Part shown: positions 1-64,000 of the stretch, in pieces
How positions within the stretch are numbered: position 1 is the stretch's first letter
Layout: every line of letters starts with the position of its first letter
NCBI GenBank assembly: GCA_048268845.1
Contig: JBLWUQ010000003.1
Coordinates: forward strand, 213,013 to 277,012
Direction of reading: 5' to 3'
Source of the DNA: Maritimibacter sp.
GTDB lineage: Bacteria > Pseudomonadota > Alphaproteobacteria > Rhodobacterales > Rhodobacteraceae
DNA length: 64,000 bases
Notes under the pieces: model-generated
The model's input: the letters and a program-made list of their open reading frames with translations, nothing else
The model's database searches: none
What the model was told of the DNA's origin: nothing
Program-made: the position numbers and the translations under genes

Positions 1-468
1 CTGGTGTTGCAGGATCTCGTCCCAGGCGTCCTTGCAGGCCCCGGTCGACCCCGGCAGCGCGAACAGGTAGGTTCCGTTGGCGACGCCGCCGGTGGCGCGC
101 GACTGCACCGCGCTGGTGCCGATCTTCTGCATGCTGACGATGGTGAAAACCGTGGCGAAGGCCTCGATTTCCTTTTCATAGACATCGCGGTGCGCCTCGA
201 CCGTCACGTCGCGCCCGGTCAACCCGGTGCCGCCGGTCGAGATGATGACGTCGACCTCGGGATCAAGGCTCCAGGCCCGCAACTGGTCGGCGATCTGGCC
301 GCGCTCATCCGGCAGGATCATCCGGTCGGCCAGCACATGCCCCGCCGCCTCGATCCGCCCGACCAGCGTGTCGCCAGAGCGGTCGTCGGCCAGCCCGCGG
401 CTATCCGAGACGGTCAGCACCGCGATGCGGACCGGGATGAAGTCCTTGGTTTCGTCGATCTTGCCCAT
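1..468 (-). CDS. moaB: molybdenum cofactor biosynthesis protein B (MoaB/MogA fold), C-terminal end cut by window edge
   Basis: Not in the ORF track because it is open at the window edge. Reverse translation from ATG (468-466) reads MGKIDETKDFIPVRIAVLTVSDSRG...VIISTGGTGLTGRDVT...YLFALPGSTGACKDAWDEILQHQ, with MoaB-type TGGTG..RD and LPGS motifs. Confidence 0.8.
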   Translation of the reverse strand, partial: MGKIDETKDFIPVRIAVLTVSDSRGLADDRSGDTLVGRIEAAGHVLADRMILPDERGQIADQLRAWSLDPEVDVIISTGGTGLTGRDVTVEAHRDVYEKEIEAFATVFTIVSMQKIGTSAVQSRATGGVANGTYLFALPGSTGACKDAWDEILQHQ

Positions 469-482
469 GTCGCGCCCTGCCT

Positions 483-1079
483 TCAGTCCAGTTCGATCCA
501 GTTCACATTCGGCCCGAGGTTCCAGACCTCGGTCGCGCCGATCCACCCACGCTCGCCCCAGCAATCGTGGATATGGCCGCAGAGGTTGTAGCGTGGCTGA
601 ACCCGCTCCACCACCTTGCGGATCGTGGTCGATCCCAACGAGACACCGCCGGAAACCCGGTCGGCCACGCCCTTGGGCGGCGAATGGGTGATCAGGATGT
701 CGGCCACATCGCAGCCCGCCAGCATCGCCGCCGCTTCGGCTTCGGTCAGATCGCACGACCAGTCGCCGAACGGCGTCGGCGGCACGCCGTAGCCCAGGCC
801 GAACAGCCGCACCCCGTCTATCTCGACACCCGCGCCATGCAGCACATGCGCGGAGGCGGGCGCGGCGGCGCGCAATTCGTCAAGGCTCTCGCTGTTGCCC
901 GGCACCATCACGAAGGGCGCGGCGATGCCGGCGAGCATCGCCATGGCCTCGTCAAGCCCCTTGCGCATGGTGCAGAAATCGCCCGCCCCGATCACCAGAT
1001 CGGCGCTGGCGCTGGCTGCGACCAGATCGGCGGCGTGACTGCGCGACAGGTGAAGGTCGGAGAAAGCCAGTATCTTCAT
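483..1079 (-). CDS. metallophosphoesterase family protein
   Basis: 198-aa ORF with calcineurin-like phosphoesterase motifs: FSDLHLS, GAGDF, GNSE, GHIH. Confidence 0.8.
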   Translation of the reverse strand: MKILAFSDLHLSRSHAADLVAASASADLVIGAGDFCTMRKGLDEAMAMLAGIAAPFVMVPGNSESLDELRAAAPASAHVLHGAGVEIDGVRLFGLGYGVPPTPFGDWSCDLTEAEAAAMLAGCDVADILITHSPPKGVADRVSGGVSLGSTTIRKVVERVQPRYNLCGHIHDCWGERGWIGATEVWNLGPNVNWIELD

Positions 1080-1861
1080 GTATTCCCTCGCAGTCTGGCG
1101 CGAATTTCCAGAAGGTCCGCCCAGGCCTCGCGTTTCGCCGCCGGGTTACGCAAGAGATAGGCCGGGTGCGTCATCGGCATCGCGGGCTTGCCCAGCGCCT
1201 CGGCCCAGGCGCCCCGCATCCTCAGGATGCCACGCTTGCCCAGAAGTGCGTCGCAGGGCGTGTTGCCCATCAGGATCAGCACATCGGGGTCGGCAAGCTG
1301 GATGTGGCGCTCCAGAAACGGCGTCAGCATCGCCAGCTCGCCCGGCGTCGGTTCGCGGTTCTGCGGCGGGCGCCAGGGCAGCAGGTTGGTGATATAGACC
1401 GCCGACATCGCGTCCGGGCTGGTCCGCGACAGCCCGATCGCCGCCAGCATCCGGTCAAGCAACTGCCCGGCGCGGCCGACGAAGGGCTTGCCCTGAATGT
1501 CCTCGTCGCGCCCCGGCGCTTCGCCGACGATCATCACCCGCGCCGCCGGGTTGCCGTCGGAAAAGACGAAACTGCGCGCGCCCTTCTTCAACTCGCAGCC
1601 GTCGAAGGCGGCCATGGTCTCGGCCAGTTCGTCCAGATCACGCGCCGACGCCGCGCGTTGCTTTGCGTCCGCGACATGATCGACGCGCGCCTCGGGCATC
1701 GCCACCGTGTTGGGCAGCGCCTCGGCCCGTTTCGGCTTCGGCGCGGTATCTGCCAGATCGTAACGGTTGACAGGTTCATCCCCGATCGCGTCCACCGCGC
1801 CGAGTTCGATATACCATTCGAGGAGCGCCTTCGCCCCATGCCAGTCAAGCGCCGATTCCAT
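1076..1861 (-). CDS. uracil-DNA glycosylase, family 4
   Basis: 261-aa ORF with GEAPGRDED (family 4 motif A) and HPAYLLRNP (motif B). Its stop overlaps the start of the downstream gene by 4 nt. Confidence 0.85.
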
Positions 1862-1965
1862 GGCCCCAAGCTAGGGCCGCGCGCAAGGCGGGGCAATGGC
1901 GCGCGCCACACACCTTGCCCGACGCGTCCGGGCTACCTATACACCGGGAAAACGAGGGCACGCAC

Positions 1966-2922
1966 ATGACCTTCCGCCATCGCCACCTTCTCGGGATCGA
2001 GCCGCTTCACCCTGAGGAGATCACCACGATCCTCGATCTGGCCGACCGCTATGCCGACCTGAACCGGTCGGCGCGCAAACGTGCCAGGGTGCTGGACGGG
2101 CTGACGCAGATAAACATGTTCTTCGAGGCCTCGACCCGCACACAGGCGAGCTTCGAGATCGCGGGCAAGCGCCTTGGCGCGGACGTGATGAACATGGCGA
2201 TGCAGGCATCCTCGATCAAAAAGGGCGAAACCCTGATCGACACGGCGCTGACGCTGAACGCGATGCACCCCGATCTGCTGGTCGTGCGCCACCCGCAGTC
2301 CGGCGCGGTCAACCTGTTGGCGGAAAAGGTGAATTGTGCGGTGCTGAACGCCGGCGACGGCCGCCACGAACACCCGACGCAGGCCTTGCTCGACGCGCTG
2401 ACGATCCGGCGCAAGAAAGGCCGGCTGCACCGCCTGACCATCGCGATCTGCGGCGACATTGCGCACAGCCGGGTGGCGCGCTCGAACCTGATCCTGCTGG
2501 GCAAGATGGAAAACCGCGTTCGTCTGGTCGGCCCGCCGACGCTGATGCCTTCGCAGATCGACCAGTTCGGCGTCGAGGTGTTCGACGACATGCGCGCCGG
2601 GCTTGAAGGCGCTGACGTGGTGATGATGCTCAGGCTTCAAAAGGAACGCATGGACGGCGGCTTCATCCCGTCGGAGCGCGAGTATTACCACCGCTTCGGG
2701 CTGGACGCGGAAAAACTGTCCTACGCCAAGGACGACGCCATCGTCATGCATCCCGGCCCGATGAATCGCGGCGTCGAGATCGACGGCACGCTGGCCGACG
2801 ACATCAACCGCTCGGTCATTCAGGAGCAGGTCGAGATGGGCGTGGCCGTGCGCATGGCGGCGATGGACCTGCTTGCGCGCAACCTGCGCGAGGCACAACC
2901 GGACAAGGGAGTCATGGTATGA
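1966..2922 (+). CDS. pyrB: aspartate carbamoyltransferase catalytic subunit
   Basis: Track ORF 1915-2922. The homologous N-terminus [14 protein letters not shown] starts at ATG 1966. Motifs ASTRTQ (STRTR-type carbamoyl-phosphate site), HPTQALLD and HPGPMNRG are present. Confidence 0.95.
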
Positions 2923-3464
2923 CCGATCCGCTTGAATTTCCCGAACGCGCCGACGCGCGGGTGGTCTGGGTGTTCACCGCCGACCTGCCCGAGCCCGCGC
3001 TGGACGATTTCACCGCCCGCACCGACGCTGGCTGGCTGTTGGGCGAGGCGCTGGGCGTTCCGACGCTCGACCCCGAATTCATCGAGACTTTTCCCCCCAA
3101 GGACATCGCCGAGTATGGCCTCGTGCGCTATCTGACCGAGGCGAACGGCATGGACCCCGATCAGGTCGGTGCCGACGCCGCCAAACTCGGTGCGCTGACC
3201 AAGCCGGTCGTGCTGGTCTATTCGCAGGCGTTGTCCGGCCAGAAGGGCCGGTTCGATCCGAAACCGCCATTGTCCTTCGTCGGGCGCTATGAGGCGCCCT
3301 ATTCCCTGAGCCCGTCCATGCCGCTGCCGGAGTTCGTAAGCGCAAGCGGCATTTTGACCGGGCCGTCGGGGCCTTCATCCGACACACCGAAAATGCGGCG
3401 CACGCTTGTGCTCACCATCCTTGCACTGGTGCTGCTGGCCGTCCTCGTCTGGGGGTTTGCATGA
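2919..3464 (+). CDS. hypothetical protein with C-terminal membrane anchor
   Basis: 181-aa ORF with an ATGA overlap on the pyrB stop and G/C-ending codon bias. It has a soluble N-terminal part and a terminal hydrophobic helix ([19 protein letters not shown]). No family recognised. Confidence 0.6.
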
Positions 3465-3886
3465 CCGCGCCCGCGCCCTTGCCGCCGCTGGCCGAGGGCG
3501 AAACCCCGGTCGCCAGTTTCACCGGCAGCCGCGCGACCTATGTGCGCGAACACATCATGCTGGCGGCGATCGGTTCGGTCGGGGCGGTGGCGATCCTGAT
3601 CGCGATGGGCAACGCGCATCCCTGGACCGGTGTCGTCGGCGCGGTCGCGGCGATTGCGGCGCGCGGCTTCTACGTCGCGTCCGAACAGATCGGCATGACC
3701 TGGCACCTGACCGACCGGCGGCTGATCTCGCCCGCAGGCATCAGCGTGGCGCGCGGCGACATTGCCAGGGTGCGGACCATCTTTTCGGCAACGCAGGTGG
3801 TGACGCGAAAGGGCGACAAATACATGCTGAAATATCAGGCCGACCCCGCCGCAACCAAGGCGGTGATCGAAGGGATGGCGGCATGA
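3461..3886 (+). CDS. hypothetical membrane protein (two TM helices plus PH-like C-terminal part)
   Basis: 141-aa ORF with an ATGA overlap on the upstream ORF and strong GC3 bias. Two hydrophobic helices are followed by a beta-rich tail, resembling bacterial PH (YdbS/DUF304-type) proteins. Assignment is by architecture only. Confidence 0.6.
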   Translation: MTAPAPLPPLAEGETPVASFTGSRATYVREHIMLAAIGSVGAVAILIAMGNAHPWTGVVGAVAAIAARGFYVASEQIGMTWHLTDRRLISPAGISVARGDIARVRTIFSATQVVTRKGDKYMLKYQADPAATKAVIEGMAA

Positions 3887-4416
3887 GCGCGGCGCCGGCG
3901 GGGTGGGACGGCATCCTTGACGAGGGCGAGACCATCGTCTGGCAAGGCAGACCCGACCCGGCGTTTCACGTCGGGTTCGGCCATCTGTTCATCGCCCTCT
4001 TCGGGCTGGTCTTTGCCGGGTTCGCGCTGTTCTGGATGGTGATGGCATCACAGGCGGGCGGCGGGTTCTGGATGTTCGGACTGATCCATTTCTCGATCGG
4101 TGCCGCCATGGTTTTCAACGCGGTCTTCGGTGAGACGATCCGGCGACGCGGCACATGGTATACCCTGACCACCCGTCGCGCCTTCATCGCGACAGACCTG
4201 CCGATCAAGGGCAAGAAGCTGAAAAGCTACCCGATCACTGGCATGACGCCGCTCGACTACATCGACGGGCCGCTCGCCACGATCCGTTTCGCCGAGGAAG
4301 TGCGGCGCGGCAGCAAGGGCAGCCGCTACAGCGTGCCGGTCGGGTTCGAGCGGATCGAGGATGGCGAAGCCGTCTACAAGGTGTTTCGCAAGGTTCAGGA
4401 GGGAACGGCGGCATGA
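3883..4416 (+). CDS. hypothetical membrane protein (two TM helices plus PH-like C-terminal part)
   Basis: Track ORF 3406-4416. ATG 3883 overlaps the preceding stop (ATGA) and gives MSAAPAGWDGILDEGETIVWQGRP..., then two TM helices and a beta-rich tail. The upstream extension would overlap the previous gene. Confidence 0.6.
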   Translation: MSAAPAGWDGILDEGETIVWQGRPDPAFHVGFGHLFIALFGLVFAGFALFWMVMASQAGGGFWMFGLIHFSIGAAMVFNAVFGETIRRRGTWYTLTTRRAFIATDLPIKGKKLKSYPITGMTPLDYIDGPLATIRFAEEVRRGSKGSRYSVPVGFERIEDGEAVYKVFRKVQEGTAA

Positions 4417-5678
4417 GCACGACCACCTTCATCAACGCCCGCCTGATCGACCCGGAATCCGGGCAGGACACACGCGGCAGCCTGACCATGGCGGATGGTG
4501 TCATCACCGGGCGCGATCTGGCACCCGAGGGCGAGGTCATCGACTGCGCCGGCAAGTGCCTTGCGCCGGGGATCGTCGACATCGGCGTGAAGATCGGCGA
4601 GCCGGGCGAGCGCCACAAGGAGAGCTTTCGCACCGCCGGGGCGGCGGCGGCGGCGGGCGGTGTGACCACGATGGTCACCCGGCCCGACACCACGCCCGCC
4701 ATCGACACGCCCGAGACGCTGCAATTCGTCACCCGCCGGGCGCGCGAACTGACGCCGGTTCGTATCCACACCATGGCGGCGCTGACCAAGGGCCGCGCCG
4801 GGCACGAGATGGTCGAGATCGGCTTTCTGATGGACGCGGGCGCGGTAGCCTTTACCGATTGCGACCGGGTGATCGCCGACACCAAGGTGTTTTCGCGCGC
4901 GCTGACCTATGCCCGTGGCCTTGGCGCGCTGGTCATCGCGCATCCGCAGGAACCGGGGCTGAGCAATGGTACCGCCGTGACCTCGGGCAAGTTCGCCACG
5001 CTGCGCGGGTTGCCCGCCGTGTCGCCGATGGCCGAGCGCATGGGGCTTGAGCGTGACCTTGCGCTGGTCGAGATGACCGGCGCGCGCTACCACGCCGACA
5101 ACCTGTCCAGCGCCGTCGCGCTTGGGCCGCTGGAGCGCGCCAAGGCAGCCGGGCTTGACGTGACCGCCGGCGTGAACATCCACCACCTGACACTGAACGA
5201 GCTGGACGTGGGCGACTACCGCACCTTCTTCAAGCTCAAGCCACCGCTCAGGTCCGAGGATGACCGTGTCGCGATGGTCGAGGCGGTGGCATCGGGCCTG
5301 ATCGACATCATCAGTTCGATGCACACACCGCAGGACGAAGAGACCAAGCGCCTGCCGTTCGAAGAGGCCGCCTCGGGCGCGGTGGCGCTGGAAACCCTGC
5401 TGCCCGCCGCGATGCGGCTGGTTCACGCGGGTGCGGTCGATCTGCCGACGCTGTGGCGGGCGCTGTCGACCAACCCGGCGCGGCGGTTCGGCCTGCCCGG
5501 CGGATCGCTGGCCGAGGGCGCACCCGCCGACCTCGTGCTGTTCGACCCCGACGCACCGTTCGTTCTGAACCGCTTCAAGCTGCGCTCGAAATCCAAGAAC
5601 ACGCCGTTCGACGAAGCCCGGATGGAGGGCAAGGTTCTGGGCACATGGGTCGGCGGCGCGCGGGTGTTCGCGGCGTGA
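4413..5678 (+). CDS. pyrC: dihydroorotase-like protein, probably the non-catalytic PyrC-prime type
   Basis: Track ORF 4155-5678, with ATG 4413 overlapping the preceding stop. Amidohydrolase/DHOase-like sequence throughout, but PGIVDIGVKIGEPG replaces the DxHxH zinc motif. Confidence 0.85.
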   Translation: MSTTTFINARLIDPESGQDTRGSLTMADGVITGRDLAPEGEVIDCAGKCLAPGIVDIGVKIGEPGERHKESFRTAGAAAAAGGVTTMVTRPDTTPAIDTPETLQFVTRRARELTPVRIHTMAALTKGRAGHEMVEIGFLMDAGAVAFTDCDRVIADTKVFSRALTYARGLGALVIAHPQEPGLSNGTAVTSGKFATLRGLPAVSPMAERMGLERDLALVEMTGARYHADNLSSAVALGPLERAKAAGLDVTAGVNIHHLTLNELDVGDYRTFFKLKPPLRSEDDRVAMVEAVASGLIDIISSMHTPQDEETKRLPFEEAASGAVALETLLPAAMRLVHAGAVDLPTLWRALSTNPARRFGLPGGSLAEGAPADLVLFDPDAPFVLNRFKLRSKSKNTPFDEARMEGKVLGTWVGGARVFAA

Positions 5679-6142
5679 TCCGGCTGGCGCAACGTGCCGA
5701 TCTGCCGGCGCTGAGCGCGCTTTGCCTCGCGTCCAAGGCGCACTGGGGTTATGACGCCGCGTTCATGGCGGCTGTCGCGGACGAACTGACCATGACCGAG
5801 GCGCAGCTTGGCCCCGGTCTGGCGCTGTGGGACGAGGACGGCACGGCGCTGGCAATGGTGCAGGTCAGCGTAAGCGGCGACGAGGCGCACCTTGAACACC
5901 TGTTCGTAGCACCCGACGCGATGCGGCGGGGGCTGGGGCGGCGGATGTTTCGCTGGGCACTCGCACAGGCGCGGGCTGAGGGCGCGCGGCGGATATCGAT
6001 CGACAGCGATCCCTTTGCCGAAGGCTTCTACCGCGCGATGGGCGCGGTCCTTGTGGGCGAAGTGCCCTCGGGGTCGATTCCGGGACGGATGCTGCCACTT
6101 CTGTCCTGCACGATAGACCAACCCGCCACACCACCGACCTGA
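5675..6142 (+). CDS. GNAT family N-acetyltransferase
   Basis: GTG 5675 overlaps the pyrC-like stop (GTGA). Sequence VIRLAQRADLPAL...HLFVAPDAMRRGLGRRMF carries the acetyl-CoA binding motif R-x-x-G-x-G. Confidence 0.75.
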   Translation: MIRLAQRADLPALSALCLASKAHWGYDAAFMAAVADELTMTEAQLGPGLALWDEDGTALAMVQVSVSGDEAHLEHLFVAPDAMRRGLGRRMFRWALAQARAEGARRISIDSDPFAEGFYRAMGAVLVGEVPSGSIPGRMLPLLSCTIDQPATPPT

Positions 6143-6161
6143 CACACGGAGAGCCAAGACC

Positions 6162-6767
6162 ATGCCCGAAATCGTCACCTCCCTGCCGCTCCTCGCCCTC
6201 ACGGCGGTGCTGGGCTATCTGCTGGGCGCGGTGCCGTTCGGCATAGTCTTTGCGCGGGTGTTCGGGTTGGGCGATCTGCGCAAGATCGGCTCAGGCAATA
6301 TCGGCGCGACCAACGTGCTGCGTACCGGCAACAAACCGGCGGCACTGCTGACCCTGATCGCTGATGTCGGCAAGGGGGCCTTCGCCGTTCTGGTCGCGCG
6401 CGCGCTGTTGGGCGATGACGCGGCGCAACTGGCGGGGTTCGCGGCCTATCTCGGGCATTGCTTCCCGGTCTATATCGGCTTCAAGGGCGGCAAGGGGGTG
6501 GCGACCTGGCTGGGGACCGTTCTGGCCATCGCCTGGCCGCTGGGGCTGGCCGCCGCCGCGACCTGGCTGGCTGCCGCCGCGCTGTTCCGGATCTCGTCGC
6601 TGGCCGGGCTGATCGCAGCCGCGCTGACGCCGGTCTGGGCCTTCGCGCTGGGCATTCCCTCGGTCTATGTCCTCACAATCGCGCTGGCGGTTCTGATCTT
6701 CATCCGCCACCACCAGAACATCGCCCGGTTGATGCAGGGCAAGGAGCCGAAAATCGGGAAGAAATGA
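6162..6767 (+). CDS. plsY: glycerol-3-phosphate 1-O-acyltransferase PlsY
   Basis: 201-aa polytopic membrane ORF with the GSGNIGATNVLRTG and FKGGKGVAT motifs typical of PlsY. Confidence 0.95.
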   Translation: MPEIVTSLPLLALTAVLGYLLGAVPFGIVFARVFGLGDLRKIGSGNIGATNVLRTGNKPAALLTLIADVGKGAFAVLVARALLGDDAAQLAGFAAYLGHCFPVYIGFKGGKGVATWLGTVLAIAWPLGLAAAATWLAAAALFRISSLAGLIAAALTPVWAFALGIPSVYVLTIALAVLIFIRHHQNIARLMQGKEPKIGKK

Positions 6768-6865
6768 CTCACGACGGCACCCCTCTGGCTGGAAACCATT
6801 GATTCAGAGCCGAAAACGGCGCACGATCCGGTCAGGGATACCCAACAAGGGAAGGATATGCGGCA

Positions 6866-7327
6866 ATGACATTCGGACAATCCATTAGAACCTGTTTCTC
6901 GAAATACGCCACCTTTTCCGGCCGGGCGCAGCGCTCGGAGTTCTGGTGGTTCATCCTCTTCGTCTGGCTGGTCAGCATCGCGCTGTCGATTGTCGATTCG
7001 ACGCTATTCGGCACCACCGTCGTGACGGAAGGTGGCTTCTCGGCCTCGACCAACACGCCGATCTTCAGCGGCATATTCTCGCTGGCGATGCTGCTTCCGA
7101 ACCTCGCGGTCGGCGCGCGGCGGTTGCATGACACCAACCGCTCGGGCTGGTGGCTGCTGATCGGGCTGATCCCGCTGATCGGCTTCATCGTGCTGATCGT
7201 CTTCTTCGCGACCACCGGCACACGCGGAGCGAACCGGTTTGGCCCCGATCCGCTGGGCAATGTCGGGCCGGGCGGCGATGGCGACGACTACAGCCGGTCG
7301 CGCGTGCCTCCGGTGCGGGGCGGCTGA
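6866..7327 (+). CDS. DUF805 domain-containing inner membrane protein
   Basis: 153-aa ORF. FSKYATFSGRAQRSEFWWFILF and RRLHDTNRSGWW are hallmark DUF805 (YhaH/YhaI-like) motifs. Confidence 0.8.
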   Translation: MTFGQSIRTCFSKYATFSGRAQRSEFWWFILFVWLVSIALSIVDSTLFGTTVVTEGGFSASTNTPIFSGIFSLAMLLPNLAVGARRLHDTNRSGWWLLIGLIPLIGFIVLIVFFATTGTRGANRFGPDPLGNVGPGGDGDDYSRSRVPPVRGG

Positions 7328-7375
7328 ACCGCCTGAGATACGCGGCAAGGCGGCGCGGGCCGCCTTGCCACTCCT

Positions 7376-8746
7376 TCAATAGCTGTATTCGGCGTAGATC
7401 CGGCTGAGGTCGCCGTTCCAGTCGCCGTGATACCGCTCCAGCAACTCGTCGGCGGGCGTCTTGCCATCCTCGACACTGTCCTCGAGCGTGTTCAGGAAGT
7501 GGCGCTCGTCCGGGACCATGCCGCCGAAACCGGGCTTGGCCCGGCGCCTGAGCCCGGCGCGCGAGATGTCGAGCACGTTCTCGGCCAGCGCGCGCATGTT
7601 GATCTTGCCGACCTGCGCCTCCAGCGCATCGACGCTGGCGGCCACGCGCAGCGCCTCGCGGGTTTCCTCGTCCCAGTCCTTGACCAGATCCCAGCCGGCA
7701 TCCAGCGCTTCCTGATCATACATCAGGCCAACCCAGAACGCCGGCAGCGCACAGATCCGCCGCCATGGCCCGCCATCGGCGCCGCGCATTTCCATGAAGG
7801 TCTTGATCCGGGCCTCGGGGAAGATCGTGGTCAGGTGATCGGCCCAGTCCGACAGCGTCGGCACCTCGCCGGGCAGCGCCGGCAGTTTGCCCGCCATGAA
7901 GTCGCGGAATGACTGGCCCAACGCATTGATATACTTGCCGTCGCGGTAGACGAAATACATCGGCACATCGAGCGCGTAGTCGACATAGCGCTGGAACCCC
8001 ATGCCGTCCTCGAACACGAAGGGCAGCATCCCGGTGCGCGCCGGATCTAGATCGCGCCAGATGCGCGAGCGCCAGGACTTGTGGCCGGTGGGCTTGCCAT
8101 CGAGGAAGGGCGAGTTGGCGAACAGCGCGGTCGCGACCGGCTGCAACGCCAGCGCCACGCGGAACTTCTGCACCATGTCGGCCTCGGACGAAAAGTCGAG
8201 GTTCACCTGGACCGTGCAGGTGCGATACATCATCTGTTTGCCGAGGGTTCCGACCTTGTCCATGTAGTCGGTCATCAGCCGGTAGCGGCCCTTGGGCATC
8301 ATCGGCATCTCGTCCTGGCTCCACTCGGGTGCGGCCCCCAGCCCGATGAAGCGCGCGCCGATCCGGTCGGCGACCGTCTGCACTTCGCGCAGATGCTCGT
8401 TCACCTCGTCGCAGGTCTGGTGGATCGAGGCCAGCGGCGAGCCCGACAATTCGAGCTGTCCGCCCGGCTCGAGGCTGATGTTGGCGCCCTTCATCTCGAG
8501 CCCGATGATGTTGCCGGCCTCGTAGATCGGGTTCCAGCCATAGGTGTCGCGCAGCCCCTCGAGCATCGCCTTGATCGAGCGCGGCCCGTCATAGGGCAGG
8601 GGCTTGAGCGTGTCCTTGCAATAGCCGAACTTCTCGTGCTCGGTGCCGATGCGCCAGTCTTCCTTGGGCTTGCACCCGCTTTCGAGATACTCGGCCAGTT
8701 GTTCGGGCCGCTCGATAGGGCCGCCGCCGGATTGTGGGATGGACAT
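7376..8746 (-). CDS. gshA: glutamate--cysteine ligase (plant/alphaproteobacterial GCS2 type)
   Basis: Track ORF 7376-8788. ATG at 8746 (MSIPQSGGGPIERPEQLAEYL...) is preceded by AAGGA. Long colinear match to GCS2-type gamma-glutamylcysteine synthetase (RIGTEHEKFGY, LEPGGQLELSG). Confidence 0.9.
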   Translation of the reverse strand: MSIPQSGGGPIERPEQLAEYLESGCKPKEDWRIGTEHEKFGYCKDTLKPLPYDGPRSIKAMLEGLRDTYGWNPIYEAGNIIGLEMKGANISLEPGGQLELSGSPLASIHQTCDEVNEHLREVQTVADRIGARFIGLGAAPEWSQDEMPMMPKGRYRLMTDYMDKVGTLGKQMMYRTCTVQVNLDFSSEADMVQKFRVALALQPVATALFANSPFLDGKPTGHKSWRSRIWRDLDPARTGMLPFVFEDGMGFQRYVDYALDVPMYFVYRDGKYINALGQSFRDFMAGKLPALPGEVPTLSDWADHLTTIFPEARIKTFMEMRGADGGPWRRICALPAFWVGLMYDQEALDAGWDLVKDWDEETREALRVAASVDALEAQVGKINMRALAENVLDISRAGLRRRAKPGFGGMVPDERHFLNTLEDSVEDGKTPADELLERYHGDWNGDLSRIYAEYSY

Positions 8747-8801
8747 CGCTTTTCCTTCGCTGCGTCTGGAATCAGAGTGGTGGGCCAATGCGCCGGGCGT
8801 G

Positions 8802-9314
8802 TCAATGCAGCCTTCGGACCGGTTCCGCCCAGATCACGACCGGGCGATCCGGGCGTGTGCGGCTGGCCCTGATCGCGGCCTCGATGTCGACGCCGGGCAA
8901 GGCGGTCAGCGCATCGAACAGGGCATCGGTCCCCTCGGCCGCCGCCGGGATAGTCAAAAGCTCCATGCCTGAGCGAAAGCGCCAGACCGGCAGGCCGGAT
9001 CGGTCGGGGGCGATGGCAACTTCGGTCAGCGCCTCGATCGAGGCGAACCCGCCGCCGACCGGGGCCAGGTAGGTGATCTGGCGTTCATTGACCACGACGA
9101 CACCGACGCCACCGTGCCCGCCCTGAAACCGCGCCCGCTGGATGCCGGTCCAGACCGCCGCGCCACTGACGAGGACCAGCGCCCAGCCGGTCCAGCGAAT
9201 CAGGCCAAGCGAGGTCAGCCCCCACCACAGGCCCAGCGCCAGAACGAACGCGGCGACGATCACGCCACGCCAGCGTTTCAGCCCGGCAAGGGCTTCAGGG
9301 CGCACGAAGCTCAT
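8802..9314 (-). CDS. hypothetical membrane protein (two TM helices plus soluble C-terminal part)
   Basis: 170-aa ORF with coding-type GC3. Two N-terminal hydrophobic helices are followed by a beta-rich segment (GVVVVNERQITYLAP). No family recognised. Confidence 0.55.
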   Translation of the reverse strand: MSFVRPEALAGLKRWRGVIVAAFVLALGLWWGLTSLGLIRWTGWALVLVSGAAVWTGIQRARFQGGHGGVGVVVVNERQITYLAPVGGGFASIEALTEVAIAPDRSGLPVWRFRSGMELLTIPAAAEGTDALFDALTALPGVDIEAAIRASRTRPDRPVVIWAEPVRRLH

Positions 9315-9351
9315 GCCGCTCGTGCATCCATGAAGGTGCGTTCTTGCAGCA

Positions 9352-10074
9352 TCACCAATCCCCCAGCGTGCTCTGCCACAGCGTCAGCGCCGCCACCGCC
9401 GCCGTATCGGCGCGCAGGATGCGCGGGCCGAGGCTGACGGCATGGGCGCCGGGCATAGCATGTATGGCGGCGCGCTCGCGGTCGGAGAACCCGCCCTCGG
9501 GGCCGATCAGGATCGCCCATTTGCCGCCTTTCGCCGCAAGCGGTTGCGCCGCGCCCGCCAGCGCCTCGTCGCAGAACATGATCTGCCGGTCCTCGGGCCA
9601 GTCCGCGAGCAAACGCTCAAGCGCGACCGGTTCGGCCACCTCGGCCACGAAGGTGCCGCCGCATTGCTCGGCCGCCTCGACGGCGTGGGCTTGCAGGCGG
9701 TCGACGCGGACGCGTTCGGAATTGGTGAAGGCGGTCAGGACCGGCACGATCCGGGCCGCGCCCATCTCGGCGGCCTTCTCGACGATGAAATCGGTGCGCG
9801 CCTTCTTGATCGGGGCGAACATCAGCCAGAGGTCGGGCGGGTCGACCTGCGGTGCCGCCTGCCCGAGGCAGACCAGCCTGCCGTCGCGTTTGCCGGCATC
9901 GACCACTTCGGCGGTCCACTCGCCCGCCTGCCCGTTGAACAGCGCCACACGCGCACCCGGCTTCAGCCGCATCACGCCAAAGAGATAATGCGCCTGATCG
10001 CGGGACAGATCGACGGATTGCCCCTGCCCCAAGGGCGCGTCTACAAAGAGGCGGATTTTGGCTCGGTCCATCAT
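9352..10074 (-). CDS. rsmE: 16S rRNA (uracil1498-N3)-methyltransferase
   Basis: 240-aa ORF. The N-terminal RLFVDAPL...HYLFGVMRLKPG and C-terminal ILIGPEGGFSDRE...LGPRILRADTAAVAAL are RsmE/SPOUT signatures. Confidence 0.85.
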   Translation of the reverse strand: MMDRAKIRLFVDAPLGQGQSVDLSRDQAHYLFGVMRLKPGARVALFNGQAGEWTAEVVDAGKRDGRLVCLGQAAPQVDPPDLWLMFAPIKKARTDFIVEKAAEMGAARIVPVLTAFTNSERVRVDRLQAHAVEAAEQCGGTFVAEVAEPVALERLLADWPEDRQIMFCDEALAGAAQPLAAKGGKWAILIGPEGGFSDRERAAIHAMPGAHAVSLGPRILRADTAAVAALTLWQSTLGDW

Positions 10075-10085
10075 GGGGACAAACT

Positions 10086-11054
10086 ATGGCGACACGAAAC
10101 GGGACGCCAGAGGCGAAAGGTCAGGTCGCCGACGCGGTGCGGGGCAACTGGGTCGACCGGCTGGCGCCGCCATGGGCGCGGCCCTATCTGCGGCTGTCGC
10201 GCGCCGACCGGCCGATCGGCACCTGGCTGTTGCTGCTGCCATGCTGGTGGGGGTTGCTGCTGGGCATCGGCCAGACCAATTCCGCGGGCTGGCACGATCT
10301 GTGGATCTTCGCGGGCTGCGGCGTCGGTGCCTGGCTGATGCGCGGCGCGGGCTGCACCTGGAACGACATCACCGACCGCGACATCGACGGCGCGGTCGAG
10401 CGCACCCGCTCGCGTCCGATCCCCTCGGGGCAGGTCAGCGTGCGGCAGTCGCTGGGCTATCTGGTGCTGCAGGCGCTCGTCGCCTTCCTGATCCTCATCA
10501 CCTTCCACCCCAACGCGATCGTCCTGGGGCTGATCGCACTGGTGCCGGTCGCGATCTATCCCTTCGCCAAGCGGTTCACCTGGTGGCCGCAGGTCTTCCT
10601 CGGCATCGCGTTCAACTGGGGGGCGCTGCTGGCCTATACCGCCCATACCGGCGCGCTGGGCTGGCCCGCCGTGGCGCTCTATGCCGCCGGGATGGCCTGG
10701 ACGCTGTTTTACGACACGATCTATGCGCATCAGGACAAGGAGGACGACGCGCTGATCGGCGTGAAGTCCACCGCGCGGCTCTTTGGCGAACGCACCCTGC
10801 CGTGGCTGCGGGGTTTTCTGGCCGCGACGGTCCTTCTGATGATGCTGGCGATCATCCTCGCCTTCATACCGGGCCGGTCGATCCTGGCGCTGGTGGTGGC
10901 ACTGGGCGGGGCGTGGTTCATGGGTTGGCACATGGCCTGGCAGTTGCGCCAGCTCGACACCGATGATCCCGAGACCTGCCTGCGCCTGTTCCGCTCCAAC
11001 CGCGACGCCGGGTTGATCCCTGTGCTGTTTCTTGCCGTCGCCACCCTCCTGTGA
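10086..11054 (+). CDS. ubiA: 4-hydroxybenzoate polyprenyltransferase
   Basis: 322-aa polytopic ORF with the NDITDRDID (NDxxDxxxD) and YDTIYAHQDKEDD motifs of UbiA prenyltransferases. Confidence 0.9.
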   Translation: MATRNGTPEAKGQVADAVRGNWVDRLAPPWARPYLRLSRADRPIGTWLLLLPCWWGLLLGIGQTNSAGWHDLWIFAGCGVGAWLMRGAGCTWNDITDRDIDGAVERTRSRPIPSGQVSVRQSLGYLVLQALVAFLILITFHPNAIVLGLIALVPVAIYPFAKRFTWWPQVFLGIAFNWGALLAYTAHTGALGWPAVALYAAGMAWTLFYDTIYAHQDKEDDALIGVKSTARLFGERTLPWLRGFLAATVLLMMLAIILAFIPGRSILALVVALGGAWFMGWHMAWQLRQLDTDDPETCLRLFRSNRDAGLIPVLFLAVATLL

Positions 11055-11120
11055 TTGCCACCGTCCGGCAACCGCCGTAAGGAAGCGGGGTTTAGGGGCA
11101 GACCGGGACCATAGCCAAAG

Positions 11121-13148
11121 ATGCGCAAGTCCAAGTTCGTACTGACGCCGGTGATCTTCGTCGTGGCTTTCGCGGTTTCAATGCTCGCCGCCCTCACCGC
11201 CGTAAACGCCATCGAATCGCTGTCGAAATCAGGGGTCGAGCGGGCGTTGATGCTTGAGGGTCAGGACTGGGCGCATGTCGAAACCACCGGATTGCAGGTG
11301 ATCCTGTCAGGCACCGCGCCGAATGAAACGACCCGCTTCAAGGCGCTGTCGGTGGCTGGCGGCATCGTCGATTCCGGACGCGTGATCGACGAGATGGATG
11401 TGCCGGCGGCAAAAGCGATCACGCCGCCGCGCTTTTCCATCGAGATCCTGCGCAACGACAGCGGCGTGTCGATGATCGGCCTGATCCCGGCGCAGGTGGA
11501 CCGCGACGCGCTGATGGAAAAGATGGCGGGGATCGCCGCCCAGACCGACGTCGTCGACCTTCTGGAAACCGCCGACTATCCGGTGCCCGAGCGCTGGAGC
11601 GAAGCCGTGGACTATGCGCTTTCGGCCCTGGCGCTGCTGCCGCGCGCGAAAATCTCGGTTGATGCCGACCGGGTCGAGATCGAGGCCGTGGCGGATTCGC
11701 CCGAGCAGAAAAAGGAATGGGAGCTGACGCTCGCACGCCGGGCACCGGGCGGGCTGCGCGTGGCGCTGGACATCTCGGCGCCGCGCCCGGTTGTCACCCC
11801 GTTCATCCTGCGCTTCACCCTCGACAGCGCCGGGGCGCGTTTCGATGCCTGCACCGCCCACACCGAGCAGGGCCGGGGCAAGATCGTGTCGGCGGGCGTC
11901 GCGGCCGGCGTGTCGGGTCGGCCCGATTGCACCATCGGGCTTGGTGTTCCCTCGCCGCAATGGCCCGACGCCGTGGCGCGCGGCATCCGGGCGCTGTCCG
12001 AGCTTGGCGGCGGATCGCTGACCTTTTCCGACGCCGACGTGACCCTGATCGCGGCCCCGGATACCCCGCAATCCCTGTTCGACCGGGTTATCGGCGAGCT
12101 TGAGGCCGACCTGCCGGATGTGTTCTCGCTGCATGCCGTGCTGCCCGATCCGGTGTCGATCTCGGGCACCGGCGAAAGCAACGGCCCGCCCGAGTTCGTC
12201 GCAACCCTCAGCCCCGAGGGACAGGTGCAACTGCGCGGCCGGGTGGCCGACGAACAGGAACGCGCGATCACCGAGAGCTTTGCGCGGGCGCATTTCGGGG
12301 TCGAGAAGGTCTATGCCGCGATGCGCATCGACCCGACCCTGCCGCGCGGCTGGTCGGTGCGCACATTGGCGGCGGTCGAGGCCCTGTCGCATCTGGCGAA
12401 CGGTGTCGCGGTGGTTCAGCCCGAGGTGGTCGACGTGACCGGCGTGACCGGCGCAAAGAACGCCAGCGCCGACATCTCGCGCATCCTGTCGGAAAAGCTG
12501 GGCGAGGCCGAGGATTTCCGCGTGAACGTGACCTACGAGGAACGCTTCGATCCGATTGCCGCCCTGCCCACGCCCGAGGAGTGCGTCAGCAGCGTCAACA
12601 AGGTGATGGCCAGGGGCAAGATCACCTTCCCGCCGGGCTCGGCCGATATCGAGGCGTCATCGGCCGCGACAATCGACGAGATCGCCGGAATCCTGAGATC
12701 CTGCCCCGACGTGGCGATGGAAATCGGTGGTTATACCGACAGTCAGGGCCGCGAAGAAATGAACAAGGCGCTGTCGCAGCGCCGTGCCGACTCGGTGGTC
12801 AGCGCGCTTCTGGCGCGCCGTGTGCTGACCTCGAACCTCACCGCGCACGGCTATGGCGAGGAAAACCCGATTGCCGACAACGAGACCGAGGAGGGCCGCG
12901 AGGCCAACCGCAGGATCGAATTCCGGCTGATCGGCGCAAGCAGCGCCGTGGCAGCAGTCACGACCCCGGCAAACACGCCCGAAGAAGGCGCTGAGGGGCA
13001 GGACGAAGGCGGCGAGGAGACGCCGGAGCCTGCGGAGGATGGCGACGAGGCGGGCGATGCGGCGACGACCGATGCGCCGGTGGTGGTAGACCCGGAACTT
13101 GCCGATAAACGACCAAAACCGCGCCCGGACACCGGTAACGACGGCTAG
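11121..13148 (+). CDS. OmpA family protein with long N-terminal periplasmic region and acidic C-terminal tail
   Basis: 675-aa ORF with an N-terminal TM/signal anchor. C-terminal OmpA-like domain (GGYTDSQGREEMNKALSQRRADSV...NRRIEF), followed by an Asp/Glu/Pro-rich low-complexity tail. Confidence 0.8.
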   Translation: MRKSKFVLTPVIFVVAFAVSMLAALTAVNAIESLSKSGVERALMLEGQDWAHVETTGLQVILSGTAPNETTRFKALSVAGGIVDSGRVIDEMDVPAAKAITPPRFSIEILRNDSGVSMIGLIPAQVDRDALMEKMAGIAAQTDVVDLLETADYPVPERWSEAVDYALSALALLPRAKISVDADRVEIEAVADSPEQKKEWELTLARRAPGGLRVALDISAPRPVVTPFILRFTLDSAGARFDACTAHTEQGRGKIVSAGVAAGVSGRPDCTIGLGVPSPQWPDAVARGIRALSELGGGSLTFSDADVTLIAAPDTPQSLFDRVIGELEADLPDVFSLHAVLPDPVSISGTGESNGPPEFVATLSPEGQVQLRGRVADEQERAITESFARAHFGVEKVYAAMRIDPTLPRGWSVRTLAAVEALSHLANGVAVVQPEVVDVTGVTGAKNASADISRILSEKLGEAEDFRVNVTYEERFDPIAALPTPEECVSSVNKVMARGKITFPPGSADIEASSAATIDEIAGILRSCPDVAMEIGGYTDSQGREEMNKALSQRRADSVVSALLARRVLTSNLTAHGYGEENPIADNETEEGREANRRIEFRLIGASSAVAAVTTPANTPEEGAEGQDEGGEETPEPAEDGDEAGDAATTDAPVVVDPELADKRPKPRPDTGNDG

Positions 13149-13266
13149 AACGCGATCCGCTGGGCAAGACCCGCCTGCGGAACAAGATCGCGCAAAAAAA
13201 CAACAAGACAGATCATCGCCCCCGACCCAACGATCCGGGGCGGCGATCGGGAGAAGGAAGAGGGAT

Positions 13267-13593
13267 ATGAACAGAACCGAGTTCATCATCGTGACGGCGA
13301 TCATTCTGTTCGTTGCCTTCGCGCTCGGATGGTTCGCGCATTGGCTGATCCATCGTTTCACCCAGGTCGCAGGCGCCGACATGGGCGAGATCGACCGGCT
13401 TGCCCAGTCGCTGCACGAGGCCGAGGAAACCCGCGATCAGGCGATCATCTATCTGCAGCAGCGCGAGGCCGAGATGGCCAACCAGTTGCACCAGACCGAA
13501 GCCGAATTGCGCGCCGCCATGGACGGTCTGCGCGAGGCGCGTCAGGAAGCCGAGGAATTGCGGGCCTATATCGAGCGGGCAAGTCAGGGCTGA
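13267..13593 (+). CDS. hypothetical membrane-anchored coiled-coil protein
   Basis: Track ORF 13099-13593. ATG 13267 gives MNRTEFIIVTAIILFVAFALGWF (TM helix), then a heptad-like Glu/Arg/Ala-rich helix. GGAAGAGGGA lies upstream of the ATG. Confidence 0.55.
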   Translation: MNRTEFIIVTAIILFVAFALGWFAHWLIHRFTQVAGADMGEIDRLAQSLHEAEETRDQAIIYLQQREAEMANQLHQTEAELRAAMDGLREARQEAEELRAYIERASQG

Positions 13594-13747
13594 GCGACAC
13601 GCCGGCGCGGTGCTTTCGGTTCGGAACCGCTGAAATCGAGCTTCACCGGCGCGTGATGTCCGGCCCGCAAAGACCTTGCCTCCGGTCCCAAAGCGGTGTC
13701 AGTTGGCCCGGCCCAAGAATGCCACCCGAACGAACACGGAGAGAAAC

Positions 13748-14932
13748 ATGCGCGCAGGTCTTGCCGCACTGGTCGTGGCCTATGTGCTGAGCCAGTTTTA
13801 CCGGGCGTTCCTGCCGGTCATGGCGCCGGTTCTGTCGGCCGACCTTGGCGCCAGTGCCGAGGAGCTCTCGCGGGCGTCCGGCCTGTGGTTCCTGACCTTC
13901 GCGGCGATGCAGATCCCGGTGGGCTGGGCGCTCGACACGATCGGGCCACGCCGGACGACGACGGTTCTGCTGGGGCTTGGCGGCGGCGGTGGTGCCGCGC
14001 TATTCGCCATGGCGGCTGCGCCCTGGCACATCCAGGCTTCGATGGTGCTTCTGGGGATCGCCTGCTCTCCGGTGCTGATGGCCGCCTATTTCACCATTGC
14101 GCGGGAATTCCCGGCCAAGGTGTTCGGAACGCTGGCCGGCGCGACGATGGGGATGGGGGCGTTCGGAAATCTCGCGGGCAGCCTGCCGATGGCCTGGGCG
14201 GTGGAGACGTTCGGCTGGCGTGAATCCCTGTGGGGATTGGCGGCGATCACCGTCGCGGTTGCGCTGGCCGTCTGGCTGCTGGTCAAGGATCCGAAGCAGG
14301 TCAGGGCCGCCGAGGGCGAACACAAGGGATCGCTGCTGACGCTGCTGAAAATGCCGGCCCTGTGGCTGATCATCCCGATCCAGTTCGTCGGCTATACACC
14401 TTCAGCCGGGATGCGCGGTCTATGGGCGGGGCCCTACATGAGCGACATCTTCGGGCTGGATGCAGGCGGGATCGGGGTTGTGACGCTGACGATGGGCATT
14501 GCGATGATCGTCGGCAATTTCCTCTACGGCCCGATGGACCGGGTGTTCGGCACCCGCAAATGGGTGGTTCTGATCGGCAACCTGATATCGGCGCTGTGCA
14601 TCTTCGGGCTGGCGCTCTGGCCGCAGAGCGGTGTCGTGAGCGCGACGATCCTGCTGGCCACCGCCGGGCTGTTCGGCGCGTCGTTTCCGGCGATCATGGC
14701 GCATGCGCGCAGCTTCTTCCCGCCACATCTGACCGGGCGGGGTGTCACGCTTCTGAACCTGTTCGGGATTGGCGGCGTCGGGGTGTTCCAGTTCGCCTCC
14801 GGCTCGGTCTTCTCCGCGGCAAGCGCCGGGGGCGACCCGGTTGCCGCCTACCGGACGCTGTTTCTGTTCTTCGGCATCCCGGTCCTGATCGGGCTGGCGA
14901 TCTATCTGTTTTCCGAAGACCGCGTCGATTGA
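13748..14932 (+). CDS. MFS transporter
   Basis: Track ORF 13676-14932, with start taken at MRAGLAALVVAYVLSQFYR (13748). About 12 hydrophobic helices with a typical MFS layout. Confidence 0.85.
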   Translation: MRAGLAALVVAYVLSQFYRAFLPVMAPVLSADLGASAEELSRASGLWFLTFAAMQIPVGWALDTIGPRRTTTVLLGLGGGGGAALFAMAAAPWHIQASMVLLGIACSPVLMAAYFTIAREFPAKVFGTLAGATMGMGAFGNLAGSLPMAWAVETFGWRESLWGLAAITVAVALAVWLLVKDPKQVRAAEGEHKGSLLTLLKMPALWLIIPIQFVGYTPSAGMRGLWAGPYMSDIFGLDAGGIGVVTLTMGIAMIVGNFLYGPMDRVFGTRKWVVLIGNLISALCIFGLALWPQSGVVSATILLATAGLFGASFPAIMAHARSFFPPHLTGRGVTLLNLFGIGGVGVFQFASGSVFSAASAGGDPVAAYRTLFLFFGIPVLIGLAIYLFSEDRVD

Positions 14933-14940
14933 CGCAAGGC

Positions 14941-14963
14941 GGAGCGGGGTTGGCCCCCGCTCC
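14941..14963. terminator. GC-rich stem-loop between convergent MFS and helicase genes
   Basis: GGAGCGGGG-ttggc-CCCCGCTCC: 9-bp perfect stem with a 5-nt loop. There is no clear T-run on either side. Confidence 0.4.
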
Positions 14964-14986
14964 GGCGTGTCAGGTCCTGGCCGGGG

Positions 14987-16264
14987 TCAGGCGGCGCGGG
15001 TGTGGCGCGGACGCCGACGCTTGGCGCCCTGCGGTTTCGCCTTGGCAGCATGCGGTTGCACCCGTCTGCCACCGCCACCACCACCGCCGCCGCCACTACC
15101 GCGCCCGCCGCGCTTGACCGGCGCGACCTCGACCGGCTGGCGGCCGCCCAGCACCGGGATTTCGGCCTTCATCTGCTTTTCGATCTGGCGCAGAAGCGCG
15201 ATCTCGTCACCGGCGACAAAGGCGATCGCTTCGCCGCCTGCGCCAGCCCGCGCGGTGCGGCCGATCCGGTGAACGTAGCTCTCCGGCACGTCCGGCAGAT
15301 CGAAGTTGTAGACATGGCTGACGCCGGGAATGTCGATGCCGCGCGCCGCAACGTCGGTGGCAACGAGGATGCGCGCCACGCCGTCGCGGAAGGCTTTCAA
15401 CGCCCGGTCGCGCTGGCCTTGCGACTTGTTGCCGTGGATCGACACCGCGTCGTAGCCTTCGCTGACAAGGTGTTTCATCAGCTTCTCGGCACCGTGCTTG
15501 GTGCGCGAGAACACCAGCGCCAGCCCGTCCGGCGAGGCGTTCAGGTAGTCCTTCAAGAGCACGACCTTGTCGTCCTTGCCCTGCGCCCAATGGACGCCCT
15601 GGGTGACCTTGTCGGCAGCCTTGCCGAGGGTCGAGACCTGCACCCGGAGCGGGCTGTTCAGATACGAGCCTGCGATTTCTTCCATCTGCTTGGGCATCGT
15701 GGCTGAAAACAGCATGGTCTGGCGCGGCGTGCCAAGCTTCGGTGCGATCCGGCGCAGCGCGTGGATGAAGCCCATGTCGAGCATGTGGTCGGCCTCGTCG
15801 AGCACGAGGAACGTCGCCGCATCCAGCCGGATCGCGCCCCGGTCCATCAGGTCGATCAACCGGCCCGGCGTCGCCACCAGGATATCGGTGCCGCGCAGAA
15901 GGTTCTCGGCCTGACGGCCGATCGAGACACCGCCGACGACGGTGACGACCTTCATGTGCGTGCCCTTGATATAGACCCTGAGGTGGTCGGCGATCTGGCT
16001 GACCAGTTCGCGCGTCGGCGCAAGGATGAGGGCGCGGGTGGTCTTCGGCTCGCGCTTGTCGTGCGAGCTCATCAGCTTGTGGATCAAGGGCAGGCCGAAG
16101 GCCGCCGTCTTGCCGGTGCCGGTCTGGGCCAGCCCCATCACGTCGCGCCCGCCCAGCACGGCCGGGATGGCCTCGATCTGGATCGGGGTCGGTTTGTCAT
16201 AGCCCGCGGCAGTGATGGCGGCGAGCAGCTTCGGGTCAAGCCCGAGCGATTCAAATGTAGTCAT
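14987..16264 (-). CDS. DEAD/DEAH box RNA helicase with Gly/Arg-rich C-terminal tail
   Basis: Track ORF 14987-16315, with start at MTTFESLGL (ATG 16264). Motifs AQTGTGKT, PTRELV, DEAD, SAT, HRIGRTARAG. The tail reads KRGGRGSGGGGGGGGGRR. Confidence 0.92.
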   Translation of the reverse strand: MTTFESLGLDPKLLAAITAAGYDKPTPIQIEAIPAVLGGRDVMGLAQTGTGKTAAFGLPLIHKLMSSHDKREPKTTRALILAPTRELVSQIADHLRVYIKGTHMKVVTVVGGVSIGRQAENLLRGTDILVATPGRLIDLMDRGAIRLDAATFLVLDEADHMLDMGFIHALRRIAPKLGTPRQTMLFSATMPKQMEEIAGSYLNSPLRVQVSTLGKAADKVTQGVHWAQGKDDKVVLLKDYLNASPDGLALVFSRTKHGAEKLMKHLVSEGYDAVSIHGNKSQGQRDRALKAFRDGVARILVATDVAARGIDIPGVSHVYNFDLPDVPESYVHRIGRTARAGAGGEAIAFVAGDEIALLRQIEKQMKAEIPVLGGRQPVEVAPVKRGGRGSGGGGGGGGGRRVQPHAAKAKPQGAKRRRPRHTRAA

Positions 16265-16647
16265 GTATATCTTTCCGCGGCGCAATGCGGCCGCATCAAC
16301 GGGTCCGAGGCGCACGATTGCGCCCGGTCAGTGCAAAAGGTTCGGCACCAGCCTCGCGGCGAGGCCCCTGCCCTGCCACCGTCCGGTCCGTTGACCCCCC
16401 TGCGTGATGTGGGAACCTGTCTGACGCCGACCCGAGAAGGTCCGTCGCGCCTGTCTTTCCGTGCCGGCGACACAATGGTCGGCTCGGCGGGCGGCTCACG
16501 CGGCCGCAAGAAAGTTGCGGCGTCATCCCATCATCTCGGGATGAAGTCAACGCAAATCGCGACGCATGCCCCTTTAACCTGCCGGGGGTTTCAGGTATCA
16601 GCGCCTGCGTCTTTGCCTCGAAGACGTGTATGAAGGAGCAGAGCCAG

Positions 16648-17670
16648 ATGGGCTACAAGGTCGTCGTCTGCGGCGCCACGGGCAACGTGGGTCGTGAAAT
16701 GCTGAACATTCTGGCCGAACGCCAGTTCCCCGTCGACGAGATCGCCGTTCTCGCCTCGCGCCGCTCGCTCGGCACCGAAGTGAGCTTTGGCGACAAGACC
16801 CTCAAGACCAAGGATCTCGACACCTTCGACTTCACCGGCTGGGACATGGCGCTGTTCGCCATCGGTTCGGACGCGACGAAGAAGTATGCGCCCATCGCCG
16901 CCAAGGCGGGCTGCGTGGTGATCGACAACTCGTCGCTCTACCGCTACGACCCGCAGGTGCCGCTGATCGTGCCCGAGGTTAACCCCGAGGCGATCCACGG
17001 CTATTCAAAGAAGAACATCATCGCCAACCCCAACTGCTCGACCGCGCAGATGGTGGTGGCGCTAAAGCCGCTGCATGACCGCGCCCGGATCAAGCGCGTC
17101 GTGGTTTCGACCTATCAATCGGTGTCGGGCGCGGGCAAGGAAGGCATGGACGAGCTCTGGGACCAGACCAAGGGCATGTATGTGCCGGGTCAGGAACGCG
17201 AGCCGTCGAAGTTCACCAAGCAGATCGCCTTCAACGTCATTCCCCATATCGACGTCTTTCTCGAAGACGGCTCGACCAAGGAGGAATGGAAGATGGTCGC
17301 CGAGACCAAGAAGATCGTCGATCCGGCGATCAAGGTCACGGCAACCTGCGTGCGGGTGCCGGTTTTCGTCGGCCATTCCGAGGCGATCAACATCGAGTTC
17401 GAGGATTTCCTCGACGAGGACGAGGCCCGCGACATCCTGCGCGAGGCGCCGGGCATCCTGGTCGTCGACAAGCGCGAGGACGGTGGCTACGTCACCCCGG
17501 TTGAATGTGCCGGCGATTATGCCACCTTCATCAGCCGCATCCGGCAGGACTCGACCGTTGAGAACGGGTTGAACCTGTGGTGCGTCTCGGACAACCTGCG
17601 CAAGGGCGCAGCGCTCAATGCGGTTCAAATTGCCGAATTGCTTGGCCGCGAGGTTCTGAAAAAGGGCTGA
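16648..17670 (+). CDS. asd: aspartate-semialdehyde dehydrogenase
   Basis: Track ORF 16630-17670, with start at MGYKVVVCGATGNVGREM (16648). Active-site NPNCSTAQ is present, and the protein is colinear with the alpha-type Asd. Confidence 0.95.
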   Translation: MGYKVVVCGATGNVGREMLNILAERQFPVDEIAVLASRRSLGTEVSFGDKTLKTKDLDTFDFTGWDMALFAIGSDATKKYAPIAAKAGCVVIDNSSLYRYDPQVPLIVPEVNPEAIHGYSKKNIIANPNCSTAQMVVALKPLHDRARIKRVVVSTYQSVSGAGKEGMDELWDQTKGMYVPGQEREPSKFTKQIAFNVIPHIDVFLEDGSTKEEWKMVAETKKIVDPAIKVTATCVRVPVFVGHSEAINIEFEDFLDEDEARDILREAPGILVVDKREDGGYVTPVECAGDYATFISRIRQDSTVENGLNLWCVSDNLRKGAALNAVQIAELLGREVLKKG

Positions 17671-17691
17671 CCGGCCCGCCTTCAACAACAG

Positions 17692-17730
17692 GGCCGTCGG
17701 AACCGAGCGTTCCGGCGGCCCTTTTTTCTT
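17692..17730 (+). terminator. Rho-independent terminator of asd
   Basis: GGCCGTCGGAAC-cgagc-GTTCCGGCGGCC: 12-bp stem with one G-U pair and a 5-nt loop, followed by CTTTTTTCTT. Confidence 0.7.
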
Positions 17731-17753
17731 GGCGGACCCTTGGCGGAAACCGA

Positions 17754-18536
17754 TCAGACCCCATCGCCGACGAAGGCTTTTTCGACCACGAACTCGCGCG
17801 GTTCGGAATTGGCGCCTTCGCGCAGCCCGTGAGCTTCCAGCAGGCGCTTCACGTCGATGTTGAAGTCGTAGCCGCCGCAGACCATGGCGCGGTCGCGCGC
17901 CGGATCGAGGGCGGGAAGGTCCAGATCGCGAAACACCTGCCCCGAGGCGATGGTCTCGGTGATCCGGCCCATATGCGCCGAGGGCTCGCGCGTCGTGGTG
18001 GGGTAATACAGAACCCGTCCGGCGCAGACCTCATCGACCAGTGCTGTCTCGGGCAAGGCGGCGATCACGCTGGCGCCATAGGCAAGCTCGCTCTGGTGGC
18101 GGCAGGTGTGCATGACGACGATCTGATCGAAACGGTCGTAGGTCTCGACATCGCGCAGGATCGAGGCGAAGGGCGCGAAGCCGGTCCCGGTCGCCAGAAG
18201 CCACAGCCGCTCGCCGGGCAAGAGCGCGTCATGCACCAGCGTTCCGACCGGCTTGGGGCGCAGGATGATCTCGTCGCCCGGCCGGATATTGCGCAACCGC
18301 GAGGTCAACGGGCCGTTCGCCACCTTGATGGAATAGAACTCCAGCTCCTCCGCCCAGAACGGCGCGGCGATGGAATAGGCCCGCAGCAGCGGTTTGCCAT
18401 TGTCGTCGGGCAGGCCGATCATCACGAACTCGCCCGAGCGAAACCGCAGGGTGTTGGGCCGGGTGATGCGGAACGAGAACAGGTTGTCGTCCCAATGCGT
18501 GACCTCGGTCACGGTCTGGATGTCGCTTGCGGTCAT
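17754..18536 (-). CDS. fpr: ferredoxin--NADP(+) reductase
   Basis: 260-aa ORF with RAYSIA (RxYS FAD motif) and GTGFAPF (NADP motif). The size is typical of bacterial-type Fpr. Confidence 0.9.
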   Translation of the reverse strand: MTASDIQTVTEVTHWDDNLFSFRITRPNTLRFRSGEFVMIGLPDDNGKPLLRAYSIAAPFWAEELEFYSIKVANGPLTSRLRNIRPGDEIILRPKPVGTLVHDALLPGERLWLLATGTGFAPFASILRDVETYDRFDQIVVMHTCRHQSELAYGASVIAALPETALVDEVCAGRVLYYPTTTREPSAHMGRITETIASGQVFRDLDLPALDPARDRAMVCGGYDFNIDVKRLLEAHGLREGANSEPREFVVEKAFVGDGV

Positions 18537-18550
18537 GGGGTCTCCGGTTT

Positions 18551-19321
18551 TCAGGTCGGTCGGTCGGCGGCGAGCGTCTGGCCGCCATCGACCAGAAACG
18601 TCTGCCCGGTGATCCAGCGCGCGGCGTCCGAACAGAGGAACATCAGCGGCGGCAGGATGTCGTCGGCGGCTCCCAGTCGCCCGGCGGGCAAGGCGGCGAG
18701 CGTGCGCTGGTAAAGCTCCGGCATTTCGGTTTCGGCGCGGTCCCAGAACCCGCCGTCAAAGCGCGTCGAGCCAGGCGCGATCGCGTTCACCCGCACGCCC
18801 TTGTCCACCAGATCGGCGGCCAGGCAGGTGACGGCGTATTCCAGGCCGACCTTGGCCGCGCCATAGGCCATGGTCTGCGGCAGATGCCCGCGCGCCGTGC
18901 GCGACGAGCAGAACAGGGCCGCACCGCGTGAGGTCATGAGGCTGTCGCGGCAGGCCTCCAGAAGCCGGATCGGCGCCATCAGGTCGGTCTCGAAACTGGC
19001 GCGAAACTCGCGGTCGGACCTGCCGCTGGCCCCGGCGGTCAGCGTCACCAGCAGCACGTCCACGCCATCAAGCGCGGCCTGCGCCTGTTCTGCCCAGCGC
19101 GCGACGCCCTCGGTCGTCGAAAGGTCAGCGGCGAAGGCGGCATGCCCGGCTCCGGGCAGATCGGCCAGGACCGACGCAAGCGCGGCTTCGTCCCGCCCGC
19201 CAAGCGCGATTCGCGCCCCGGCTTTTGCCATCGCCAGCGCCGCTGCGCGGCCCAGACCACGGCTGGCGCCAGCGATCAACACGCGTTTGCCAGCGAAGGA
19301 CAGATCGGTGGATTGAGTCAC
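18551..19321 (-). CDS. SDR family oxidoreductase
   Basis: The track ORF runs to a TTG at 19378. GTG at 19321 is preceded by CAGGAAG 5 nt upstream. Motifs GASRGLG (Rossmann) and YGAAK (YxxxK) are present. Confidence 0.8.
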   Translation of the reverse strand: MTQSTDLSFAGKRVLIAGASRGLGRAAALAMAKAGARIALGGRDEAALASVLADLPGAGHAAFAADLSTTEGVARWAEQAQAALDGVDVLLVTLTAGASGRSDREFRASFETDLMAPIRLLEACRDSLMTSRGAALFCSSRTARGHLPQTMAYGAAKVGLEYAVTCLAADLVDKGVRVNAIAPGSTRFDGGFWDRAETEMPELYQRTLAALPAGRLGAADDILPPLMFLCSDAARWITGQTFLVDGGQTLAADRPT

Positions 19322-19360
19322 GAAAACTTCCTGGTTCGGTTCGGGCCGACCATAAACCGC

Positions 19361-19387
19361 ACTTTTTTCATGTTGCAACAGAAAAGT
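19361..19387. promoter_or_regulatory. AT-rich nested palindrome, candidate TetR operator (site A) in the SDR-fpr / tetR divergent region
   Basis: ACTTTTTTCATGTTGCAACAGAAAAGT: the outer arms ACTTTT/AAAAGT enclose the perfect palindrome GTTGCAAC. It closely resembles site B at 20276-20303. Confidence 0.4.
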
Positions 19388-19460
19388 TTCGTCCCATAGT
19401 GCAGAACCCGCCGCAGGTCGCTAGTCTTCGCACCTGACGCCCTTTACGCAGAGAGACGCC

Positions 19461-20168
19461 ATGGCAAGATCGCCGCGCACCGAAGCAGCCCCGCCGAAGA
19501 AAACCGGCGCAAAGCGGGTCAATCGCGCCTCGCCGCTGGCCACCAACCGCCGGATCAGCCGCAAGACCGAGGGTGTTCAGACCGCCATTCTGGAAACCGC
19601 CGCGCGGATCTTTGCGCGCAAGGGCTACCACCTCACCAAGCTGTCGGACATTTCCGACGATCTGGGGATGCACGTCACGGCGCTGCGCTATCACTTCACC
19701 ACCAAGGACGTGATCGCCGCCGAGATCGTGAACCGGGTGATCCGCACCAACCTCGACCAGTTGCGCCTGACCCTGGACGCGCTTGGCCCCGACGCGGGCA
19801 GCCGCGACAAGATCGCGGGGGCGATCCGCACCTACATGCGGGTTTCATCGGGGAACCTGGCCGGCATCTCGGCGCACGGCAACATCGTCAACCAGCTTCC
19901 CGCCGCGGCGAAAGACGAGCATTACGTCTTGCTGCGCGAGTTCCTCGACATCTGGCGCGATCTGGTCAGCGAGGCCGCGGCGCGTAGCGAATTGCGTCCG
20001 GGGCTGAGCCCCTCCATCGCGACACAGGTGATTCTGGGCAGCGTGATCTGGTCGCGCGAGTGGTATCGGCCCGAGGTCGGAACGCCTGACAGGATTGCCG
20101 AGGAAATGACCGAAATGCTGTTCGGCGGCCTGATGACCGGGGTCCGGACAGAGCCGCAGGACGCCTGA
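19461..20168 (+). CDS. TetR/AcrR family transcriptional regulator
   Basis: 235-aa ORF. HTH region ILETAARIFARKGYHLTKLSDISDDLGMHVTALRYHF follows a basic N-terminal extension. Confidence 0.9.
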   Translation: MARSPRTEAAPPKKTGAKRVNRASPLATNRRISRKTEGVQTAILETAARIFARKGYHLTKLSDISDDLGMHVTALRYHFTTKDVIAAEIVNRVIRTNLDQLRLTLDALGPDAGSRDKIAGAIRTYMRVSSGNLAGISAHGNIVNQLPAAAKDEHYVLLREFLDIWRDLVSEAAARSELRPGLSPSIATQVILGSVIWSREWYRPEVGTPDRIAEEMTEMLFGGLMTGVRTEPQDA

Positions 20169-20275
20169 GGCGCGCGACCGGCACCCAATCGAGACCTGAT
20201 CGTTCTTGCCGCAACGCCCGTATTCGGGCGGTGCGGATGCCATCGAATCCCGGCATCGGCGCTACAGGGACAGGT

Positions 20276-20303
20276 CTTTTTCATTTTCAACACGAAATTT
20301 CAT
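20276..20303. promoter_or_regulatory. AT-rich candidate TetR operator (site B) upstream of the oxidoreductase operon
   Basis: CTTTTTCATTTTCAACACGAAATTTCAT shares the core TTTTTCAT-TT-CAACA-GAAA with site A. The partner arm ATGAAAAAAAG lies at 20311-20321. Confidence 0.4.
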
Positions 20304-20378
20304 CGTCAAGATGAAAAAAAGCATTGAATTGCGAAAACCCGCTGCGGTAACGTCGTCGAAACGACAGGGAGCGGGACA

Positions 20379-20975
20379 GTGGAGCTCGATTTATTCGTGT
20401 CCGGAATCGGCGGGCAGGGCGTGCAGCTGATCGGCAAGACCATCGCGCTGGCCGCGCTGCGGGAGGACCGGCATGTCATGCTCGCGGGCGAGTATGGCGG
20501 GCACATGCGCGGCGGCAGTTCCGTCGTCACGGTGGTGATCGGGCCTGATCCCGTGCGGGCGCTGCCCAACCTGCCCTCGGCGGGGACCGCCATCGCCATG
20601 TCGCACTCCTATTGGGAAAAGGTCGGCCCGAGGCTTCGCCCCGGCAGCCTGATCCTGGCCGAGGATACAATCGCCGATGAGTTGCCGAACACCGAAGGCC
20701 ACAAAGTCGTGCGTATTCCCGCCATCGCGCTGGGCACCAAGGCAGGGAACCGGCTGTCGGCCTCGATGGCGATGATGGGCGCGTTCTCGGAACTGACGGG
20801 CGCGATCGGACTTGCCTCGCTCGAGGAGGCGATGACCGAGCAATTGCCGCCCTACCGGCGCCAGCACGCAGGCACCAACGCCAGCGCCATTTCCCTTGGC
20901 GCCGAGTTCGTGCGGGCGGCGGGCGCATCGCGGCGCCACCCCGCGCCATATCTGGCCAAGGGTGTTCCGGCATGA
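20379..20975 (+). CDS. 2-oxoacid:ferredoxin oxidoreductase, gamma subunit
   Basis: 198-aa ORF with a GTG start preceded by GGGAG. The N-terminus LFVSGIGGQGVQLIGKTIALAA is the GxGGQG motif of OFOR gamma subunits. Confidence 0.85.
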   Translation: MELDLFVSGIGGQGVQLIGKTIALAALREDRHVMLAGEYGGHMRGGSSVVTVVIGPDPVRALPNLPSAGTAIAMSHSYWEKVGPRLRPGSLILAEDTIADELPNTEGHKVVRIPAIALGTKAGNRLSASMAMMGAFSELTGAIGLASLEEAMTEQLPPYRRQHAGTNASAISLGAEFVRAAGASRRHPAPYLAKGVPA

Positions 20976-21262
20976 CGGCGTCCTCACCCGAGAAAGCCCC
21001 GATGCGGACGGTCACGCGCGGCACCGTGGTCATCGACATCGACCGCTGCAAGGGCTGCGAGCTTTGCATCCCCGCCTGCCCGCCGCAGGTGCTGACCATG
21101 TCAACCGAGGGCAACCGTCTGGGCTATCTCTACCCGGAGCTTGCGCCGGGTTGCACCGGCTGCACTGCCTGCCTGCAGGTCTGCCCCGACTTCGTGTTCG
21201 AAATCTACCGCTACGATCAGCCAATCGACGAGACCGCGTCGACCGAGGAGACGATCCGATGA
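20972..21262 (+). CDS. 2-oxoacid:ferredoxin oxidoreductase, delta subunit (2x[4Fe-4S] ferredoxin)
   Basis: 96-aa ORF with an ATGA overlap. Two CxxCxxCxxxCP motifs are present (CKGCELCIPACP, CTGCTACLQVCP). Confidence 0.85.
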   Translation: MTASSPEKAPMRTVTRGTVVIDIDRCKGCELCIPACPPQVLTMSTEGNRLGYLYPELAPGCTGCTACLQVCPDFVFEIYRYDQPIDETASTEETIR

Positions 21263-22374
21263 CCAACATGCGCCTTCTGGACGGCTCCGAGGCCATAGTA
21301 GAGGCCGCGATCATGGCCGGCGCCCGGTTCTATGCCGGCTATCCCATGGCCCCGGCGACCGAGTTGCTGGAGCACATGGCGGCGAAGCTGCCGGTTGCGG
21401 GCGGGGTCTGCATCAACGCCGATTCCGAGCTTCAGTCGGTCAACATGGCGCTTGGCGCGGCGCAGGTCGGGGCGCGGGCGGCGACCGGCTCCTGCGGTCA
21501 GGGGCTGGCCCTGATGCAGGAGGCCATCGCCGAGGCCGCGCTGAACGAAACACCGCTGGTGATCTTCAACATCGCCCGCAACCAGCAGGACTACTTTCAG
21601 GCCACGCGGGGCGGCGGATGGGGCGATTACCGCACCGTGACCTTCGCGCCCAAGGATCTGCACGAGGCGGTCGAGCACACCCACCTCGCCTTTCACGTTG
21701 CCGACAAATACCGCGTGCCGGTGATCTTCATGGCCGACAACCTGATCGCGCGCACGCAGATGGGCACCGCCCTGCCGGTTCCCGAGCTTGAGCCTCTGCC
21801 GGCGAAGGACTGGGCGCTTGACGGAACCATGGGCGGCACCGGCGCGTCGCGCTGGATCTGGACCTTTGGCGGCGGAAAGGCGAACCGGCCCGGCGTCGGC
21901 CCGGACGGCTATTGGCGCCAGATCGCCGAGAAGTTCGACCGGATCGCAAAGGCCGAGATGCGTCACGAACAGGGCTATTGCGAGGATGCCGAAACCGTGG
22001 TCGTGGCCTTCGGCAGCGGCGGCAAATTCGTCGAACATGTGGTGCGCGAGCTGCGCGCCGAGGGTCACAAGATCGGGTTTTTCCGTCCGATCACGCTCTG
22101 GCCCTTTCCTGCCGCCGCGCTCGAGGCCGCAACGCAGAACGCGCGCAACATCTTCGTTTTTGAACTGAACGCCGGGCAGATGATCGACGACGTGCGCCTC
22201 GCCGTCGAGGGCCGCGACCGGATCAAGCCGATCGGCGGCATCAGCTTTGACGATTCCGGCCTCAACATCGGCCCGATGATGGATGCCCGCGTGATCCGCA
22301 CCCGCATCCTCGACCAGCTGGCCGGAAAGCCGCTGACCGAACTGCCCTACACCGGAATGGGAGCATACCTGTGA
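21259..22374 (+). CDS. 2-oxoacid:ferredoxin oxidoreductase, alpha subunit
   Basis: Track ORF 20896-22374, with ATG 21259 overlapping the delta stop. The N-terminus LLDGSEAIVEAAIMAGARFYAGYPMAPATE is typical of OFOR alpha subunits. Confidence 0.88.
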   Translation: MTNMRLLDGSEAIVEAAIMAGARFYAGYPMAPATELLEHMAAKLPVAGGVCINADSELQSVNMALGAAQVGARAATGSCGQGLALMQEAIAEAALNETPLVIFNIARNQQDYFQATRGGGWGDYRTVTFAPKDLHEAVEHTHLAFHVADKYRVPVIFMADNLIARTQMGTALPVPELEPLPAKDWALDGTMGGTGASRWIWTFGGGKANRPGVGPDGYWRQIAEKFDRIAKAEMRHEQGYCEDAETVVVAFGSGGKFVEHVVRELRAEGHKIGFFRPITLWPFPAAALEAATQNARNIFVFELNAGQMIDDVRLAVEGRDRIKPIGGISFDDSGLNIGPMMDARVIRTRILDQLAGKPLTELPYTGMGAYL

Positions 22375-23177
22375 AAGTCATCGACACCAGCCTGCCGCCC
22401 CAACGCCCCGCGACCAGAACCGCCGAGTTCAAGCCGTCCTTGTTGCTGAGCGAGGACCATCACCTCTGCGCCGGTTGCGGCGAACCCGTGGCGATCCGGC
22501 TGATCCTCGAGGTGATCGAGGAGCTTGAACTGACGCAGAACAACGTCTGCATCCTCGGGCATGGCTGCTACGGCTCGTTCATCATGCTGATGGACGTGGA
22601 CTCGACACTGTGCCTGCACGGACGCGCCCCTGCGGTTGCCACCGGGATGAAGCGGATGCGGCCCGGCGTGGCGATCTGGACGCTGCAGGGCGATGGCGAC
22701 ATGACCAGCGAGGGTCTGGCCGAGATCATCCAGACCGCCGCGCGGGGCGAGAATGTCACCTGCTTCATGCTCAACAACGGCGTGTTCGGCGATACCGGCG
22801 GGCAGATGACGGCCTCCTCGGTGATCGGCCAACGCACCAAGAACACCATCGAGGGGCGCGACGCCGGCTATCACGGCAACCCGATCCAGCTGGCCGAGAT
22901 CCTGTCGCGGATGCAGGGCACCGCCTATGTCGCGCGCGGCTCCGTGCACAACGCGGCCTCGATCAACGCCACGCGTAAGATGATCCGCAAGGCGTTTCAG
23001 CGCCCGATGGAGGGACATGGCCTCGCGCTGATGGAAATCCTGACGATGTGCCCGACCGGCTGGTTCGTCCCGCCCGGCGAAGGCGCGGAATACATGATGG
23101 AATCGCTCGGTCAGGTCTATGGCCTAGGCGAGATGAAGGATGTCCTCGCGACCGCCGACAAAGACAGTGACGGCTGA
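22371..23177 (+). CDS. 2-oxoacid:ferredoxin oxidoreductase, beta subunit (TPP-binding)
   Basis: 268-aa ORF with a GTGA overlap. It carries the CAGCGEP cysteine motif and the GDGD..N TPP-binding motif (LQGDGDMTSEG...LNNG). Confidence 0.88.
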   Translation: MKVIDTSLPPQRPATRTAEFKPSLLLSEDHHLCAGCGEPVAIRLILEVIEELELTQNNVCILGHGCYGSFIMLMDVDSTLCLHGRAPAVATGMKRMRPGVAIWTLQGDGDMTSEGLAEIIQTAARGENVTCFMLNNGVFGDTGGQMTASSVIGQRTKNTIEGRDAGYHGNPIQLAEILSRMQGTAYVARGSVHNAASINATRKMIRKAFQRPMEGHGLALMEILTMCPTGWFVPPGEGAEYMMESLGQVYGLGEMKDVLATADKDSDG

Positions 23178-23201
23178 ACGGCACACCGAAGGCAGCCACC
23201 C

Positions 23202-24695
23202 ATGACCCAGCTTGTCCACTCCATCCTGACCGTCGCGGCCAACACCGCGCCCAATGCACTGGCCGCCACGCTGGGCGACGAGGGCATGAGTTTCGCCGAC
23301 GTCACCGCCCTGACGGCGCGCTACACGAATGTGCTGCGCGACCTCGGGCTGGGGCATGGCGAGCGCATCGTCGTGCAGGCGGATTTCACGCTGGAACAGA
23401 TCGCGTTGTTCTTCGCCAGCCAGTATCTTGGCGCGGCCTTCACCCCGGTCAATCCCGCCTGCAACCTCTCCGAAGTCAGCGAGATCGCCGCCTACCTGCG
23501 CCCCGCGATCCTGGTGCAGGACGCGACCCGCGCCGCGGCGATGGTGCCCGATCTCCCGAGCGGGGCCACCCGGCACGCGACATTCGGCGGCTCGTCGCCC
23601 GCAGGGTCAAACACGCTCGACCGGCTGTTGGACGCCGCGCCGGACAAGGTGGATTTCGCCTCACCGACGCAGGAGGACGACGCCCACGCGATCTTCCTCA
23701 CCTCCGGCTCGACCGGGCGGCCCAAGGGCGTGGTGCTGTCGCATCGGGCAAGCTGGCTGCGTTCGCATCTTGGCGCGTCGCGTTTCGTGTCCGCTGGCGG
23801 GCGCGGCGAGCTTTTGACCTTTCCGATGTTTCACTGGGCCGGCTGGAACTACCTGCTGGAGAACTGGGCGCACAAGCGCCCGATCCACTTCGTGTCCGAG
23901 GCCAGCGGCGACGGCATCGCCAAGGCGATCGCGCGCCACGATCCGGCATTTCTCTACGCGATCCCGGCGGTGTGGGAGCGTATTCTGGCCAGCCCGCTTC
24001 CCTTCGACGGCAGCCGGCTGCGCGCCATCGGGTCGGGGACGTCGAAGTTCGATCCGGTGCTGATGGACCGGCTCGCCGCGCGCTTTCCCAATGCCAGCCG
24101 TGGCGTCTTTTACGGGTCGACCGAATTCGGCGGGGCCTGTTCGCTGATCGAGGACGAGATCGCCCGCCGCCCCGGCTCGGTCGGCCTGCCCGGCGCGGGG
24201 ATCGAGGCGCGCATCCATGACGGCGAGTTGCAGTTGCGCGGACCGACCGTGATGTCGGGTTATTTCGAATTGCCCGACCAGACCGCCGAGGTTCTGAGCG
24301 ACGGCTGGTATCGCACCGGCGATCTGGCTGAGCGCGACGCCGACGGCTTCATCACCATCACCGGGCGGGCGCGCGAACTGATCCGCTCGGGCGGCGAGGC
24401 GATTGCGCCCGCCGAGGTCGAACTGGCCTTGCAGGGGTTTCCCGGCATCCGCGGCGTCGCCATCGTCGGGCTGGCAGACAGCACATGGGGTGAGATCGTC
24501 TGCGCCGTGACGGAACTCGAGGACGGCGTGCCCTGCCCGCCGGTCGCGGCGATCCGCTCATATCTCGAGGGGCGCATCGCCCCCTACAAGCATCCGCGCC
24601 GCATCATCCACCTGACCGAATTGCCGAGGACGCCGGCAACCGGGCAGATCATGCGCTCGCGCATCAAAGAGATCGTGCAGGCCGACATGACCTGA
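23202..24695 (+). CDS. class I adenylate-forming enzyme (acyl-CoA synthetase family)
   Basis: 497-aa ORF with motifs LTSGSTGRPKGV, YGSTE, YRTGDL and GRARELIRSGGEAI. Confidence 0.88.
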   Translation: MTQLVHSILTVAANTAPNALAATLGDEGMSFADVTALTARYTNVLRDLGLGHGERIVVQADFTLEQIALFFASQYLGAAFTPVNPACNLSEVSEIAAYLRPAILVQDATRAAAMVPDLPSGATRHATFGGSSPAGSNTLDRLLDAAPDKVDFASPTQEDDAHAIFLTSGSTGRPKGVVLSHRASWLRSHLGASRFVSAGGRGELLTFPMFHWAGWNYLLENWAHKRPIHFVSEASGDGIAKAIARHDPAFLYAIPAVWERILASPLPFDGSRLRAIGSGTSKFDPVLMDRLAARFPNASRGVFYGSTEFGGACSLIEDEIARRPGSVGLPGAGIEARIHDGELQLRGPTVMSGYFELPDQTAEVLSDGWYRTGDLAERDADGFITITGRARELIRSGGEAIAPAEVELALQGFPGIRGVAIVGLADSTWGEIVCAVTELEDGVPCPPVAAIRSYLEGRIAPYKHPRRIIHLTELPRTPATGQIMRSRIKEIVQADMT

Positions 24696-24765
24696 CACGT
24701 AAGCCCGCCAGAAAAAGAGGCGGCACACCACGACGAGCGACATCAATCCTTGGGAGGAGAAAACC

Positions 24766-26004
24766 ATGTTGGACAGACGCCATTTCATGCTCGGCACCAC
24801 CGCCGTTCTGGGAACCATGGCCGCGCCGAATATCCTGCGCGCACAGGCCGGACCGATCCGGATCGGCCTGATCACCACGCTGAGCGGACCGGGCCAGATC
24901 TACGGCCAGTATATCCAGGACGGCTGTGAACTGGCGGTCGCCGAGATCAACGCCAAGGGCGGCGTTCAGGGCAAGCAGATCGAGCTTGTGGTCCGGGACG
25001 ACCGCAACTCGCCCGACGGCGCGCTGGTCGCGTTCCGCGAGCTGACCGGCGACGGCATCAAGCTGTTCGCCCAGGGCACCTTCACCGCCAACGTGCTGGC
25101 GACGCTGCCGCTGCTGGAACAGAATGACGTGACGATGATGGTGGTCGGCACCTCGTCGCTGGCGATCACCCACCAGAACTACACCCGCAACATGTTCCGG
25201 CTGGGCTATTCCTCGCCGATGTGTTTCGGCGGCTATGGCCACCTGATGGCCGAACGCTTCCCGGAGGTCAAAGACTGGGCGATGCTGCGCTCGGACGTGC
25301 AGTCGCTGAAGGACATCACCGACGCCTTCGAGGCCGGGATGCGCAGGAAGGTCGCCGCCGACGGAGGCGAGGTCAACATCCTCGAGCCGATCCTCGTGCC
25401 TTATAACGGTGCCGACTTCCGCACCCAGATCTCGCAGGTCACCAACCTCGAGGCGGACGGGCTGTTCAACGTGCTTCAGGGCGCGGATGCGATCACCTAC
25501 TACAAGCAGGCTCGCAGCTTCCAGCTCGACAAGCAGTTCAAGCTGCTGTGCGACAGCGCCAACGAGCTGACCGTCGCCAAGGCGCTGGGCGACAAGATGC
25601 TCGACTCGCTGTGGAGCTGGACGGCCTGGTATCCGCAAGCGGCCAAGGACAACCCGGCGTCGGACGCGCTGCTGGCAGCCTTCATCGAAAAGCGCGATGA
25701 CCCCTATCCGAACTGGTATGTCGGGGTTGCGCATGACTGTATCGCAACGCTGGCCGAGGCGATCGGGGTGACCGGATCGACCGCCGCCGCCGACCTGATC
25801 CCGGCGATCGAGGCGCTGAGCTTCCAGGGCGCGACCGGCACCGTCGCCTTCCGCACCGAGGACCACTCGTTCGCGGGCGACCTGACCTACATCCGTTTCG
25901 GCAATTCCGAGAGCAGCGAAACCGGCTGGGAAGTGTTCGAGAGCGTCCAGATGGCGGGCATCGATTTCCTCGAACCGGCCACCCCCGGCCGCGAACTGGA
26001 ATAG
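24766..26004 (+). CDS. ABC transporter substrate-binding protein (Leu/Ile/Val-binding, type I PBP family)
   Basis: 412-aa ORF with a Tat/Sec-like leader (MLDRRHFMLGTTAVLGTMAAPNILRA). IRIGLITTLSGPG...INAKGGVQGKQIELVVRDD is typical of LivK-like binding proteins. Confidence 0.88.
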   Translation: MLDRRHFMLGTTAVLGTMAAPNILRAQAGPIRIGLITTLSGPGQIYGQYIQDGCELAVAEINAKGGVQGKQIELVVRDDRNSPDGALVAFRELTGDGIKLFAQGTFTANVLATLPLLEQNDVTMMVVGTSSLAITHQNYTRNMFRLGYSSPMCFGGYGHLMAERFPEVKDWAMLRSDVQSLKDITDAFEAGMRRKVAADGGEVNILEPILVPYNGADFRTQISQVTNLEADGLFNVLQGADAITYYKQARSFQLDKQFKLLCDSANELTVAKALGDKMLDSLWSWTAWYPQAAKDNPASDALLAAFIEKRDDPYPNWYVGVAHDCIATLAEAIGVTGSTAAADLIPAIEALSFQGATGTVAFRTEDHSFAGDLTYIRFGNSESSETGWEVFESVQMAGIDFLEPATPGRELE

Positions 26005-26016
26005 GGGCGATCGGCC

Positions 26017-26883
26017 ATGCTGTTCACGTTCATCAATAGCCTGACGCTCGGCATGGCTGTCTTTCTGGTTGCGGCCGGATTGACGCTGATCTTCGGCATC
26101 ATGCGCATCCTCAACTTTGCGCATGGTGCCTTCTTCATGCTGGGCGCCTATCTGACAAGCTCGCTGGTGGGCGACATGCCGGGGTCGATCTGGGTCCTGA
26201 TCGGCGCGTCGCTGCTGTCCGGGCTGGTGGTCGGGGTGCTGGGCCTGCTGGTCCAGCACTTCGTCCTGCGCAAACTCGAGGATGTCGACGAGCATTTCAT
26301 GCTGATCGCCACCTACGCGGTGATGCTGCTGTTCGTCGGCGCCACCAAGATGATCTGGGGGCTCGAGTTCCGCTCGGTCGATCCGCCGCCGGGGCTGGAT
26401 CTGGGGGTCGTCATCTTCGGCACCTTCGTGCCCAGCTTTTCGCTGTTCATCATCGGCGCCGGGGTGGTGGTCTTTCTCGTGCTCGATCACGTCATCCACC
26501 GTTCATGGAGCGGCAAGCTCGCGGTGGCCATTGCCCGCGACGGCTGGATGAGCAACCTGATGGGCGTCAACGGGCCGCTCGGGGTCAAGCTGGTCGTCGC
26601 GGCCTCGTTCGCTCTGGCGGGTCTGGCGGGGGGGCTTCTGCTGCCCAACCAGACGCTGTCACCGGGGCTGGGCGACACCTTCCTGCTGATGGCGTTCATC
26701 ACCATCGTGATCGGCGGGCTTGGCAACATCCGGGGCGCCTTCATCGCCGCGATCATCCTGGCGGTGATCGACGGTCTCAACATCCTGTTCCTGCCCAGCT
26801 TTCCGGGCGTCATCATGTATCTGGGGATGGTCGTATGTCTTCTTCTCTGGCCGAACGGCATTCTGGGCGAGAGCCGGCTTTGA
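26017..26883 (+). CDS. branched-chain amino acid-type ABC transporter permease (LivH family)
   Basis: 288-aa polytopic ORF. It has a LivH-like N-terminus and the C-terminal GGLGNIRGAFIAA motif. Confidence 0.88.
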   Translation: MLFTFINSLTLGMAVFLVAAGLTLIFGIMRILNFAHGAFFMLGAYLTSSLVGDMPGSIWVLIGASLLSGLVVGVLGLLVQHFVLRKLEDVDEHFMLIATYAVMLLFVGATKMIWGLEFRSVDPPPGLDLGVVIFGTFVPSFSLFIIGAGVVVFLVLDHVIHRSWSGKLAVAIARDGWMSNLMGVNGPLGVKLVVAASFALAGLAGGLLLPNQTLSPGLGDTFLLMAFITIVIGGLGNIRGAFIAAIILAVIDGLNILFLPSFPGVIMYLGMVVCLLLWPNGILGESRL

Positions 26884-27851
26884 CGCGGCGAAACATCAAC
26901 AACGTGCTGATCGTCCTGGCCGCCGTCACGCTGCTTGCGATGCCGTTCCTGACCAACTCGGGCCTGCTCTACCTGGTCGGCACCACGCTGGTGCTGGCGG
27001 TCTATTCGGTGGGGTGGAACCTCCTTTTCAGCTGGGCCGGGCTGGCCTCGTTCGGCTCGGGCGGGCTGTTCGCGATCGGGGCCTATGTCTCGGCACTGGC
27101 GCTGCGCGCGGGGTATGACCAGTATTTCCTGCTGATCATCGTCGCAGGTGCCGCGGCGGGCGCGGTGGTCGCGCTGCTGGTCGGGCTGGTCGCGCTGCGC
27201 CGCACCACCGGCATCTTCTTTGCCATCCTGACGCTGTCGCTGGCCGAGTTGCTGCGCCGCACCCTGATGCACACGAGCGCGCTCGGGGCCGAGGACGGGC
27301 TGTCCAACATCCAGCGTCCGGTGCTGTCGCTGGGTCTGTTCGAGATCGACCTGACAACGGGGCCTGCCTATTACTGGTTCATCTGCGTTGCGGGCGCGTT
27401 GGTTCTGGGGCTGCTGTGGTGGCTCACCCACGGGCCGTTCGGACGCAGGCTTCTGGCCGTGCGCCACGACATCGAGCGTGCCGGCTTCATCGGCATCGAC
27501 GTGCATCAGAGCCGTCTGGCGGCACTGGTGATCTCGGGCGCGGTGGCGGGGTTCGCCGGGGCGATCTATGCCCCCTGGGCGCAGATCGTCACGCCCGAGA
27601 TGTCGGGCATGGTCCGCTCGACCCAGCCGATCCTGTTCACGCTGCTGGGCGGCATCCATTCCTTCTGGGGCCCGATGATCGGAGCCTTCGTGTTCATGGC
27701 GATCGAATACGCCACCCGAACCTTCGTCGGCATTCAGGAAATCATCACCGGCGCGATCCTTCTGGCGGTGATCCTCGCGTTCCGCGCCGGCATCGCCGGA
27801 AGCTGGAACGCCCTTCTCGACCGGATATTCGACAGGCGGGCTGACAAATGA
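26835..27851 (+). CDS. branched-chain amino acid-type ABC transporter permease (LivM family)
   Basis: Track ORF 26505-27851. ATG 26835 is the first start compatible with the LivH gene. TTG 26880 (TTGA overlap) or GTG 26904 are alternative starts. Polytopic, LivM-like. Confidence 0.8.
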   Translation: MSSSLAERHSGREPALTRRNINNVLIVLAAVTLLAMPFLTNSGLLYLVGTTLVLAVYSVGWNLLFSWAGLASFGSGGLFAIGAYVSALALRAGYDQYFLLIIVAGAAAGAVVALLVGLVALRRTTGIFFAILTLSLAELLRRTLMHTSALGAEDGLSNIQRPVLSLGLFEIDLTTGPAYYWFICVAGALVLGLLWWLTHGPFGRRLLAVRHDIERAGFIGIDVHQSRLAALVISGAVAGFAGAIYAPWAQIVTPEMSGMVRSTQPILFTLLGGIHSFWGPMIGAFVFMAIEYATRTFVGIQEIITGAILLAVILAFRAGIAGSWNALLDRIFDRRADK

Positions 27852-28657
27852 ACATTCTCGAACTTGAGGGCATCACCAAGAGCTACGGCCCGATCGAGGT
27901 TCTTCACGGCATCGACGGAGAGGTGCAGGAGGGCGAGGTCTTTGCCATCATCGGCCCGAACGGCGCGGGCAAGACCACGCTGTTCAAGGTGATGACCGGC
28001 GAGTCGCTGGCCAATGGCGGAACCGTCCGGTTCGACGGGCGCGACGTGACGCGCATGGCGCCTCATCTGCGCACCCGCGCCGGCATGGGGCGCACCTTTC
28101 AGGTGGCGCGGGTGTTCAACCCGCTGACCGCACTCGACAACGTCGTGACCGCCATCGAGGCGCGCAAGCGGGCGCAGGGCAAGACCGACAACGTCTGGTG
28201 GTCGATCCGCCCCTCCACCGCCACGCATCACGAGGCGATGGGGCTGCTCGACGGCGTGACGCTGGCGGCCAAGGCCGGGATGCTGGCCTCGGATCTGTCG
28301 CATGGCGACCGCAAGCGGCTGGAGCTGGCGGTGACGCTTGCCGGCCGCCCGCGCATCCTGATGATGGACGAGCCCACCGCCGGGATGTCGCCGGTCGACC
28401 GCGAACAGGTCAGCGCGCTGATCCGCCGCGTGATGAAGCCCGAGACCGAGGGCGGTCTGTCGGTCGCCGGGCAGAAACTGACCGTCATCATGACCGAGCA
28501 CGACATGTCGGTCATCTTCGGCCTCGCCTCGCGCATCATGGTGATGAACCAGGGCAAACGCATCGCGCTTGGCGCGGTCGAGGATATCCGCAACGATCCG
28601 CATGTGCGCGAGGTCTATCTCGGCAAGGAAGATCAGCACGAGGAGATCACCGCATGA
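27848..28657 (+). CDS. ABC transporter ATP-binding protein (LivG family)
   Basis: 269-aa ORF with an ATGA overlap. Walker A GPNGAGKTT, signature LSHGDRKRLE, Walker B ILMMDEP. Confidence 0.9.
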   Translation: MNILELEGITKSYGPIEVLHGIDGEVQEGEVFAIIGPNGAGKTTLFKVMTGESLANGGTVRFDGRDVTRMAPHLRTRAGMGRTFQVARVFNPLTALDNVVTAIEARKRAQGKTDNVWWSIRPSTATHHEAMGLLDGVTLAAKAGMLASDLSHGDRKRLELAVTLAGRPRILMMDEPTAGMSPVDREQVSALIRRVMKPETEGGLSVAGQKLTVIMTEHDMSVIFGLASRIMVMNQGKRIALGAVEDIRNDPHVREVYLGKEDQHEEITA

Positions 28658-29358
28658 TCGCCGCCGAGGACATCAACGCCTTCTACGGCCCCAGCCACAT
28701 CCTGTTCGACCTGTCCTTCAGCATGGCCGCATCCGAGCGCGTTGCCGTCGTCGGGCGCAATGGCGCGGGCAAGTCGACGCTGCTCAAATCGCTGATGAAC
28801 GCCGGCCCGCGTGTCGTGGGCGAGGTCAGCTGGCACGGCAAGAGCCTGGGACGCAGCGCCGCCTTCAAGCGCGCCCGGATGGGTTTGCAACTGGTGCCCG
28901 AGGATCGGCGGATCTACCACCACCTCACCGTGCGCGAGAACGTGCGGATCGCCGGTCACGCACGCCCGGCCTCTGCGCCGCGCCTCGATCCGGACGCGGT
29001 GATCGCGCAGTTTCCGATGCTGGTGCCGCTGAAGGACCGGATGGGGTTTCAACTGTCGGGCGGCCAGCAGCAGATACTTGCCATCGCCCGCGCGGTTGCG
29101 GCCAGCCCCACGATCATGCTTCTGGACGAACCGACCGAGGGCGTCGCCCCGGCCATCGTCGAGGACATGGTCGGCACGATCCGGGGTCTGTGCGACGACA
29201 ACGGGATGGGCCTCTTGTTGTGCGAGCAGAACCTGTGGTTCGCGCGCCAGTTGACCGACCGGATCGTGGTGATGGACACCGGACGCATTGCCTTCGACGG
29301 CACCTGGCAGGACTTCGCGGCGCGGCCCGAGATCAAGGAAACCCACCTGGCGCTCTGA
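28654..29358 (+). CDS. ABC transporter ATP-binding protein (LivF family)
   Basis: Track ORF 28198-29358, with ATG 28654 overlapping the LivG-type stop. Walker A GRNGAGKST, signature LSGGQQQILA, Walker B MLLDEPT. Confidence 0.9.
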   Translation: MIAAEDINAFYGPSHILFDLSFSMAASERVAVVGRNGAGKSTLLKSLMNAGPRVVGEVSWHGKSLGRSAAFKRARMGLQLVPEDRRIYHHLTVRENVRIAGHARPASAPRLDPDAVIAQFPMLVPLKDRMGFQLSGGQQQILAIARAVAASPTIMLLDEPTEGVAPAIVEDMVGTIRGLCDDNGMGLLLCEQNLWFARQLTDRIVVMDTGRIAFDGTWQDFAARPEIKETHLAL

Positions 29359-29468
29359 TCGCTGGCGCCCCGCGCGCCGGGTTTCGCCGATGTGACACGC
29401 GGGCGCTATGCGCGGGGCGCGCGCGCGGTTAGCGTGGCGGCACAGGTTTTATCGAAAGGTTTCCTCTT

Positions 29469-31106
29469 ATGCGCCTCGCCACCGTTTCCCTACTCGCCCT
29501 CATCGCCGCCTCGCCCGCGCTGGCCGACGAGGTGTTTTCGCAGGCTCCGGTCTCGGCCGTCACCGTCTATCCGCAAGGGGCCGAGATGACCCTGCGCGCC
29601 ACGGTCGATCTGCCGACGGGCGAGCACCGGGTGTTTCTGCCCTATGCCGGGGTTGACGACCTGACCGCGCTGCCGCGCATCAAGACCTCGCAAGGCGTGG
29701 CCATCGGCGCGCTCGGCTTTCGCCGCGCCATGAGCGTGGACCGCGACGCCCTGTTCACCGCGCCGCAGGCCGCCGCCTTTGCCCGGATCGAGGCGCTGGA
29801 CGACGCGATATTGACCAAGGAAGACGCGATTGCCGAGGCGCGGGCGAATGTGCAGGCGCTCGACGCGCGGCTGGCGTTTCTCGCGGCGGTCAAGCCGGGC
29901 GAGGAGACGACCGCCGAAACCCTTCTGGCGCTCGCCAACACGATCACCACCGAGACCGCCGCCGCGCAGGCCGGCAAGGTTGCCGCCAGCGCCGCGCTGC
30001 GCCCGATGCTGGACGAGCTTTCCGACCTGCAAACCGACCGCAAGGCGGCGCAGCGCGATTTCGACCGCCTCGCACCCCCCGCCGAAGTCAGCGACATGCT
30101 GGTGGTCGATGTGGTGGTAGACGCTGCCGGACCGGTCACGCTGGAACTGACCGAATTGACCCGGAACGCGATGTGGGAGGTCGATTACGACCTCGACCTG
30201 CACCGTGATGCCGGCAGCATCGAGATCGCGCGCAAGTTGATCGTGGTTCAGGAAACCGGGCGGGTCTGGACGGACGCCGCGCTGACCCTTTCGACGGCGC
30301 GTCCGGGCGAGGCGGTCGGACCGTCGCCCGTCGACCCCGATCAGGCGCGCATCTACGAGGAACTGCCACTGGTGCGCGGTGGCATCGCCGCGCCGGCGCC
30401 GATGGCAGAGCGCGAAATGGCCGCCGATACGATGGGCGCGGTGATGGAGGAACCGAAATTCGCCACGGCAAGCCTTCAGGTCGACGGGCTGTCGCTGTCC
30501 TATGTCTATCCCGATCCCGTCACCATCGCCTCGGGCGAGGCCGCCGAGCTTGCGCTCGATACTCTGACGGTCGATGCCGATCCTTCGATCCAGGCCGCGC
30601 CACGCTATGACGAGACCGCTTTCGTGATGGCCAGGCTGACCAACACCACCGGCGAGCCGATCCTGCCCGGAATGGCAAATATCCTGCGCGATGGATACCT
30701 TGTCGGGCGCGAGAGCATCGCGCTGATCCCCGCCGGGGCCGAAACCACCCTGCCCTTCGGCCCGATCGAAGGCATCCGGCTTGAAACCATCTTCGCGCGC
30801 AATGCCGAGGGCGATAGCGGCATCATCGCCCGCTCCAACACCCGCGAACAGCAGATCACCTTCACCGTCGAGAACCTGACCGACGAGGCGCAGGAGGTGC
30901 GCGCGTTTTTCCCGCTGACCTATTCCGAGCAGCAGGACCTGCGGGTGAAGGTGACGGCGCAGCCGCAACCGGACGAGACCGACATCGACGACAAGCGCGG
31001 CGTTTCGGCCTGGGATCTGTCGCTGGCGCCGGGCGAAACCAAGCGCGTCGAGATCACCGTCTCGCTGGGTTGGCCGGAGGGACAGATGCTGAACTGGTAT
31101 CCCTGA
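29469..31106 (+). CDS. secreted DUF4139/DUF4140 domain-containing protein
   Basis: 545-aa ORF with signal peptide MRLATVSLLALIAASPALA. The N-terminal VTVYPQGAEMTLRATVDLPTGEHRVFLP and a central coiled coil match the DUF4140/DUF4139 (mucoidy-inhibitor-like) layout, recalled from memory. Confidence 0.75.
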   Translation: MRLATVSLLALIAASPALADEVFSQAPVSAVTVYPQGAEMTLRATVDLPTGEHRVFLPYAGVDDLTALPRIKTSQGVAIGALGFRRAMSVDRDALFTAPQAAAFARIEALDDAILTKEDAIAEARANVQALDARLAFLAAVKPGEETTAETLLALANTITTETAAAQAGKVAASAALRPMLDELSDLQTDRKAAQRDFDRLAPPAEVSDMLVVDVVVDAAGPVTLELTELTRNAMWEVDYDLDLHRDAGSIEIARKLIVVQETGRVWTDAALTLSTARPGEAVGPSPVDPDQARIYEELPLVRGGIAAPAPMAEREMAADTMGAVMEEPKFATASLQVDGLSLSYVYPDPVTIASGEAAELALDTLTVDADPSIQAAPRYDETAFVMARLTNTTGEPILPGMANILRDGYLVGRESIALIPAGAETTLPFGPIEGIRLETIFARNAEGDSGIIARSNTREQQITFTVENLTDEAQEVRAFFPLTYSEQQDLRVKVTAQPQPDETDIDDKRGVSAWDLSLAPGETKRVEITVSLGWPEGQMLNWYP

Positions 31107-31126
31107 TCTCGCCCGTCCCTGACGCT

Positions 31127-31140
31127 TGACGTCGACGTCA
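31127..31140. promoter_or_regulatory. 14-bp perfect palindrome TGACGTCGACGTCA
   Basis: Self-complementary over all 14 nt. It lies about 20 nt after the DUF4139 stop and is followed by TCTTTTCC. It could be a protein-binding site or a very short terminator hairpin. Confidence 0.3.
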
Positions 31141-31431
31141 TCTTTTCCGGGTCGCAATCACAGGTTGCGGCCCGGATGTCGTTTTTGGGGTGGTCCAACC
31201 GATTCTCTGGCGGTGCCGAAAGGGAATCATCTGGTGATTCTTCCTGCCACATCTGTGGCAAAATTTGGCGAAACATGGCGGTGATGCGGTCACGAAACGC
31301 TCTTGCGGGGGAAAAAAGGTGTCAAAATGGTGAATCGCCACCTTCTTGCCGCATTTAAGCAGAATTCCCGCCCGATTCCGGGATGATCTTGTTCATATCG
31401 GAACAGAAATAAGACGACGGAAGACAAAAAT

Positions 31432-31605
31432 ATGGCTGCCACCATAGACACCAAGCAGACCGCAAGGATCCTGGTCTTCAAACGCCGCTCCAAGGGCGTC
31501 GTCCGGACCGATCGCAAGCGCCGTCTGCCACCGATCACCAGCGCCGAGATCGATACCATCTTCGACAACGCGCAGGAGAAAAACACCCGAGACCGGGCGG
31601 TCTGA
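31432..31605 (+). CDS. small basic hypothetical protein (57 aa), first of three tandem small ORFs
   Basis: Below the 60-aa track cut-off and found by reading the sequence. ATG 31432 has GGAAG about 9 nt upstream. Translation is MAATIDTKQTARILVFKRRSKGVVRTDRKRRLPPITSAEIDTIFDNAQEKNTRDRAV. Mostly G/C-ending codons. Confidence 0.4.
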   Translation: MAATIDTKQTARILVFKRRSKGVVRTDRKRRLPPITSAEIDTIFDNAQEKNTRDRAV

Positions 31606-31686
31606 CGACCGGATCGCCCGCTGCCAACCACTCACGAGTATGCCACTCACACATCGGCCAACTGGCCACAATACTGGGGAAGAACT

Positions 31687-31881
31687 ATGAAAAACAACGT
31701 CATCGCCTTCGACTGCACCCGCCTTGCCGACCGCCGCGCCGCTGCCACGGACGCCGCCACCGGACTGCGCGACAACGTCGTCTCCATCACCGAATTCCGC
31801 AACCGGATCCGCACGCTCCGGACCGCCTCGGGCGTGTTCTTCACCAGCCGCGTTCTCTGCACCTTCGGCAGCGTCGCCTGA
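31687..31881 (+). CDS. small hypothetical protein (64 aa), second of three tandem small ORFs
   Basis: Track ORF with GGGGAAG upstream of the ATG and strong GC3 bias. It shares an R-x-x-VV-S-I core with the next ORF. Confidence 0.5.
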   Translation: MKNNVIAFDCTRLADRRAAATDAATGLRDNVVSITEFRNRIRTLRTASGVFFTSRVLCTFGSVA

Positions 31882-31928
31882 GCGAAAAAGACAGATCCCA
31901 TTCTTGCGAAAACCCAGGAGAAACCCAG

Positions 31929-32147
31929 ATGACCAACGTCACCCTTCTTGAAAAAGCCCGCCGTGGCCGCGCAACCGCAATCGCCTCGCTGAACTCCGGC
32001 CAGAAGCGCTCCGGCGAGGTCGTTTCGATCTTCGACAGCGCCTTCGAGCGGTCGCACAACCACGCTGTTGTCCCGGTGCGCACCCATGTCATCGAGTTCC
32101 GCTCGACCCGCAGCGCCGTGGCCGCAGAACGCGGTCTGGCCGCCTGA
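31929..32147 (+). CDS. small hypothetical protein (72 aa), third of three tandem small ORFs
   Basis: Track ORF with AGGAGA 7 nt upstream of the ATG and strong GC3 bias. It is followed by stem-loops and a T-run. Confidence 0.5.
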   Translation: MTNVTLLEKARRGRATAIASLNSGQKRSGEVVSIFDSAFERSHNHAVVPVRTHVIEFRSTRSAVAAERGLAA

Positions 32148-32156
32148 TCCCGCGAC

Positions 32157-32207
32157 GGCAGGCGCATTGCGCGCCTGCCCGCCTCGCTCGCGCGAAAGGC
32201 GAGTTTT
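32157..32207 (+). terminator. tandem stem-loops with T-run closing the small-ORF unit
   Basis: GGCAGGCGC-attgc-GCGCCTGCC (9-bp stem), then CTCGC-N11-GCGAG followed by TTTT. It lies in the convergent gap before the cdsA-like stop. Confidence 0.45.
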
Positions 32208-32211
32208 GCCT

Positions 32212-33159
32212 TCAGCCCGAGCCCCAGAAAAACCGCACCAGGTGAAACAGGACCGGCGCCGAGAACACCACGGAATCGAGCCGGTCGATGAACCCGCCCT
32301 GCCCCGGTATGAGATGGCCCCAATCGCGCACGCCCTTGTCGCGCTTGATCGCCCCCATCACCATTCCGCCGCCATAGCCGACCAGCGACACGGTGGCCGA
32401 CATCAGGCCGGCCTGCCAGATGTTGAACGGCGTGATCCACCACAGAAGCGTTCCCATCGCCGTGCCGATGAGCACCGCGCCCACCAGCCCCTCCCAGGTT
32501 CGCGAATGTGGCACGTTTGGCGCAATGCGGTGCCGCCCGATGATCCGTGGCGCGACGAAATGCGCCATGTCGGCGGCCTGCACCACGATGGTCAGCCAGG
32601 CGATCAGCAGGATCGCCTTGTGCGAATAGCCTGGAATATCGAGCCAGAGCAGTGCCGGGGCATGTGAGGCCGCAAAGATGCACAGCATCAGCCCCCACTG
32701 GGTTTCGGCCACCCGCGTCAGAAACCCCGAGGTGTCGCCGCGCAGCACCGCCAGCACCGGCAGGAACAGGAAGGCATAGACCGGGATGAAGATCGTCATC
32801 AGGTTGATCCAGCCGGCCGCCACGAACACGTATTGCAAGGGCAGCGCCACGAAGAACGAGAACATGAGAACCCAGTGATCGGCGCGGCGCTTGGCGGTCA
32901 GGGTCAGGAACTCGCGCAGGGCGGCGAAGGACAGGATCGCGAACAAGACGACCACCCCGATCCGGCCAAAGAGTGCCGCCAGCGACAGCAGCACGACCAT
33001 CGCCCACCATGTATTGATCCGGGTGAACAGGGTTTCGATCAGGATGCTGTTGCCTTCGGGCACGACCCAGCGCCGCAGCGCGCCCGCCCCAAGCGTTGCG
33101 GCGGTCAGGGCAAGGAACAATCCGGTCAGAAGCGCGGCAAAGTCGGCGTGGACCATCAC
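32212..33159 (-). CDS. phosphatidate cytidylyltransferase family protein (CdsA-like, variant signature)
   Basis: 315-aa polytopic ORF. The C-terminal IKRDKGVRDWGHLIPGQGGFIDRLD matches the CDP-diglyceride synthase signature, except Q replaces H in PGHGG and RD replaces KD. Confidence 0.85.
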   Translation of the reverse strand: MMVHADFAALLTGLFLALTAATLGAGALRRWVVPEGNSILIETLFTRINTWWAMVVLLSLAALFGRIGVVVLFAILSFAALREFLTLTAKRRADHWVLMFSFFVALPLQYVFVAAGWINLMTIFIPVYAFLFLPVLAVLRGDTSGFLTRVAETQWGLMLCIFAASHAPALLWLDIPGYSHKAILLIAWLTIVVQAADMAHFVAPRIIGRHRIAPNVPHSRTWEGLVGAVLIGTAMGTLLWWITPFNIWQAGLMSATVSLVGYGGGMVMGAIKRDKGVRDWGHLIPGQGGFIDRLDSVVFSAPVLFHLVRFFWGSG

Positions 33160-33797
33160 TCACCCCCTTTCGCCAGCGATTCGAGCGCATCATGCGCGCG
33201 GCCAAGGAAACTTGCCTTGTCCTCGCCCGGCGCGATGTGGACCGGCGGGCCGAACGTGACGGTGCAGATCAGCGGCACCGGCACGACCTCGCCCTTGGGC
33301 AGCACCGAATTGAGGTTGTCGATCCAGGTCGGAACCAGATCGACCTCGGGGCGGTTGCGGGCAAGATGGAAAAGCCCGGACTTGAACTCGAGCAGCGGCG
33401 CATCGGTCAGGTTGCGCTTGCCCTCGGGAAACAGGATCAGGCTTGCGCCATCATCAAGCGCTGCGATCATCCGCGCCACCGGGTCTTCGTCCTCGGCCCG
33501 TGCGTCCGCGTCGCGGTTGATCAGCACCGCCTTGAACACGTCGCGCCCGGCAAAGGCGCGCAACCTGTTCTTGAGCCAGTAGTCCGAGGCCGCGACGGGC
33601 CTTGTGTTGCGGCGCAGGAAGTTCGGCAGCACCGCCCAGATCAGCACGAAATCCGCGTTCGAGGTGTGGTTGGCGAAATAGACCCGCTTGCGCGGAACCG
33701 GCTCGGTCCCCGCCCAGATCGCCCGTGGCGCCGTGACGAGGCGGATGAACAGCGTGATCGCGTGCACGGCGATCGCCGCTGCGGCCGATCTGATCAC
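33156..33797 (-). CDS. lysophospholipid (1-acyl-sn-glycerol-3-phosphate-type) acyltransferase family protein
   Basis: The track ORF runs to 33869 and would overlap the carbonic anhydrase gene. In-frame GTG 33797 has GGGAGGA 5 nt upstream. Motifs HTSNAD (HxxxxD) and FPEGKR are present. Its stop overlaps the cdsA-like start by 4 nt. Confidence 0.8.
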   Translation of the reverse strand: MIRSAAAAIAVHAITLFIRLVTAPRAIWAGTEPVPRKRVYFANHTSNADFVLIWAVLPNFLRRNTRPVAASDYWLKNRLRAFAGRDVFKAVLINRDADARAEDEDPVARMIAALDDGASLILFPEGKRNLTDAPLLEFKSGLFHLARNRPEVDLVPTWIDNLNSVLPKGEVVPVPLICTVTFGPPVHIAPGEDKASFLGRAHDALESLAKGGE

Positions 33798-33829
33798 GGC
33801 GATCCTCCCAATGGCGTCGCTTCGGTCAG

Positions 33830-34480
33830 TCAGACCGGCACGAAGTTCCCGCTCTCGGCATTGTAGCACATCAGATCGCCCTCACCGATGTCGTGCCACA
33901 GACCGTGCAGGGTCATCACCTCGGCGTCGACCGCCTCCTTGACGAAGGGAAAGGTCATCAGGTTTTCGAGCGACACGATCACCGCCTGTTTCTCAAGCTC
34001 CGCGACACATTCCTCGCCCGACCGGTTTTCCTTGATCCGGTCGTAGCCGGGCTTGAGCAGGTCCATCCAGCGGCCCGTGAAACTGGTATCCTCGGTCAGC
34101 TCCGGGGCCGCACCCGTGGTCATGTCATAGAACCCGCGCACACCGCCGCAGCTCGAATGTCCGATCACGATGATATGCGCGACCTTCAGCGCCGCGACCG
34201 CGTATTCGATCGTTGCCGAGGTGCCGTGCCGCTTGCCGTCGGGCTCGTAGGGCGGCACGAGGTTGGCGATGTTGCGGTGGATGAAGAACTCGCCCTGATC
34301 CGCACCGAAGATCGAGGTGACGTGGACGCGGCTGTCACAGCACGAGATGATCATCGCACGCGGATGCTGCCCCTCGGAGGCCAGCCGGCGATACCAGGAC
34401 TTGTTCTCGGTGTAGGATGTCGCCTTCCAGCCGTGGTAGCGATGAACGAGATAGTTTGGAAGTGGCCGCGCGTGTTTCAT
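33830..34480 (-). CDS. beta-class carbonic anhydrase
   Basis: 216-aa ORF with the CCDSRV and GHSSCGG zinc-ligand motifs. Confidence 0.92.
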   Translation of the reverse strand: MKHARPLPNYLVHRYHGWKATSYTENKSWYRRLASEGQHPRAMIISCCDSRVHVTSIFGADQGEFFIHRNIANLVPPYEPDGKRHGTSATIEYAVAALKVAHIIVIGHSSCGGVRGFYDMTTGAAPELTEDTSFTGRWMDLLKPGYDRIKENRSGEECVAELEKQAVIVSLENLMTFPFVKEAVDAEVMTLHGLWHDIGEGDLMCYNAESGNFVPV

Positions 34481-34620
34481 GATCTCGCCTGACTTTCGTG
34501 AATCCTGTGCCGTCTAATATGTCGGTTTTTCGAGAAATTCGAGCGATTTATGATTGTCGCGGAAACCTTTTCTTGAGGCAGACTTGCCATGGTGCGGCGG
34601 GTGTCGGGGGGAATTGGGGT

Positions 34621-35007
34621 GTGAAAGTGATTGCCGTTTTGAGACTACGCCATGAAGAACCGGTCCGGCTAGACCGGGACCAGTTGGAAATCATGTATCG
34701 CAATCTTGGTCCGGCCGGGGCCGACAAGGTTGTCAACCACGCGCTCGAGGATCTTGCGGCGGCGCTGTCCTGTGCCGGCAAGCAATACCGCAGCCACAGG
34801 TTCGACCAGATGCGCGCGACGCTCCGGGCGCTGATCGGGGTGTCGCGCCAGCTTGGGCTGACCTCGACCGCCCGCGTCGCGCGCGATGTGCTCGACCTGT
34901 CGGACACGACCGATGCGGCGGCGCTCGCCGCGACGATGGCGCGACTGGAACGGATCGGGGAAAGCTCGCTCATGGCGATCTGGGACTTGCAGGATCTTTC
35001 GATCTGA
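34621..35007 (+). CDS. hypothetical helical protein
   Basis: Track ORF 34498-35007. Its 5' part lies in AT-rich promoter-like sequence, so the start is placed at GTG 34621 (uncertain). The Ala/Leu/Arg-rich sequence is predicted helical. No family recognised. Confidence 0.45.
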   Translation: MKVIAVLRLRHEEPVRLDRDQLEIMYRNLGPAGADKVVNHALEDLAAALSCAGKQYRSHRFDQMRATLRALIGVSRQLGLTSTARVARDVLDLSDTTDAAALAATMARLERIGESSLMAIWDLQDLSI

Positions 35008-35072
35008 CCGCCCCTTGCGGGCCGGCGCGCAAGGCGTAGTCTGGCGAAAATGCAAACCCGGATCGGACCCAG

Positions 35073-36458
35073 ATGACCCTGACCTTCGCCGCCGCCACCG
35101 ATGACAGCCTGCCGCTTCACCTTGTCGCCAAGGGGGGGCTGGATGCGTTCGTCGAACGGCTTGACCCGGCGCAGCGCGCCTGGGTCCGGGCCAGTGCGTT
35201 CAAGGCCGGGCTGGGCGAGGTTCTGGCGGTGCCCGGCCCCGACGGCGCCCCGGCGCTGGTACTGGTCGGCTACGGCGACGCCGAGGCGCGACGGCGCAGC
35301 CGGTTCGGCCTGGCCTCCGCCCGCGCCGACCTGCCCGATGCGACCTATCATCTGGTTTCCGATCTCGACGGCATGGAGCTGAACGAAGCGGCGCTGGGCT
35401 GGCTGCTGGCTGGCTACCGCTTCACCCGCTACCACGACGCGCCAGCACCGAAAGCGCAACTGGTCGCGCCCGCCGGCATCGACGCCGCCCGGCTCGAGGC
35501 GATCGCGGCCGGCGAGGCGCTGACGCGCGATCTGATCAACACGCCCTCGTCGGACATGGGGCCGGACGAGCTTGAGGCCGCCGCGCGCGCGTTGGCCGGG
35601 GATTTCGGCGCCGATATTTCGGTCATCACAGGCGAGGCGCTGCTGGCCGGGAACCTGCCGATGATCCACGCGGTCGGCCGCGCCTCGCCGCGCGCACCCC
35701 GGCTGATCGACCTGCGCTGGGGCGGCAAGGGGCCGACCCTGACGCTGGTCGGCAAGGGCGTGTGTTTCGACACAGGCGGGCTGAACCTCAAGCCCGGCGC
35801 CTCGATGGGGCTGATGAAAAAGGACATGGGCGGTGCCGCGACCGTGCTCGGGCTGGCGCGGATGATCATGGCGCTGGGGGTCAAGCTGCAACTGCGGGTC
35901 CTGATCCCGGCGGTGGAAAACGCCGTCAGCGGCAACGCCTTTCGCCCCGGCGACATCCTGACCAGCCGCAAGGGGCTGAGTGTCGAGATCAACAATACCG
36001 ACGCCGAGGGGCGGCTGGTGCTGGCCGACGCACTGGCACTGGCGGATGAGGAGATGCCTGACCTCGTGATCTCGATGGCGACGCTGACTGGTGCGGCGCG
36101 GGTGGCGGTCGGGCCGGACCTTGCACCGTTCTACACCACCGACGACGCGGACGGGGCGGCGGTGAAGGCGGCGGCTGCCGCGGTCGCCGATCCGGTCTGG
36201 CAAATGCCGTTCTGGGAGCCTTACGAGCCCTTGATCGAACCCGGCATCGCGGACCTCGACAACGCGCCTTCGGGCGGCATGGCGGGCTCGATCACCGCCG
36301 CGCTGTTCCTGCGCCGCTTTGTCACCGACACGCCGCGCTACATGCATTTCGACATCTACGGCTGGCAACCCAAACCCGCCCCGGCGCGGCCCAAGGGCGG
36401 GGTCGGTCAGGGCGCGCGCGCGCTTCTGGCGGCGCTGCCGGAGCTGTTGTCGCTGTGA
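35073..36458 (+). CDS. leucyl aminopeptidase family protein (peptidase M17)
   Basis: 461-aa ORF with VGKGVCFDTGG and the M17 signature NTDAEGRLVLADAL. Confidence 0.88.
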   Translation: MTLTFAAATDDSLPLHLVAKGGLDAFVERLDPAQRAWVRASAFKAGLGEVLAVPGPDGAPALVLVGYGDAEARRRSRFGLASARADLPDATYHLVSDLDGMELNEAALGWLLAGYRFTRYHDAPAPKAQLVAPAGIDAARLEAIAAGEALTRDLINTPSSDMGPDELEAAARALAGDFGADISVITGEALLAGNLPMIHAVGRASPRAPRLIDLRWGGKGPTLTLVGKGVCFDTGGLNLKPGASMGLMKKDMGGAATVLGLARMIMALGVKLQLRVLIPAVENAVSGNAFRPGDILTSRKGLSVEINNTDAEGRLVLADALALADEEMPDLVISMATLTGAARVAVGPDLAPFYTTDDADGAAVKAAAAAVADPVWQMPFWEPYEPLIEPGIADLDNAPSGGMAGSITAALFLRRFVTDTPRYMHFDIYGWQPKPAPARPKGGVGQGARALLAALPELLSL

Positions 36459-37345
36459 GCGATCCGCGCCGCACTCCTGCCAATGGCCGGGTCGCGCATG
36501 TCGCGCTGCAAGGGACGGTCGCGGCGGAACGCTATGTTGCGCCGGTGCCGCTGGCGGTCGGGCATGTGACCACGCCGCTGCGCGAACGCCCCTATGACAT
36601 CGACGCGCCGCGCCAGAAGGAACTCTTGCTGGGCGAGGTCTTCGAGGTGCTTGACGACGATGGCACTTGGGCCTTCGGTCAATGCGTCCGGGATGGCTAT
36701 GTCGGCTATGTGCTGCGTGCCGCGCTTGTGGACATGGCCTGCACCCCGACCCACGTGATCGCCGCGCGCCAGTCGCTGCTGCTGGATCATCCGCGCGTCA
36801 GGAACTCGGACGACCCGCTGATTCTGTCATTCGGCACGCGCGTCGAGGTGCTCGACACGGTCGATGACTTTGCCTCGGTGATGCTGCCCTTCACGTTCGA
36901 AACCCGCGACGTGCACAAGACGACCACTGGCGGCTACCTCCCCCTCGCCCATCTGCGCGCGGTCGATACGCCTGAAACCGACCCGGTGGCGGTGGCCGAG
37001 CGGTTTCTCGGCACGCCCTATCACTGGGGCGGCGATTCCGGCTGGGGCATCGACTGTTCCGGGCTGGTGCAGGCGGCGCTGATCGCCTGCGGGATCGACT
37101 GCCCGCGCGACAGCGATCAGCAGGCGGAGCTGGGCGACGAGGTGACCGGCGACCTGAGGCGCGGCGATCTGATCTTCTGGCGCGGTCACGTCGCGATGGC
37201 GCTGGACGGCCGCGAAATGATCCACGCCAGCGCGCATCGCATGGCCGTCGTCCGTGAGGATATTCAGACCGCGACCGACCGGATTGCCGCCAAGGGCGAC
37301 GGTCCTGTCATCGCCCGGCGCAGGATCACTCGACCGCGCGGATGA
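36455..37345 (+). CDS. NlpC/P60 (C40) family peptidase with N-terminal SH3-like region
   Basis: 296-aa ORF with a 4-nt overlap on the M17 gene. The catalytic region is GTPYHWGGDSGWGIDCSGLVQ...WRGHVAM. Confidence 0.8.
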   Translation: MSDPRRTPANGRVAHVALQGTVAAERYVAPVPLAVGHVTTPLRERPYDIDAPRQKELLLGEVFEVLDDDGTWAFGQCVRDGYVGYVLRAALVDMACTPTHVIAARQSLLLDHPRVRNSDDPLILSFGTRVEVLDTVDDFASVMLPFTFETRDVHKTTTGGYLPLAHLRAVDTPETDPVAVAERFLGTPYHWGGDSGWGIDCSGLVQAALIACGIDCPRDSDQQAELGDEVTGDLRRGDLIFWRGHVAMALDGREMIHASAHRMAVVREDIQTATDRIAAKGDGPVIARRRITRPRG

Positions 37346-37670
37346 ACTTGCGGTCGAACACCCGCAGCACCATTGCAAGGTCCTGCCCGCGCTTGAGGAT
37401 CTGCCCGTCCATCGCGATCACCGCGTATTGCCCCTGCTTGCCGCGCAGCTTCGGGCGCTTCTCGATCCGGTAGATCGGGTGCTCGGCGGTGCGCCGGAAC
37501 ACCGAAAACACGGCGGCTTCCTTGAGAAAGCTCATGCCGTAGTCACGCCACTCACCGGCCGCGACCATCCGGCCATAGACCCCCAGAATCGCCCCAAGCT
37601 CGCGACGGTCGAAGGTGACCTTGTCGTCGGCATGTTTTCCGGGAAAAGGGGTCGGTGCCTGTATGTTCAT
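37326..37670 (-). CDS. DUF2794 domain-containing protein
   Basis: Track ORF 37326-37886. The upstream 72 codons use rare codons and carry RNA-like hairpins, so the start is placed at ATG 37670 (MNIQAPTPFPGK...). The GEWRDYGMSF...VFSVFRRTAEHPIYRIEK pattern was recognised from memory as DUF2794. Confidence 0.7.
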   Translation of the reverse strand: MNIQAPTPFPGKHADDKVTFDRRELGAILGVYGRMVAAGEWRDYGMSFLKEAAVFSVFRRTAEHPIYRIEKRPKLRGKQGQYAVIAMDGQILKRGQDLAMVLRVFDRKFIRAVE

Positions 37671-37689
37671 AAGGAAAGGATGGGGCCAA

Positions 37690-37880
37690 GCTGCGTGCAA
37701 ATCAATCCCTGCGTGTCCCGGTTCGAATCTGAACACGAAAACGCCCCCGGTTTTCCTCGCTTCGCTCTTAGTCCCGCCCGTATTGCCGGTGATGATCAAC
37801 AGGTAATCGGGCCAGTGGCTCGACCCCGGTGCCGCAACCAACAGCCCCCACCCAGTTCGCGGCACCGGGGGGTTTTCTTT
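37690..37880 (+). ncRNA. candidate small RNA (5' end undefined) ending in an intrinsic terminator with a C-rich loop
   Basis: A + strand terminator lies between two minus-strand genes: CCCCGGTGCCGC (37824-37835), a 23-nt loop with CCCCCACCC, GCGGCACCGGGG (37859-37870), then GGTTTTCTTT. An upstream hairpin GAAAAC-GCCCCCG-GTTTTC sits at 37737-37755. No promoter or family was identified. Confidence 0.25.
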
Positions 37881-37937
37881 CCCCACACGGACAACCTGCC
37901 TTCGCGCAAACCGCTGGCCTTGCGCGTCGTGCCTGCG

Positions 37938-38210
37938 TCAGCCGCAGATGAGCGAGACGATCCTTCCCGCCGCATCGACCCGGATATCGAGCCGCTCAGC
38001 GTTGTAATCCATCGTCACGGCCTCATCCGGCCCCGCCACTCGCATCGGTTCGTAGTCCACCGCGTCAAGCACGCTTCGATGCTGCCCGATCAGGCCCTGA
38101 AGCTCATCCGCCGGGCAAGTCCCGGTCGTGGGCGCGGCCGTCTCGACACAGGCGGCAAGGCCGAGCGTCAGTGCCGCCGACAGGGGCAGCGCGGCAAGGG
38201 TGTTTCGCAT
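37938..38210 (-). CDS. peptidase inhibitor I78 family lipoprotein
   Basis: Track ORF 37938-38429. ATG 38210 is preceded by GGAGG. Lipobox LTLGLAAC is present. The pattern CPADELQGLIGQ...VTMDYNAERLDIRVD...CG resembles the I78 family. Confidence 0.7.
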   Translation of the reverse strand: MRNTLAALPLSAALTLGLAACVETAAPTTGTCPADELQGLIGQHRSVLDAVDYEPMRVAGPDEAVTMDYNAERLDIRVDAAGRIVSLICG

Positions 38211-38368
38211 GGTCGCCTCCTCGTTTCGCCCCATCAAGCCGTGCGCGGGTTCCGACCGCAAGCCCGTCGTCCGGTGCTGGCGAAAATCCGCAAACGGTTT
38301 ACCTTGGCGGCGGCGCGGGCCAGAGTGGCCGCGCCGGCCCAGCCGGCAGATTTCGGGAAAGGCACAAC

Positions 38369-39073
38369 ATGGCAAATGGCGGCACAAAACTCCTCGCGGT
38401 CCTGATCGACGGCGACAATATCGCGGCAAAGCACGCCGAGGCGATCCTGCGCGAGGTCACCACCTATGGCGAACCCGCACTGCGCCGGGTCTATGGCGAC
38501 TGGTCGTCCTCGGGGATGAACGCCTGGGCCAAGAAGGTGCAGGCGTTGGGGCTGGTCGCGCATCAGGAATCGGCCCACACCAAGGGCAAGAACGCCACCG
38601 ATATCGGGCTGGTGATCGACGCGATGGACCTGTTGCATACCGGCCGGTTCAACGGCTTCGTTCTGGTAAGTTCCGACAGCGATTTCACCGCGCTGGCGAA
38701 CCGCATCCGCGAACAGGGGCTGGACGTGATCGGGATCGGCGAGAGCAAGACGCCCGAGAGCCTCAAGAACGTCTGCACCCGTTTCGTGATGATCGAGAAC
38801 ATCACCGAGCAGCGCACCGAAGAGACCACCGCCAAACCCTCGAAACGCTCGCCGCAAGAGGCGCTGCCGCTGATCTTCACGGCGATGGAGAAGATCGACC
38901 AGGAGGGCGAGTGGTATCAGCTTGGCCAGATCGGGCAGGCGATCCAGGCCGACCACCGCGACTTCGACACCAGAAGCTATGGCAAGGCCAAGCTCTCGGA
39001 CCTGATCCGCGAGCTCAAGCGCTTCGAGACCAAGCGCGAGGGAAACCATGTGCTGTTGCGGCGGCTGGATTGA
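38369..39073 (+). CDS. NYN domain protein with C-terminal OST-HTH/LOTUS domain
   Basis: Track ORF 38171-39073, with start at MANGGTKLLAVLIDGDN (38369). The NYN/LabA-like acidic motifs are DGDN, TDIGLVIDAMD and VSSDSDF. The C-terminal part is EWYQLGQIGQAI...YGKAKLSDLI. Confidence 0.8.
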   Translation: MANGGTKLLAVLIDGDNIAAKHAEAILREVTTYGEPALRRVYGDWSSSGMNAWAKKVQALGLVAHQESAHTKGKNATDIGLVIDAMDLLHTGRFNGFVLVSSDSDFTALANRIREQGLDVIGIGESKTPESLKNVCTRFVMIENITEQRTEETTAKPSKRSPQEALPLIFTAMEKIDQEGEWYQLGQIGQAIQADHRDFDTRSYGKAKLSDLIRELKRFETKREGNHVLLRRLD

Positions 39074-39111
39074 GGCATCATGCGCACTTGCGTTACGGCC
39101 CGGTTTGGCTA

Positions 39112-39130
39112 GTTTGGAACAATTCCAAAC
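39112..39130. promoter_or_regulatory. ICE-like (Irr-type) inverted repeat upstream of mbfA
   Basis: GTTTGGAA-caa-TTCCAAAC is a perfect 8-bp inverted repeat with a 3-nt spacer, 13 nt before the mbfA ATG. It follows the same TTTRGAA-N3-TTCYAAA pattern as the iron control element. Confidence 0.55.
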
Positions 39131-39142
39131 AAGAGGTTTCAG

Positions 39143-40123
39143 ATGATCCCCGGAATCACCAGCGGACGGCGTCGATTTTCCGATCTGAGCGAACAGGAAG
39201 TGCTCGCGCTCGCGATCTCGAACGAAGAGGATGATGCGCGGATCTACCGGCAATATGCCGAACGCCTGCGCGTCGACTACCCGGCTTCGGCCAAGGTGTT
39301 CGAGGAGATGGCGCTTGAGGAGGACGAGCATCGCCGCCGCCTGATCGAGGCGCATCAGCGCCGGTTCGGCAACGTCATTCCGCTGATCCGGCGCGAGCAT
39401 GTATCGGGCTTCTATGCCCAGAACCCGGTCTGGCTTATCGAGAATCTCGGGCTGGAGCGGATGCGCGCCGAGGCCAGCGAGATGGAGCGTCAGGCCGAGA
39501 GGTTCTATCGCAAGGCCGCCGACCGCTCGACCGATGCCGACACGCGGATGCTGCTGGGCGATCTGGCAGCGGCCGAGGCCGGGCATAACGAACTGGCCAG
39601 CGCGCTCGAGGCAAAGCATCTGGCCGGCGATGCGCGTTCGGCCGAAGACAAGGCCGCCCAACGCCAGTTCGTGCTGACCTGGGTGCAGCCGGGGCTGGCC
39701 GGGCTGATGGACGGGTCGGTCTCGACGCTGGCGCCGATCTTTGCCACCGCCTTCGCGACGCAGGACACCCACACGACCTTTCTTGTCGGCCTCGCCGCCA
39801 GCATCGGGGCCGGTATCTCGATGGGCTTCACCGAAGCGGCCTCGGACGATGGCGAATTGTCGGGGCGCGGCAGCCCCGTGAAACGTGGAATCGCCTCGGG
39901 CGTGATGACCACGCTGGGCGGGTTGGGCCACGCCCTGCCCTACCTGATCGCGGATTTCTGGACCGCCACGATCATCGCGATGATCGTCGTCTTCATCGAG
40001 CTTTGGGCGATCGTCTGGATCCAGAACCGCTTCATGCAGACACCGTTCCTGCGCGCCACCTTCCAGGTGGTTCTGGGCGGAGCACTGGTGTTCGCGGCGG
40101 GTGTGCTGATCGGCGCCGGCTGA
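39143..40123 (+). CDS. mbfA: membrane-bound ferritin-like / VIT1(CCC1) family iron exporter
   Basis: 326-aa ORF. The N-terminal erythrin-like four-helix region has two ExxH motifs (EEDEHRRR, AEAGHNEL). The C-terminal part is a VIT1/CCC1-type polytopic domain. Confidence 0.85.
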   Translation: MIPGITSGRRRFSDLSEQEVLALAISNEEDDARIYRQYAERLRVDYPASAKVFEEMALEEDEHRRRLIEAHQRRFGNVIPLIRREHVSGFYAQNPVWLIENLGLERMRAEASEMERQAERFYRKAADRSTDADTRMLLGDLAAAEAGHNELASALEAKHLAGDARSAEDKAAQRQFVLTWVQPGLAGLMDGSVSTLAPIFATAFATQDTHTTFLVGLAASIGAGISMGFTEAASDDGELSGRGSPVKRGIASGVMTTLGGLGHALPYLIADFWTATIIAMIVVFIELWAIVWIQNRFMQTPFLRATFQVVLGGALVFAAGVLIGAG

Positions 40124-40179
40124 AACCGCGCGCCGTCTTGCCCATGGCTCTTGTCCCGCCCGCGTGCTAGGCGGCGGCC

Positions 40180-41106
40180 ATGTTTGCCGTCCTGACCCAG
40201 ACCGCGCCGTTTTTCGCCCTGATCGGCCTTGGCTATGGCGCCGGGCGCACGGGGTTTTTCGGCCCGGCGGCAACGGCGGCACTGACCAAGTTCGTGTTCT
40301 ACTTTGCCCTGTCGGCGATGCTGCTCCGGTTCTCGGCCAACCTGCAACTCGGTGATGTCTTCGACTGGATTTTCGTCTGGGCCTATCTTCTGGGAACCGG
40401 CCTTGTCTATCTGCTGGTCACCGCCGTCGCGCTGATCCGGGGGCGCGGCATCGAGGAAGCGGCGGTCGAGGCGCAATGCGGCGTGATCGGCAATTCCGGC
40501 TTTCTCGGCATCCCGCTTCTGGCCATGCTGATGGGCGAGGCCGCGATCGGGCCGGTGATGATGGTGCTGGCGGTCGATCTGGTGGTGTTCGGCAGCCTGA
40601 TCGTGATCCTGATCACCGGGCATCGCGACGGGCGGATCTCGCCGCGCGCGCTTGTCACCGTCGGCAAGGGGCTTCTGACCAACCCGATGATCGTGTCCAT
40701 CGTGCTCGGGTTTTCCTGGTCGGCGACCGGCGCACCGCTGCCCGGCCCGGTGAATGAATTCCTGGTCATCCTCGGCGCCGCCGCCACTCCCGGCGCGCTG
40801 TTCGCCATCGGCGCGTCGCTGGCGACGAAGTCGGCCGAGCGGCTTTCGGTCGCGGTCTGGCTCAGCACCTCGAAACTGGTGCTGCACCCGGCGGCGGTGG
40901 CGCTGATGGCGCTGGTGGTCTTCCCGGTCGAGCCCTTCGCGGCCAGCGTGATGATCGCCGCCGCCGCCCTGCCGGTGGCCGGAAACGTCTATATCCTGGC
41001 GCAGCATTACGGCGTCGCCCCGCAACGGGTGTCCGCCTCGATCCTGGTGTCGACGGCGGTGTCGATCCTGACGGTGTCGGCGGTGATCGCATGGGTGAGC
41101 CTGTGA
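40180..41106 (+). CDS. AEC (auxin efflux carrier) family transporter
   Basis: 308-aa polytopic ORF. The N-terminus MFAVLTQTAPFFALIGLGY and overall layout are typical of the AEC family. Confidence 0.85.
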   Translation: MFAVLTQTAPFFALIGLGYGAGRTGFFGPAATAALTKFVFYFALSAMLLRFSANLQLGDVFDWIFVWAYLLGTGLVYLLVTAVALIRGRGIEEAAVEAQCGVIGNSGFLGIPLLAMLMGEAAIGPVMMVLAVDLVVFGSLIVILITGHRDGRISPRALVTVGKGLLTNPMIVSIVLGFSWSATGAPLPGPVNEFLVILGAAATPGALFAIGASLATKSAERLSVAVWLSTSKLVLHPAAVALMALVVFPVEPFAASVMIAAAALPVAGNVYILAQHYGVAPQRVSASILVSTAVSILTVSAVIAWVSL

Positions 41107-41558
41107 TCTACGTCGATGCCGATGCCTGCCCGGTGAAGGACGAGATCGAGCAGATTGCCACCCGCCACGGCGTCAGGGTTGCCGTGGTGTCGAACGGCGG
41201 CTTGCGCCCCTCGGCCAATCCGCTGGTCGAGATGGTCTATGTCCCCGACGGGCCGGACATCGCCGACATCTGGATCGCCGATCGCGCCGGGCCGGGCGAC
41301 GTGGTCGTCACCGGCGACGTGCCGCTGGCGGCGAAATGCGTGGCCGCAGGCGCGCAGGTGATTCGCCACAATGGCGAGGCCTTCACCCCCGCCAACATCG
41401 GCAACCAGCTTGCCAGCCGCGACCTGATGGCCGACCTGCGCGCCAGCGATCCCTTCCGGCAGGGCGGCGGGCGGCCCTTCTCCAGGGCCGACCGCGCCCG
41501 GTTCCGCGATGCGCTGGAACGTGCGTTGCGCGCCGCAGCACAGGTCCCGCGCGCCTGA
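41091..41558 (+). CDS. YaiI/YqxD family protein (UPF0178)
   Basis: 155-aa ORF. VIYVDADACPVKDEI is the family hallmark. GTG 41103 (GTGA overlap with the AEC stop) is an alternative start. Confidence 0.8.
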   Translation: MGEPVIYVDADACPVKDEIEQIATRHGVRVAVVSNGGLRPSANPLVEMVYVPDGPDIADIWIADRAGPGDVVVTGDVPLAAKCVAAGAQVIRHNGEAFTPANIGNQLASRDLMADLRASDPFRQGGGRPFSRADRARFRDALERALRAAAQVPRA

Positions 41559-41618
41559 CTCCCCTTGCACCTCGCCCCCCTGCTTTGTAGGCAGTGGACG
41601 ACACATGAGGGGGTGCCC

Positions 41619-42473
41619 ATGCCACACAGCGATCCGAAGACCCTGGTTTCGACCGGCTGGCTGGCCAGGCACCTGGCCGACCCCGATCTGCGCCTGATCG
41701 ACGCGTCATGGTATCTTCCTGCCGACAACCGCGACCCCAGGGCGGAATACGAGGCAGCCCACATTCCCGGCGCACGGTTCTTCGATATCGACGACATCGC
41801 CGACCTGCGCTCGGACCTGCCGCACATGGTGCCGCCGGTCGAGAAGTTCATGAGCCGGATGCGCGCGATGGGCATCGGCGACGGGCATCAGGTGGTGGTC
41901 TATGACGGTGCCGGGCTTCTGTCGGCGGCGCGGGTGTGGTGGCTGTTTCGCCTGATGGGCAAGATGGACATCGCCGTGCTCGACGGTGGCTTGCCGAAGT
42001 GGATCGCCGAGGGCCATCCGACCGAGGACATGCCGCCGGTGGTGCGTGACAGGCACATGACGGTCAGCCGTCAGGCCGATCTGGTCAAGGACGTGACGCA
42101 GGTGGCTGCCGCCTCGAAGCTCGGCGACTGGCAGATCCTCGACGCCCGCTCGGCTGGCCGCTTTCGCGGCGATGAACCCGAGCCGCGCGAGGGGCTGCGC
42201 AAGGGCCACATCCCGAATTCGCGCAACCTGCCCTACGGCGACCTGTTGAACGAGGACGGCACGATGAAAGCGCCCGACGCGCTGAAAGCCGCCTTCGAGG
42301 CGGCGGGGATAGATCTCGCCCGCCCGGTGATCTCGACCTGCGGGTCGGGCGTGACCGCCTGCATCCTCGACCTCGCCCTCACCCGCATCGGCCACCCCCG
42401 CCACGCCGTCTATGACGGGTCATGGGCGGAATGGGGCATGTACAACGATCTGAAGATCGCAACCGGAGACTGA
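41619..42473 (+). CDS. sseA: 3-mercaptopyruvate sulfurtransferase
   Basis: Track ORF 41565-42473, with start at MPHSDPKTLVSTGWL (41619). Two rhodanese domains are present, with the active-site loop CGSGVTA. Confidence 0.9.
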   Translation: MPHSDPKTLVSTGWLARHLADPDLRLIDASWYLPADNRDPRAEYEAAHIPGARFFDIDDIADLRSDLPHMVPPVEKFMSRMRAMGIGDGHQVVVYDGAGLLSAARVWWLFRLMGKMDIAVLDGGLPKWIAEGHPTEDMPPVVRDRHMTVSRQADLVKDVTQVAAASKLGDWQILDARSAGRFRGDEPEPREGLRKGHIPNSRNLPYGDLLNEDGTMKAPDALKAAFEAAGIDLARPVISTCGSGVTACILDLALTRIGHPRHAVYDGSWAEWGMYNDLKIATGD

Positions 42474-42479
42474 CCGACC

Positions 42480-43664
42480 ATGTTTGAGCACCTCAAGCCG
42501 CAGCCCGTCGACAAGATCATGGCGCTGATGCAGCAATACCGGGCCGATCCGCGCGACAACAAGGTCGACCTCGGAGTCGGCGTCTACAAGGACGCGACCG
42601 GCAACACCCCGGTGATGCGCGCCGTGAAGGCCGCCGAACAGCAATTGTGGGAGCTTCAGACCACCAAGACCTATACCGGCCTCGCGGGCGATCCCGCCTT
42701 CGGGATGGCGCTGTCCGGGCTGGTGCTGGGCGATAGCGTGCCGGATGACCGGCTGGCCTTTGCCGCCCAGCCGGGCGGCACCGGCGCGATTCACCAGGCG
42801 CTCGAACTGGTCAAGATGGCGGCACCCGAGGCGACAATCTGGATTTCCGCCCCGACCTGGCCCAATCACCCCTCGATCATCCGCCACCTCAAGCTGGCGA
42901 TCGCGGAATACCGCTATTTCGACGATGAAACCCGCGCGGTGGATTTCGCCGGGATGATGGAAGACCTCGCGCGCGTCAAACCCGGCGACGTGGTGCTCCT
43001 GCACGGCTGCTGTCACAACCCGACCGGCGCCAACCTGACGTTGCCGCAGTGGGACGAGGTTGCCACCCTGATCGGCGAGAAGGGCGCGCTGCCGTTCATC
43101 GACATCGCCTATCAGGGTTTCGGCGACGGGCTCGAGGAAGATGCCGCCGGCACGAGGCTGGTCTGCGAGCGCCTGCCGCAAGTTCTGATCGCGGCATCGT
43201 GCTCAAAGAACTTCGGCGTCTACCGCGAGCGTGTCGGCCTTCTGATGGCGGTTGCGCCGGATGCGGCAACCCGCGGCGTGACCCAGGCCAACCTGACCCA
43301 CCTCAACCGGCAGAACTTCTCGTTCCCGCCCGACCACGGCGCGCGGCTGGTGACGATGATCCTCGAGAACGAAGCCCTCCGCGCCGACTGGGCCTCGGAA
43401 CTCGAGGACACGCGCAACGGCATGCTCGGGCTGCGCACCCAACTGGCCGATGCGCTGCGGTCGCGCACCGGGTCGGACCGTTTCGGTTTTCTCGCCCAGC
43501 ACCGCGGCATGTTCTCGCGCCTTGGCGCAACACCCGAACAGGTCGAACACATGCGCGACAAGCACGGCATCTACATGGTCTCGGACTCGCGCATGAACAT
43601 CGCCGGGCTGAATACGAAAACCGTCGACCTGCTGGCCGATGCCATCGTCGACGCCGGGGTGTAG
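42480..43664 (+). CDS. aromatic amino acid / aspartate aminotransferase (class I, AspC/TyrB type)
   Basis: 394-aa ORF with the PLP-lysine motif SCSKNFGVYRERVG and colinear AspC/TyrB-like sequence. Confidence 0.9.
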   Translation: MFEHLKPQPVDKIMALMQQYRADPRDNKVDLGVGVYKDATGNTPVMRAVKAAEQQLWELQTTKTYTGLAGDPAFGMALSGLVLGDSVPDDRLAFAAQPGGTGAIHQALELVKMAAPEATIWISAPTWPNHPSIIRHLKLAIAEYRYFDDETRAVDFAGMMEDLARVKPGDVVLLHGCCHNPTGANLTLPQWDEVATLIGEKGALPFIDIAYQGFGDGLEEDAAGTRLVCERLPQVLIAASCSKNFGVYRERVGLLMAVAPDAATRGVTQANLTHLNRQNFSFPPDHGARLVTMILENEALRADWASELEDTRNGMLGLRTQLADALRSRTGSDRFGFLAQHRGMFSRLGATPEQVEHMRDKHGIYMVSDSRMNIAGLNTKTVDLLADAIVDAGV

Positions 43665-43731
43665 ACCAAGCCGCTCGCGTCTTCATCTTGGCAAAATACT
43701 CCGGGGGTGTGGGGGCAGCGCCCCCAGCCTT

Positions 43732-45057
43732 TCAACCGTTGGTGAACTCCGGATAGGCCTCCATCCCCATCTCGGCGCGGTCCAGCCCCTTGACCTCGGC
43801 CTCTGCACCGACCCGTAGCCCAAGGGTCGCCCGCAGGACCATCCAGACCCCACCCGACACGGTAAAGACGAACCCGCCGACGATCAGGATCGGGACCACC
43901 TGACCAAATACCGTCGCCTCGCCATTGCTGAACAGCACCGCGATGGTGCCCCAGATCCCGGTGAACAGATGCACCGGGATCGCGCCGACGACGTCGTCGA
44001 TCTTCAGCCGGTCAAGCAACGGCACCGCGAACACCACGATCACCCCGCCGATACCCCCGATCTGGCTGGCCATGCCGAGCGACGGCGCCAGCGGTTCGGC
44101 GGTGATCGACACCAGCCCGGCCAGCGCGCCGTTCAGCACCATCGTCAGGTCGATCTTGCGGTAAAGAATCTGGGTCAGCAGCAAGGCGGCCAACGCTCCG
44201 CCAGCAGCGCCCGCGTTGGTGTTGGCGAAGATCCGGCTGATGTCGGCGACGTTGCCGGCGGTGTTCATGTAGAGTTGCGAGCCGCCGTTGAACCCGAACC
44301 AGCCCAGCCACAGGATGAAGGTGCCCAGCGTCGCCAGCGTCAGATTGGAACCGGGGAAGGCGTTGACCTTGTCGCCGGGGCCATATTTGCCAAGACGCGG
44401 GCCGAGGACAAGCGCGCCGGCCAGCGCGGCCCAACCGCCGACCGAATGCACGACGGTCGAACCGGCGAAGTCGTGAAACCCGAACGCGGTGTCAAGAAAC
44501 CCGCCGCCCCATTTCCACGACGCCTGCACCGGGTAGATCAGGCCGGTAAGCACCAGTGTGAAGATCAGGAACGGCCACAGCTTGATCCGCTCGGCCAGCG
44601 CGCCCGAGACGATCGAGGCGGTGGTGGCGCAGAACATCATCTGAAAGAAGAAGTCCGACCCGACCGAGGCATAGCCGAGGTCGGTGTCGGGCGCGCCGCC
44701 GACCGGCTCGAGCACCGCAGGCGCAAAGGCCCCCAACACGCCGGTGATGGTCCAGCCCTCGCCCGGATACAGCAGGTTGTAGCCGATCAGGTAAAACATG
44801 ATCGCCGCAATCGCGAACAGCGCGATGTTCTTGGTCAGTTGCATGGTGACGTTCTTCGAGCGCACCAGCCCGGCCTCGAGCATCGAAAACCCCGCCGCCA
44901 TCCAGAACACCAGAACGCCGGTGACGAGAAACATGAAGGTGTTGAAGATATAGCCGATCTCGTCGCTCGGCGGCGTCTGGTCCGTCCCCTGTGCGACGCC
45001 GGTTACCGGCAGCAAGAATGCCACGGTCGTAAGGATGAGAAGGAGTCTGGATTTCAT
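43732..45057 (-). CDS. amt: ammonium transporter
   Basis: Track ORF 43732-45267, with start at MKSRLLLILTTVAFLLPVTGVAQG (ATG 45057, AAGGA upstream). The Amt signature FHDFAGSTVVHSVGG is present, with 11-12 TM helices. Confidence 0.9.
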   Translation of the reverse strand: MKSRLLLILTTVAFLLPVTGVAQGTDQTPPSDEIGYIFNTFMFLVTGVLVFWMAAGFSMLEAGLVRSKNVTMQLTKNIALFAIAAIMFYLIGYNLLYPGEGWTITGVLGAFAPAVLEPVGGAPDTDLGYASVGSDFFFQMMFCATTASIVSGALAERIKLWPFLIFTLVLTGLIYPVQASWKWGGGFLDTAFGFHDFAGSTVVHSVGGWAALAGALVLGPRLGKYGPGDKVNAFPGSNLTLATLGTFILWLGWFGFNGGSQLYMNTAGNVADISRIFANTNAGAAGGALAALLLTQILYRKIDLTMVLNGALAGLVSITAEPLAPSLGMASQIGGIGGVIVVFAVPLLDRLKIDDVVGAIPVHLFTGIWGTIAVLFSNGEATVFGQVVPILIVGGFVFTVSGGVWMVLRATLGLRVGAEAEVKGLDRAEMGMEAYPEFTNG

Positions 45058-45321
45058 GTTCGTGCGTCCTTTGTCTTTCGCATGGCGCGGCTTGCAACAC
45101 ACATTCAGGCAAGCGCCCGGACCGACTGGGCGGCAAGAAATCAAGGCGGGTTGGGAGTGAGAAAACCGGCAATCACCCGGATTTCTTGCATCTGCACGGC
45201 GTCTTGCCCGATTTGCGGGCAAAATGTGAACCGGCAGGGCGCGGCTTGCATCCTTGCCTCTCGTCATTGCGACCCCGAGTCGCTAAGTTGCGGGTGAGAG
45301 AGCAGGTCGGACAAAGCAATA

Positions 45322-47511
45322 ATGGCCAAGAACGGTTCCCGGCGCCCACCGCTGGTCGCGGACAAGAGGCAATCACGCGCGCCGCGCAAGGCGGAACCCG
45401 GTCGGCCCAAGGGCCGCAAATCCCGCACGCCCAGACCGCCCAGACGCCGCCTTCCCTGGCTGATCGCCCTGCCGCTCGCGCTGATCCGCTGGGTATTCAG
45501 GGTGTTCTACAAGCTGGCGCTGACCGCTGCCGTCACGCTCGCGCTCCTGCTCGGGGCGGGTATCCTTTATTACACCACCTCGATGCCGTCGCTCGACAAG
45601 CTGGCCGACGGGCGCGCGCGCGGGTCGGTCACGCTGCTTGACCGCTATGGCGATGTGTTCGCCTGGCGCGGCGAGCAATATGGCGGGCTGATCACCGTCG
45701 ACAACGTCTCGGACGTGCTGAAAAACGCCGTGGTCGCGACCGAGGACAAGCGCTTCTATCGCCATTTCGGCATCAGCCCGCGCGGCGTCGCCGGTGCCAT
45801 CCGCATCAACCTGTCGGAAGGGCGCGGGCCGCTGTCCGGGCATGGCGGCTCGACCATCACCCAGCAGACTGCAAAACTCGTGTGCCTGGGTGTGCCCTAC
45901 GATCCGGCCAGCGGCATGACCGATGCCGAATACGAGGCCGATTGCCGCCAGTCGAACCTGTGGCGCAAGGTCAAGGAAGCCGTCTACGCGATGGCGCTCG
46001 AGGTGAAGTTCTCCAAGGACGAGATCCTGACGATCTACCTCAACCGCGCCTTTCTGGGCTCGGGGGCCTATGGGTTCGAGGCCGCCAGCCAGCGCTATTT
46101 CGGCAAGTCCGCCGGCGAGATCGACACCTCCGAGGCGGCCGTTCTGGCCGGTGCCCTGACCGCGCCGACGCGCTACGCGCCGACCAATGACCTCGACCGC
46201 AGCTGGGACCGCGCGCTGACCGTCATCAAGCTGATGGAAGAACAGGGCTATCTCACCGCCGCCGAAGCCGCGCAGGCGCGCGCCAATCCGGCCCGATTGT
46301 CCGACGCCGCCGAGGCGCGGGCGGGCGGTTATTTCGCCGACTGGATGATGAATACCGGGCCGGCCTTCCTGACCCGCGACACCACCGAAGACGTCTTCAT
46401 CCGCACGACCTTCGATCAGGACATCCAGAAAGCCGCCGAAGAGGCGCTGGCCTGGGTGTTCGAGAACAAGATCAGCCCGGAATCCCTGGCCCAGGCCGCG
46501 ATCGTGGTGATGAGCTCGGACGGCGCCGTGCGCGGCATGGTCGGCGGGCGCAAGACCAAGGTCACGGGCGCCTTCAACCGCGCGACGATGGCACGGCGCC
46601 AGACCGGATCGGCGTTCAAGCCTTTCGTCTATGCCGCGGCGCTCGACCTTGGCTGGCGCTATGACAGCATCATCGAGGACGCGCCCCTTACCATCGACAT
46701 CCCCGGCTCGGGGCCATGGACCCCGACCAACTACACCAACGATTTCAGGGGCTGGGTGACGCTGACCGACGCGCTGGCCAATTCGCTCAACATCCCGGCG
46801 GTGAAACTCTCCGAGGCAGTGGGGCGCGAGAACGTGCGCACCGTCGCGTCCATGTTCGGCATCGAGAGCGATCTGGCGCTTGGCCCGGCGCTGGCGCTCG
46901 GCGCGTCCGAATCGACGCTGCTCGAGATGACCGGCGCCTATGCCGGCATCCTCAACGGCGGCTCGTCGGTGACGCCCTACGGTCTGGTTGAACTGCGCCT
47001 GCTGGGCGACGATGCGCCCCTGATGGAACAGGAAGGCGGCATGGGCGAGCGGGTGATCTCGCCCCAAGCCGCGCAACAGCTGACCTACATGATGCGTCAG
47101 GTGATCCTTCACGGCAGCGGTCGGCGCGCCAACCTGCCCGACCGCGAGGCCGCCGGCAAGACAGGCACCACCACCGCGGCGCGCGACGCATGGTTCCTCG
47201 GGTTCACCGCCGATTATGTCACCGGCGTCTGGATGGGCTATGACGACAACACGCCGCTCAAGGGCACCACCGGCGGGGGCCTTCCGGCCGAGATCTGGCG
47301 CGAGACGATGGAGCGGGTCCACAGGGACCTGCCGCCGCGCCCACTGCCGATGATCCGTCCCGACGCGCTCCCGGAGGTCTCGCAGGGATTCGGCGGTCCC
47401 GGCACGGGTTTCGAAGGCACGGGCTTCGAAGGCACCGGCACCGCGTCTCCCGCCCCCGCGCCCGACAGCCTGCTCGGCGTGCTGCGCTCAATCCTCGGGA
47501 TCGGCAACTAA
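45322..47511 (+). CDS. class A penicillin-binding protein (transglycosylase/transpeptidase)
   Basis: 729-aa ORF. GT51 motifs are EDKRFYRHFGI and GGSTITQQ. Transpeptidase motifs are SAFKP (SxxK), SLN and KTGT. Confidence 0.9.
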   Translation: MAKNGSRRPPLVADKRQSRAPRKAEPGRPKGRKSRTPRPPRRRLPWLIALPLALIRWVFRVFYKLALTAAVTLALLLGAGILYYTTSMPSLDKLADGRARGSVTLLDRYGDVFAWRGEQYGGLITVDNVSDVLKNAVVATEDKRFYRHFGISPRGVAGAIRINLSEGRGPLSGHGGSTITQQTAKLVCLGVPYDPASGMTDAEYEADCRQSNLWRKVKEAVYAMALEVKFSKDEILTIYLNRAFLGSGAYGFEAASQRYFGKSAGEIDTSEAAVLAGALTAPTRYAPTNDLDRSWDRALTVIKLMEEQGYLTAAEAAQARANPARLSDAAEARAGGYFADWMMNTGPAFLTRDTTEDVFIRTTFDQDIQKAAEEALAWVFENKISPESLAQAAIVVMSSDGAVRGMVGGRKTKVTGAFNRATMARRQTGSAFKPFVYAAALDLGWRYDSIIEDAPLTIDIPGSGPWTPTNYTNDFRGWVTLTDALANSLNIPAVKLSEAVGRENVRTVASMFGIESDLALGPALALGASESTLLEMTGAYAGILNGGSSVTPYGLVELRLLGDDAPLMEQEGGMGERVISPQAAQQLTYMMRQVILHGSGRRANLPDREAAGKTGTTTAARDAWFLGFTADYVTGVWMGYDDNTPLKGTTGGGLPAEIWRETMERVHRDLPPRPLPMIRPDALPEVSQGFGGPGTGFEGTGFEGTGTASPAPAPDSLLGVLRSILGIGN

Positions 47512-47617
47512 ACCGCGAAAAAAAGCCCCCGCCTGCCCCCTGCGCCGTTAACCGAAACGTAGGGCCGATGGTGCAATCTGGCGCGGTGTTTGGTGCATCG
47601 CGCGGGAAAGGGGCCAG

Positions 47618-49363
47618 ATGACCCCGGCGGAAGAACAGGGCAGGCAGGAATTGCGCACGCATCGGCGTGCGGTCACAGGGCTGTTGGCCGCGGTCGCGCT
47701 GTTCTCGGTCTTCGTCAACCTCCTGATGCTGACCGGGCCGTTGTTCATGCTGCAGGTCTATGACCGCGTGCTGGGCAGCCGGTCCGAGGAAACGCTGCTG
47801 GCTCTGGTCATCCTGATGGCGTTTCTCTTCACGATCATGGGGGTGCTCGATTTCGCCCGTGGCCGGGTGCTGGCGCGCATCGGCGCGCGGTTTCAGGCCG
47901 GGCTGGATCGGCGGGTGTTCTCGGCGATGCTCAAGCGCGATGCGGGCGACCCCGCGGGCACGGCCCGGCGCGGCAATGCCCTACGCGATCTCGAGGCGGT
48001 GCAGCGGCTGATGTCATCGCCGGTGTTCACGGCGGTGTTCGACCTGCCATTCACGCCATTGTTTCTGGCAGGCATCCTGATCTTTCACCCGATGCTCGGC
48101 GCGCTGGCGCTGGCGGGCGGCGGGGTGCTGATGGTCGTGGCCGCCCTGAACCAGATCCTGACCGCCGCGCCGGTTCGCAATGCCAACGCCGCGATGCGTG
48201 CGGCCGATCATGTCGCCGAACACCTGCGGGCCGAGGCCGAAATGGTGCAGGCGCTGGGCATGTCGGCGAACGCCTTTCGGCGCTGGCAGACCGCCCGGCA
48301 GAAGGCGCTGGCCGACACCATCCTGTCGTCGGATCGCGCCGGACGGTTCTCGGCCCTGTCGCGCACCTTCCGGCTGTTCCTGCAATCGGCGATGCTCGGG
48401 CTCGGTGCCTATCTGGTGCTGCGCGGTGAGCTGACGGCGGGCGCGATGATCGCCGCCTCGATCCTGCTTGGCCGCGCGCTTGCCCCGGTCGACCTGGCGA
48501 TCGGCCAATGGCAGCTAGTCCAACGCGCGCGGCACGGCTGGCAGGGGCTGATCCAACTGCTCAGCACCGTCCCGCCCGAGGCGCGGCGCATCGCCTTGCC
48601 GCGCCCGCGCGCGCATCTGGTCGTCGAAAGCCTGACCGTGGTGCCGCCCGGCCTGACCCAGCCCGCACTGCGGGGCGTCAGTTTCACGGTGATGCCCGGC
48701 GAAGCGCTTGGTGTGATCGGCCCATCCGGCGCTGGCAAATCGACGCTGGCACGCGCGATCACCGGCGTCTGGCGGCCCGCCGCGGGCAGGATCAGGCTCG
48801 ATGGCGCGGCGCTCGACCAGTTCGACCCGGACGCACTTGGCCAGCATGTTGGCTATCTGCCGCAGCGGGTGCAGATGTTCGACGGCACCATCGCCGAAAA
48901 CATCGCCGGGCTGGCCGACCCGCCCGACGATGCCGCCGTCGTCGCTGCCGCCCGCAAGGCCGCCGCGCATGAGGTGATCCTTGCCCTGCCCGATGGCTAC
49001 AACACCCGGATCAGCGGTGGTGGCGGCATCCTGTCGGGCGGTCAGATGCAGCGCATCGCACTGGCGCGGGCGATGTATGGCGACCCGGTCGTGCTGGTGC
49101 TGGATGAGCCCAATTCGAGCCTCGACAACGACGGCAGCATCGCGCTGAACACCGCGATTCGCGCGATCAAGGCCGCGGGTGGCGCGGTGCTGATCATGGC
49201 GCACAGACCGGCGGCGATTGCCGAGTGTGACAAGCTGCTGGTGCTGGCGCATGGCACGGTCAAGGCCTTCGGTCCGCGTGATGAGGTGCTGGCTCGCAGC
49301 GTGCAGAACGCCCAGCACTTGCACGTGGCGCGCGCGGTCGGCCAGAGCGGCGATGTGACATGA
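47618..49363 (+). CDS. type I secretion system permease/ATPase (PrtD/HasD-like, no peptidase domain)
   Basis: 581-aa ORF with a six-helix N-terminal TMD. Walker [10 protein letters not shown], signature [14 protein letters not shown], Walker [12 protein letters not shown]. Confidence 0.88.
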
Positions 49364-50673
49364 GCACCGCGCGGCAGGACGCGGGATGGTCGGCGCGCAA
49401 CCCGTTGATCCTCGGGTTTCTGGCGCTCGCTTTGCTGGTGGGCGGGTTCGGCACCTGGGCCACCACGACCCGCATCGCCGGCGCGATCATCGCGCTCGGC
49501 GCGATCGAGGTCGAACAGAACCGCCAGGTCGTGCAACACCTCGACGGCGGCATCGTCGCCAGCATCGAGGTGCGCGAGGGCGATCTGGTCGAAGCCGGGC
49601 AGGTTCTGATCCGCCTCGACGCCGAAGATGTCACCTCGGACCTCACCATAGTCGAAAGCCAGCTGTTCGAGTTGATCGCCCGCCGAGGCAGGCTCGAGGC
49701 CGAGCGCGACGACGCGCGTGACGTGGTTTTTTCCCCCGAGCTTATGGAGACCGCCGAAACCAATGCCGACATCGCAGCGATGCTCGACGGCAACCGGCGG
49801 CTCTTTCGCCAGCGGCGCGACAACCTCTGGTCATCGGTCGAGCAACTTGAAAAGCGCGCCGCCCAGATCGCCAGCCAGATCGGCGGCATCAGCGCGCAAC
49901 GGGGTGCGCTGGACGCGCAGTCGCGGCTGATCGCCGAGGAACTGGCCAGCCAGCAGACCTTGCTCGACAAGGGGCTGGCGCAGGCTTCGCGCGTGCTGGC
50001 GTTGCGGCGCGAACAGGCTCGGCTGGCGGGCTCGCTGGGTGAGGTCGTTGCCGCCGGGGCGCAGGCCGAGGGACGGATCACCGAGATCGACATCGAGATC
50101 GCACGCCTTCAGGCCAAGCACCGCGAAGAGGCGTCCGAGGCGCTGAGCGCGATCGAGGGGCGCGAGCTTGAACTTGCCGAACGCCGCCGCGCCCTGCGCC
50201 ACCGGCGCGATCGGCTCGACATCCGCGCGCCGGTGTCCGGGGCAGTTCACGCGATGCAGATCTTTGGCGAGGGTGCGGTGATCCGGCCCGCCCAACCCGT
50301 ACTGTTCATCGTGCCTCAGGACCGACCCCTGATCATCGGCGTCCGGGTCGCGCCAATTCATGTCGACCAGATCCGCGTCGGCCAACCGGTCTTGCTGCGC
50401 CTTGCCGCCTTCAACAGTCGGACGACGCCCGAACTGGCCGGCACCGTCCGGTCGATATCGCCCGATGCGCTGACCGATGACGTCACCGGCCAGCGCTTCT
50501 ATCGCGCGCGCATCGAGATGCCGGAGGGCGAGGTCGACAAATTGCCCGCAGGCACAACGCTGATCCCCGGCATGCCGGTCGACGCCTACCTGCGCACCGG
50601 CGACCGCAGCCCGCTCGCCTATCTGGTCAAGCCACTTGCGGATTATTTCAACAAGGCCCTGCGCGAGGACTAG
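49360..50673 (+). CDS. HlyD family type I secretion periplasmic adaptor subunit
   Basis: 437-aa ORF with an ATGA overlap on the ABC gene. It has one N-terminal TM helix, a long coiled coil, and the C-terminal beta-barrel motif [22 protein letters not shown]. Confidence 0.88.
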
Positions 50674-50730
50674 AACCCCCCCGCCGCAGCCGGTAGCGTT
50701 GCGCCGAAACGCAACGAAAGGATTATCATC

Positions 50731-51192
50731 ATGAGCGGATTCGAAAAACGGCTGGCCGAGCTTGGCGTCACCCTGCCCGACGCCCCGGCGCCCGCAGCCA
50801 ATTACGTGCCCTACGTAGTGGTGGGCGACCTCGTGTTCATTTCGGGTCAGGTCTCGATGGCGGACGGCGCCTTTATCACCGGCAAGCTGGGCGCCGAACT
50901 GGATGTCGCTGCCGGTGCGGCCGCCGCCAGGACCTGTGCGATCAGCCTGTTGGCGCAGCTCAAGGCGGCCTGTGGCGGCGACCTTGACCGGCTCAAGCGG
51001 GCGGTAAAGCTGACCGGCTTCGTCAATTCCACTGCAGATTTCACCGACCAGCCGAAGGTCGTGAACGGTGCGTCTGACTTTCTGGTCGAGGTGTTTGGCG
51101 ATGCTGGGCGGCACTCGCGCTCGGCGGTTTCGGTAGCTTCGCTGCCCTTCGGCACCTCCGTCGAGATCGAGGGAATTTTCCAACTGAAATGA
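50731..51192 (+). CDS. RidA/YjgF family protein
   Basis: 153-aa ORF. NYVPYVVVGDLVFISGQ and the C-terminal RSAVSVASLPFGTSVEIE are typical of the RidA family. Confidence 0.85.
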   Translation: MSGFEKRLAELGVTLPDAPAPAANYVPYVVVGDLVFISGQVSMADGAFITGKLGAELDVAAGAAAARTCAISLLAQLKAACGGDLDRLKRAVKLTGFVNSTADFTDQPKVVNGASDFLVEVFGDAGRHSRSAVSVASLPFGTSVEIEGIFQLK

Positions 51193-51956
51193 CGCCGCTG
51201 CCTCCGGCCTTCCTCGGCCCGCCACTGGCACATCGCGCCTATCACGACCTTACCGCCGGCCGCCCGGAAAACTCGCGCGCTGCGATCCGGGCGGCGATCG
51301 CAGCGCGCTATGGCGTCGAGATCGACGTGCAGATGTCGGCCGATGGCGTTGCGATGGTGTTTCACGACTACCTTCTGGAACGCCTCACCGGGCGGCCCGG
51401 CGCAGTGCAGCACTTCAGCGCCGCCGATCTTGCCACGACCCGGCTGATCGGCGGCGGCGAGGGCATTCCAACGCTGGCCGAGGTTGTGGCGCTGATCGCG
51501 GGCCGGGCACCGCTGCTGATCGAGATCAAGGATCAGGACGGCGCGATGGGGCCGGATGTCGGGCGGTTGGAAGCTGCCGTCGCGGCTGACCTTGCCGGTT
51601 ACGGCGGCCCGGTCGCGGTGATGTCGTTCAATCCGCATTCCGTCGCGGCCTTCGGCGCCGCCGCCCCGGATATCGCGCGCGGGCTGACGAGTTGCGCCTT
51701 CGTCCCCGAAGACTGGCCGTCCCTGAACGAAAGAACCCTCGTGGCCCTGCGCGGGATGCCCGACATCGACCGGATCGGCGCGACGTTCATCAGCCACGAC
51801 GCCAGCGACCTGACCAATCCGCGCGTCGCCGAGCTGAAGGCGCAGGGTCTGCCTGTGCTGTGCTGGACCATCCGCTCGCCCGAGGCCGAAACACAAGCGC
51901 GTGAGATCGCCGACAACGTGACCTTCGAAGGCTACGCCGCCGCCCTGCCCGCTTGA
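51189..51956 (+). CDS. glycerophosphodiester phosphodiesterase family protein
   Basis: 255-aa ORF with a 4-nt overlap. GDPD-type motifs are AHRAYHD..ENS and GVEIDVQMSADG..VFHD. Confidence 0.8.
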   Translation: MTPLPPAFLGPPLAHRAYHDLTAGRPENSRAAIRAAIAARYGVEIDVQMSADGVAMVFHDYLLERLTGRPGAVQHFSAADLATTRLIGGGEGIPTLAEVVALIAGRAPLLIEIKDQDGAMGPDVGRLEAAVAADLAGYGGPVAVMSFNPHSVAAFGAAAPDIARGLTSCAFVPEDWPSLNERTLVALRGMPDIDRIGATFISHDASDLTNPRVAELKAQGLPVLCWTIRSPEAETQAREIADNVTFEGYAAALPA

Positions 51957-52004
51957 CGCCCCGAACCCCGTCGCCTCCAATGCACCCGTAAGGCAGGCAG
52001 GATC

Positions 52005-53174
<1,170 letters not shown>

Positions 53175-53221
53175 ACTTGTCGGGCTCGGATCATATATTC
53201 AAATAAACGAATGGAGCAAAC

Positions 53222-53608
53222 ATGACCTATACCATTGACCGCAAATTTCCCGGCGCCGACTTCGACGAGATCGACGCGCGCACCCGCAAGGCCCTGGCCG
53301 ATAACGGCTTTGGCGTGCTGACCGAGATCGACGTCAAGGCGACGATGAAGAAGAAGATCGACAAGGACATGGATGGCTATCGAATCCTTGGCGCCTGCAA
53401 TCCGGGCATGGCCTGGGAGGCGATCGGGCAGGAGCCGCGCGTCGGCGCGATGCTGCCCTGCAACGTCATCCTGCGCGAGGTTGACGGCGGCGTCGAGGTT
53501 TCGGCGGTCGATCCGCTGGCCTCGATGGCCGGGATCGACAACGACAAGTTGAAAGCGGTCGCCGGCAAGGTCGGTGACATGATGAAGACTGTGGTTGCCG
53601 CGATCTGA
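53222..53608 (+). CDS. DUF302 domain-containing protein
   Basis: 128-aa ORF. GFGVLTEIDVKATMKKK...YRILGACNP is the DUF302 hallmark. Confidence 0.8.
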   Translation: MTYTIDRKFPGADFDEIDARTRKALADNGFGVLTEIDVKATMKKKIDKDMDGYRILGACNPGMAWEAIGQEPRVGAMLPCNVILREVDGGVEVSAVDPLASMAGIDNDKLKAVAGKVGDMMKTVVAAI

Positions 53609-53641
53609 GGTGACGGGGCCGCCTTGCGCGGCCCCGACCTT

Positions 53642-54130
53642 CTACAGCGCGTCCAGCATCGTCTCGCCCGCCGAGATCTCGCACTGGCCGGGCGAATCCT
53701 CGACGTTCAGCACCTTGACCACCCCGTCGACCACCAGCATGGAATAGCGTTTCGACCGCGCGATCAGCCCGGCGGGCGGCGCGTCAAAGCGCATTCCGAT
53801 TGCTTCGGTGAATTCGGCCGCCGGATCGCCCAGCATGGTGATGCCCGCCTGCGAAGCCCCGGTGTCGCGCCCCCAGACATCCATCACGAAGGCGTCGTTG
53901 ACGGCGACGCAGATCACCTCGTCGACGCCCTTCGCGCGCAAATCGTCATGCACCCGGATGAAGCTGGGCACATGCGCCGAATGGCATGTCGGCGTATAGG
54001 CACCGGGCACCGCGAAGATCACCACGGTCCGTCCCTTGAGCTTGTCGCCCAGCGCCACCTGCTCCGGCCCGTCCGGCCCCATGCCCGACAGATTTGCCCC
54101 CGGTAGCCTGTCACCCACTGCGATTGTCAT
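53642..54130 (-). CDS. peroxiredoxin (Prx5 subfamily)
   Basis: 162-aa ORF with the peroxidatic-Cys motif VPGAYTPTCH and a Prx5-like size. Confidence 0.9.
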   Translation of the reverse strand: MTIAVGDRLPGANLSGMGPDGPEQVALGDKLKGRTVVIFAVPGAYTPTCHSAHVPSFIRVHDDLRAKGVDEVICVAVNDAFVMDVWGRDTGASQAGITMLGDPAAEFTEAIGMRFDAPPAGLIARSKRYSMLVVDGVVKVLNVEDSPGQCEISAGETMLDAL

Positions 54131-54208
54131 TTGCTTGTCTCCTGTTCACGTTTGCGTTCCATATACCCACGACTATAGGGTTCTGGACCAGAGGGATAAG
54201 AGGATATC

Positions 54209-55417
54209 GTGATGAGTCATGTGGTTGTGATCGGGGCCGGGCAGGCCGCGGCGTCGCTGGTGGCGAAGCTGCGGCAGAAGGGCTTTGACGGGCGGATCAC
54301 GGTGATCGGCGACGAACCCGCGCCGCCCTATCAACGCCCGCCGCTGTCCAAGGCCTATCTGCTGGGCGAGATGGAGTTGGAGCGGCTTTATCTCAGGCCA
54401 CACAGCTTCTACGACGATCACCACATCACGCTGCGGCTGGGCGAACGGGTCGACGCGATCGACCGCGAGGCGAAGGTCCTGCATGTCGGAGGGCACCGGG
54501 TTTCCTATGACATTCTGGCGCTGACCACCGGGTCGGTGCCCAACCGGCTGCCGGCGAAGATCGGCGGCGATCTGCGCGGGGTCTACACGGTTCGCACGCT
54601 GGCCGATGTCGACGGCATGGCGCACGAGTTCGCCGAGGGCCGGCGCGTGCTGGTGATCGGCGGCGGCTATATCGGGCTTGAGGCGGCGGCGGTGGCGGCC
54701 AGGAAGGGGTTGAAGGTCACGCTGATCGAGATGGCAGAGCGCATCCTGCAACGGGTCGCGGCGCCCGAAACCTCGACGTTCTTCCGCAAGCTGCACGGCG
54801 AGCACGGTGTCGATATTCGCGAGGGCTGTGGGCTCAGGGCGCTTACCGGAGAGGGTCATGTGAGCGGCGCGGAGCTGACCGATGGCAGCCATCTCGACGT
54901 CGATTTCGTCATTGTCGGAGTCGGCATCCGTCCCGATACCGGGCTGGCCGAGGAGGCCGGGCTTGAGATCGACAACGGCATCAAGGTCGACGCCCACGGG
55001 CGCACCTCGGATGCCTCGATCTGGGCGGCGGGCGATTGCGCCTCGTTCCCGCAAGGGGGTGGCAGGCTGCGGCTGGAAAGCGTCGGCAACGCCATCGACA
55101 TGGGCGAGTTGGTGGCCGAGAACATGATGGGCGCGGGTATCGAATATGTCGCGAAACCGTGGTTCTGGTCGGATCAGTATGACGTGAAACTGCAGATCGC
55201 GGGGCTCAGCACCGGCTATGACGACATTGTCGCGCGCGCCTCCGATGGCGGCGAGAGTTTCTGGTATTTCCGTGGCGAAACCCTGATCGCAGTGGACGCA
55301 ATGAACGATCCGCGCGCCTACATGGTCGGCAAGCGCCTGATCGAGTCCGGCAGATCCGCCGACAAGGCCATCGTTGCCGACCCGGACAGCGACCTCAAGG
55401 CGCTGCTCAAGGCGTGA
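54209..55417 (+). CDS. NAD(P)/FAD-dependent oxidoreductase (ferredoxin reductase type)
   Basis: 402-aa ORF with two dinucleotide-binding motifs (VVIGAGQAA, VIGGGYIGLE) and WAAGDCA. It resembles putidaredoxin/rubredoxin reductase-type enzymes. Confidence 0.85.
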   Translation: MMSHVVVIGAGQAAASLVAKLRQKGFDGRITVIGDEPAPPYQRPPLSKAYLLGEMELERLYLRPHSFYDDHHITLRLGERVDAIDREAKVLHVGGHRVSYDILALTTGSVPNRLPAKIGGDLRGVYTVRTLADVDGMAHEFAEGRRVLVIGGGYIGLEAAAVAARKGLKVTLIEMAERILQRVAAPETSTFFRKLHGEHGVDIREGCGLRALTGEGHVSGAELTDGSHLDVDFVIVGVGIRPDTGLAEEAGLEIDNGIKVDAHGRTSDASIWAAGDCASFPQGGGRLRLESVGNAIDMGELVAENMMGAGIEYVAKPWFWSDQYDVKLQIAGLSTGYDDIVARASDGGESFWYFRGETLIAVDAMNDPRAYMVGKRLIESGRSADKAIVADPDSDLKALLKA

Positions 55418-55974
55418 GGATCATTGCCGGGCAATATCGCGGCCTGACGCTGGCCTCTGTCGGCAAGGGCGACGCGGCGGCGCATCTGCGCCCGACCTCG
55501 GACCGGGTGCGCGAAAGCCTGTTCTCGATGCTGGCGGGCGGGCGGTTCGGCGATCCGATCACCGATGCACGGGTCCTCGACCTGTTTGCTGGCACCGGCG
55601 CGCTGGGGCTCGAGGCGCTGTCGCGCGGCGCGGCCTGGGCCACTTTCGTCGATGACGGGCGCGTGGCGGCGCAGTTGATCCGCCAGAACATCGCCAAATG
55701 CCGCGCCGAGGGCGAAACGGCGTTCATCACCCGCGACGCCATCCGGCTCGGGCCGAACCCCGGCGCGGCGCATGACCTCGTGTTCCTCGACCCGCCCTAT
55801 GGCATGGGGTTGGGGGAAAAGGCACTGGCGGCGGCGCTTGCGGGCGGCTGGATCGCGCCGCGTGCCCTGGTGGTGTGGGAGGACAGCGCCGCCATGCCAC
55901 CGCCAGAGGGCTTCACGGCATTGGACAGCCGCAGATACGGCGATACCTGGATCACGTTGCTGGAGGCGTCATGA
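55414..55974 (+). CDS. rsmD: 16S rRNA (guanine966-N2)-methyltransferase
   Basis: 186-aa ORF with a GTGA overlap. Motifs RIIAGQYRG, LRPTSDRVRE, DLFAGTGALGLEALSRG and DPPY are present. Confidence 0.85.
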   Translation: MRIIAGQYRGLTLASVGKGDAAAHLRPTSDRVRESLFSMLAGGRFGDPITDARVLDLFAGTGALGLEALSRGAAWATFVDDGRVAAQLIRQNIAKCRAEGETAFITRDAIRLGPNPGAAHDLVFLDPPYGMGLGEKALAAALAGGWIAPRALVVWEDSAAMPPPEGFTALDSRRYGDTWITLLEAS

Positions 55975-55990
55975 CCGGGTTTGGCGAGCG

Positions 55991-56830
55991 CTATTCCCGC
56001 TCATAGGTCGGGTGGAATTTTCCGGCAGGCGACAGCGTGAAGATCTCGACCCCGGTCGCGGTCACGCCGACCGAGTGCTCGAACTGCGCCGACAGCGACT
56101 TGTCGCGCGTCACCGCCGTCCAGTCATCGGCCAGAACCTTGGTTTCGGGACGGCCAAGGTTCACCATCGGCTCGATCGTGAAGAACATGCCTTCTTCCAG
56201 AACCGGCCCCGATCCGGCGCGGCCGTAATGCAGCACGTTGGGCGGCGCGTGGAACACCCGCCCCAGCCCGTGCCCGCAAAAGTCGCGCACCACGCTCATC
56301 CGCTGCGCCTCGACATAGGTCTGGATCGCGGCGCCGATGTCGCCGAAGGTATTGCCCGGCCTGACCGCCTCGATCCCCTTCATCAGCGCCTCATGCGTCA
56401 CCTCGATCAGCCGTTCGGCCTTGCGCGGCAGTTTTCCCGCCACATACATCCGCGAGGTGTCGCCGAACCAGCCATCGACGATCACCGTCACGTCGACGTT
56501 CAGGATATCGCCGTCCTTCAGCCGCTTGTCCGACGGGATGCCGTGGCAGACGACATGGTTGATCGAGATGCAGGTGGCGTGCTGATAGCCCTTGTAGCCG
56601 ATCGTTGCCGAGGTCGCGCCGGCCTCGTTCACCATGTCCTCGACGGCCTTGTCGATCTCGCCGGTGCTCGCCCCCGGCTGCACCATCGGGGCGACGCGGT
56701 CGAGGATCTCGGCCGCCAGACGCCCGGCCTTGCGCATACCCTCGAAATCCGCGTCTTCATGGATGCGAATTCCGTTCTTGGTGATGCGGCCGCGAGTGTC
56801 CACTGGTCTCTCCTTCGGTATTTGGGGCAT
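55991..56830 (-). CDS. map: type I methionyl aminopeptidase
   Basis: Track ORF 55991-56917, with start at MPQIPKERP (ATG 56830), giving a 279-aa Map-sized protein. Motifs CHGIP, DILNVDVT, GHGLG and FTIEP are present. Confidence 0.9.
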   Translation of the reverse strand: MPQIPKERPVDTRGRITKNGIRIHEDADFEGMRKAGRLAAEILDRVAPMVQPGASTGEIDKAVEDMVNEAGATSATIGYKGYQHATCISINHVVCHGIPSDKRLKDGDILNVDVTVIVDGWFGDTSRMYVAGKLPRKAERLIEVTHEALMKGIEAVRPGNTFGDIGAAIQTYVEAQRMSVVRDFCGHGLGRVFHAPPNVLHYGRAGSGPVLEEGMFFTIEPMVNLGRPETKVLADDWTAVTRDKSLSAQFEHSVGVTATGVEIFTLSPAGKFHPTYERE

Positions 56831-56919
56831 TAGATAAGACAGATCGCGGTTAAGGACCAGTCTACCCAGCGCTCTCTGGGGACGGATTCTGCGCCTTCCT
56901 GCCGCCAATGCCTTCACGA

Positions 56920-57633
56920 TCAGGCGACCGGAAGGATAACCGGCAGGGCTGGACCCAGCGTGATGCCCTTGGGCGAAATGTTGGCGCCATGCGCGATCAC
57001 CTCGACTCCGGCGCCATGAGCCGCCATCAGCGCGCGGGCATAATCGGGGTCGATGTCATGCGCGATCCGCACTTCGCTGGCATCTGTGCGCTGCACGAGA
57101 AACAGGACAACCGCGCGGTCGCCCTGCCGGGCCATCACCGAAAGCTCCTGCATATGCCGCGCGCCGCGCGCGGTTCGCGCGTCGGGAAACTCGGCGACAC
57201 CGGGGCGGCGGCAGAGCGTCACCGATTTGACCTCGACCCAGGCATCGGGCAGGTCCTCGGCGGACAGCAGGAAATCCACCCGGCTGTTCGCGCCATATTT
57301 CACCTCGGGGCGCACATCGGTGTAGCCCGCCAGCGCCGGCACCTCACGCGAACCAAGCGCCGCCTTCAGCACCCGGTTGGGCAGCGCGGTATCGACGCCG
57401 GTGAAATGCCCGTCGATATGTTCGACCAGCCGCCAGCCGTAATCGAGCTTTTTCCTGGGGTCGTCGTTCGGCTCGAGCCAGATCCGCGTGCCCGCCACCG
57501 CAAGGCCAAGCATCGAGCCGGGATTGGCGCAATGCGCGGTGATCTCGCGCCCGTCCTCGAGCCGGCAATCGGCCAGGAAGCGTTTGTAGCGGCGGATCAG
57601 CGTGGCAGGGATGAGGGGGGTGGCAAACTCCAT
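56920..57633 (-). CDS. sfsA: DNA/RNA nuclease SfsA (sugar fermentation stimulation protein)
   Basis: Track ORF 56920-57852. The homologous N-terminus MEFATPLIPATLIRRYKRFLADC starts at ATG 57633. Confidence 0.88.
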   Translation of the reverse strand: MEFATPLIPATLIRRYKRFLADCRLEDGREITAHCANPGSMLGLAVAGTRIWLEPNDDPRKKLDYGWRLVEHIDGHFTGVDTALPNRVLKAALGSREVPALAGYTDVRPEVKYGANSRVDFLLSAEDLPDAWVEVKSVTLCRRPGVAEFPDARTARGARHMQELSVMARQGDRAVVLFLVQRTDASEVRIAHDIDPDYARALMAAHGAGVEVIAHGANISPKGITLGPALPVILPVA

Positions 57634-57742
57634 GCCCGCAACATGGGTGGGAGTGGCAAAGATGTCCATGCGACGATGACCGATTGGAAACCTTTGGGGC
57701 GTGGAGTAACCTGACAGGCGAACAACCACTGCGGGGAATACC

Positions 57743-58474
57743 ATGCCCAATCCGACTGCCGCGATGCTCGTGATCGGCGATGAAATCCTGTCGGGCCGCA
57801 CCCGTGACGCCAACATACACCAACTGGCGCAGGCGCTGACCGGCCACGGCATCGACCTGCGCGAATGTCGGGTGGTGCGCGACGATCACGACAGCATCGT
57901 CGCTGCGGTGCGGGCGCTGTCCGATGGCTACGACCACGTCTTCACCTCGGGCGGAATCGGGCCGACGCATGACGACATCACCGCTGATGCCATCGCGGAT
58001 GCCTTCGGCGTGCCGATCGACATCCGCGACGACGCCCGCGCGACCCTGATGGCCTATTTCGAGAGCCGCGGGGTCGAGGCGACGCCGGCGCGGCTGCGCA
58101 TGGCGCGCATCCCCGATGGCGCCGTGCTGATCGACAACCCGGTGTCGATCGCACCCGGCTTCACGCTGAAGAACGTGCATGTCATGGCCGGAATTCCGAT
58201 CATTTTCGAGGCCATGGTGGCCAGCGTCCTGCCGCAGATCACCGGCGGCAGGCCGCTTCTCAGCCAGACGCTGCGGGTGGGCCTGGCCGAGGGCACCATT
58301 GCCGGGCCTCTGGGTGAACTGGCGGCGCGTTACCCGGACCTCTCGATCGGCTCCTACCCGTTCAGCACCAACGGCGTGTTCGGGGCCAATATCGTGATCC
58401 GCGGCCATGACGGCGCCCGGCTCAGCGCGGCGATGCTGGAGCTTTCCGCGCTGTTTTCCGAGTCGGTCGGATGA
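57743..58474 (+). CDS. CinA-like molybdopterin-binding (MoCF_BD) domain protein
   Basis: 243-aa ORF. LVIGDEILSGRTRDANIHQLAQAL and TSGGIGPTHDDIT are typical of the CinA N-terminal/MoCF-binding domain. Confidence 0.8.
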   Translation: MPNPTAAMLVIGDEILSGRTRDANIHQLAQALTGHGIDLRECRVVRDDHDSIVAAVRALSDGYDHVFTSGGIGPTHDDITADAIADAFGVPIDIRDDARATLMAYFESRGVEATPARLRMARIPDGAVLIDNPVSIAPGFTLKNVHVMAGIPIIFEAMVASVLPQITGGRPLLSQTLRVGLAEGTIAGPLGELAARYPDLSIGSYPFSTNGVFGANIVIRGHDGARLSAAMLELSALFSESVG

Positions 58475-59214
58475 CCAGACCGCTGGCCCTGCCCAGCGCC
58501 GAGCGGCTGATCGAGGTCTGCGAGGTGACCTGGCCGCCTGCCAGCCGACAGCGCATCGGCGCCTGGACGATCCGCGACGGTCAGGGCGGCGGGCAGCGGG
58601 TATCGGCGGCAACCGAGGATTGGCCGGTGACCGACGCCGATCTGCCCGTAGCCGAGGCCGCGATGCGCGCGCTGGGACAGGCACCGCTGTTTCAGGTCAG
58701 GTCAGGCGAGGATGGTCTCGATGCGCTTCTGGCACGCCACGGCTATGACCTGCACGACCCGGTTAACATCTACGCGATGCCGGTGGCCGAGCTCATGGGC
58801 GATGAGATCCCGATGGGCTTTGCCTATGCGATGTGGCCACCGCTGGAGCTTGCAAAGGAAATCTGGAACGAAGGCGGTGTCGGCGCGGGGCGTCTGGCGG
58901 TGATGAACCGCGCGCCGGACCCCAAGGCGGCGATCCTGGTCCGGGTCGGCGACAGCCCTGGCGGCGTCGGCTTCATCGGCGTCCACGACGGCATCGCGAT
59001 GCTGCACGCGATGCATGTCCTGCCCGAACATCGTCGCAGGGGCGCGGCCCGGCTGATCCTGAAAAAAGCGGCGCACTGGGCGGCAGAAAACGGCGCAGAC
59101 GTCCTCAGCCTGATCGTGACGCAGGGAAACCACGCCGCTAACCCCCTATATGTATCGCTTGGCATGCGGCTGGTAGGCCACTATCACTACCGCCGATTGG
59201 CGGAAGGAAATTGA
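58471..59214 (+). CDS. GNAT family N-acetyltransferase
   Basis: 247-aa ORF with a 4-nt overlap. The C-terminal HVLPEHRRRGAARLIL is the acetyl-CoA motif region. Confidence 0.7.
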   Translation: MTRPLALPSAERLIEVCEVTWPPASRQRIGAWTIRDGQGGGQRVSAATEDWPVTDADLPVAEAAMRALGQAPLFQVRSGEDGLDALLARHGYDLHDPVNIYAMPVAELMGDEIPMGFAYAMWPPLELAKEIWNEGGVGAGRLAVMNRAPDPKAAILVRVGDSPGGVGFIGVHDGIAMLHAMHVLPEHRRRGAARLILKKAAHWAAENGADVLSLIVTQGNHAANPLYVSLGMRLVGHYHYRRLAEGN

Positions 59215-59215
59215 G

Positions 59216-59782
59216 ATGAGCGAAAAGATCACGGCGCTTGACCTGCCGATGCTGGACCCGTTGCCGGAAGCGACGCAGAAATACTTCGACATCTGCGATG
59301 ACAAGCTCGGGCTGGTGCCGAATGTGCTGAAGGCCTACGCCTTCGACATCGACAAGCTCAACGCCTTCACCGGGCTCTATAACGACCTGATGCTGGCGCC
59401 CTCGGGGCTGTCCAAACTCGAGCGCGAGATGATCGCGGTGGTGGTCAGTTCGCGAAACCACTGCTGGTATTGCCAGGTTGCCCACGGGGCCGCGGTGCGC
59501 GAATTGTCGGGCGATCCGGCGCTGGGCGAGGCGATGGTGATGAACTTCCGCGCCGTCGAGCTTTCGGCCCGCCAGCGCGCCATGCTGGAGTTTGCCGAAA
59601 AGCTGACCGATCACCCCGACAAGATCGACGAGCCCGACCGCGCCGCGCTGCGCGACGCCGGGTTTTCCGAGCGTGACATCTGGGACATCGCCAATGTCAC
59701 CGGGTTCTTCAACATGACCAACCGGGTTGCCGCCGCCACCGACATGCAACCCAATCCCGAGTATCACGCACAATCCCGATGA
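59216..59782 (+). CDS. peroxidase-related enzyme (AhpD/carboxymuconolactone decarboxylase family)
   Basis: 188-aa ORF with the CxxC motif CWYCQVAHG in a CMD-like helical context. Confidence 0.8.
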   Translation: MSEKITALDLPMLDPLPEATQKYFDICDDKLGLVPNVLKAYAFDIDKLNAFTGLYNDLMLAPSGLSKLEREMIAVVVSSRNHCWYCQVAHGAAVRELSGDPALGEAMVMNFRAVELSARQRAMLEFAEKLTDHPDKIDEPDRAALRDAGFSERDIWDIANVTGFFNMTNRVAAATDMQPNPEYHAQSR

Positions 59783-60729
59783 TCCGCTGGACCACCCTTC
59801 TTCTTGGCGCCGCGCTGGTCGGCGTGCCGGCTGGCGGTTTCGCCACGTCCCTGTCGCTGCCGGCAGGGGCAAGTCTGCAACAGGAAAAGTCCGAAGCGGC
59901 GGGCACTTACCAGATGCCGATCGGCCCGTGGTCGGAAAGCACCGGTATTCCGGCGATGACGACATCGGGCCATGTCACCAAACAGGCCTGGCGGTTGGGC
60001 GGCAGCGGGCTGTCGCCCTATCAGATCCTTCTGGCCCTGCGCCAGCAATTGCTGGATGCGGGCTATCAGGTGCTGTTCGAATGTAGCGCCACCGATTGCG
60101 GCGGGTTCGATTTTCGCTTTGGCACGACGGTCATCAACGAACCGGCGATGCACATCGACCTGGGTGACTATCACTACCTCGCGGCACAGAAGCCCGGCGA
60201 CGAACCCGACACGATCAGCCTGATCGTCAGCCGAAGCGTCTCGGCCGGGTTCGTGCAGATCATTCAGGTCGGGCCCGTCGCCGCCGCCCCCGCCGAGCCG
60301 CTGACCTCGACCAAGGCCGAACCCGACGCCGCGATGCCGGTGCCCCTGTCAGGCGAGATCGGGCCGGCGATGGAGGCTGTCGGGCGGTTCGTGCTGGGCG
60401 ATCTGGTATTCGCCACCGGCTCGGCCGATCTTGGTCCGGGTGACTACGCCTCGCTGCGCGAGCTTGCCGGCTATCTGCGCGACAATCCCGCCAAGCGCGT
60501 CGCCCTTGTGGGCCATACCGACGCCACCGGCTCGCTTGCCGGCAATATCGGGCTGTCGAAACGCCGCGCGGAATCTGTCATGGCGCGGCTGGTGGCGGAA
60601 TATGGCGTGCCGAAGGAGCAGCTCGAGGCCGAGGGCATCGGCTATCTCGCCCCGATCGCATCGAACCAGACCGACGAAGGCCGCAACGTCAACCGGCGGG
60701 TCGAGGCGATACTGGTCTCGACCAACTGA
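59779..60729 (+). CDS. OmpA family protein
   Basis: 316-aa ORF with a 4-nt overlap and a signal peptide. The C-terminal OmpA-like domain reads LVGHTDATGSLAGNIGLSKRRAESV...NRRVEA. Confidence 0.8.
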   Translation: MIRWTTLLLGAALVGVPAGGFATSLSLPAGASLQQEKSEAAGTYQMPIGPWSESTGIPAMTTSGHVTKQAWRLGGSGLSPYQILLALRQQLLDAGYQVLFECSATDCGGFDFRFGTTVINEPAMHIDLGDYHYLAAQKPGDEPDTISLIVSRSVSAGFVQIIQVGPVAAAPAEPLTSTKAEPDAAMPVPLSGEIGPAMEAVGRFVLGDLVFATGSADLGPGDYASLRELAGYLRDNPAKRVALVGHTDATGSLAGNIGLSKRRAESVMARLVAEYGVPKEQLEAEGIGYLAPIASNQTDEGRNVNRRVEAILVSTN

Positions 60730-60780
60730 AAGAAGCGCCCGGCGGGGCGCTTCGCTCAGATCGGGTTTTCGCAGAACGGC

Positions 60781-61686
60781 CTACCAGACGTCCGGGCCCT
60801 TGTCGGCAAAGGCGCGCACCAGAAAGTCGATGAAGGCGCGCACCTTGGGCTGGGTGAACCGGCCCGGCGGATAGATTGCGTAGATGCCCTGCGCGTCGAT
60901 CGGCAACTCGGGGATCGCATCCTCGACCAGCCCTTTCTCCATCGCGTCGGCATAGAGAAAGCTGGGCAGGTAGGCGATGCCAAGCCCGGCAATGGCGGCA
61001 TTCAGCAGCGACTGCCCGTCATTCACCGACAGCCAGCCGGCGGTGCGCACCTGCCGCAGCTCGCCCGACGGCGCGGGAATCTTCCACACGCTGCCCGAGG
61101 ATTGGTTGGAATAATGCAAGAGCTTGTGCTCGTTCAGATCGTCGATCCGCATCGGGCGGCCGAATTTCTGGAAATACCCCGGAGAGCCGACCATCCGGAT
61201 CGCCGTATCCGCGATCTTGCGGGCGCGCAGCGAAGAATCCTCAAGCTCGCCGACCCGGATCGCCATGTCGAAGCCTTCGGAAATCAATTCGACGTAGCGG
61301 TTGTTCAGCACCATGTTGACGTTGATATCGGGGAATTCCGTCAGGAACTCACCTAGCACCGGCGACAGGTGATTGACGCCGAAATCGGTGGCAACGGAAA
61401 TGCGCAAGAGACCGGATGGCGCCGATTGCATCGACGTGACCAGCGCATCGGCTTCGCCTGCGTCATTCAGCACCCGTCGGGCGCGGTCGTAATAGGCCAG
61501 GCCGATCTCGGTCGGGCTGACGCGGCGGGTGGTGCGGTTGAGCAGCCGCGCGCCAAGGCGCGCTTCGAGCGAGGAAACATGCTTGGAAACGGCTGATTTC
61601 GAAATGCCCATCTTCTTCGCGGCGTCGGTGAATCCCCCCTGATCCACCACCGTCGCGAAGGCCTCCATCTCGGTCAATCGGTCCAT
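60781..61686 (-). CDS. LysR family transcriptional regulator
   Basis: Track ORF 60781-61830, with start at MDRLTEMEAFATVVDQGGFTDAAKKMGISKSAVSKHVSSLE (ATG 61686). LysR HTH plus a substrate-binding domain. Confidence 0.9.
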   Translation of the reverse strand: MDRLTEMEAFATVVDQGGFTDAAKKMGISKSAVSKHVSSLEARLGARLLNRTTRRVSPTEIGLAYYDRARRVLNDAGEADALVTSMQSAPSGLLRISVATDFGVNHLSPVLGEFLTEFPDINVNMVLNNRYVELISEGFDMAIRVGELEDSSLRARKIADTAIRMVGSPGYFQKFGRPMRIDDLNEHKLLHYSNQSSGSVWKIPAPSGELRQVRTAGWLSVNDGQSLLNAAIAGLGIAYLPSFLYADAMEKGLVEDAIPELPIDAQGIYAIYPPGRFTQPKVRAFIDFLVRAFADKGPDVW

Positions 61687-61852
61687 TATAACTCTTCCTA
61701 CAGTCATCGCCCCAACGGCTGCGGTTATCGCCACGAATTCGGGCAAGACTGTGGAGCACTTCCGGCTTTTGCAGGAAGAAACCGGGCAATGTTCAGGCAA
61801 TGGAAACGGGCAGGTCCACCGGCCCCGCAAATCGGGGCAATTTCGACACCGC

Positions 61853-63937
<2,085 letters not shown>

Positions 63938-64000
63938 TCAGCGCCGGGTGTGCGCCCCCGCGATGCCTACATCGTCTCGACGCAATGCCGCCGAAAGGCG

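Follow-up and report, generated by a model that had tools for sequence, protein, structure and literature searches.

The DNA between the gene for a DUF4139/DUF4140 protein and a convergent cdsA-like gene, in a 64-kb stretch of a Maritimibacter sp. contig (hereafter the window), carries three consecutive small ORFs on the + strand, referred to here as genes A, B and C (ORF1, ORF2 and ORF3; Table 1). Their coordinates are exactly those given in an earlier note on this DNA, and the purine-rich SD sequences reported there (GGAAG, GGGGAAG and AGGAGA for ORF1, ORF2 and ORF3, respectively) are found 6-12 nt 5´ of the start codons. The codon bias is that of native genes, as had been claimed, with an in-frame GC3 of 0.81, 0.89 and 0.79 compared with 0.82-0.87 in the adjoining genes. 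A lower G+C content had also been ascribed to the whole region. This holds for the leader and spacers (0.48-0.59), but not for the ORFs (0.62-0.67, against 0.66 for the window). The leader (31107-31431) has a G+C content of 0.52, dropping to 0.48 in its conserved part, and the two spacers have values of 0.59 and 0.49.

Table 1. Features of the A-B-C locus and its flanks, with positions counted from the first nucleotide of the window.
Feature	Position	Strand	Properties	Basis
DUF4139/DUF4140 protein, upstream flank	29469-31106	+		Pfam
Rho-independent terminator of the DUF4139 gene	31146-31186	+	hairpin 31146-31176 plus T-run	terminator scan
Conserved AT-richer leader	31227-31431	+	GC 0.48; pairwise identity 0.71-0.92	
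Perfect 16-bp palindrome TGCCACATCTGTGGCA	31245-31260		unique in window	sequence, alignment
GTG-N6-CAC palindromic block GTGAATCGCCAC	31330-31341		AT-rich centre	18- and 7-sequence leader alignments
Conserved module TTGCCnCAATTnGGC ... cGCCnGAnTC	31346-31378	+		leader alignment
Inverted repeat TGTTCatatcgGAACA	31390-31405		contains ATCGGAAC block	motif scans, leader alignment
Gene A (ORF1)	31432-31605	+	57 aa, pI 11.2, GC3 0.81	ORF list, orthologue alignments
Small hairpin GGCCaactGGCC in A-B spacer	31656-31667	+		spacer alignment by eye
Gene B (ORF2)	31687-31881	+	64 aa, pI 11.1, GC3 0.89	ORF list, orthologue alignments
Gene C (ORF3)	31929-32147	+	72 aa, pI 11.5, GC3 0.79	ORF list, orthologue alignments
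Terminator region common to gene C and the convergent cdsA-like gene	32152-32211			terminator scan, fold
CTP_transf_1 (cdsA-like) protein, downstream flank	32212-33159	-		Pfam

Comparison of the junction in five relatives revealed the same ORFs, unchanged in length and with 61-80% amino-acid identity. Differences at third codon positions prevail, and all but one of the 30 pairs compared have a dN/dS below 1, with an overall range of 0.07 to 1.17 and most values at 0.2-0.7. For gene A, dN/dS is 0.07-0.52, with 59, 84 and 162 differences at the first, second and third codon positions; for gene B, it is 0.28-0.69 in nine of ten pairs and 1.17 in the closest pair; and for gene C, it is 0.22-0.70. 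Indels within the ORFs keep the frame, including one of seven codons in gene C among relatives, while the spacers differ by 1-2 nt, which are not multiples of three. The three small ORFs are genuine genes for very basic proteins (pI 11.1-11.5, with 10-14 Lys plus Arg residues each). That the ORFs are spurious, and the region is instead an sRNA, a riboswitch or leader, or a real gene on the minus strand, is exceedingly unlikely. The leader is indeed long, conserved and untranslated, antisense ORFs of 146 and 113 aa are open, and the A-B spacer is well conserved. However, the region has no significant Rfam match, the leader shows no fold or covariation signal, the GC3 of the antisense frames is lower (0.55-0.72), and the 1-2-nt spacer indels would shift those frames. 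None of the leader and antisense ORFs is conserved in frame, while change on the + strand is biased by codon position and the + strand ORFs are intact at all loci with coverage. In an alignment of the A-B spacer read by eye, a stem is seen at the position of the small hairpin in other genera also, with changed bases (CGGCAcaaTGCCG, CGGCTcaaAGCCG).

Families A, B and C were found in this order at every further related locus covering the region. The gene order, A-B-C or often B-C-A-B-C, is intact in all fetched loci with coverage, and across several genera the cassette occupies a constant position between asd/DUF4139 and cdsA/plsC/carbonic anhydrase. The neighbors at all loci are asd, DUF4139, the cdsA-like gene, an acyltransferase, a carbonic anhydrase and an M17 peptidase. 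A profile search with family C, the one family searched in this way, retrieved 26 proteins at E <= 1e-3, of which one is an unrelated repeat protein and the other 25 are small members of the family, including a relative of the query itself. When genome contigs were scanned with the DUF4139 protein, the only matches were M. fusiformis and one Roseovarius MAG, which is non-syntenic and lacks the cassette. The families appear to be limited to a subclade of Roseobacteraceae that includes Maritimibacter, Sinisalibacter and uncultured relatives.

The region had been called an island, a term that implies foreign DNA. The synteny, vertical inheritance and native codon usage of the cassette speak against this term, and we take the cassette to be an old chromosomal component that has been inherited vertically. 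Local dips in G+C, the small, tandem and unannotated genes, and the hydrophobic C-terminal segment of gene B could bring to mind a horizontally acquired prophage remnant, toxin-antitoxin or defence module, or a set of RiPP/bacteriocin precursors. This origin is largely refuted by the shared chromosomal position in several genera, and the native GC3 makes it more improbable still; we give it next to no weight. Searches of phage families (PHROGs) and defence models (PADLOC) returned only chance-level matches (best E about 0.016-0.02), and neither a tblastn search against plasmids nor two viral-contig scans gave a match. Modifying enzymes, transporters, integrases and repeat flanks are absent at every locus, and none of the three proteins has a signal peptide or a hydrophobic stretch of transmembrane length.

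The claim that the genes form a separate transcription unit, closed by a terminator, is borne out by terminators found both 5´ and 3´ of them. In five relatives, the 12-bp stem of the upstream hairpin is preserved, with G-C/G-U changes and one compensatory pair, while the loop varies. The location of this hairpin 5´ of gene A separates the small-gene unit from the DUF4139 gene. Downstream of ORF3, the stem-loops and T-run described previously correspond to a GC-rich hairpin (32152-32182) and a second stem with a T-run from 32186-32204 onward; the fold of the whole terminator region has an MFE of -34.5 kcal/mol (z = -2.2). From this arrangement, A, B and C are predicted to be an independently transcribed three-gene operon.

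The 325 nt upstream of gene A had been viewed as a single palindrome-rich leader. It is not one unit, but consists of the terminator hairpin of the upstream gene and a conserved region of ~200 nt that lacks an RNA-structure signal. Pairwise identity in the conserved part is on par with that of housekeeping genes, compared with 0.29-0.53 in 31107-31226. The leader RNA gave a fold z-score of -0.17 with 0 compensatory pairs in five sequences, and the RNAalifold consensus over 18 distinct leaders reached only -1.8 kcal/mol. An Rfam scan of the region yielded one chance-level match, whose 14.8 bits (E = 0.94) fall short of the gathering score of 50. We read 31227-31431 as a probable promoter/operator region with a short 5´ UTR rather than as a structured RNA.

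Several short elements within this region are conserved. The GTG-N6-CAC block is kept across genera (for example as GTGGAATTCCAC) and is a candidate site for a dimeric regulator. GANTC sites are found at 31201, 31224, 31236, 31332 and 31374, and the leader is the sole place in the 64-kb window with at least four GANTC in 160 nt. The last of these sites (31374-31378) is part of the conserved module at 31346-31378, which begins with TGCC...GGCA (31346-31361), and lies 17 bp 5´ of a (C/T)ATCGG block. A GANTC is kept here across genera, in 16 of 18 leaders, although the middle base switches between A and T. In relatives with an additional B-C pair, the three blocks recur 5´ of that pair at an identical spacing. 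The ATCGGAAC block (31397-31404) is almost invariant and lies 27 nt before the gene A ATG; the inverted repeat around it is a possible -10/start-site region or operator. The 16-bp palindrome, a candidate operator, is conserved solely within the Maritimibacter-like clade. A search of the 64-kb window for further occurrences of the leader motifs, as would mark a regulon, found none.

A scan of the leader with the sigma-70 consensus gave no match, and no convincing site for EcfG (GGAAC-N16-CGTT), RpoH, sigma-54 or CtrA (TTAA-N7-TTAA) was seen by eye. The leader carries TGATCT-N15-AGAAA, which is not the RpoE promoter TGATCC-N15-GCGTA (PMC5036791), and its TGTTC-N6-GAACA does not fit the alphaproteobacterial LexA site (GTTC-N7-GTTC). 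A replication origin, considered for the GANTC cluster and low G+C, was rejected: the skew does not switch, and the conserved block belongs to a gene leader as its promoter-proximal part. The conserved GANTC in a presumed promoter, the local cluster of such sites and the lack of a good sigma-70 -35 element are reminiscent of the CcrM/GcrA promoters of Caulobacter, which have a GANTC within about 40 bp of the transcription start. However, GcrA of Caulobacter prefers YGAKTCK (PMC4647560). The site in the window, CGATTCC, departs from this preference; in several relatives, CGATTCG is present on the other strand. Placing the GANTC at -35 is a guess, given that there is no recognisable sigma-70 promoter.

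Each of the three proteins belongs to an orthologous family of its own, which keeps distinctive features across genera. Family A has an invariant MAAT start, phi-L-P/V-F-basic, RTD, RRLP and SSAEIExFFDHA motifs, and a C-terminal AA or AV. Family B is characterized by an N-terminal NVIAF-x3-R, a central DNVVS(I/L)xx(W/F/Y)RxRxRxRRT, a nearly invariant GVFFTTxVLxTxG and a terminal Ala. Family C has the N-terminal basic helix LLEKARxGRxxALASL followed by NVVSIFDxAF, NVIxFRSxR and a C-terminal phi-Ala-Ala; K9, R11, R14, S33 and F35 are invariant in its alignment and the terminal AA is nearly so.

The earlier note had proposed, from motifs aligned by eye, that the three ORFs are colinear members of one paralogous family. 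The motifs are present in the ORFs, both types persist in the orthologues, and VVSI occupies residues 31-34 of ORF2 and ORF3 alike. When single sequences were aligned and compared with shuffles, ORF1-ORF3 stood out (z = 3.4), but ORF1-ORF2 (z = -0.4) and ORF2-ORF3 (z = 0.25) did not. At the profile level, column shuffling gave z = 4.1 for A-C, 4.4 for B-C and 0.4 for A-B, scores that are inflated because the sequences within a family are related. Cross-family HMM scores also exceeded those of shuffles for B-C and A-C. Between families, hhalign found only motif matches of 12-13 columns: with deeper profiles, B residues 2-14 with C 51-63 (P = 1.3e-3; 13 columns, non-colinear), A 37-48 with C 28-39 (P = 0.011), and no match of A with B (P = 0.18). 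The colinear N-terminal likeness of ORF2 and ORF3 was recovered as a weak match (P = 9e-4, probability 23%). A repeated NV-phi-x-phi motif is common to B and C, and an xIFDxA motif to A and C. The pattern N[VI][VIT]x[FIL] occurs 28 times per 1000 aa in B, 18 times in C and 0.2 times in the background, a motif likeness that is short and was partly defined after inspection of the data.

Paralogy is thus partly supported, and A, B and C are best described as three distinct families with common short motifs, not copies of one gene. The model of the earlier note, in which the ORFs are colinear tandem paralogues of one ancestral small gene, is unlikely. It would account for the shared N-terminal layout of ORF2 and ORF3 (NV-phi-x-phi, then basic residues, then (D/E)NVVSI), the profile z-scores and the 30-nt DNA repeats between ORF1 and ORF3 (80% identical) and between ORF2 and ORF3 (71%). 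It is, however, hard to reconcile with the chance-level similarity of A and B, or with the short and non-colinear nature of the best B-C match. The strongly conserved parts are also unique to each family (MAAT/RRLP in A, GVFFTTxVL in B and the LLEKARxGR helix in C), and the duplicated copies in B-C-A-B-C are still clearly B or C.

In agreement with the initial view that the proteins belong to no recognised family, and specifically not to DUF1127, NepR, HemP or the ribbon-helix-helix (RHH) proteins, the three window proteins have no match in NCBIfam or, at E <= 1, in Pfam. The 28 members of family C had no Pfam match at E <= 0.1, and PDB profile searches with A, B and C returned nothing below an E of about 1. 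We take A, B and C to be three previously undescribed families. AlphaFold monomer models, which had been suggested as a check, were obtained with AF2 for ORF3 and ORF2 at low confidence (pLDDT 63 and 61), values that may stem from shallow alignments of 4-5 sequences and not from true disorder. The ORF3 model has helices at 6-24 and 34-41 only; that of ORF2 is one long helix and is uninformative. Family C resembles RHH, NepR and HemP proteins in size and in its short N-terminal strand-like segment followed by a basic helix, but there is no profile match and the ORF3 model lacks a second helix of the RHH type, a fold laid out as a beta-strand followed by helices A and B.

DUF1127 proteins (PF06568 type) are likewise very small, Arg-rich and alphaproteobacterial, and their profile has an Arg-rich C-terminal motif. 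They are often present in several copies per genome and act as regulators through RNA binding, as for CcaF1 of Rhodobacter sphaeroides (PMC8034643), or through protein-protein contacts, as for others that contact PhoR (PMC12501420). A, B and C have no sequence relationship to them and different motifs, are locked as three families in one operon at one site, and have a far narrower distribution. Still, A, B and C could be Arg-rich RNA or DNA binders with a role analogous to that of CcaF1, in which the hydrophobic motifs would drive oligomerisation. We regard this as somewhat unlikely, but it has the high pI and Lys plus Arg content in its favor, together with the CcaF1 precedent, RxRxRxRRT in family B, RKRRLP in family A and the invariant K9, R11 and R14 on the predicted N-terminal helix of C. 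Against these stand the lack of a match to DUF1127 or any nucleic-acid-binding domain and the lack of any link of the locus to an RNA; in addition, the PhoR case illustrates that small basic proteins may use protein contacts instead.

The C-termini are a further common feature. All but one of the 34 distinct family C sequences end in AA (LAA in 15, VAA in 5 and IAA in 4), while 14 of 22 family A sequences end in AA and 6 in AV, and 34 of 35 family B sequences end in A. Among 56 background ORFs, 2 end in AA and 10 in A; with Ala at 13% of residues, Ala is also the terminus to be expected most often from composition. The key determinant for ClpXP is the Ala-Ala carboxylate, and cellular proteins are targeted through degrons related to it (PMC7652416). 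The (hydrophobic)-Ala-Ala-COOH ending of ssrA-like degrons is almost invariant in family C, including ORF3 with its terminal LAA, and the family is predicted to be recognised in this way. The likeness is confined to the terminal residues, and the window copies of A and B end in RAV and SVA.

We suggest that A, B and C are small regulators, expressed together and probably short-lived, that act through common linear motifs, a reading of function from sequence to which we assign a probability of roughly 45%. The proteins are always co-encoded in a fixed order and carry the same short, strand-like hydrophobic motifs (NV-phi-x-phi, phi-phi-x-F-basic and xIFDxA) inside Arg-rich segments, from which we infer that they could act together, by pairing mutually and/or docking onto one common partner or nucleic acid. 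Given that nearly all members end in Ala and that family C has an ssrA-like phi-Ala-Ala, their levels may be kept low by proteolysis. Expression would be tightly controlled at the DNA level through the conserved, unstructured promoter/operator, with its GTG-N6-CAC palindrome and a CcrM-type GANTC at the presumed -35. Such a position of the GANTC would tie transcription to the DNA methylation state and hence to the cell cycle.

A more specific possibility, which we consider very doubtful, is a cell-cycle-gated, lineage-specific module of ClpXP-labile micro-proteins under a methylation-sensitive (GANTC) promoter, whose NV-I-A-F-R and I-L-P-F-K motifs would mimic the docking peptide of a hub and titrate its partners. 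A candidate for the mimicked peptide is the FtsZ C-terminal peptide D-I-P-A-F-L-R-R. The resemblance to this peptide fits poorly, as do those to the TonB box, the beta-clamp motif QL[SD]LF and the ClpX N-domain peptide LRVVK.

Of all parts of bacterial genomes, small proteins are the least well annotated. Here, three families have been co-inherited long enough for their members to diverge to 32-46% identity, under a control region that is more conserved than the small genes themselves and has retained a methylation site. Even if the proposed logic is untrue, the families merit Pfam/NCBIfam names, as they will otherwise be missed or labelled "hypothetical". If it is true, A, B and C would be a regulatory module of marine Roseobacter-group bacteria that is both compact and new, and a useful case of protein function that is based on motifs and does not require a fold.

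Comparison with related loci from other genomes and metagenomes shows that the stretch between the DUF4139 and cdsA-like genes is a conserved operon with its own transcription, encoding three new families of small basic proteins behind a conserved, unstructured control region. The earlier note had read three + strand ORFs here, and we found them in exactly those places, each preceded, as it had proposed, by a purine-rich Shine-Dalgarno sequence (SD) at normal spacing. Their in-frame GC3 matches that of neighbouring genes (0.82-0.87), in keeping with the native codon bias it had described. Judged by conservation, the three ORFs are genes. All three occur at the equivalent position in the metagenomic loci L001, L002, L016 and L017 and in L014, L015 and L018 (L014 and L018 being Maritimibacter fusiformis). 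These diverged relatives are 61-80% identical to the window proteins; their products measure 57 aa (62 aa by the gene calls of L016 and L017), 64 aa and 72 or 65 aa. The codon-level checks that the note had suggested also favour coding: ORF3 changes length through an indel of 7 codons that keeps the frame, and the spacers vary by 1-2 nt (A-B 80, 81 or 83 nt; B-C 47, 48, 49 or 50 nt), not in multiples of three. dN/dS (Nei-Gojobori) is mostly 0.2-0.7 (full range 0.07-1.17; the sole value above 1 is from the closest ORF2 pair, with very few changes), and third positions predominate among the differences. Antisense and leader ORFs have no in-frame conservation and also lower GC3. Spurious ORFs were rejected on this coding evidence.

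Features of the three-gene unit and its flanks (window coordinates)
Feature	Position	Strand	Remarks
DUF4140/DUF4139 gene	29469-31106	+	upstream flank, stop borders gap
Hairpin and T-run	31146-31186		terminator of DUF4139 gene, 12-bp stem
16-bp perfect palindrome	31245-31260		specific to Maritimibacter clade
GTG-N6-CAC palindrome	31330-31341		conserved across genera; GTGGAATTCCAC in Sinisalibacter
TTGCCnCAATTnGGC block	31346-31361		conserved across genera
cGCCnGAnTC block	31374-31378 (GANTC)		conserved across genera
(C/T)ATCGGAAC(G/A)GAAA block	31396-31409		17 bp past GANTC; conserved across genera
ORF1 (gene A), 57 aa	31432-31605	+	SD GGAAG; GC3 0.81
ORF2 (gene B), 64 aa	31687-31881	+	SD GGGGAAG; GC3 0.89
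ORF3 (gene C), 72 aa	31929-32147	+	SD AGGAGA; GC3 0.79
GC-rich hairpins, then T-run	32152-32211		closes unit
CTP_transf_1 (cdsA-like) gene	32212-33159	-	convergent downstream flank, stop borders gap

ORF2 is in frame with ORF1, and past the ORF1 TGA no second stop interrupts the 81 nt between them (31606-31686). A readthrough product is ruled out by the 80-nt spacer of L002 and L016, which breaks the frame, and the window spacer is therefore non-coding. Codons 1-4 of gene A, ATGGCTGCCACC (MAAT; 31432-31443), show no nucleotide difference among the 18 distinct loci, even at synonymous sites and in the rarer GCT codon, while the remaining protein drops to 32-46% identity. This suggests a nucleotide-level constraint, for example through initiation of translation or pairing of the RNA.

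The terminator of the DUF4139 gene keeps its stem in five relatives, with a variable loop, and stem-loops with a T-run follow ORF3, as the earlier note had seen. Bounded by a terminator on either side, the three ORFs make up a transcription unit of their own. The lower G+C content attributed to the whole gap holds for the leader (31107-31431; 0.52, falling to 0.48 over the 205 conserved nt) and for the two spacers (0.59 and 0.49), but not for the ORFs, which at 0.62-0.67 lie around the window mean of 0.66.

Among five relatives, leader identity is 0.29-0.53 just past the DUF4139 stop and climbs to 0.71-0.92 over 31227-31435, equalling the flanking housekeeping genes and exceeding parts of the ORFs. 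We found no sign of RNA structure in the leader (MFE z -0.17; 0 compensatory pairs; only -1.8 kcal/mol by RNAalifold on 18 distinct leaders; no Rfam match above chance), and its conservation therefore acts on DNA or linear sequence. The GANTC at 31374-31378 is retained in 16 of 18 leaders with a central base that alternates between A and T, as would be expected if selection acted on the CcrM methylation site and not on a particular sequence. GANTC occurs 5 times in 174 nt of leader versus 1.16 per kb overall, and nowhere else in the 64 kb are there at least 4 per 160 nt. No sigma-70 consensus promoter was found in the leader, and an RpoE promoter was rejected for motif misfit (PMC5036791). In Caulobacter, GcrA activates sigma-70 promoters with GANTC near -20 or +2 to +30, preferring YGAKTCK (PMC4647560). 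The window's CGATTCC differs in lying outside that preference, though several relatives have CGATTCG on the other strand. Methylation-dependent, hence cell-cycle-linked, control is a lead and not a finding.

The A-B spacer contains CACATCGGCCAACTGGCC (31650-31667), which resembles both the leader block CA(C/T)ATCGGAAC and a block, CATCGGCAAnnnAGATTGCC, in the leader of B1, the additional upstream gene B of some loci (L020-L037). A small hairpin in this spacer is kept in other genera with changed stem bases. The element might serve intercistronic processing or stability, or be what is left of an internal promoter.

Only a few close relatives came up in word-indexed searches. The ORF3 profile, run exhaustively with HMMER, returned 26 proteins at E <= 1e-3, 25 of them small family members (60-89 aa, including the query's own close relative), with named members in Sinisalibacter lacisalsi, Maritimibacter dapengensis and uncultured Maritimibacter, all annotated 'hypothetical protein'. 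The sole large match, the 594-aa repeat protein P0030, has about 12 copies of DLNGDGDxxDxVLHIFDxSTG and was judged unrelated, the match being confined to a VxHIFD-like motif. We scanned the contexts of these matches, and loci from an ORF2-family metagenome scan, with HMMs of families A, B and C. The small genes are co-stranded in every locus covering the region. Their order is A-B-C or B-C-A-B-C, the longer form being carried by most of the remoter lineages (L020 2844-4243, L022 2825-4237, L024 3781-5168, L025-L028, L032-L033 and L035-L038); the window's clade has A-B-C only. The added pair is a distinct subtype (B1, W(I/L)GRAMPRRTP...GEIA; C1, PEFHSxR...LVLTDPxAA). The same three leader blocks precede it at identical spacing, so that either the regulatory module was copied together with the genes or it responds to the same factors.

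Synteny across the loci is asd, DUF4139, the small genes, cdsA-like, acyltransferase, carbonic anhydrase and M17 peptidase, with occasional absence of DUF4139 or cdsA/plsC. In L023 (JGI 3300032274, 3.06-Mb contig; 3533-4183), A-B-C lies directly between asd and carbonic anhydrase without DUF4139, cdsA-like or plsC genes, and the cassette is therefore not dependent on those neighbours. A Roseovarius MAG has a 37% identical DUF4139 gene and no cassette. A second G+C dip (0.54-0.56; 34300-34749) lies at the intergenic region from which the carbonic anhydrase gene (33830-34480, - strand) and the next + strand ORF (about 104-169 aa by locus) diverge; that ORF has a Pfam match in no locus and keeps its synteny in every one. 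The 'island' of the earlier note was not borne out, given fixed synteny, native GC3 and no copy in plasmid or viral-contig searches; a foreign island was rejected because relatives carry the cassette at the same chromosomal site. The distribution marks the cassette as an old chromosomal feature of one clade, passed on vertically. Toxin-antitoxin or defence modules and RiPP precursors were likewise rejected by the evidence assembled.

By their conserved features, the three ORFs each represent a separate orthologous family at this locus: A has MAAT..., phi-L-P-F-basic (phi, hydrophobic), RTD, RRLP and SSAEIExFFDHA; B, NVIAF-x3-R, DNVVS(L/I)xxW(R/K)xRxRxRRT and GVFFTTxVLxTxG; C, LLEKARxGRxxALASL, NVVSIFDxAF, NVIxFRSxR and phi-AA. 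One colinear paralogous family, as the earlier note had proposed, is not supported. Its two motif types are genuine and do recur between families, most of all between B and C; A-B resemblance is no better than that of shuffled sequences. Single-sequence Smith-Waterman scores exceeded shuffles for A-C (z 3.4) but not A-B (-0.4) or B-C (0.25). Against column-shuffled profiles z was 4.1, 0.4 and 4.4, respectively. Cross-family HMM scores exceed shuffles for B-C and A-C, with z-values inflated by within-family relatedness. For hhalign with shallow and deeper alignments, P was 0.16 and 0.18 for A-B, 9e-4 (colinear N-terminal half) and 1.3e-3 (B 2-14 with C 51-63, NVIAF..R) for B-C, and 3e-4 and 0.011 (xIFDxA motif) for A-C, the deeper matches shrinking to motifs of 12-13 columns. 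The motif N[VI][VIT]x[FIL], defined post hoc, occurs 28 times per 1000 aa in B, 18 in C and 0.2 in the window's other proteins, and 30-nt DNA repeats encode the shared motifs. An ancient kinship between B and C, by way of a short repeated module, is possible.

All three proteins are strongly basic (pI 11.1-11.5), with neither a signal peptide nor a transmembrane-length hydrophobic stretch. AF2 on shallow alignments gave helices at 6-24 and 34-41 (short) for ORF3 (pLDDT 63) and was uninformative for ORF2 (pLDDT 61). The tails are conserved, and the preceding 10-25 residues are free in length and sequence. Family C ends in Ala-Ala in 33 of 34 distinct members (LAA in 15), A in AA in 14/22 and AV in 6/22, and B in Ala in 34/35; among 56 ordinary window ORFs, 2 end in AA and 10 in A. 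ClpXP recognises the ssrA tag chiefly by its Ala-Ala carboxyl terminus, and similar Ala-Ala degrons are found on cellular substrates (PMC7652416). On these grounds the proteins may undergo regulated proteolysis, a reasonable but provisional inference.

We suggest that the A, B and C proteins would act jointly through their shared short motifs, pairing mutually or binding one common partner or nucleic acid, that Ala-Ala-type tails would keep them short-lived, and that their promoter would be tightly controlled and possibly sensitive to methylation. The chief alternative for how they act is that they bind RNA or DNA through Arg-rich segments, on the model of CcaF1 (PMC8034643).

The genes themselves are already deposited, the three exact proteins standing in public assemblies as unnamed calls and only as 'hypothetical proteins'. 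We found no significant match in Pfam, NCBIfam, PHROGs, PADLOC or PDB, and no prior family, motif or function in the libraries searched or a limited literature search. Lineage-specific small regulatory proteins are familiar in kind; what is new is the combination of three motif-sharing, order-locked families, ssrA-like tails, and a control region whose conservation exceeds that of the genes and which retains a GANTC. As read from sequence, the cassette is not startling, and would be of moderate interest to those who study small proteins and alphaproteobacterial regulation.
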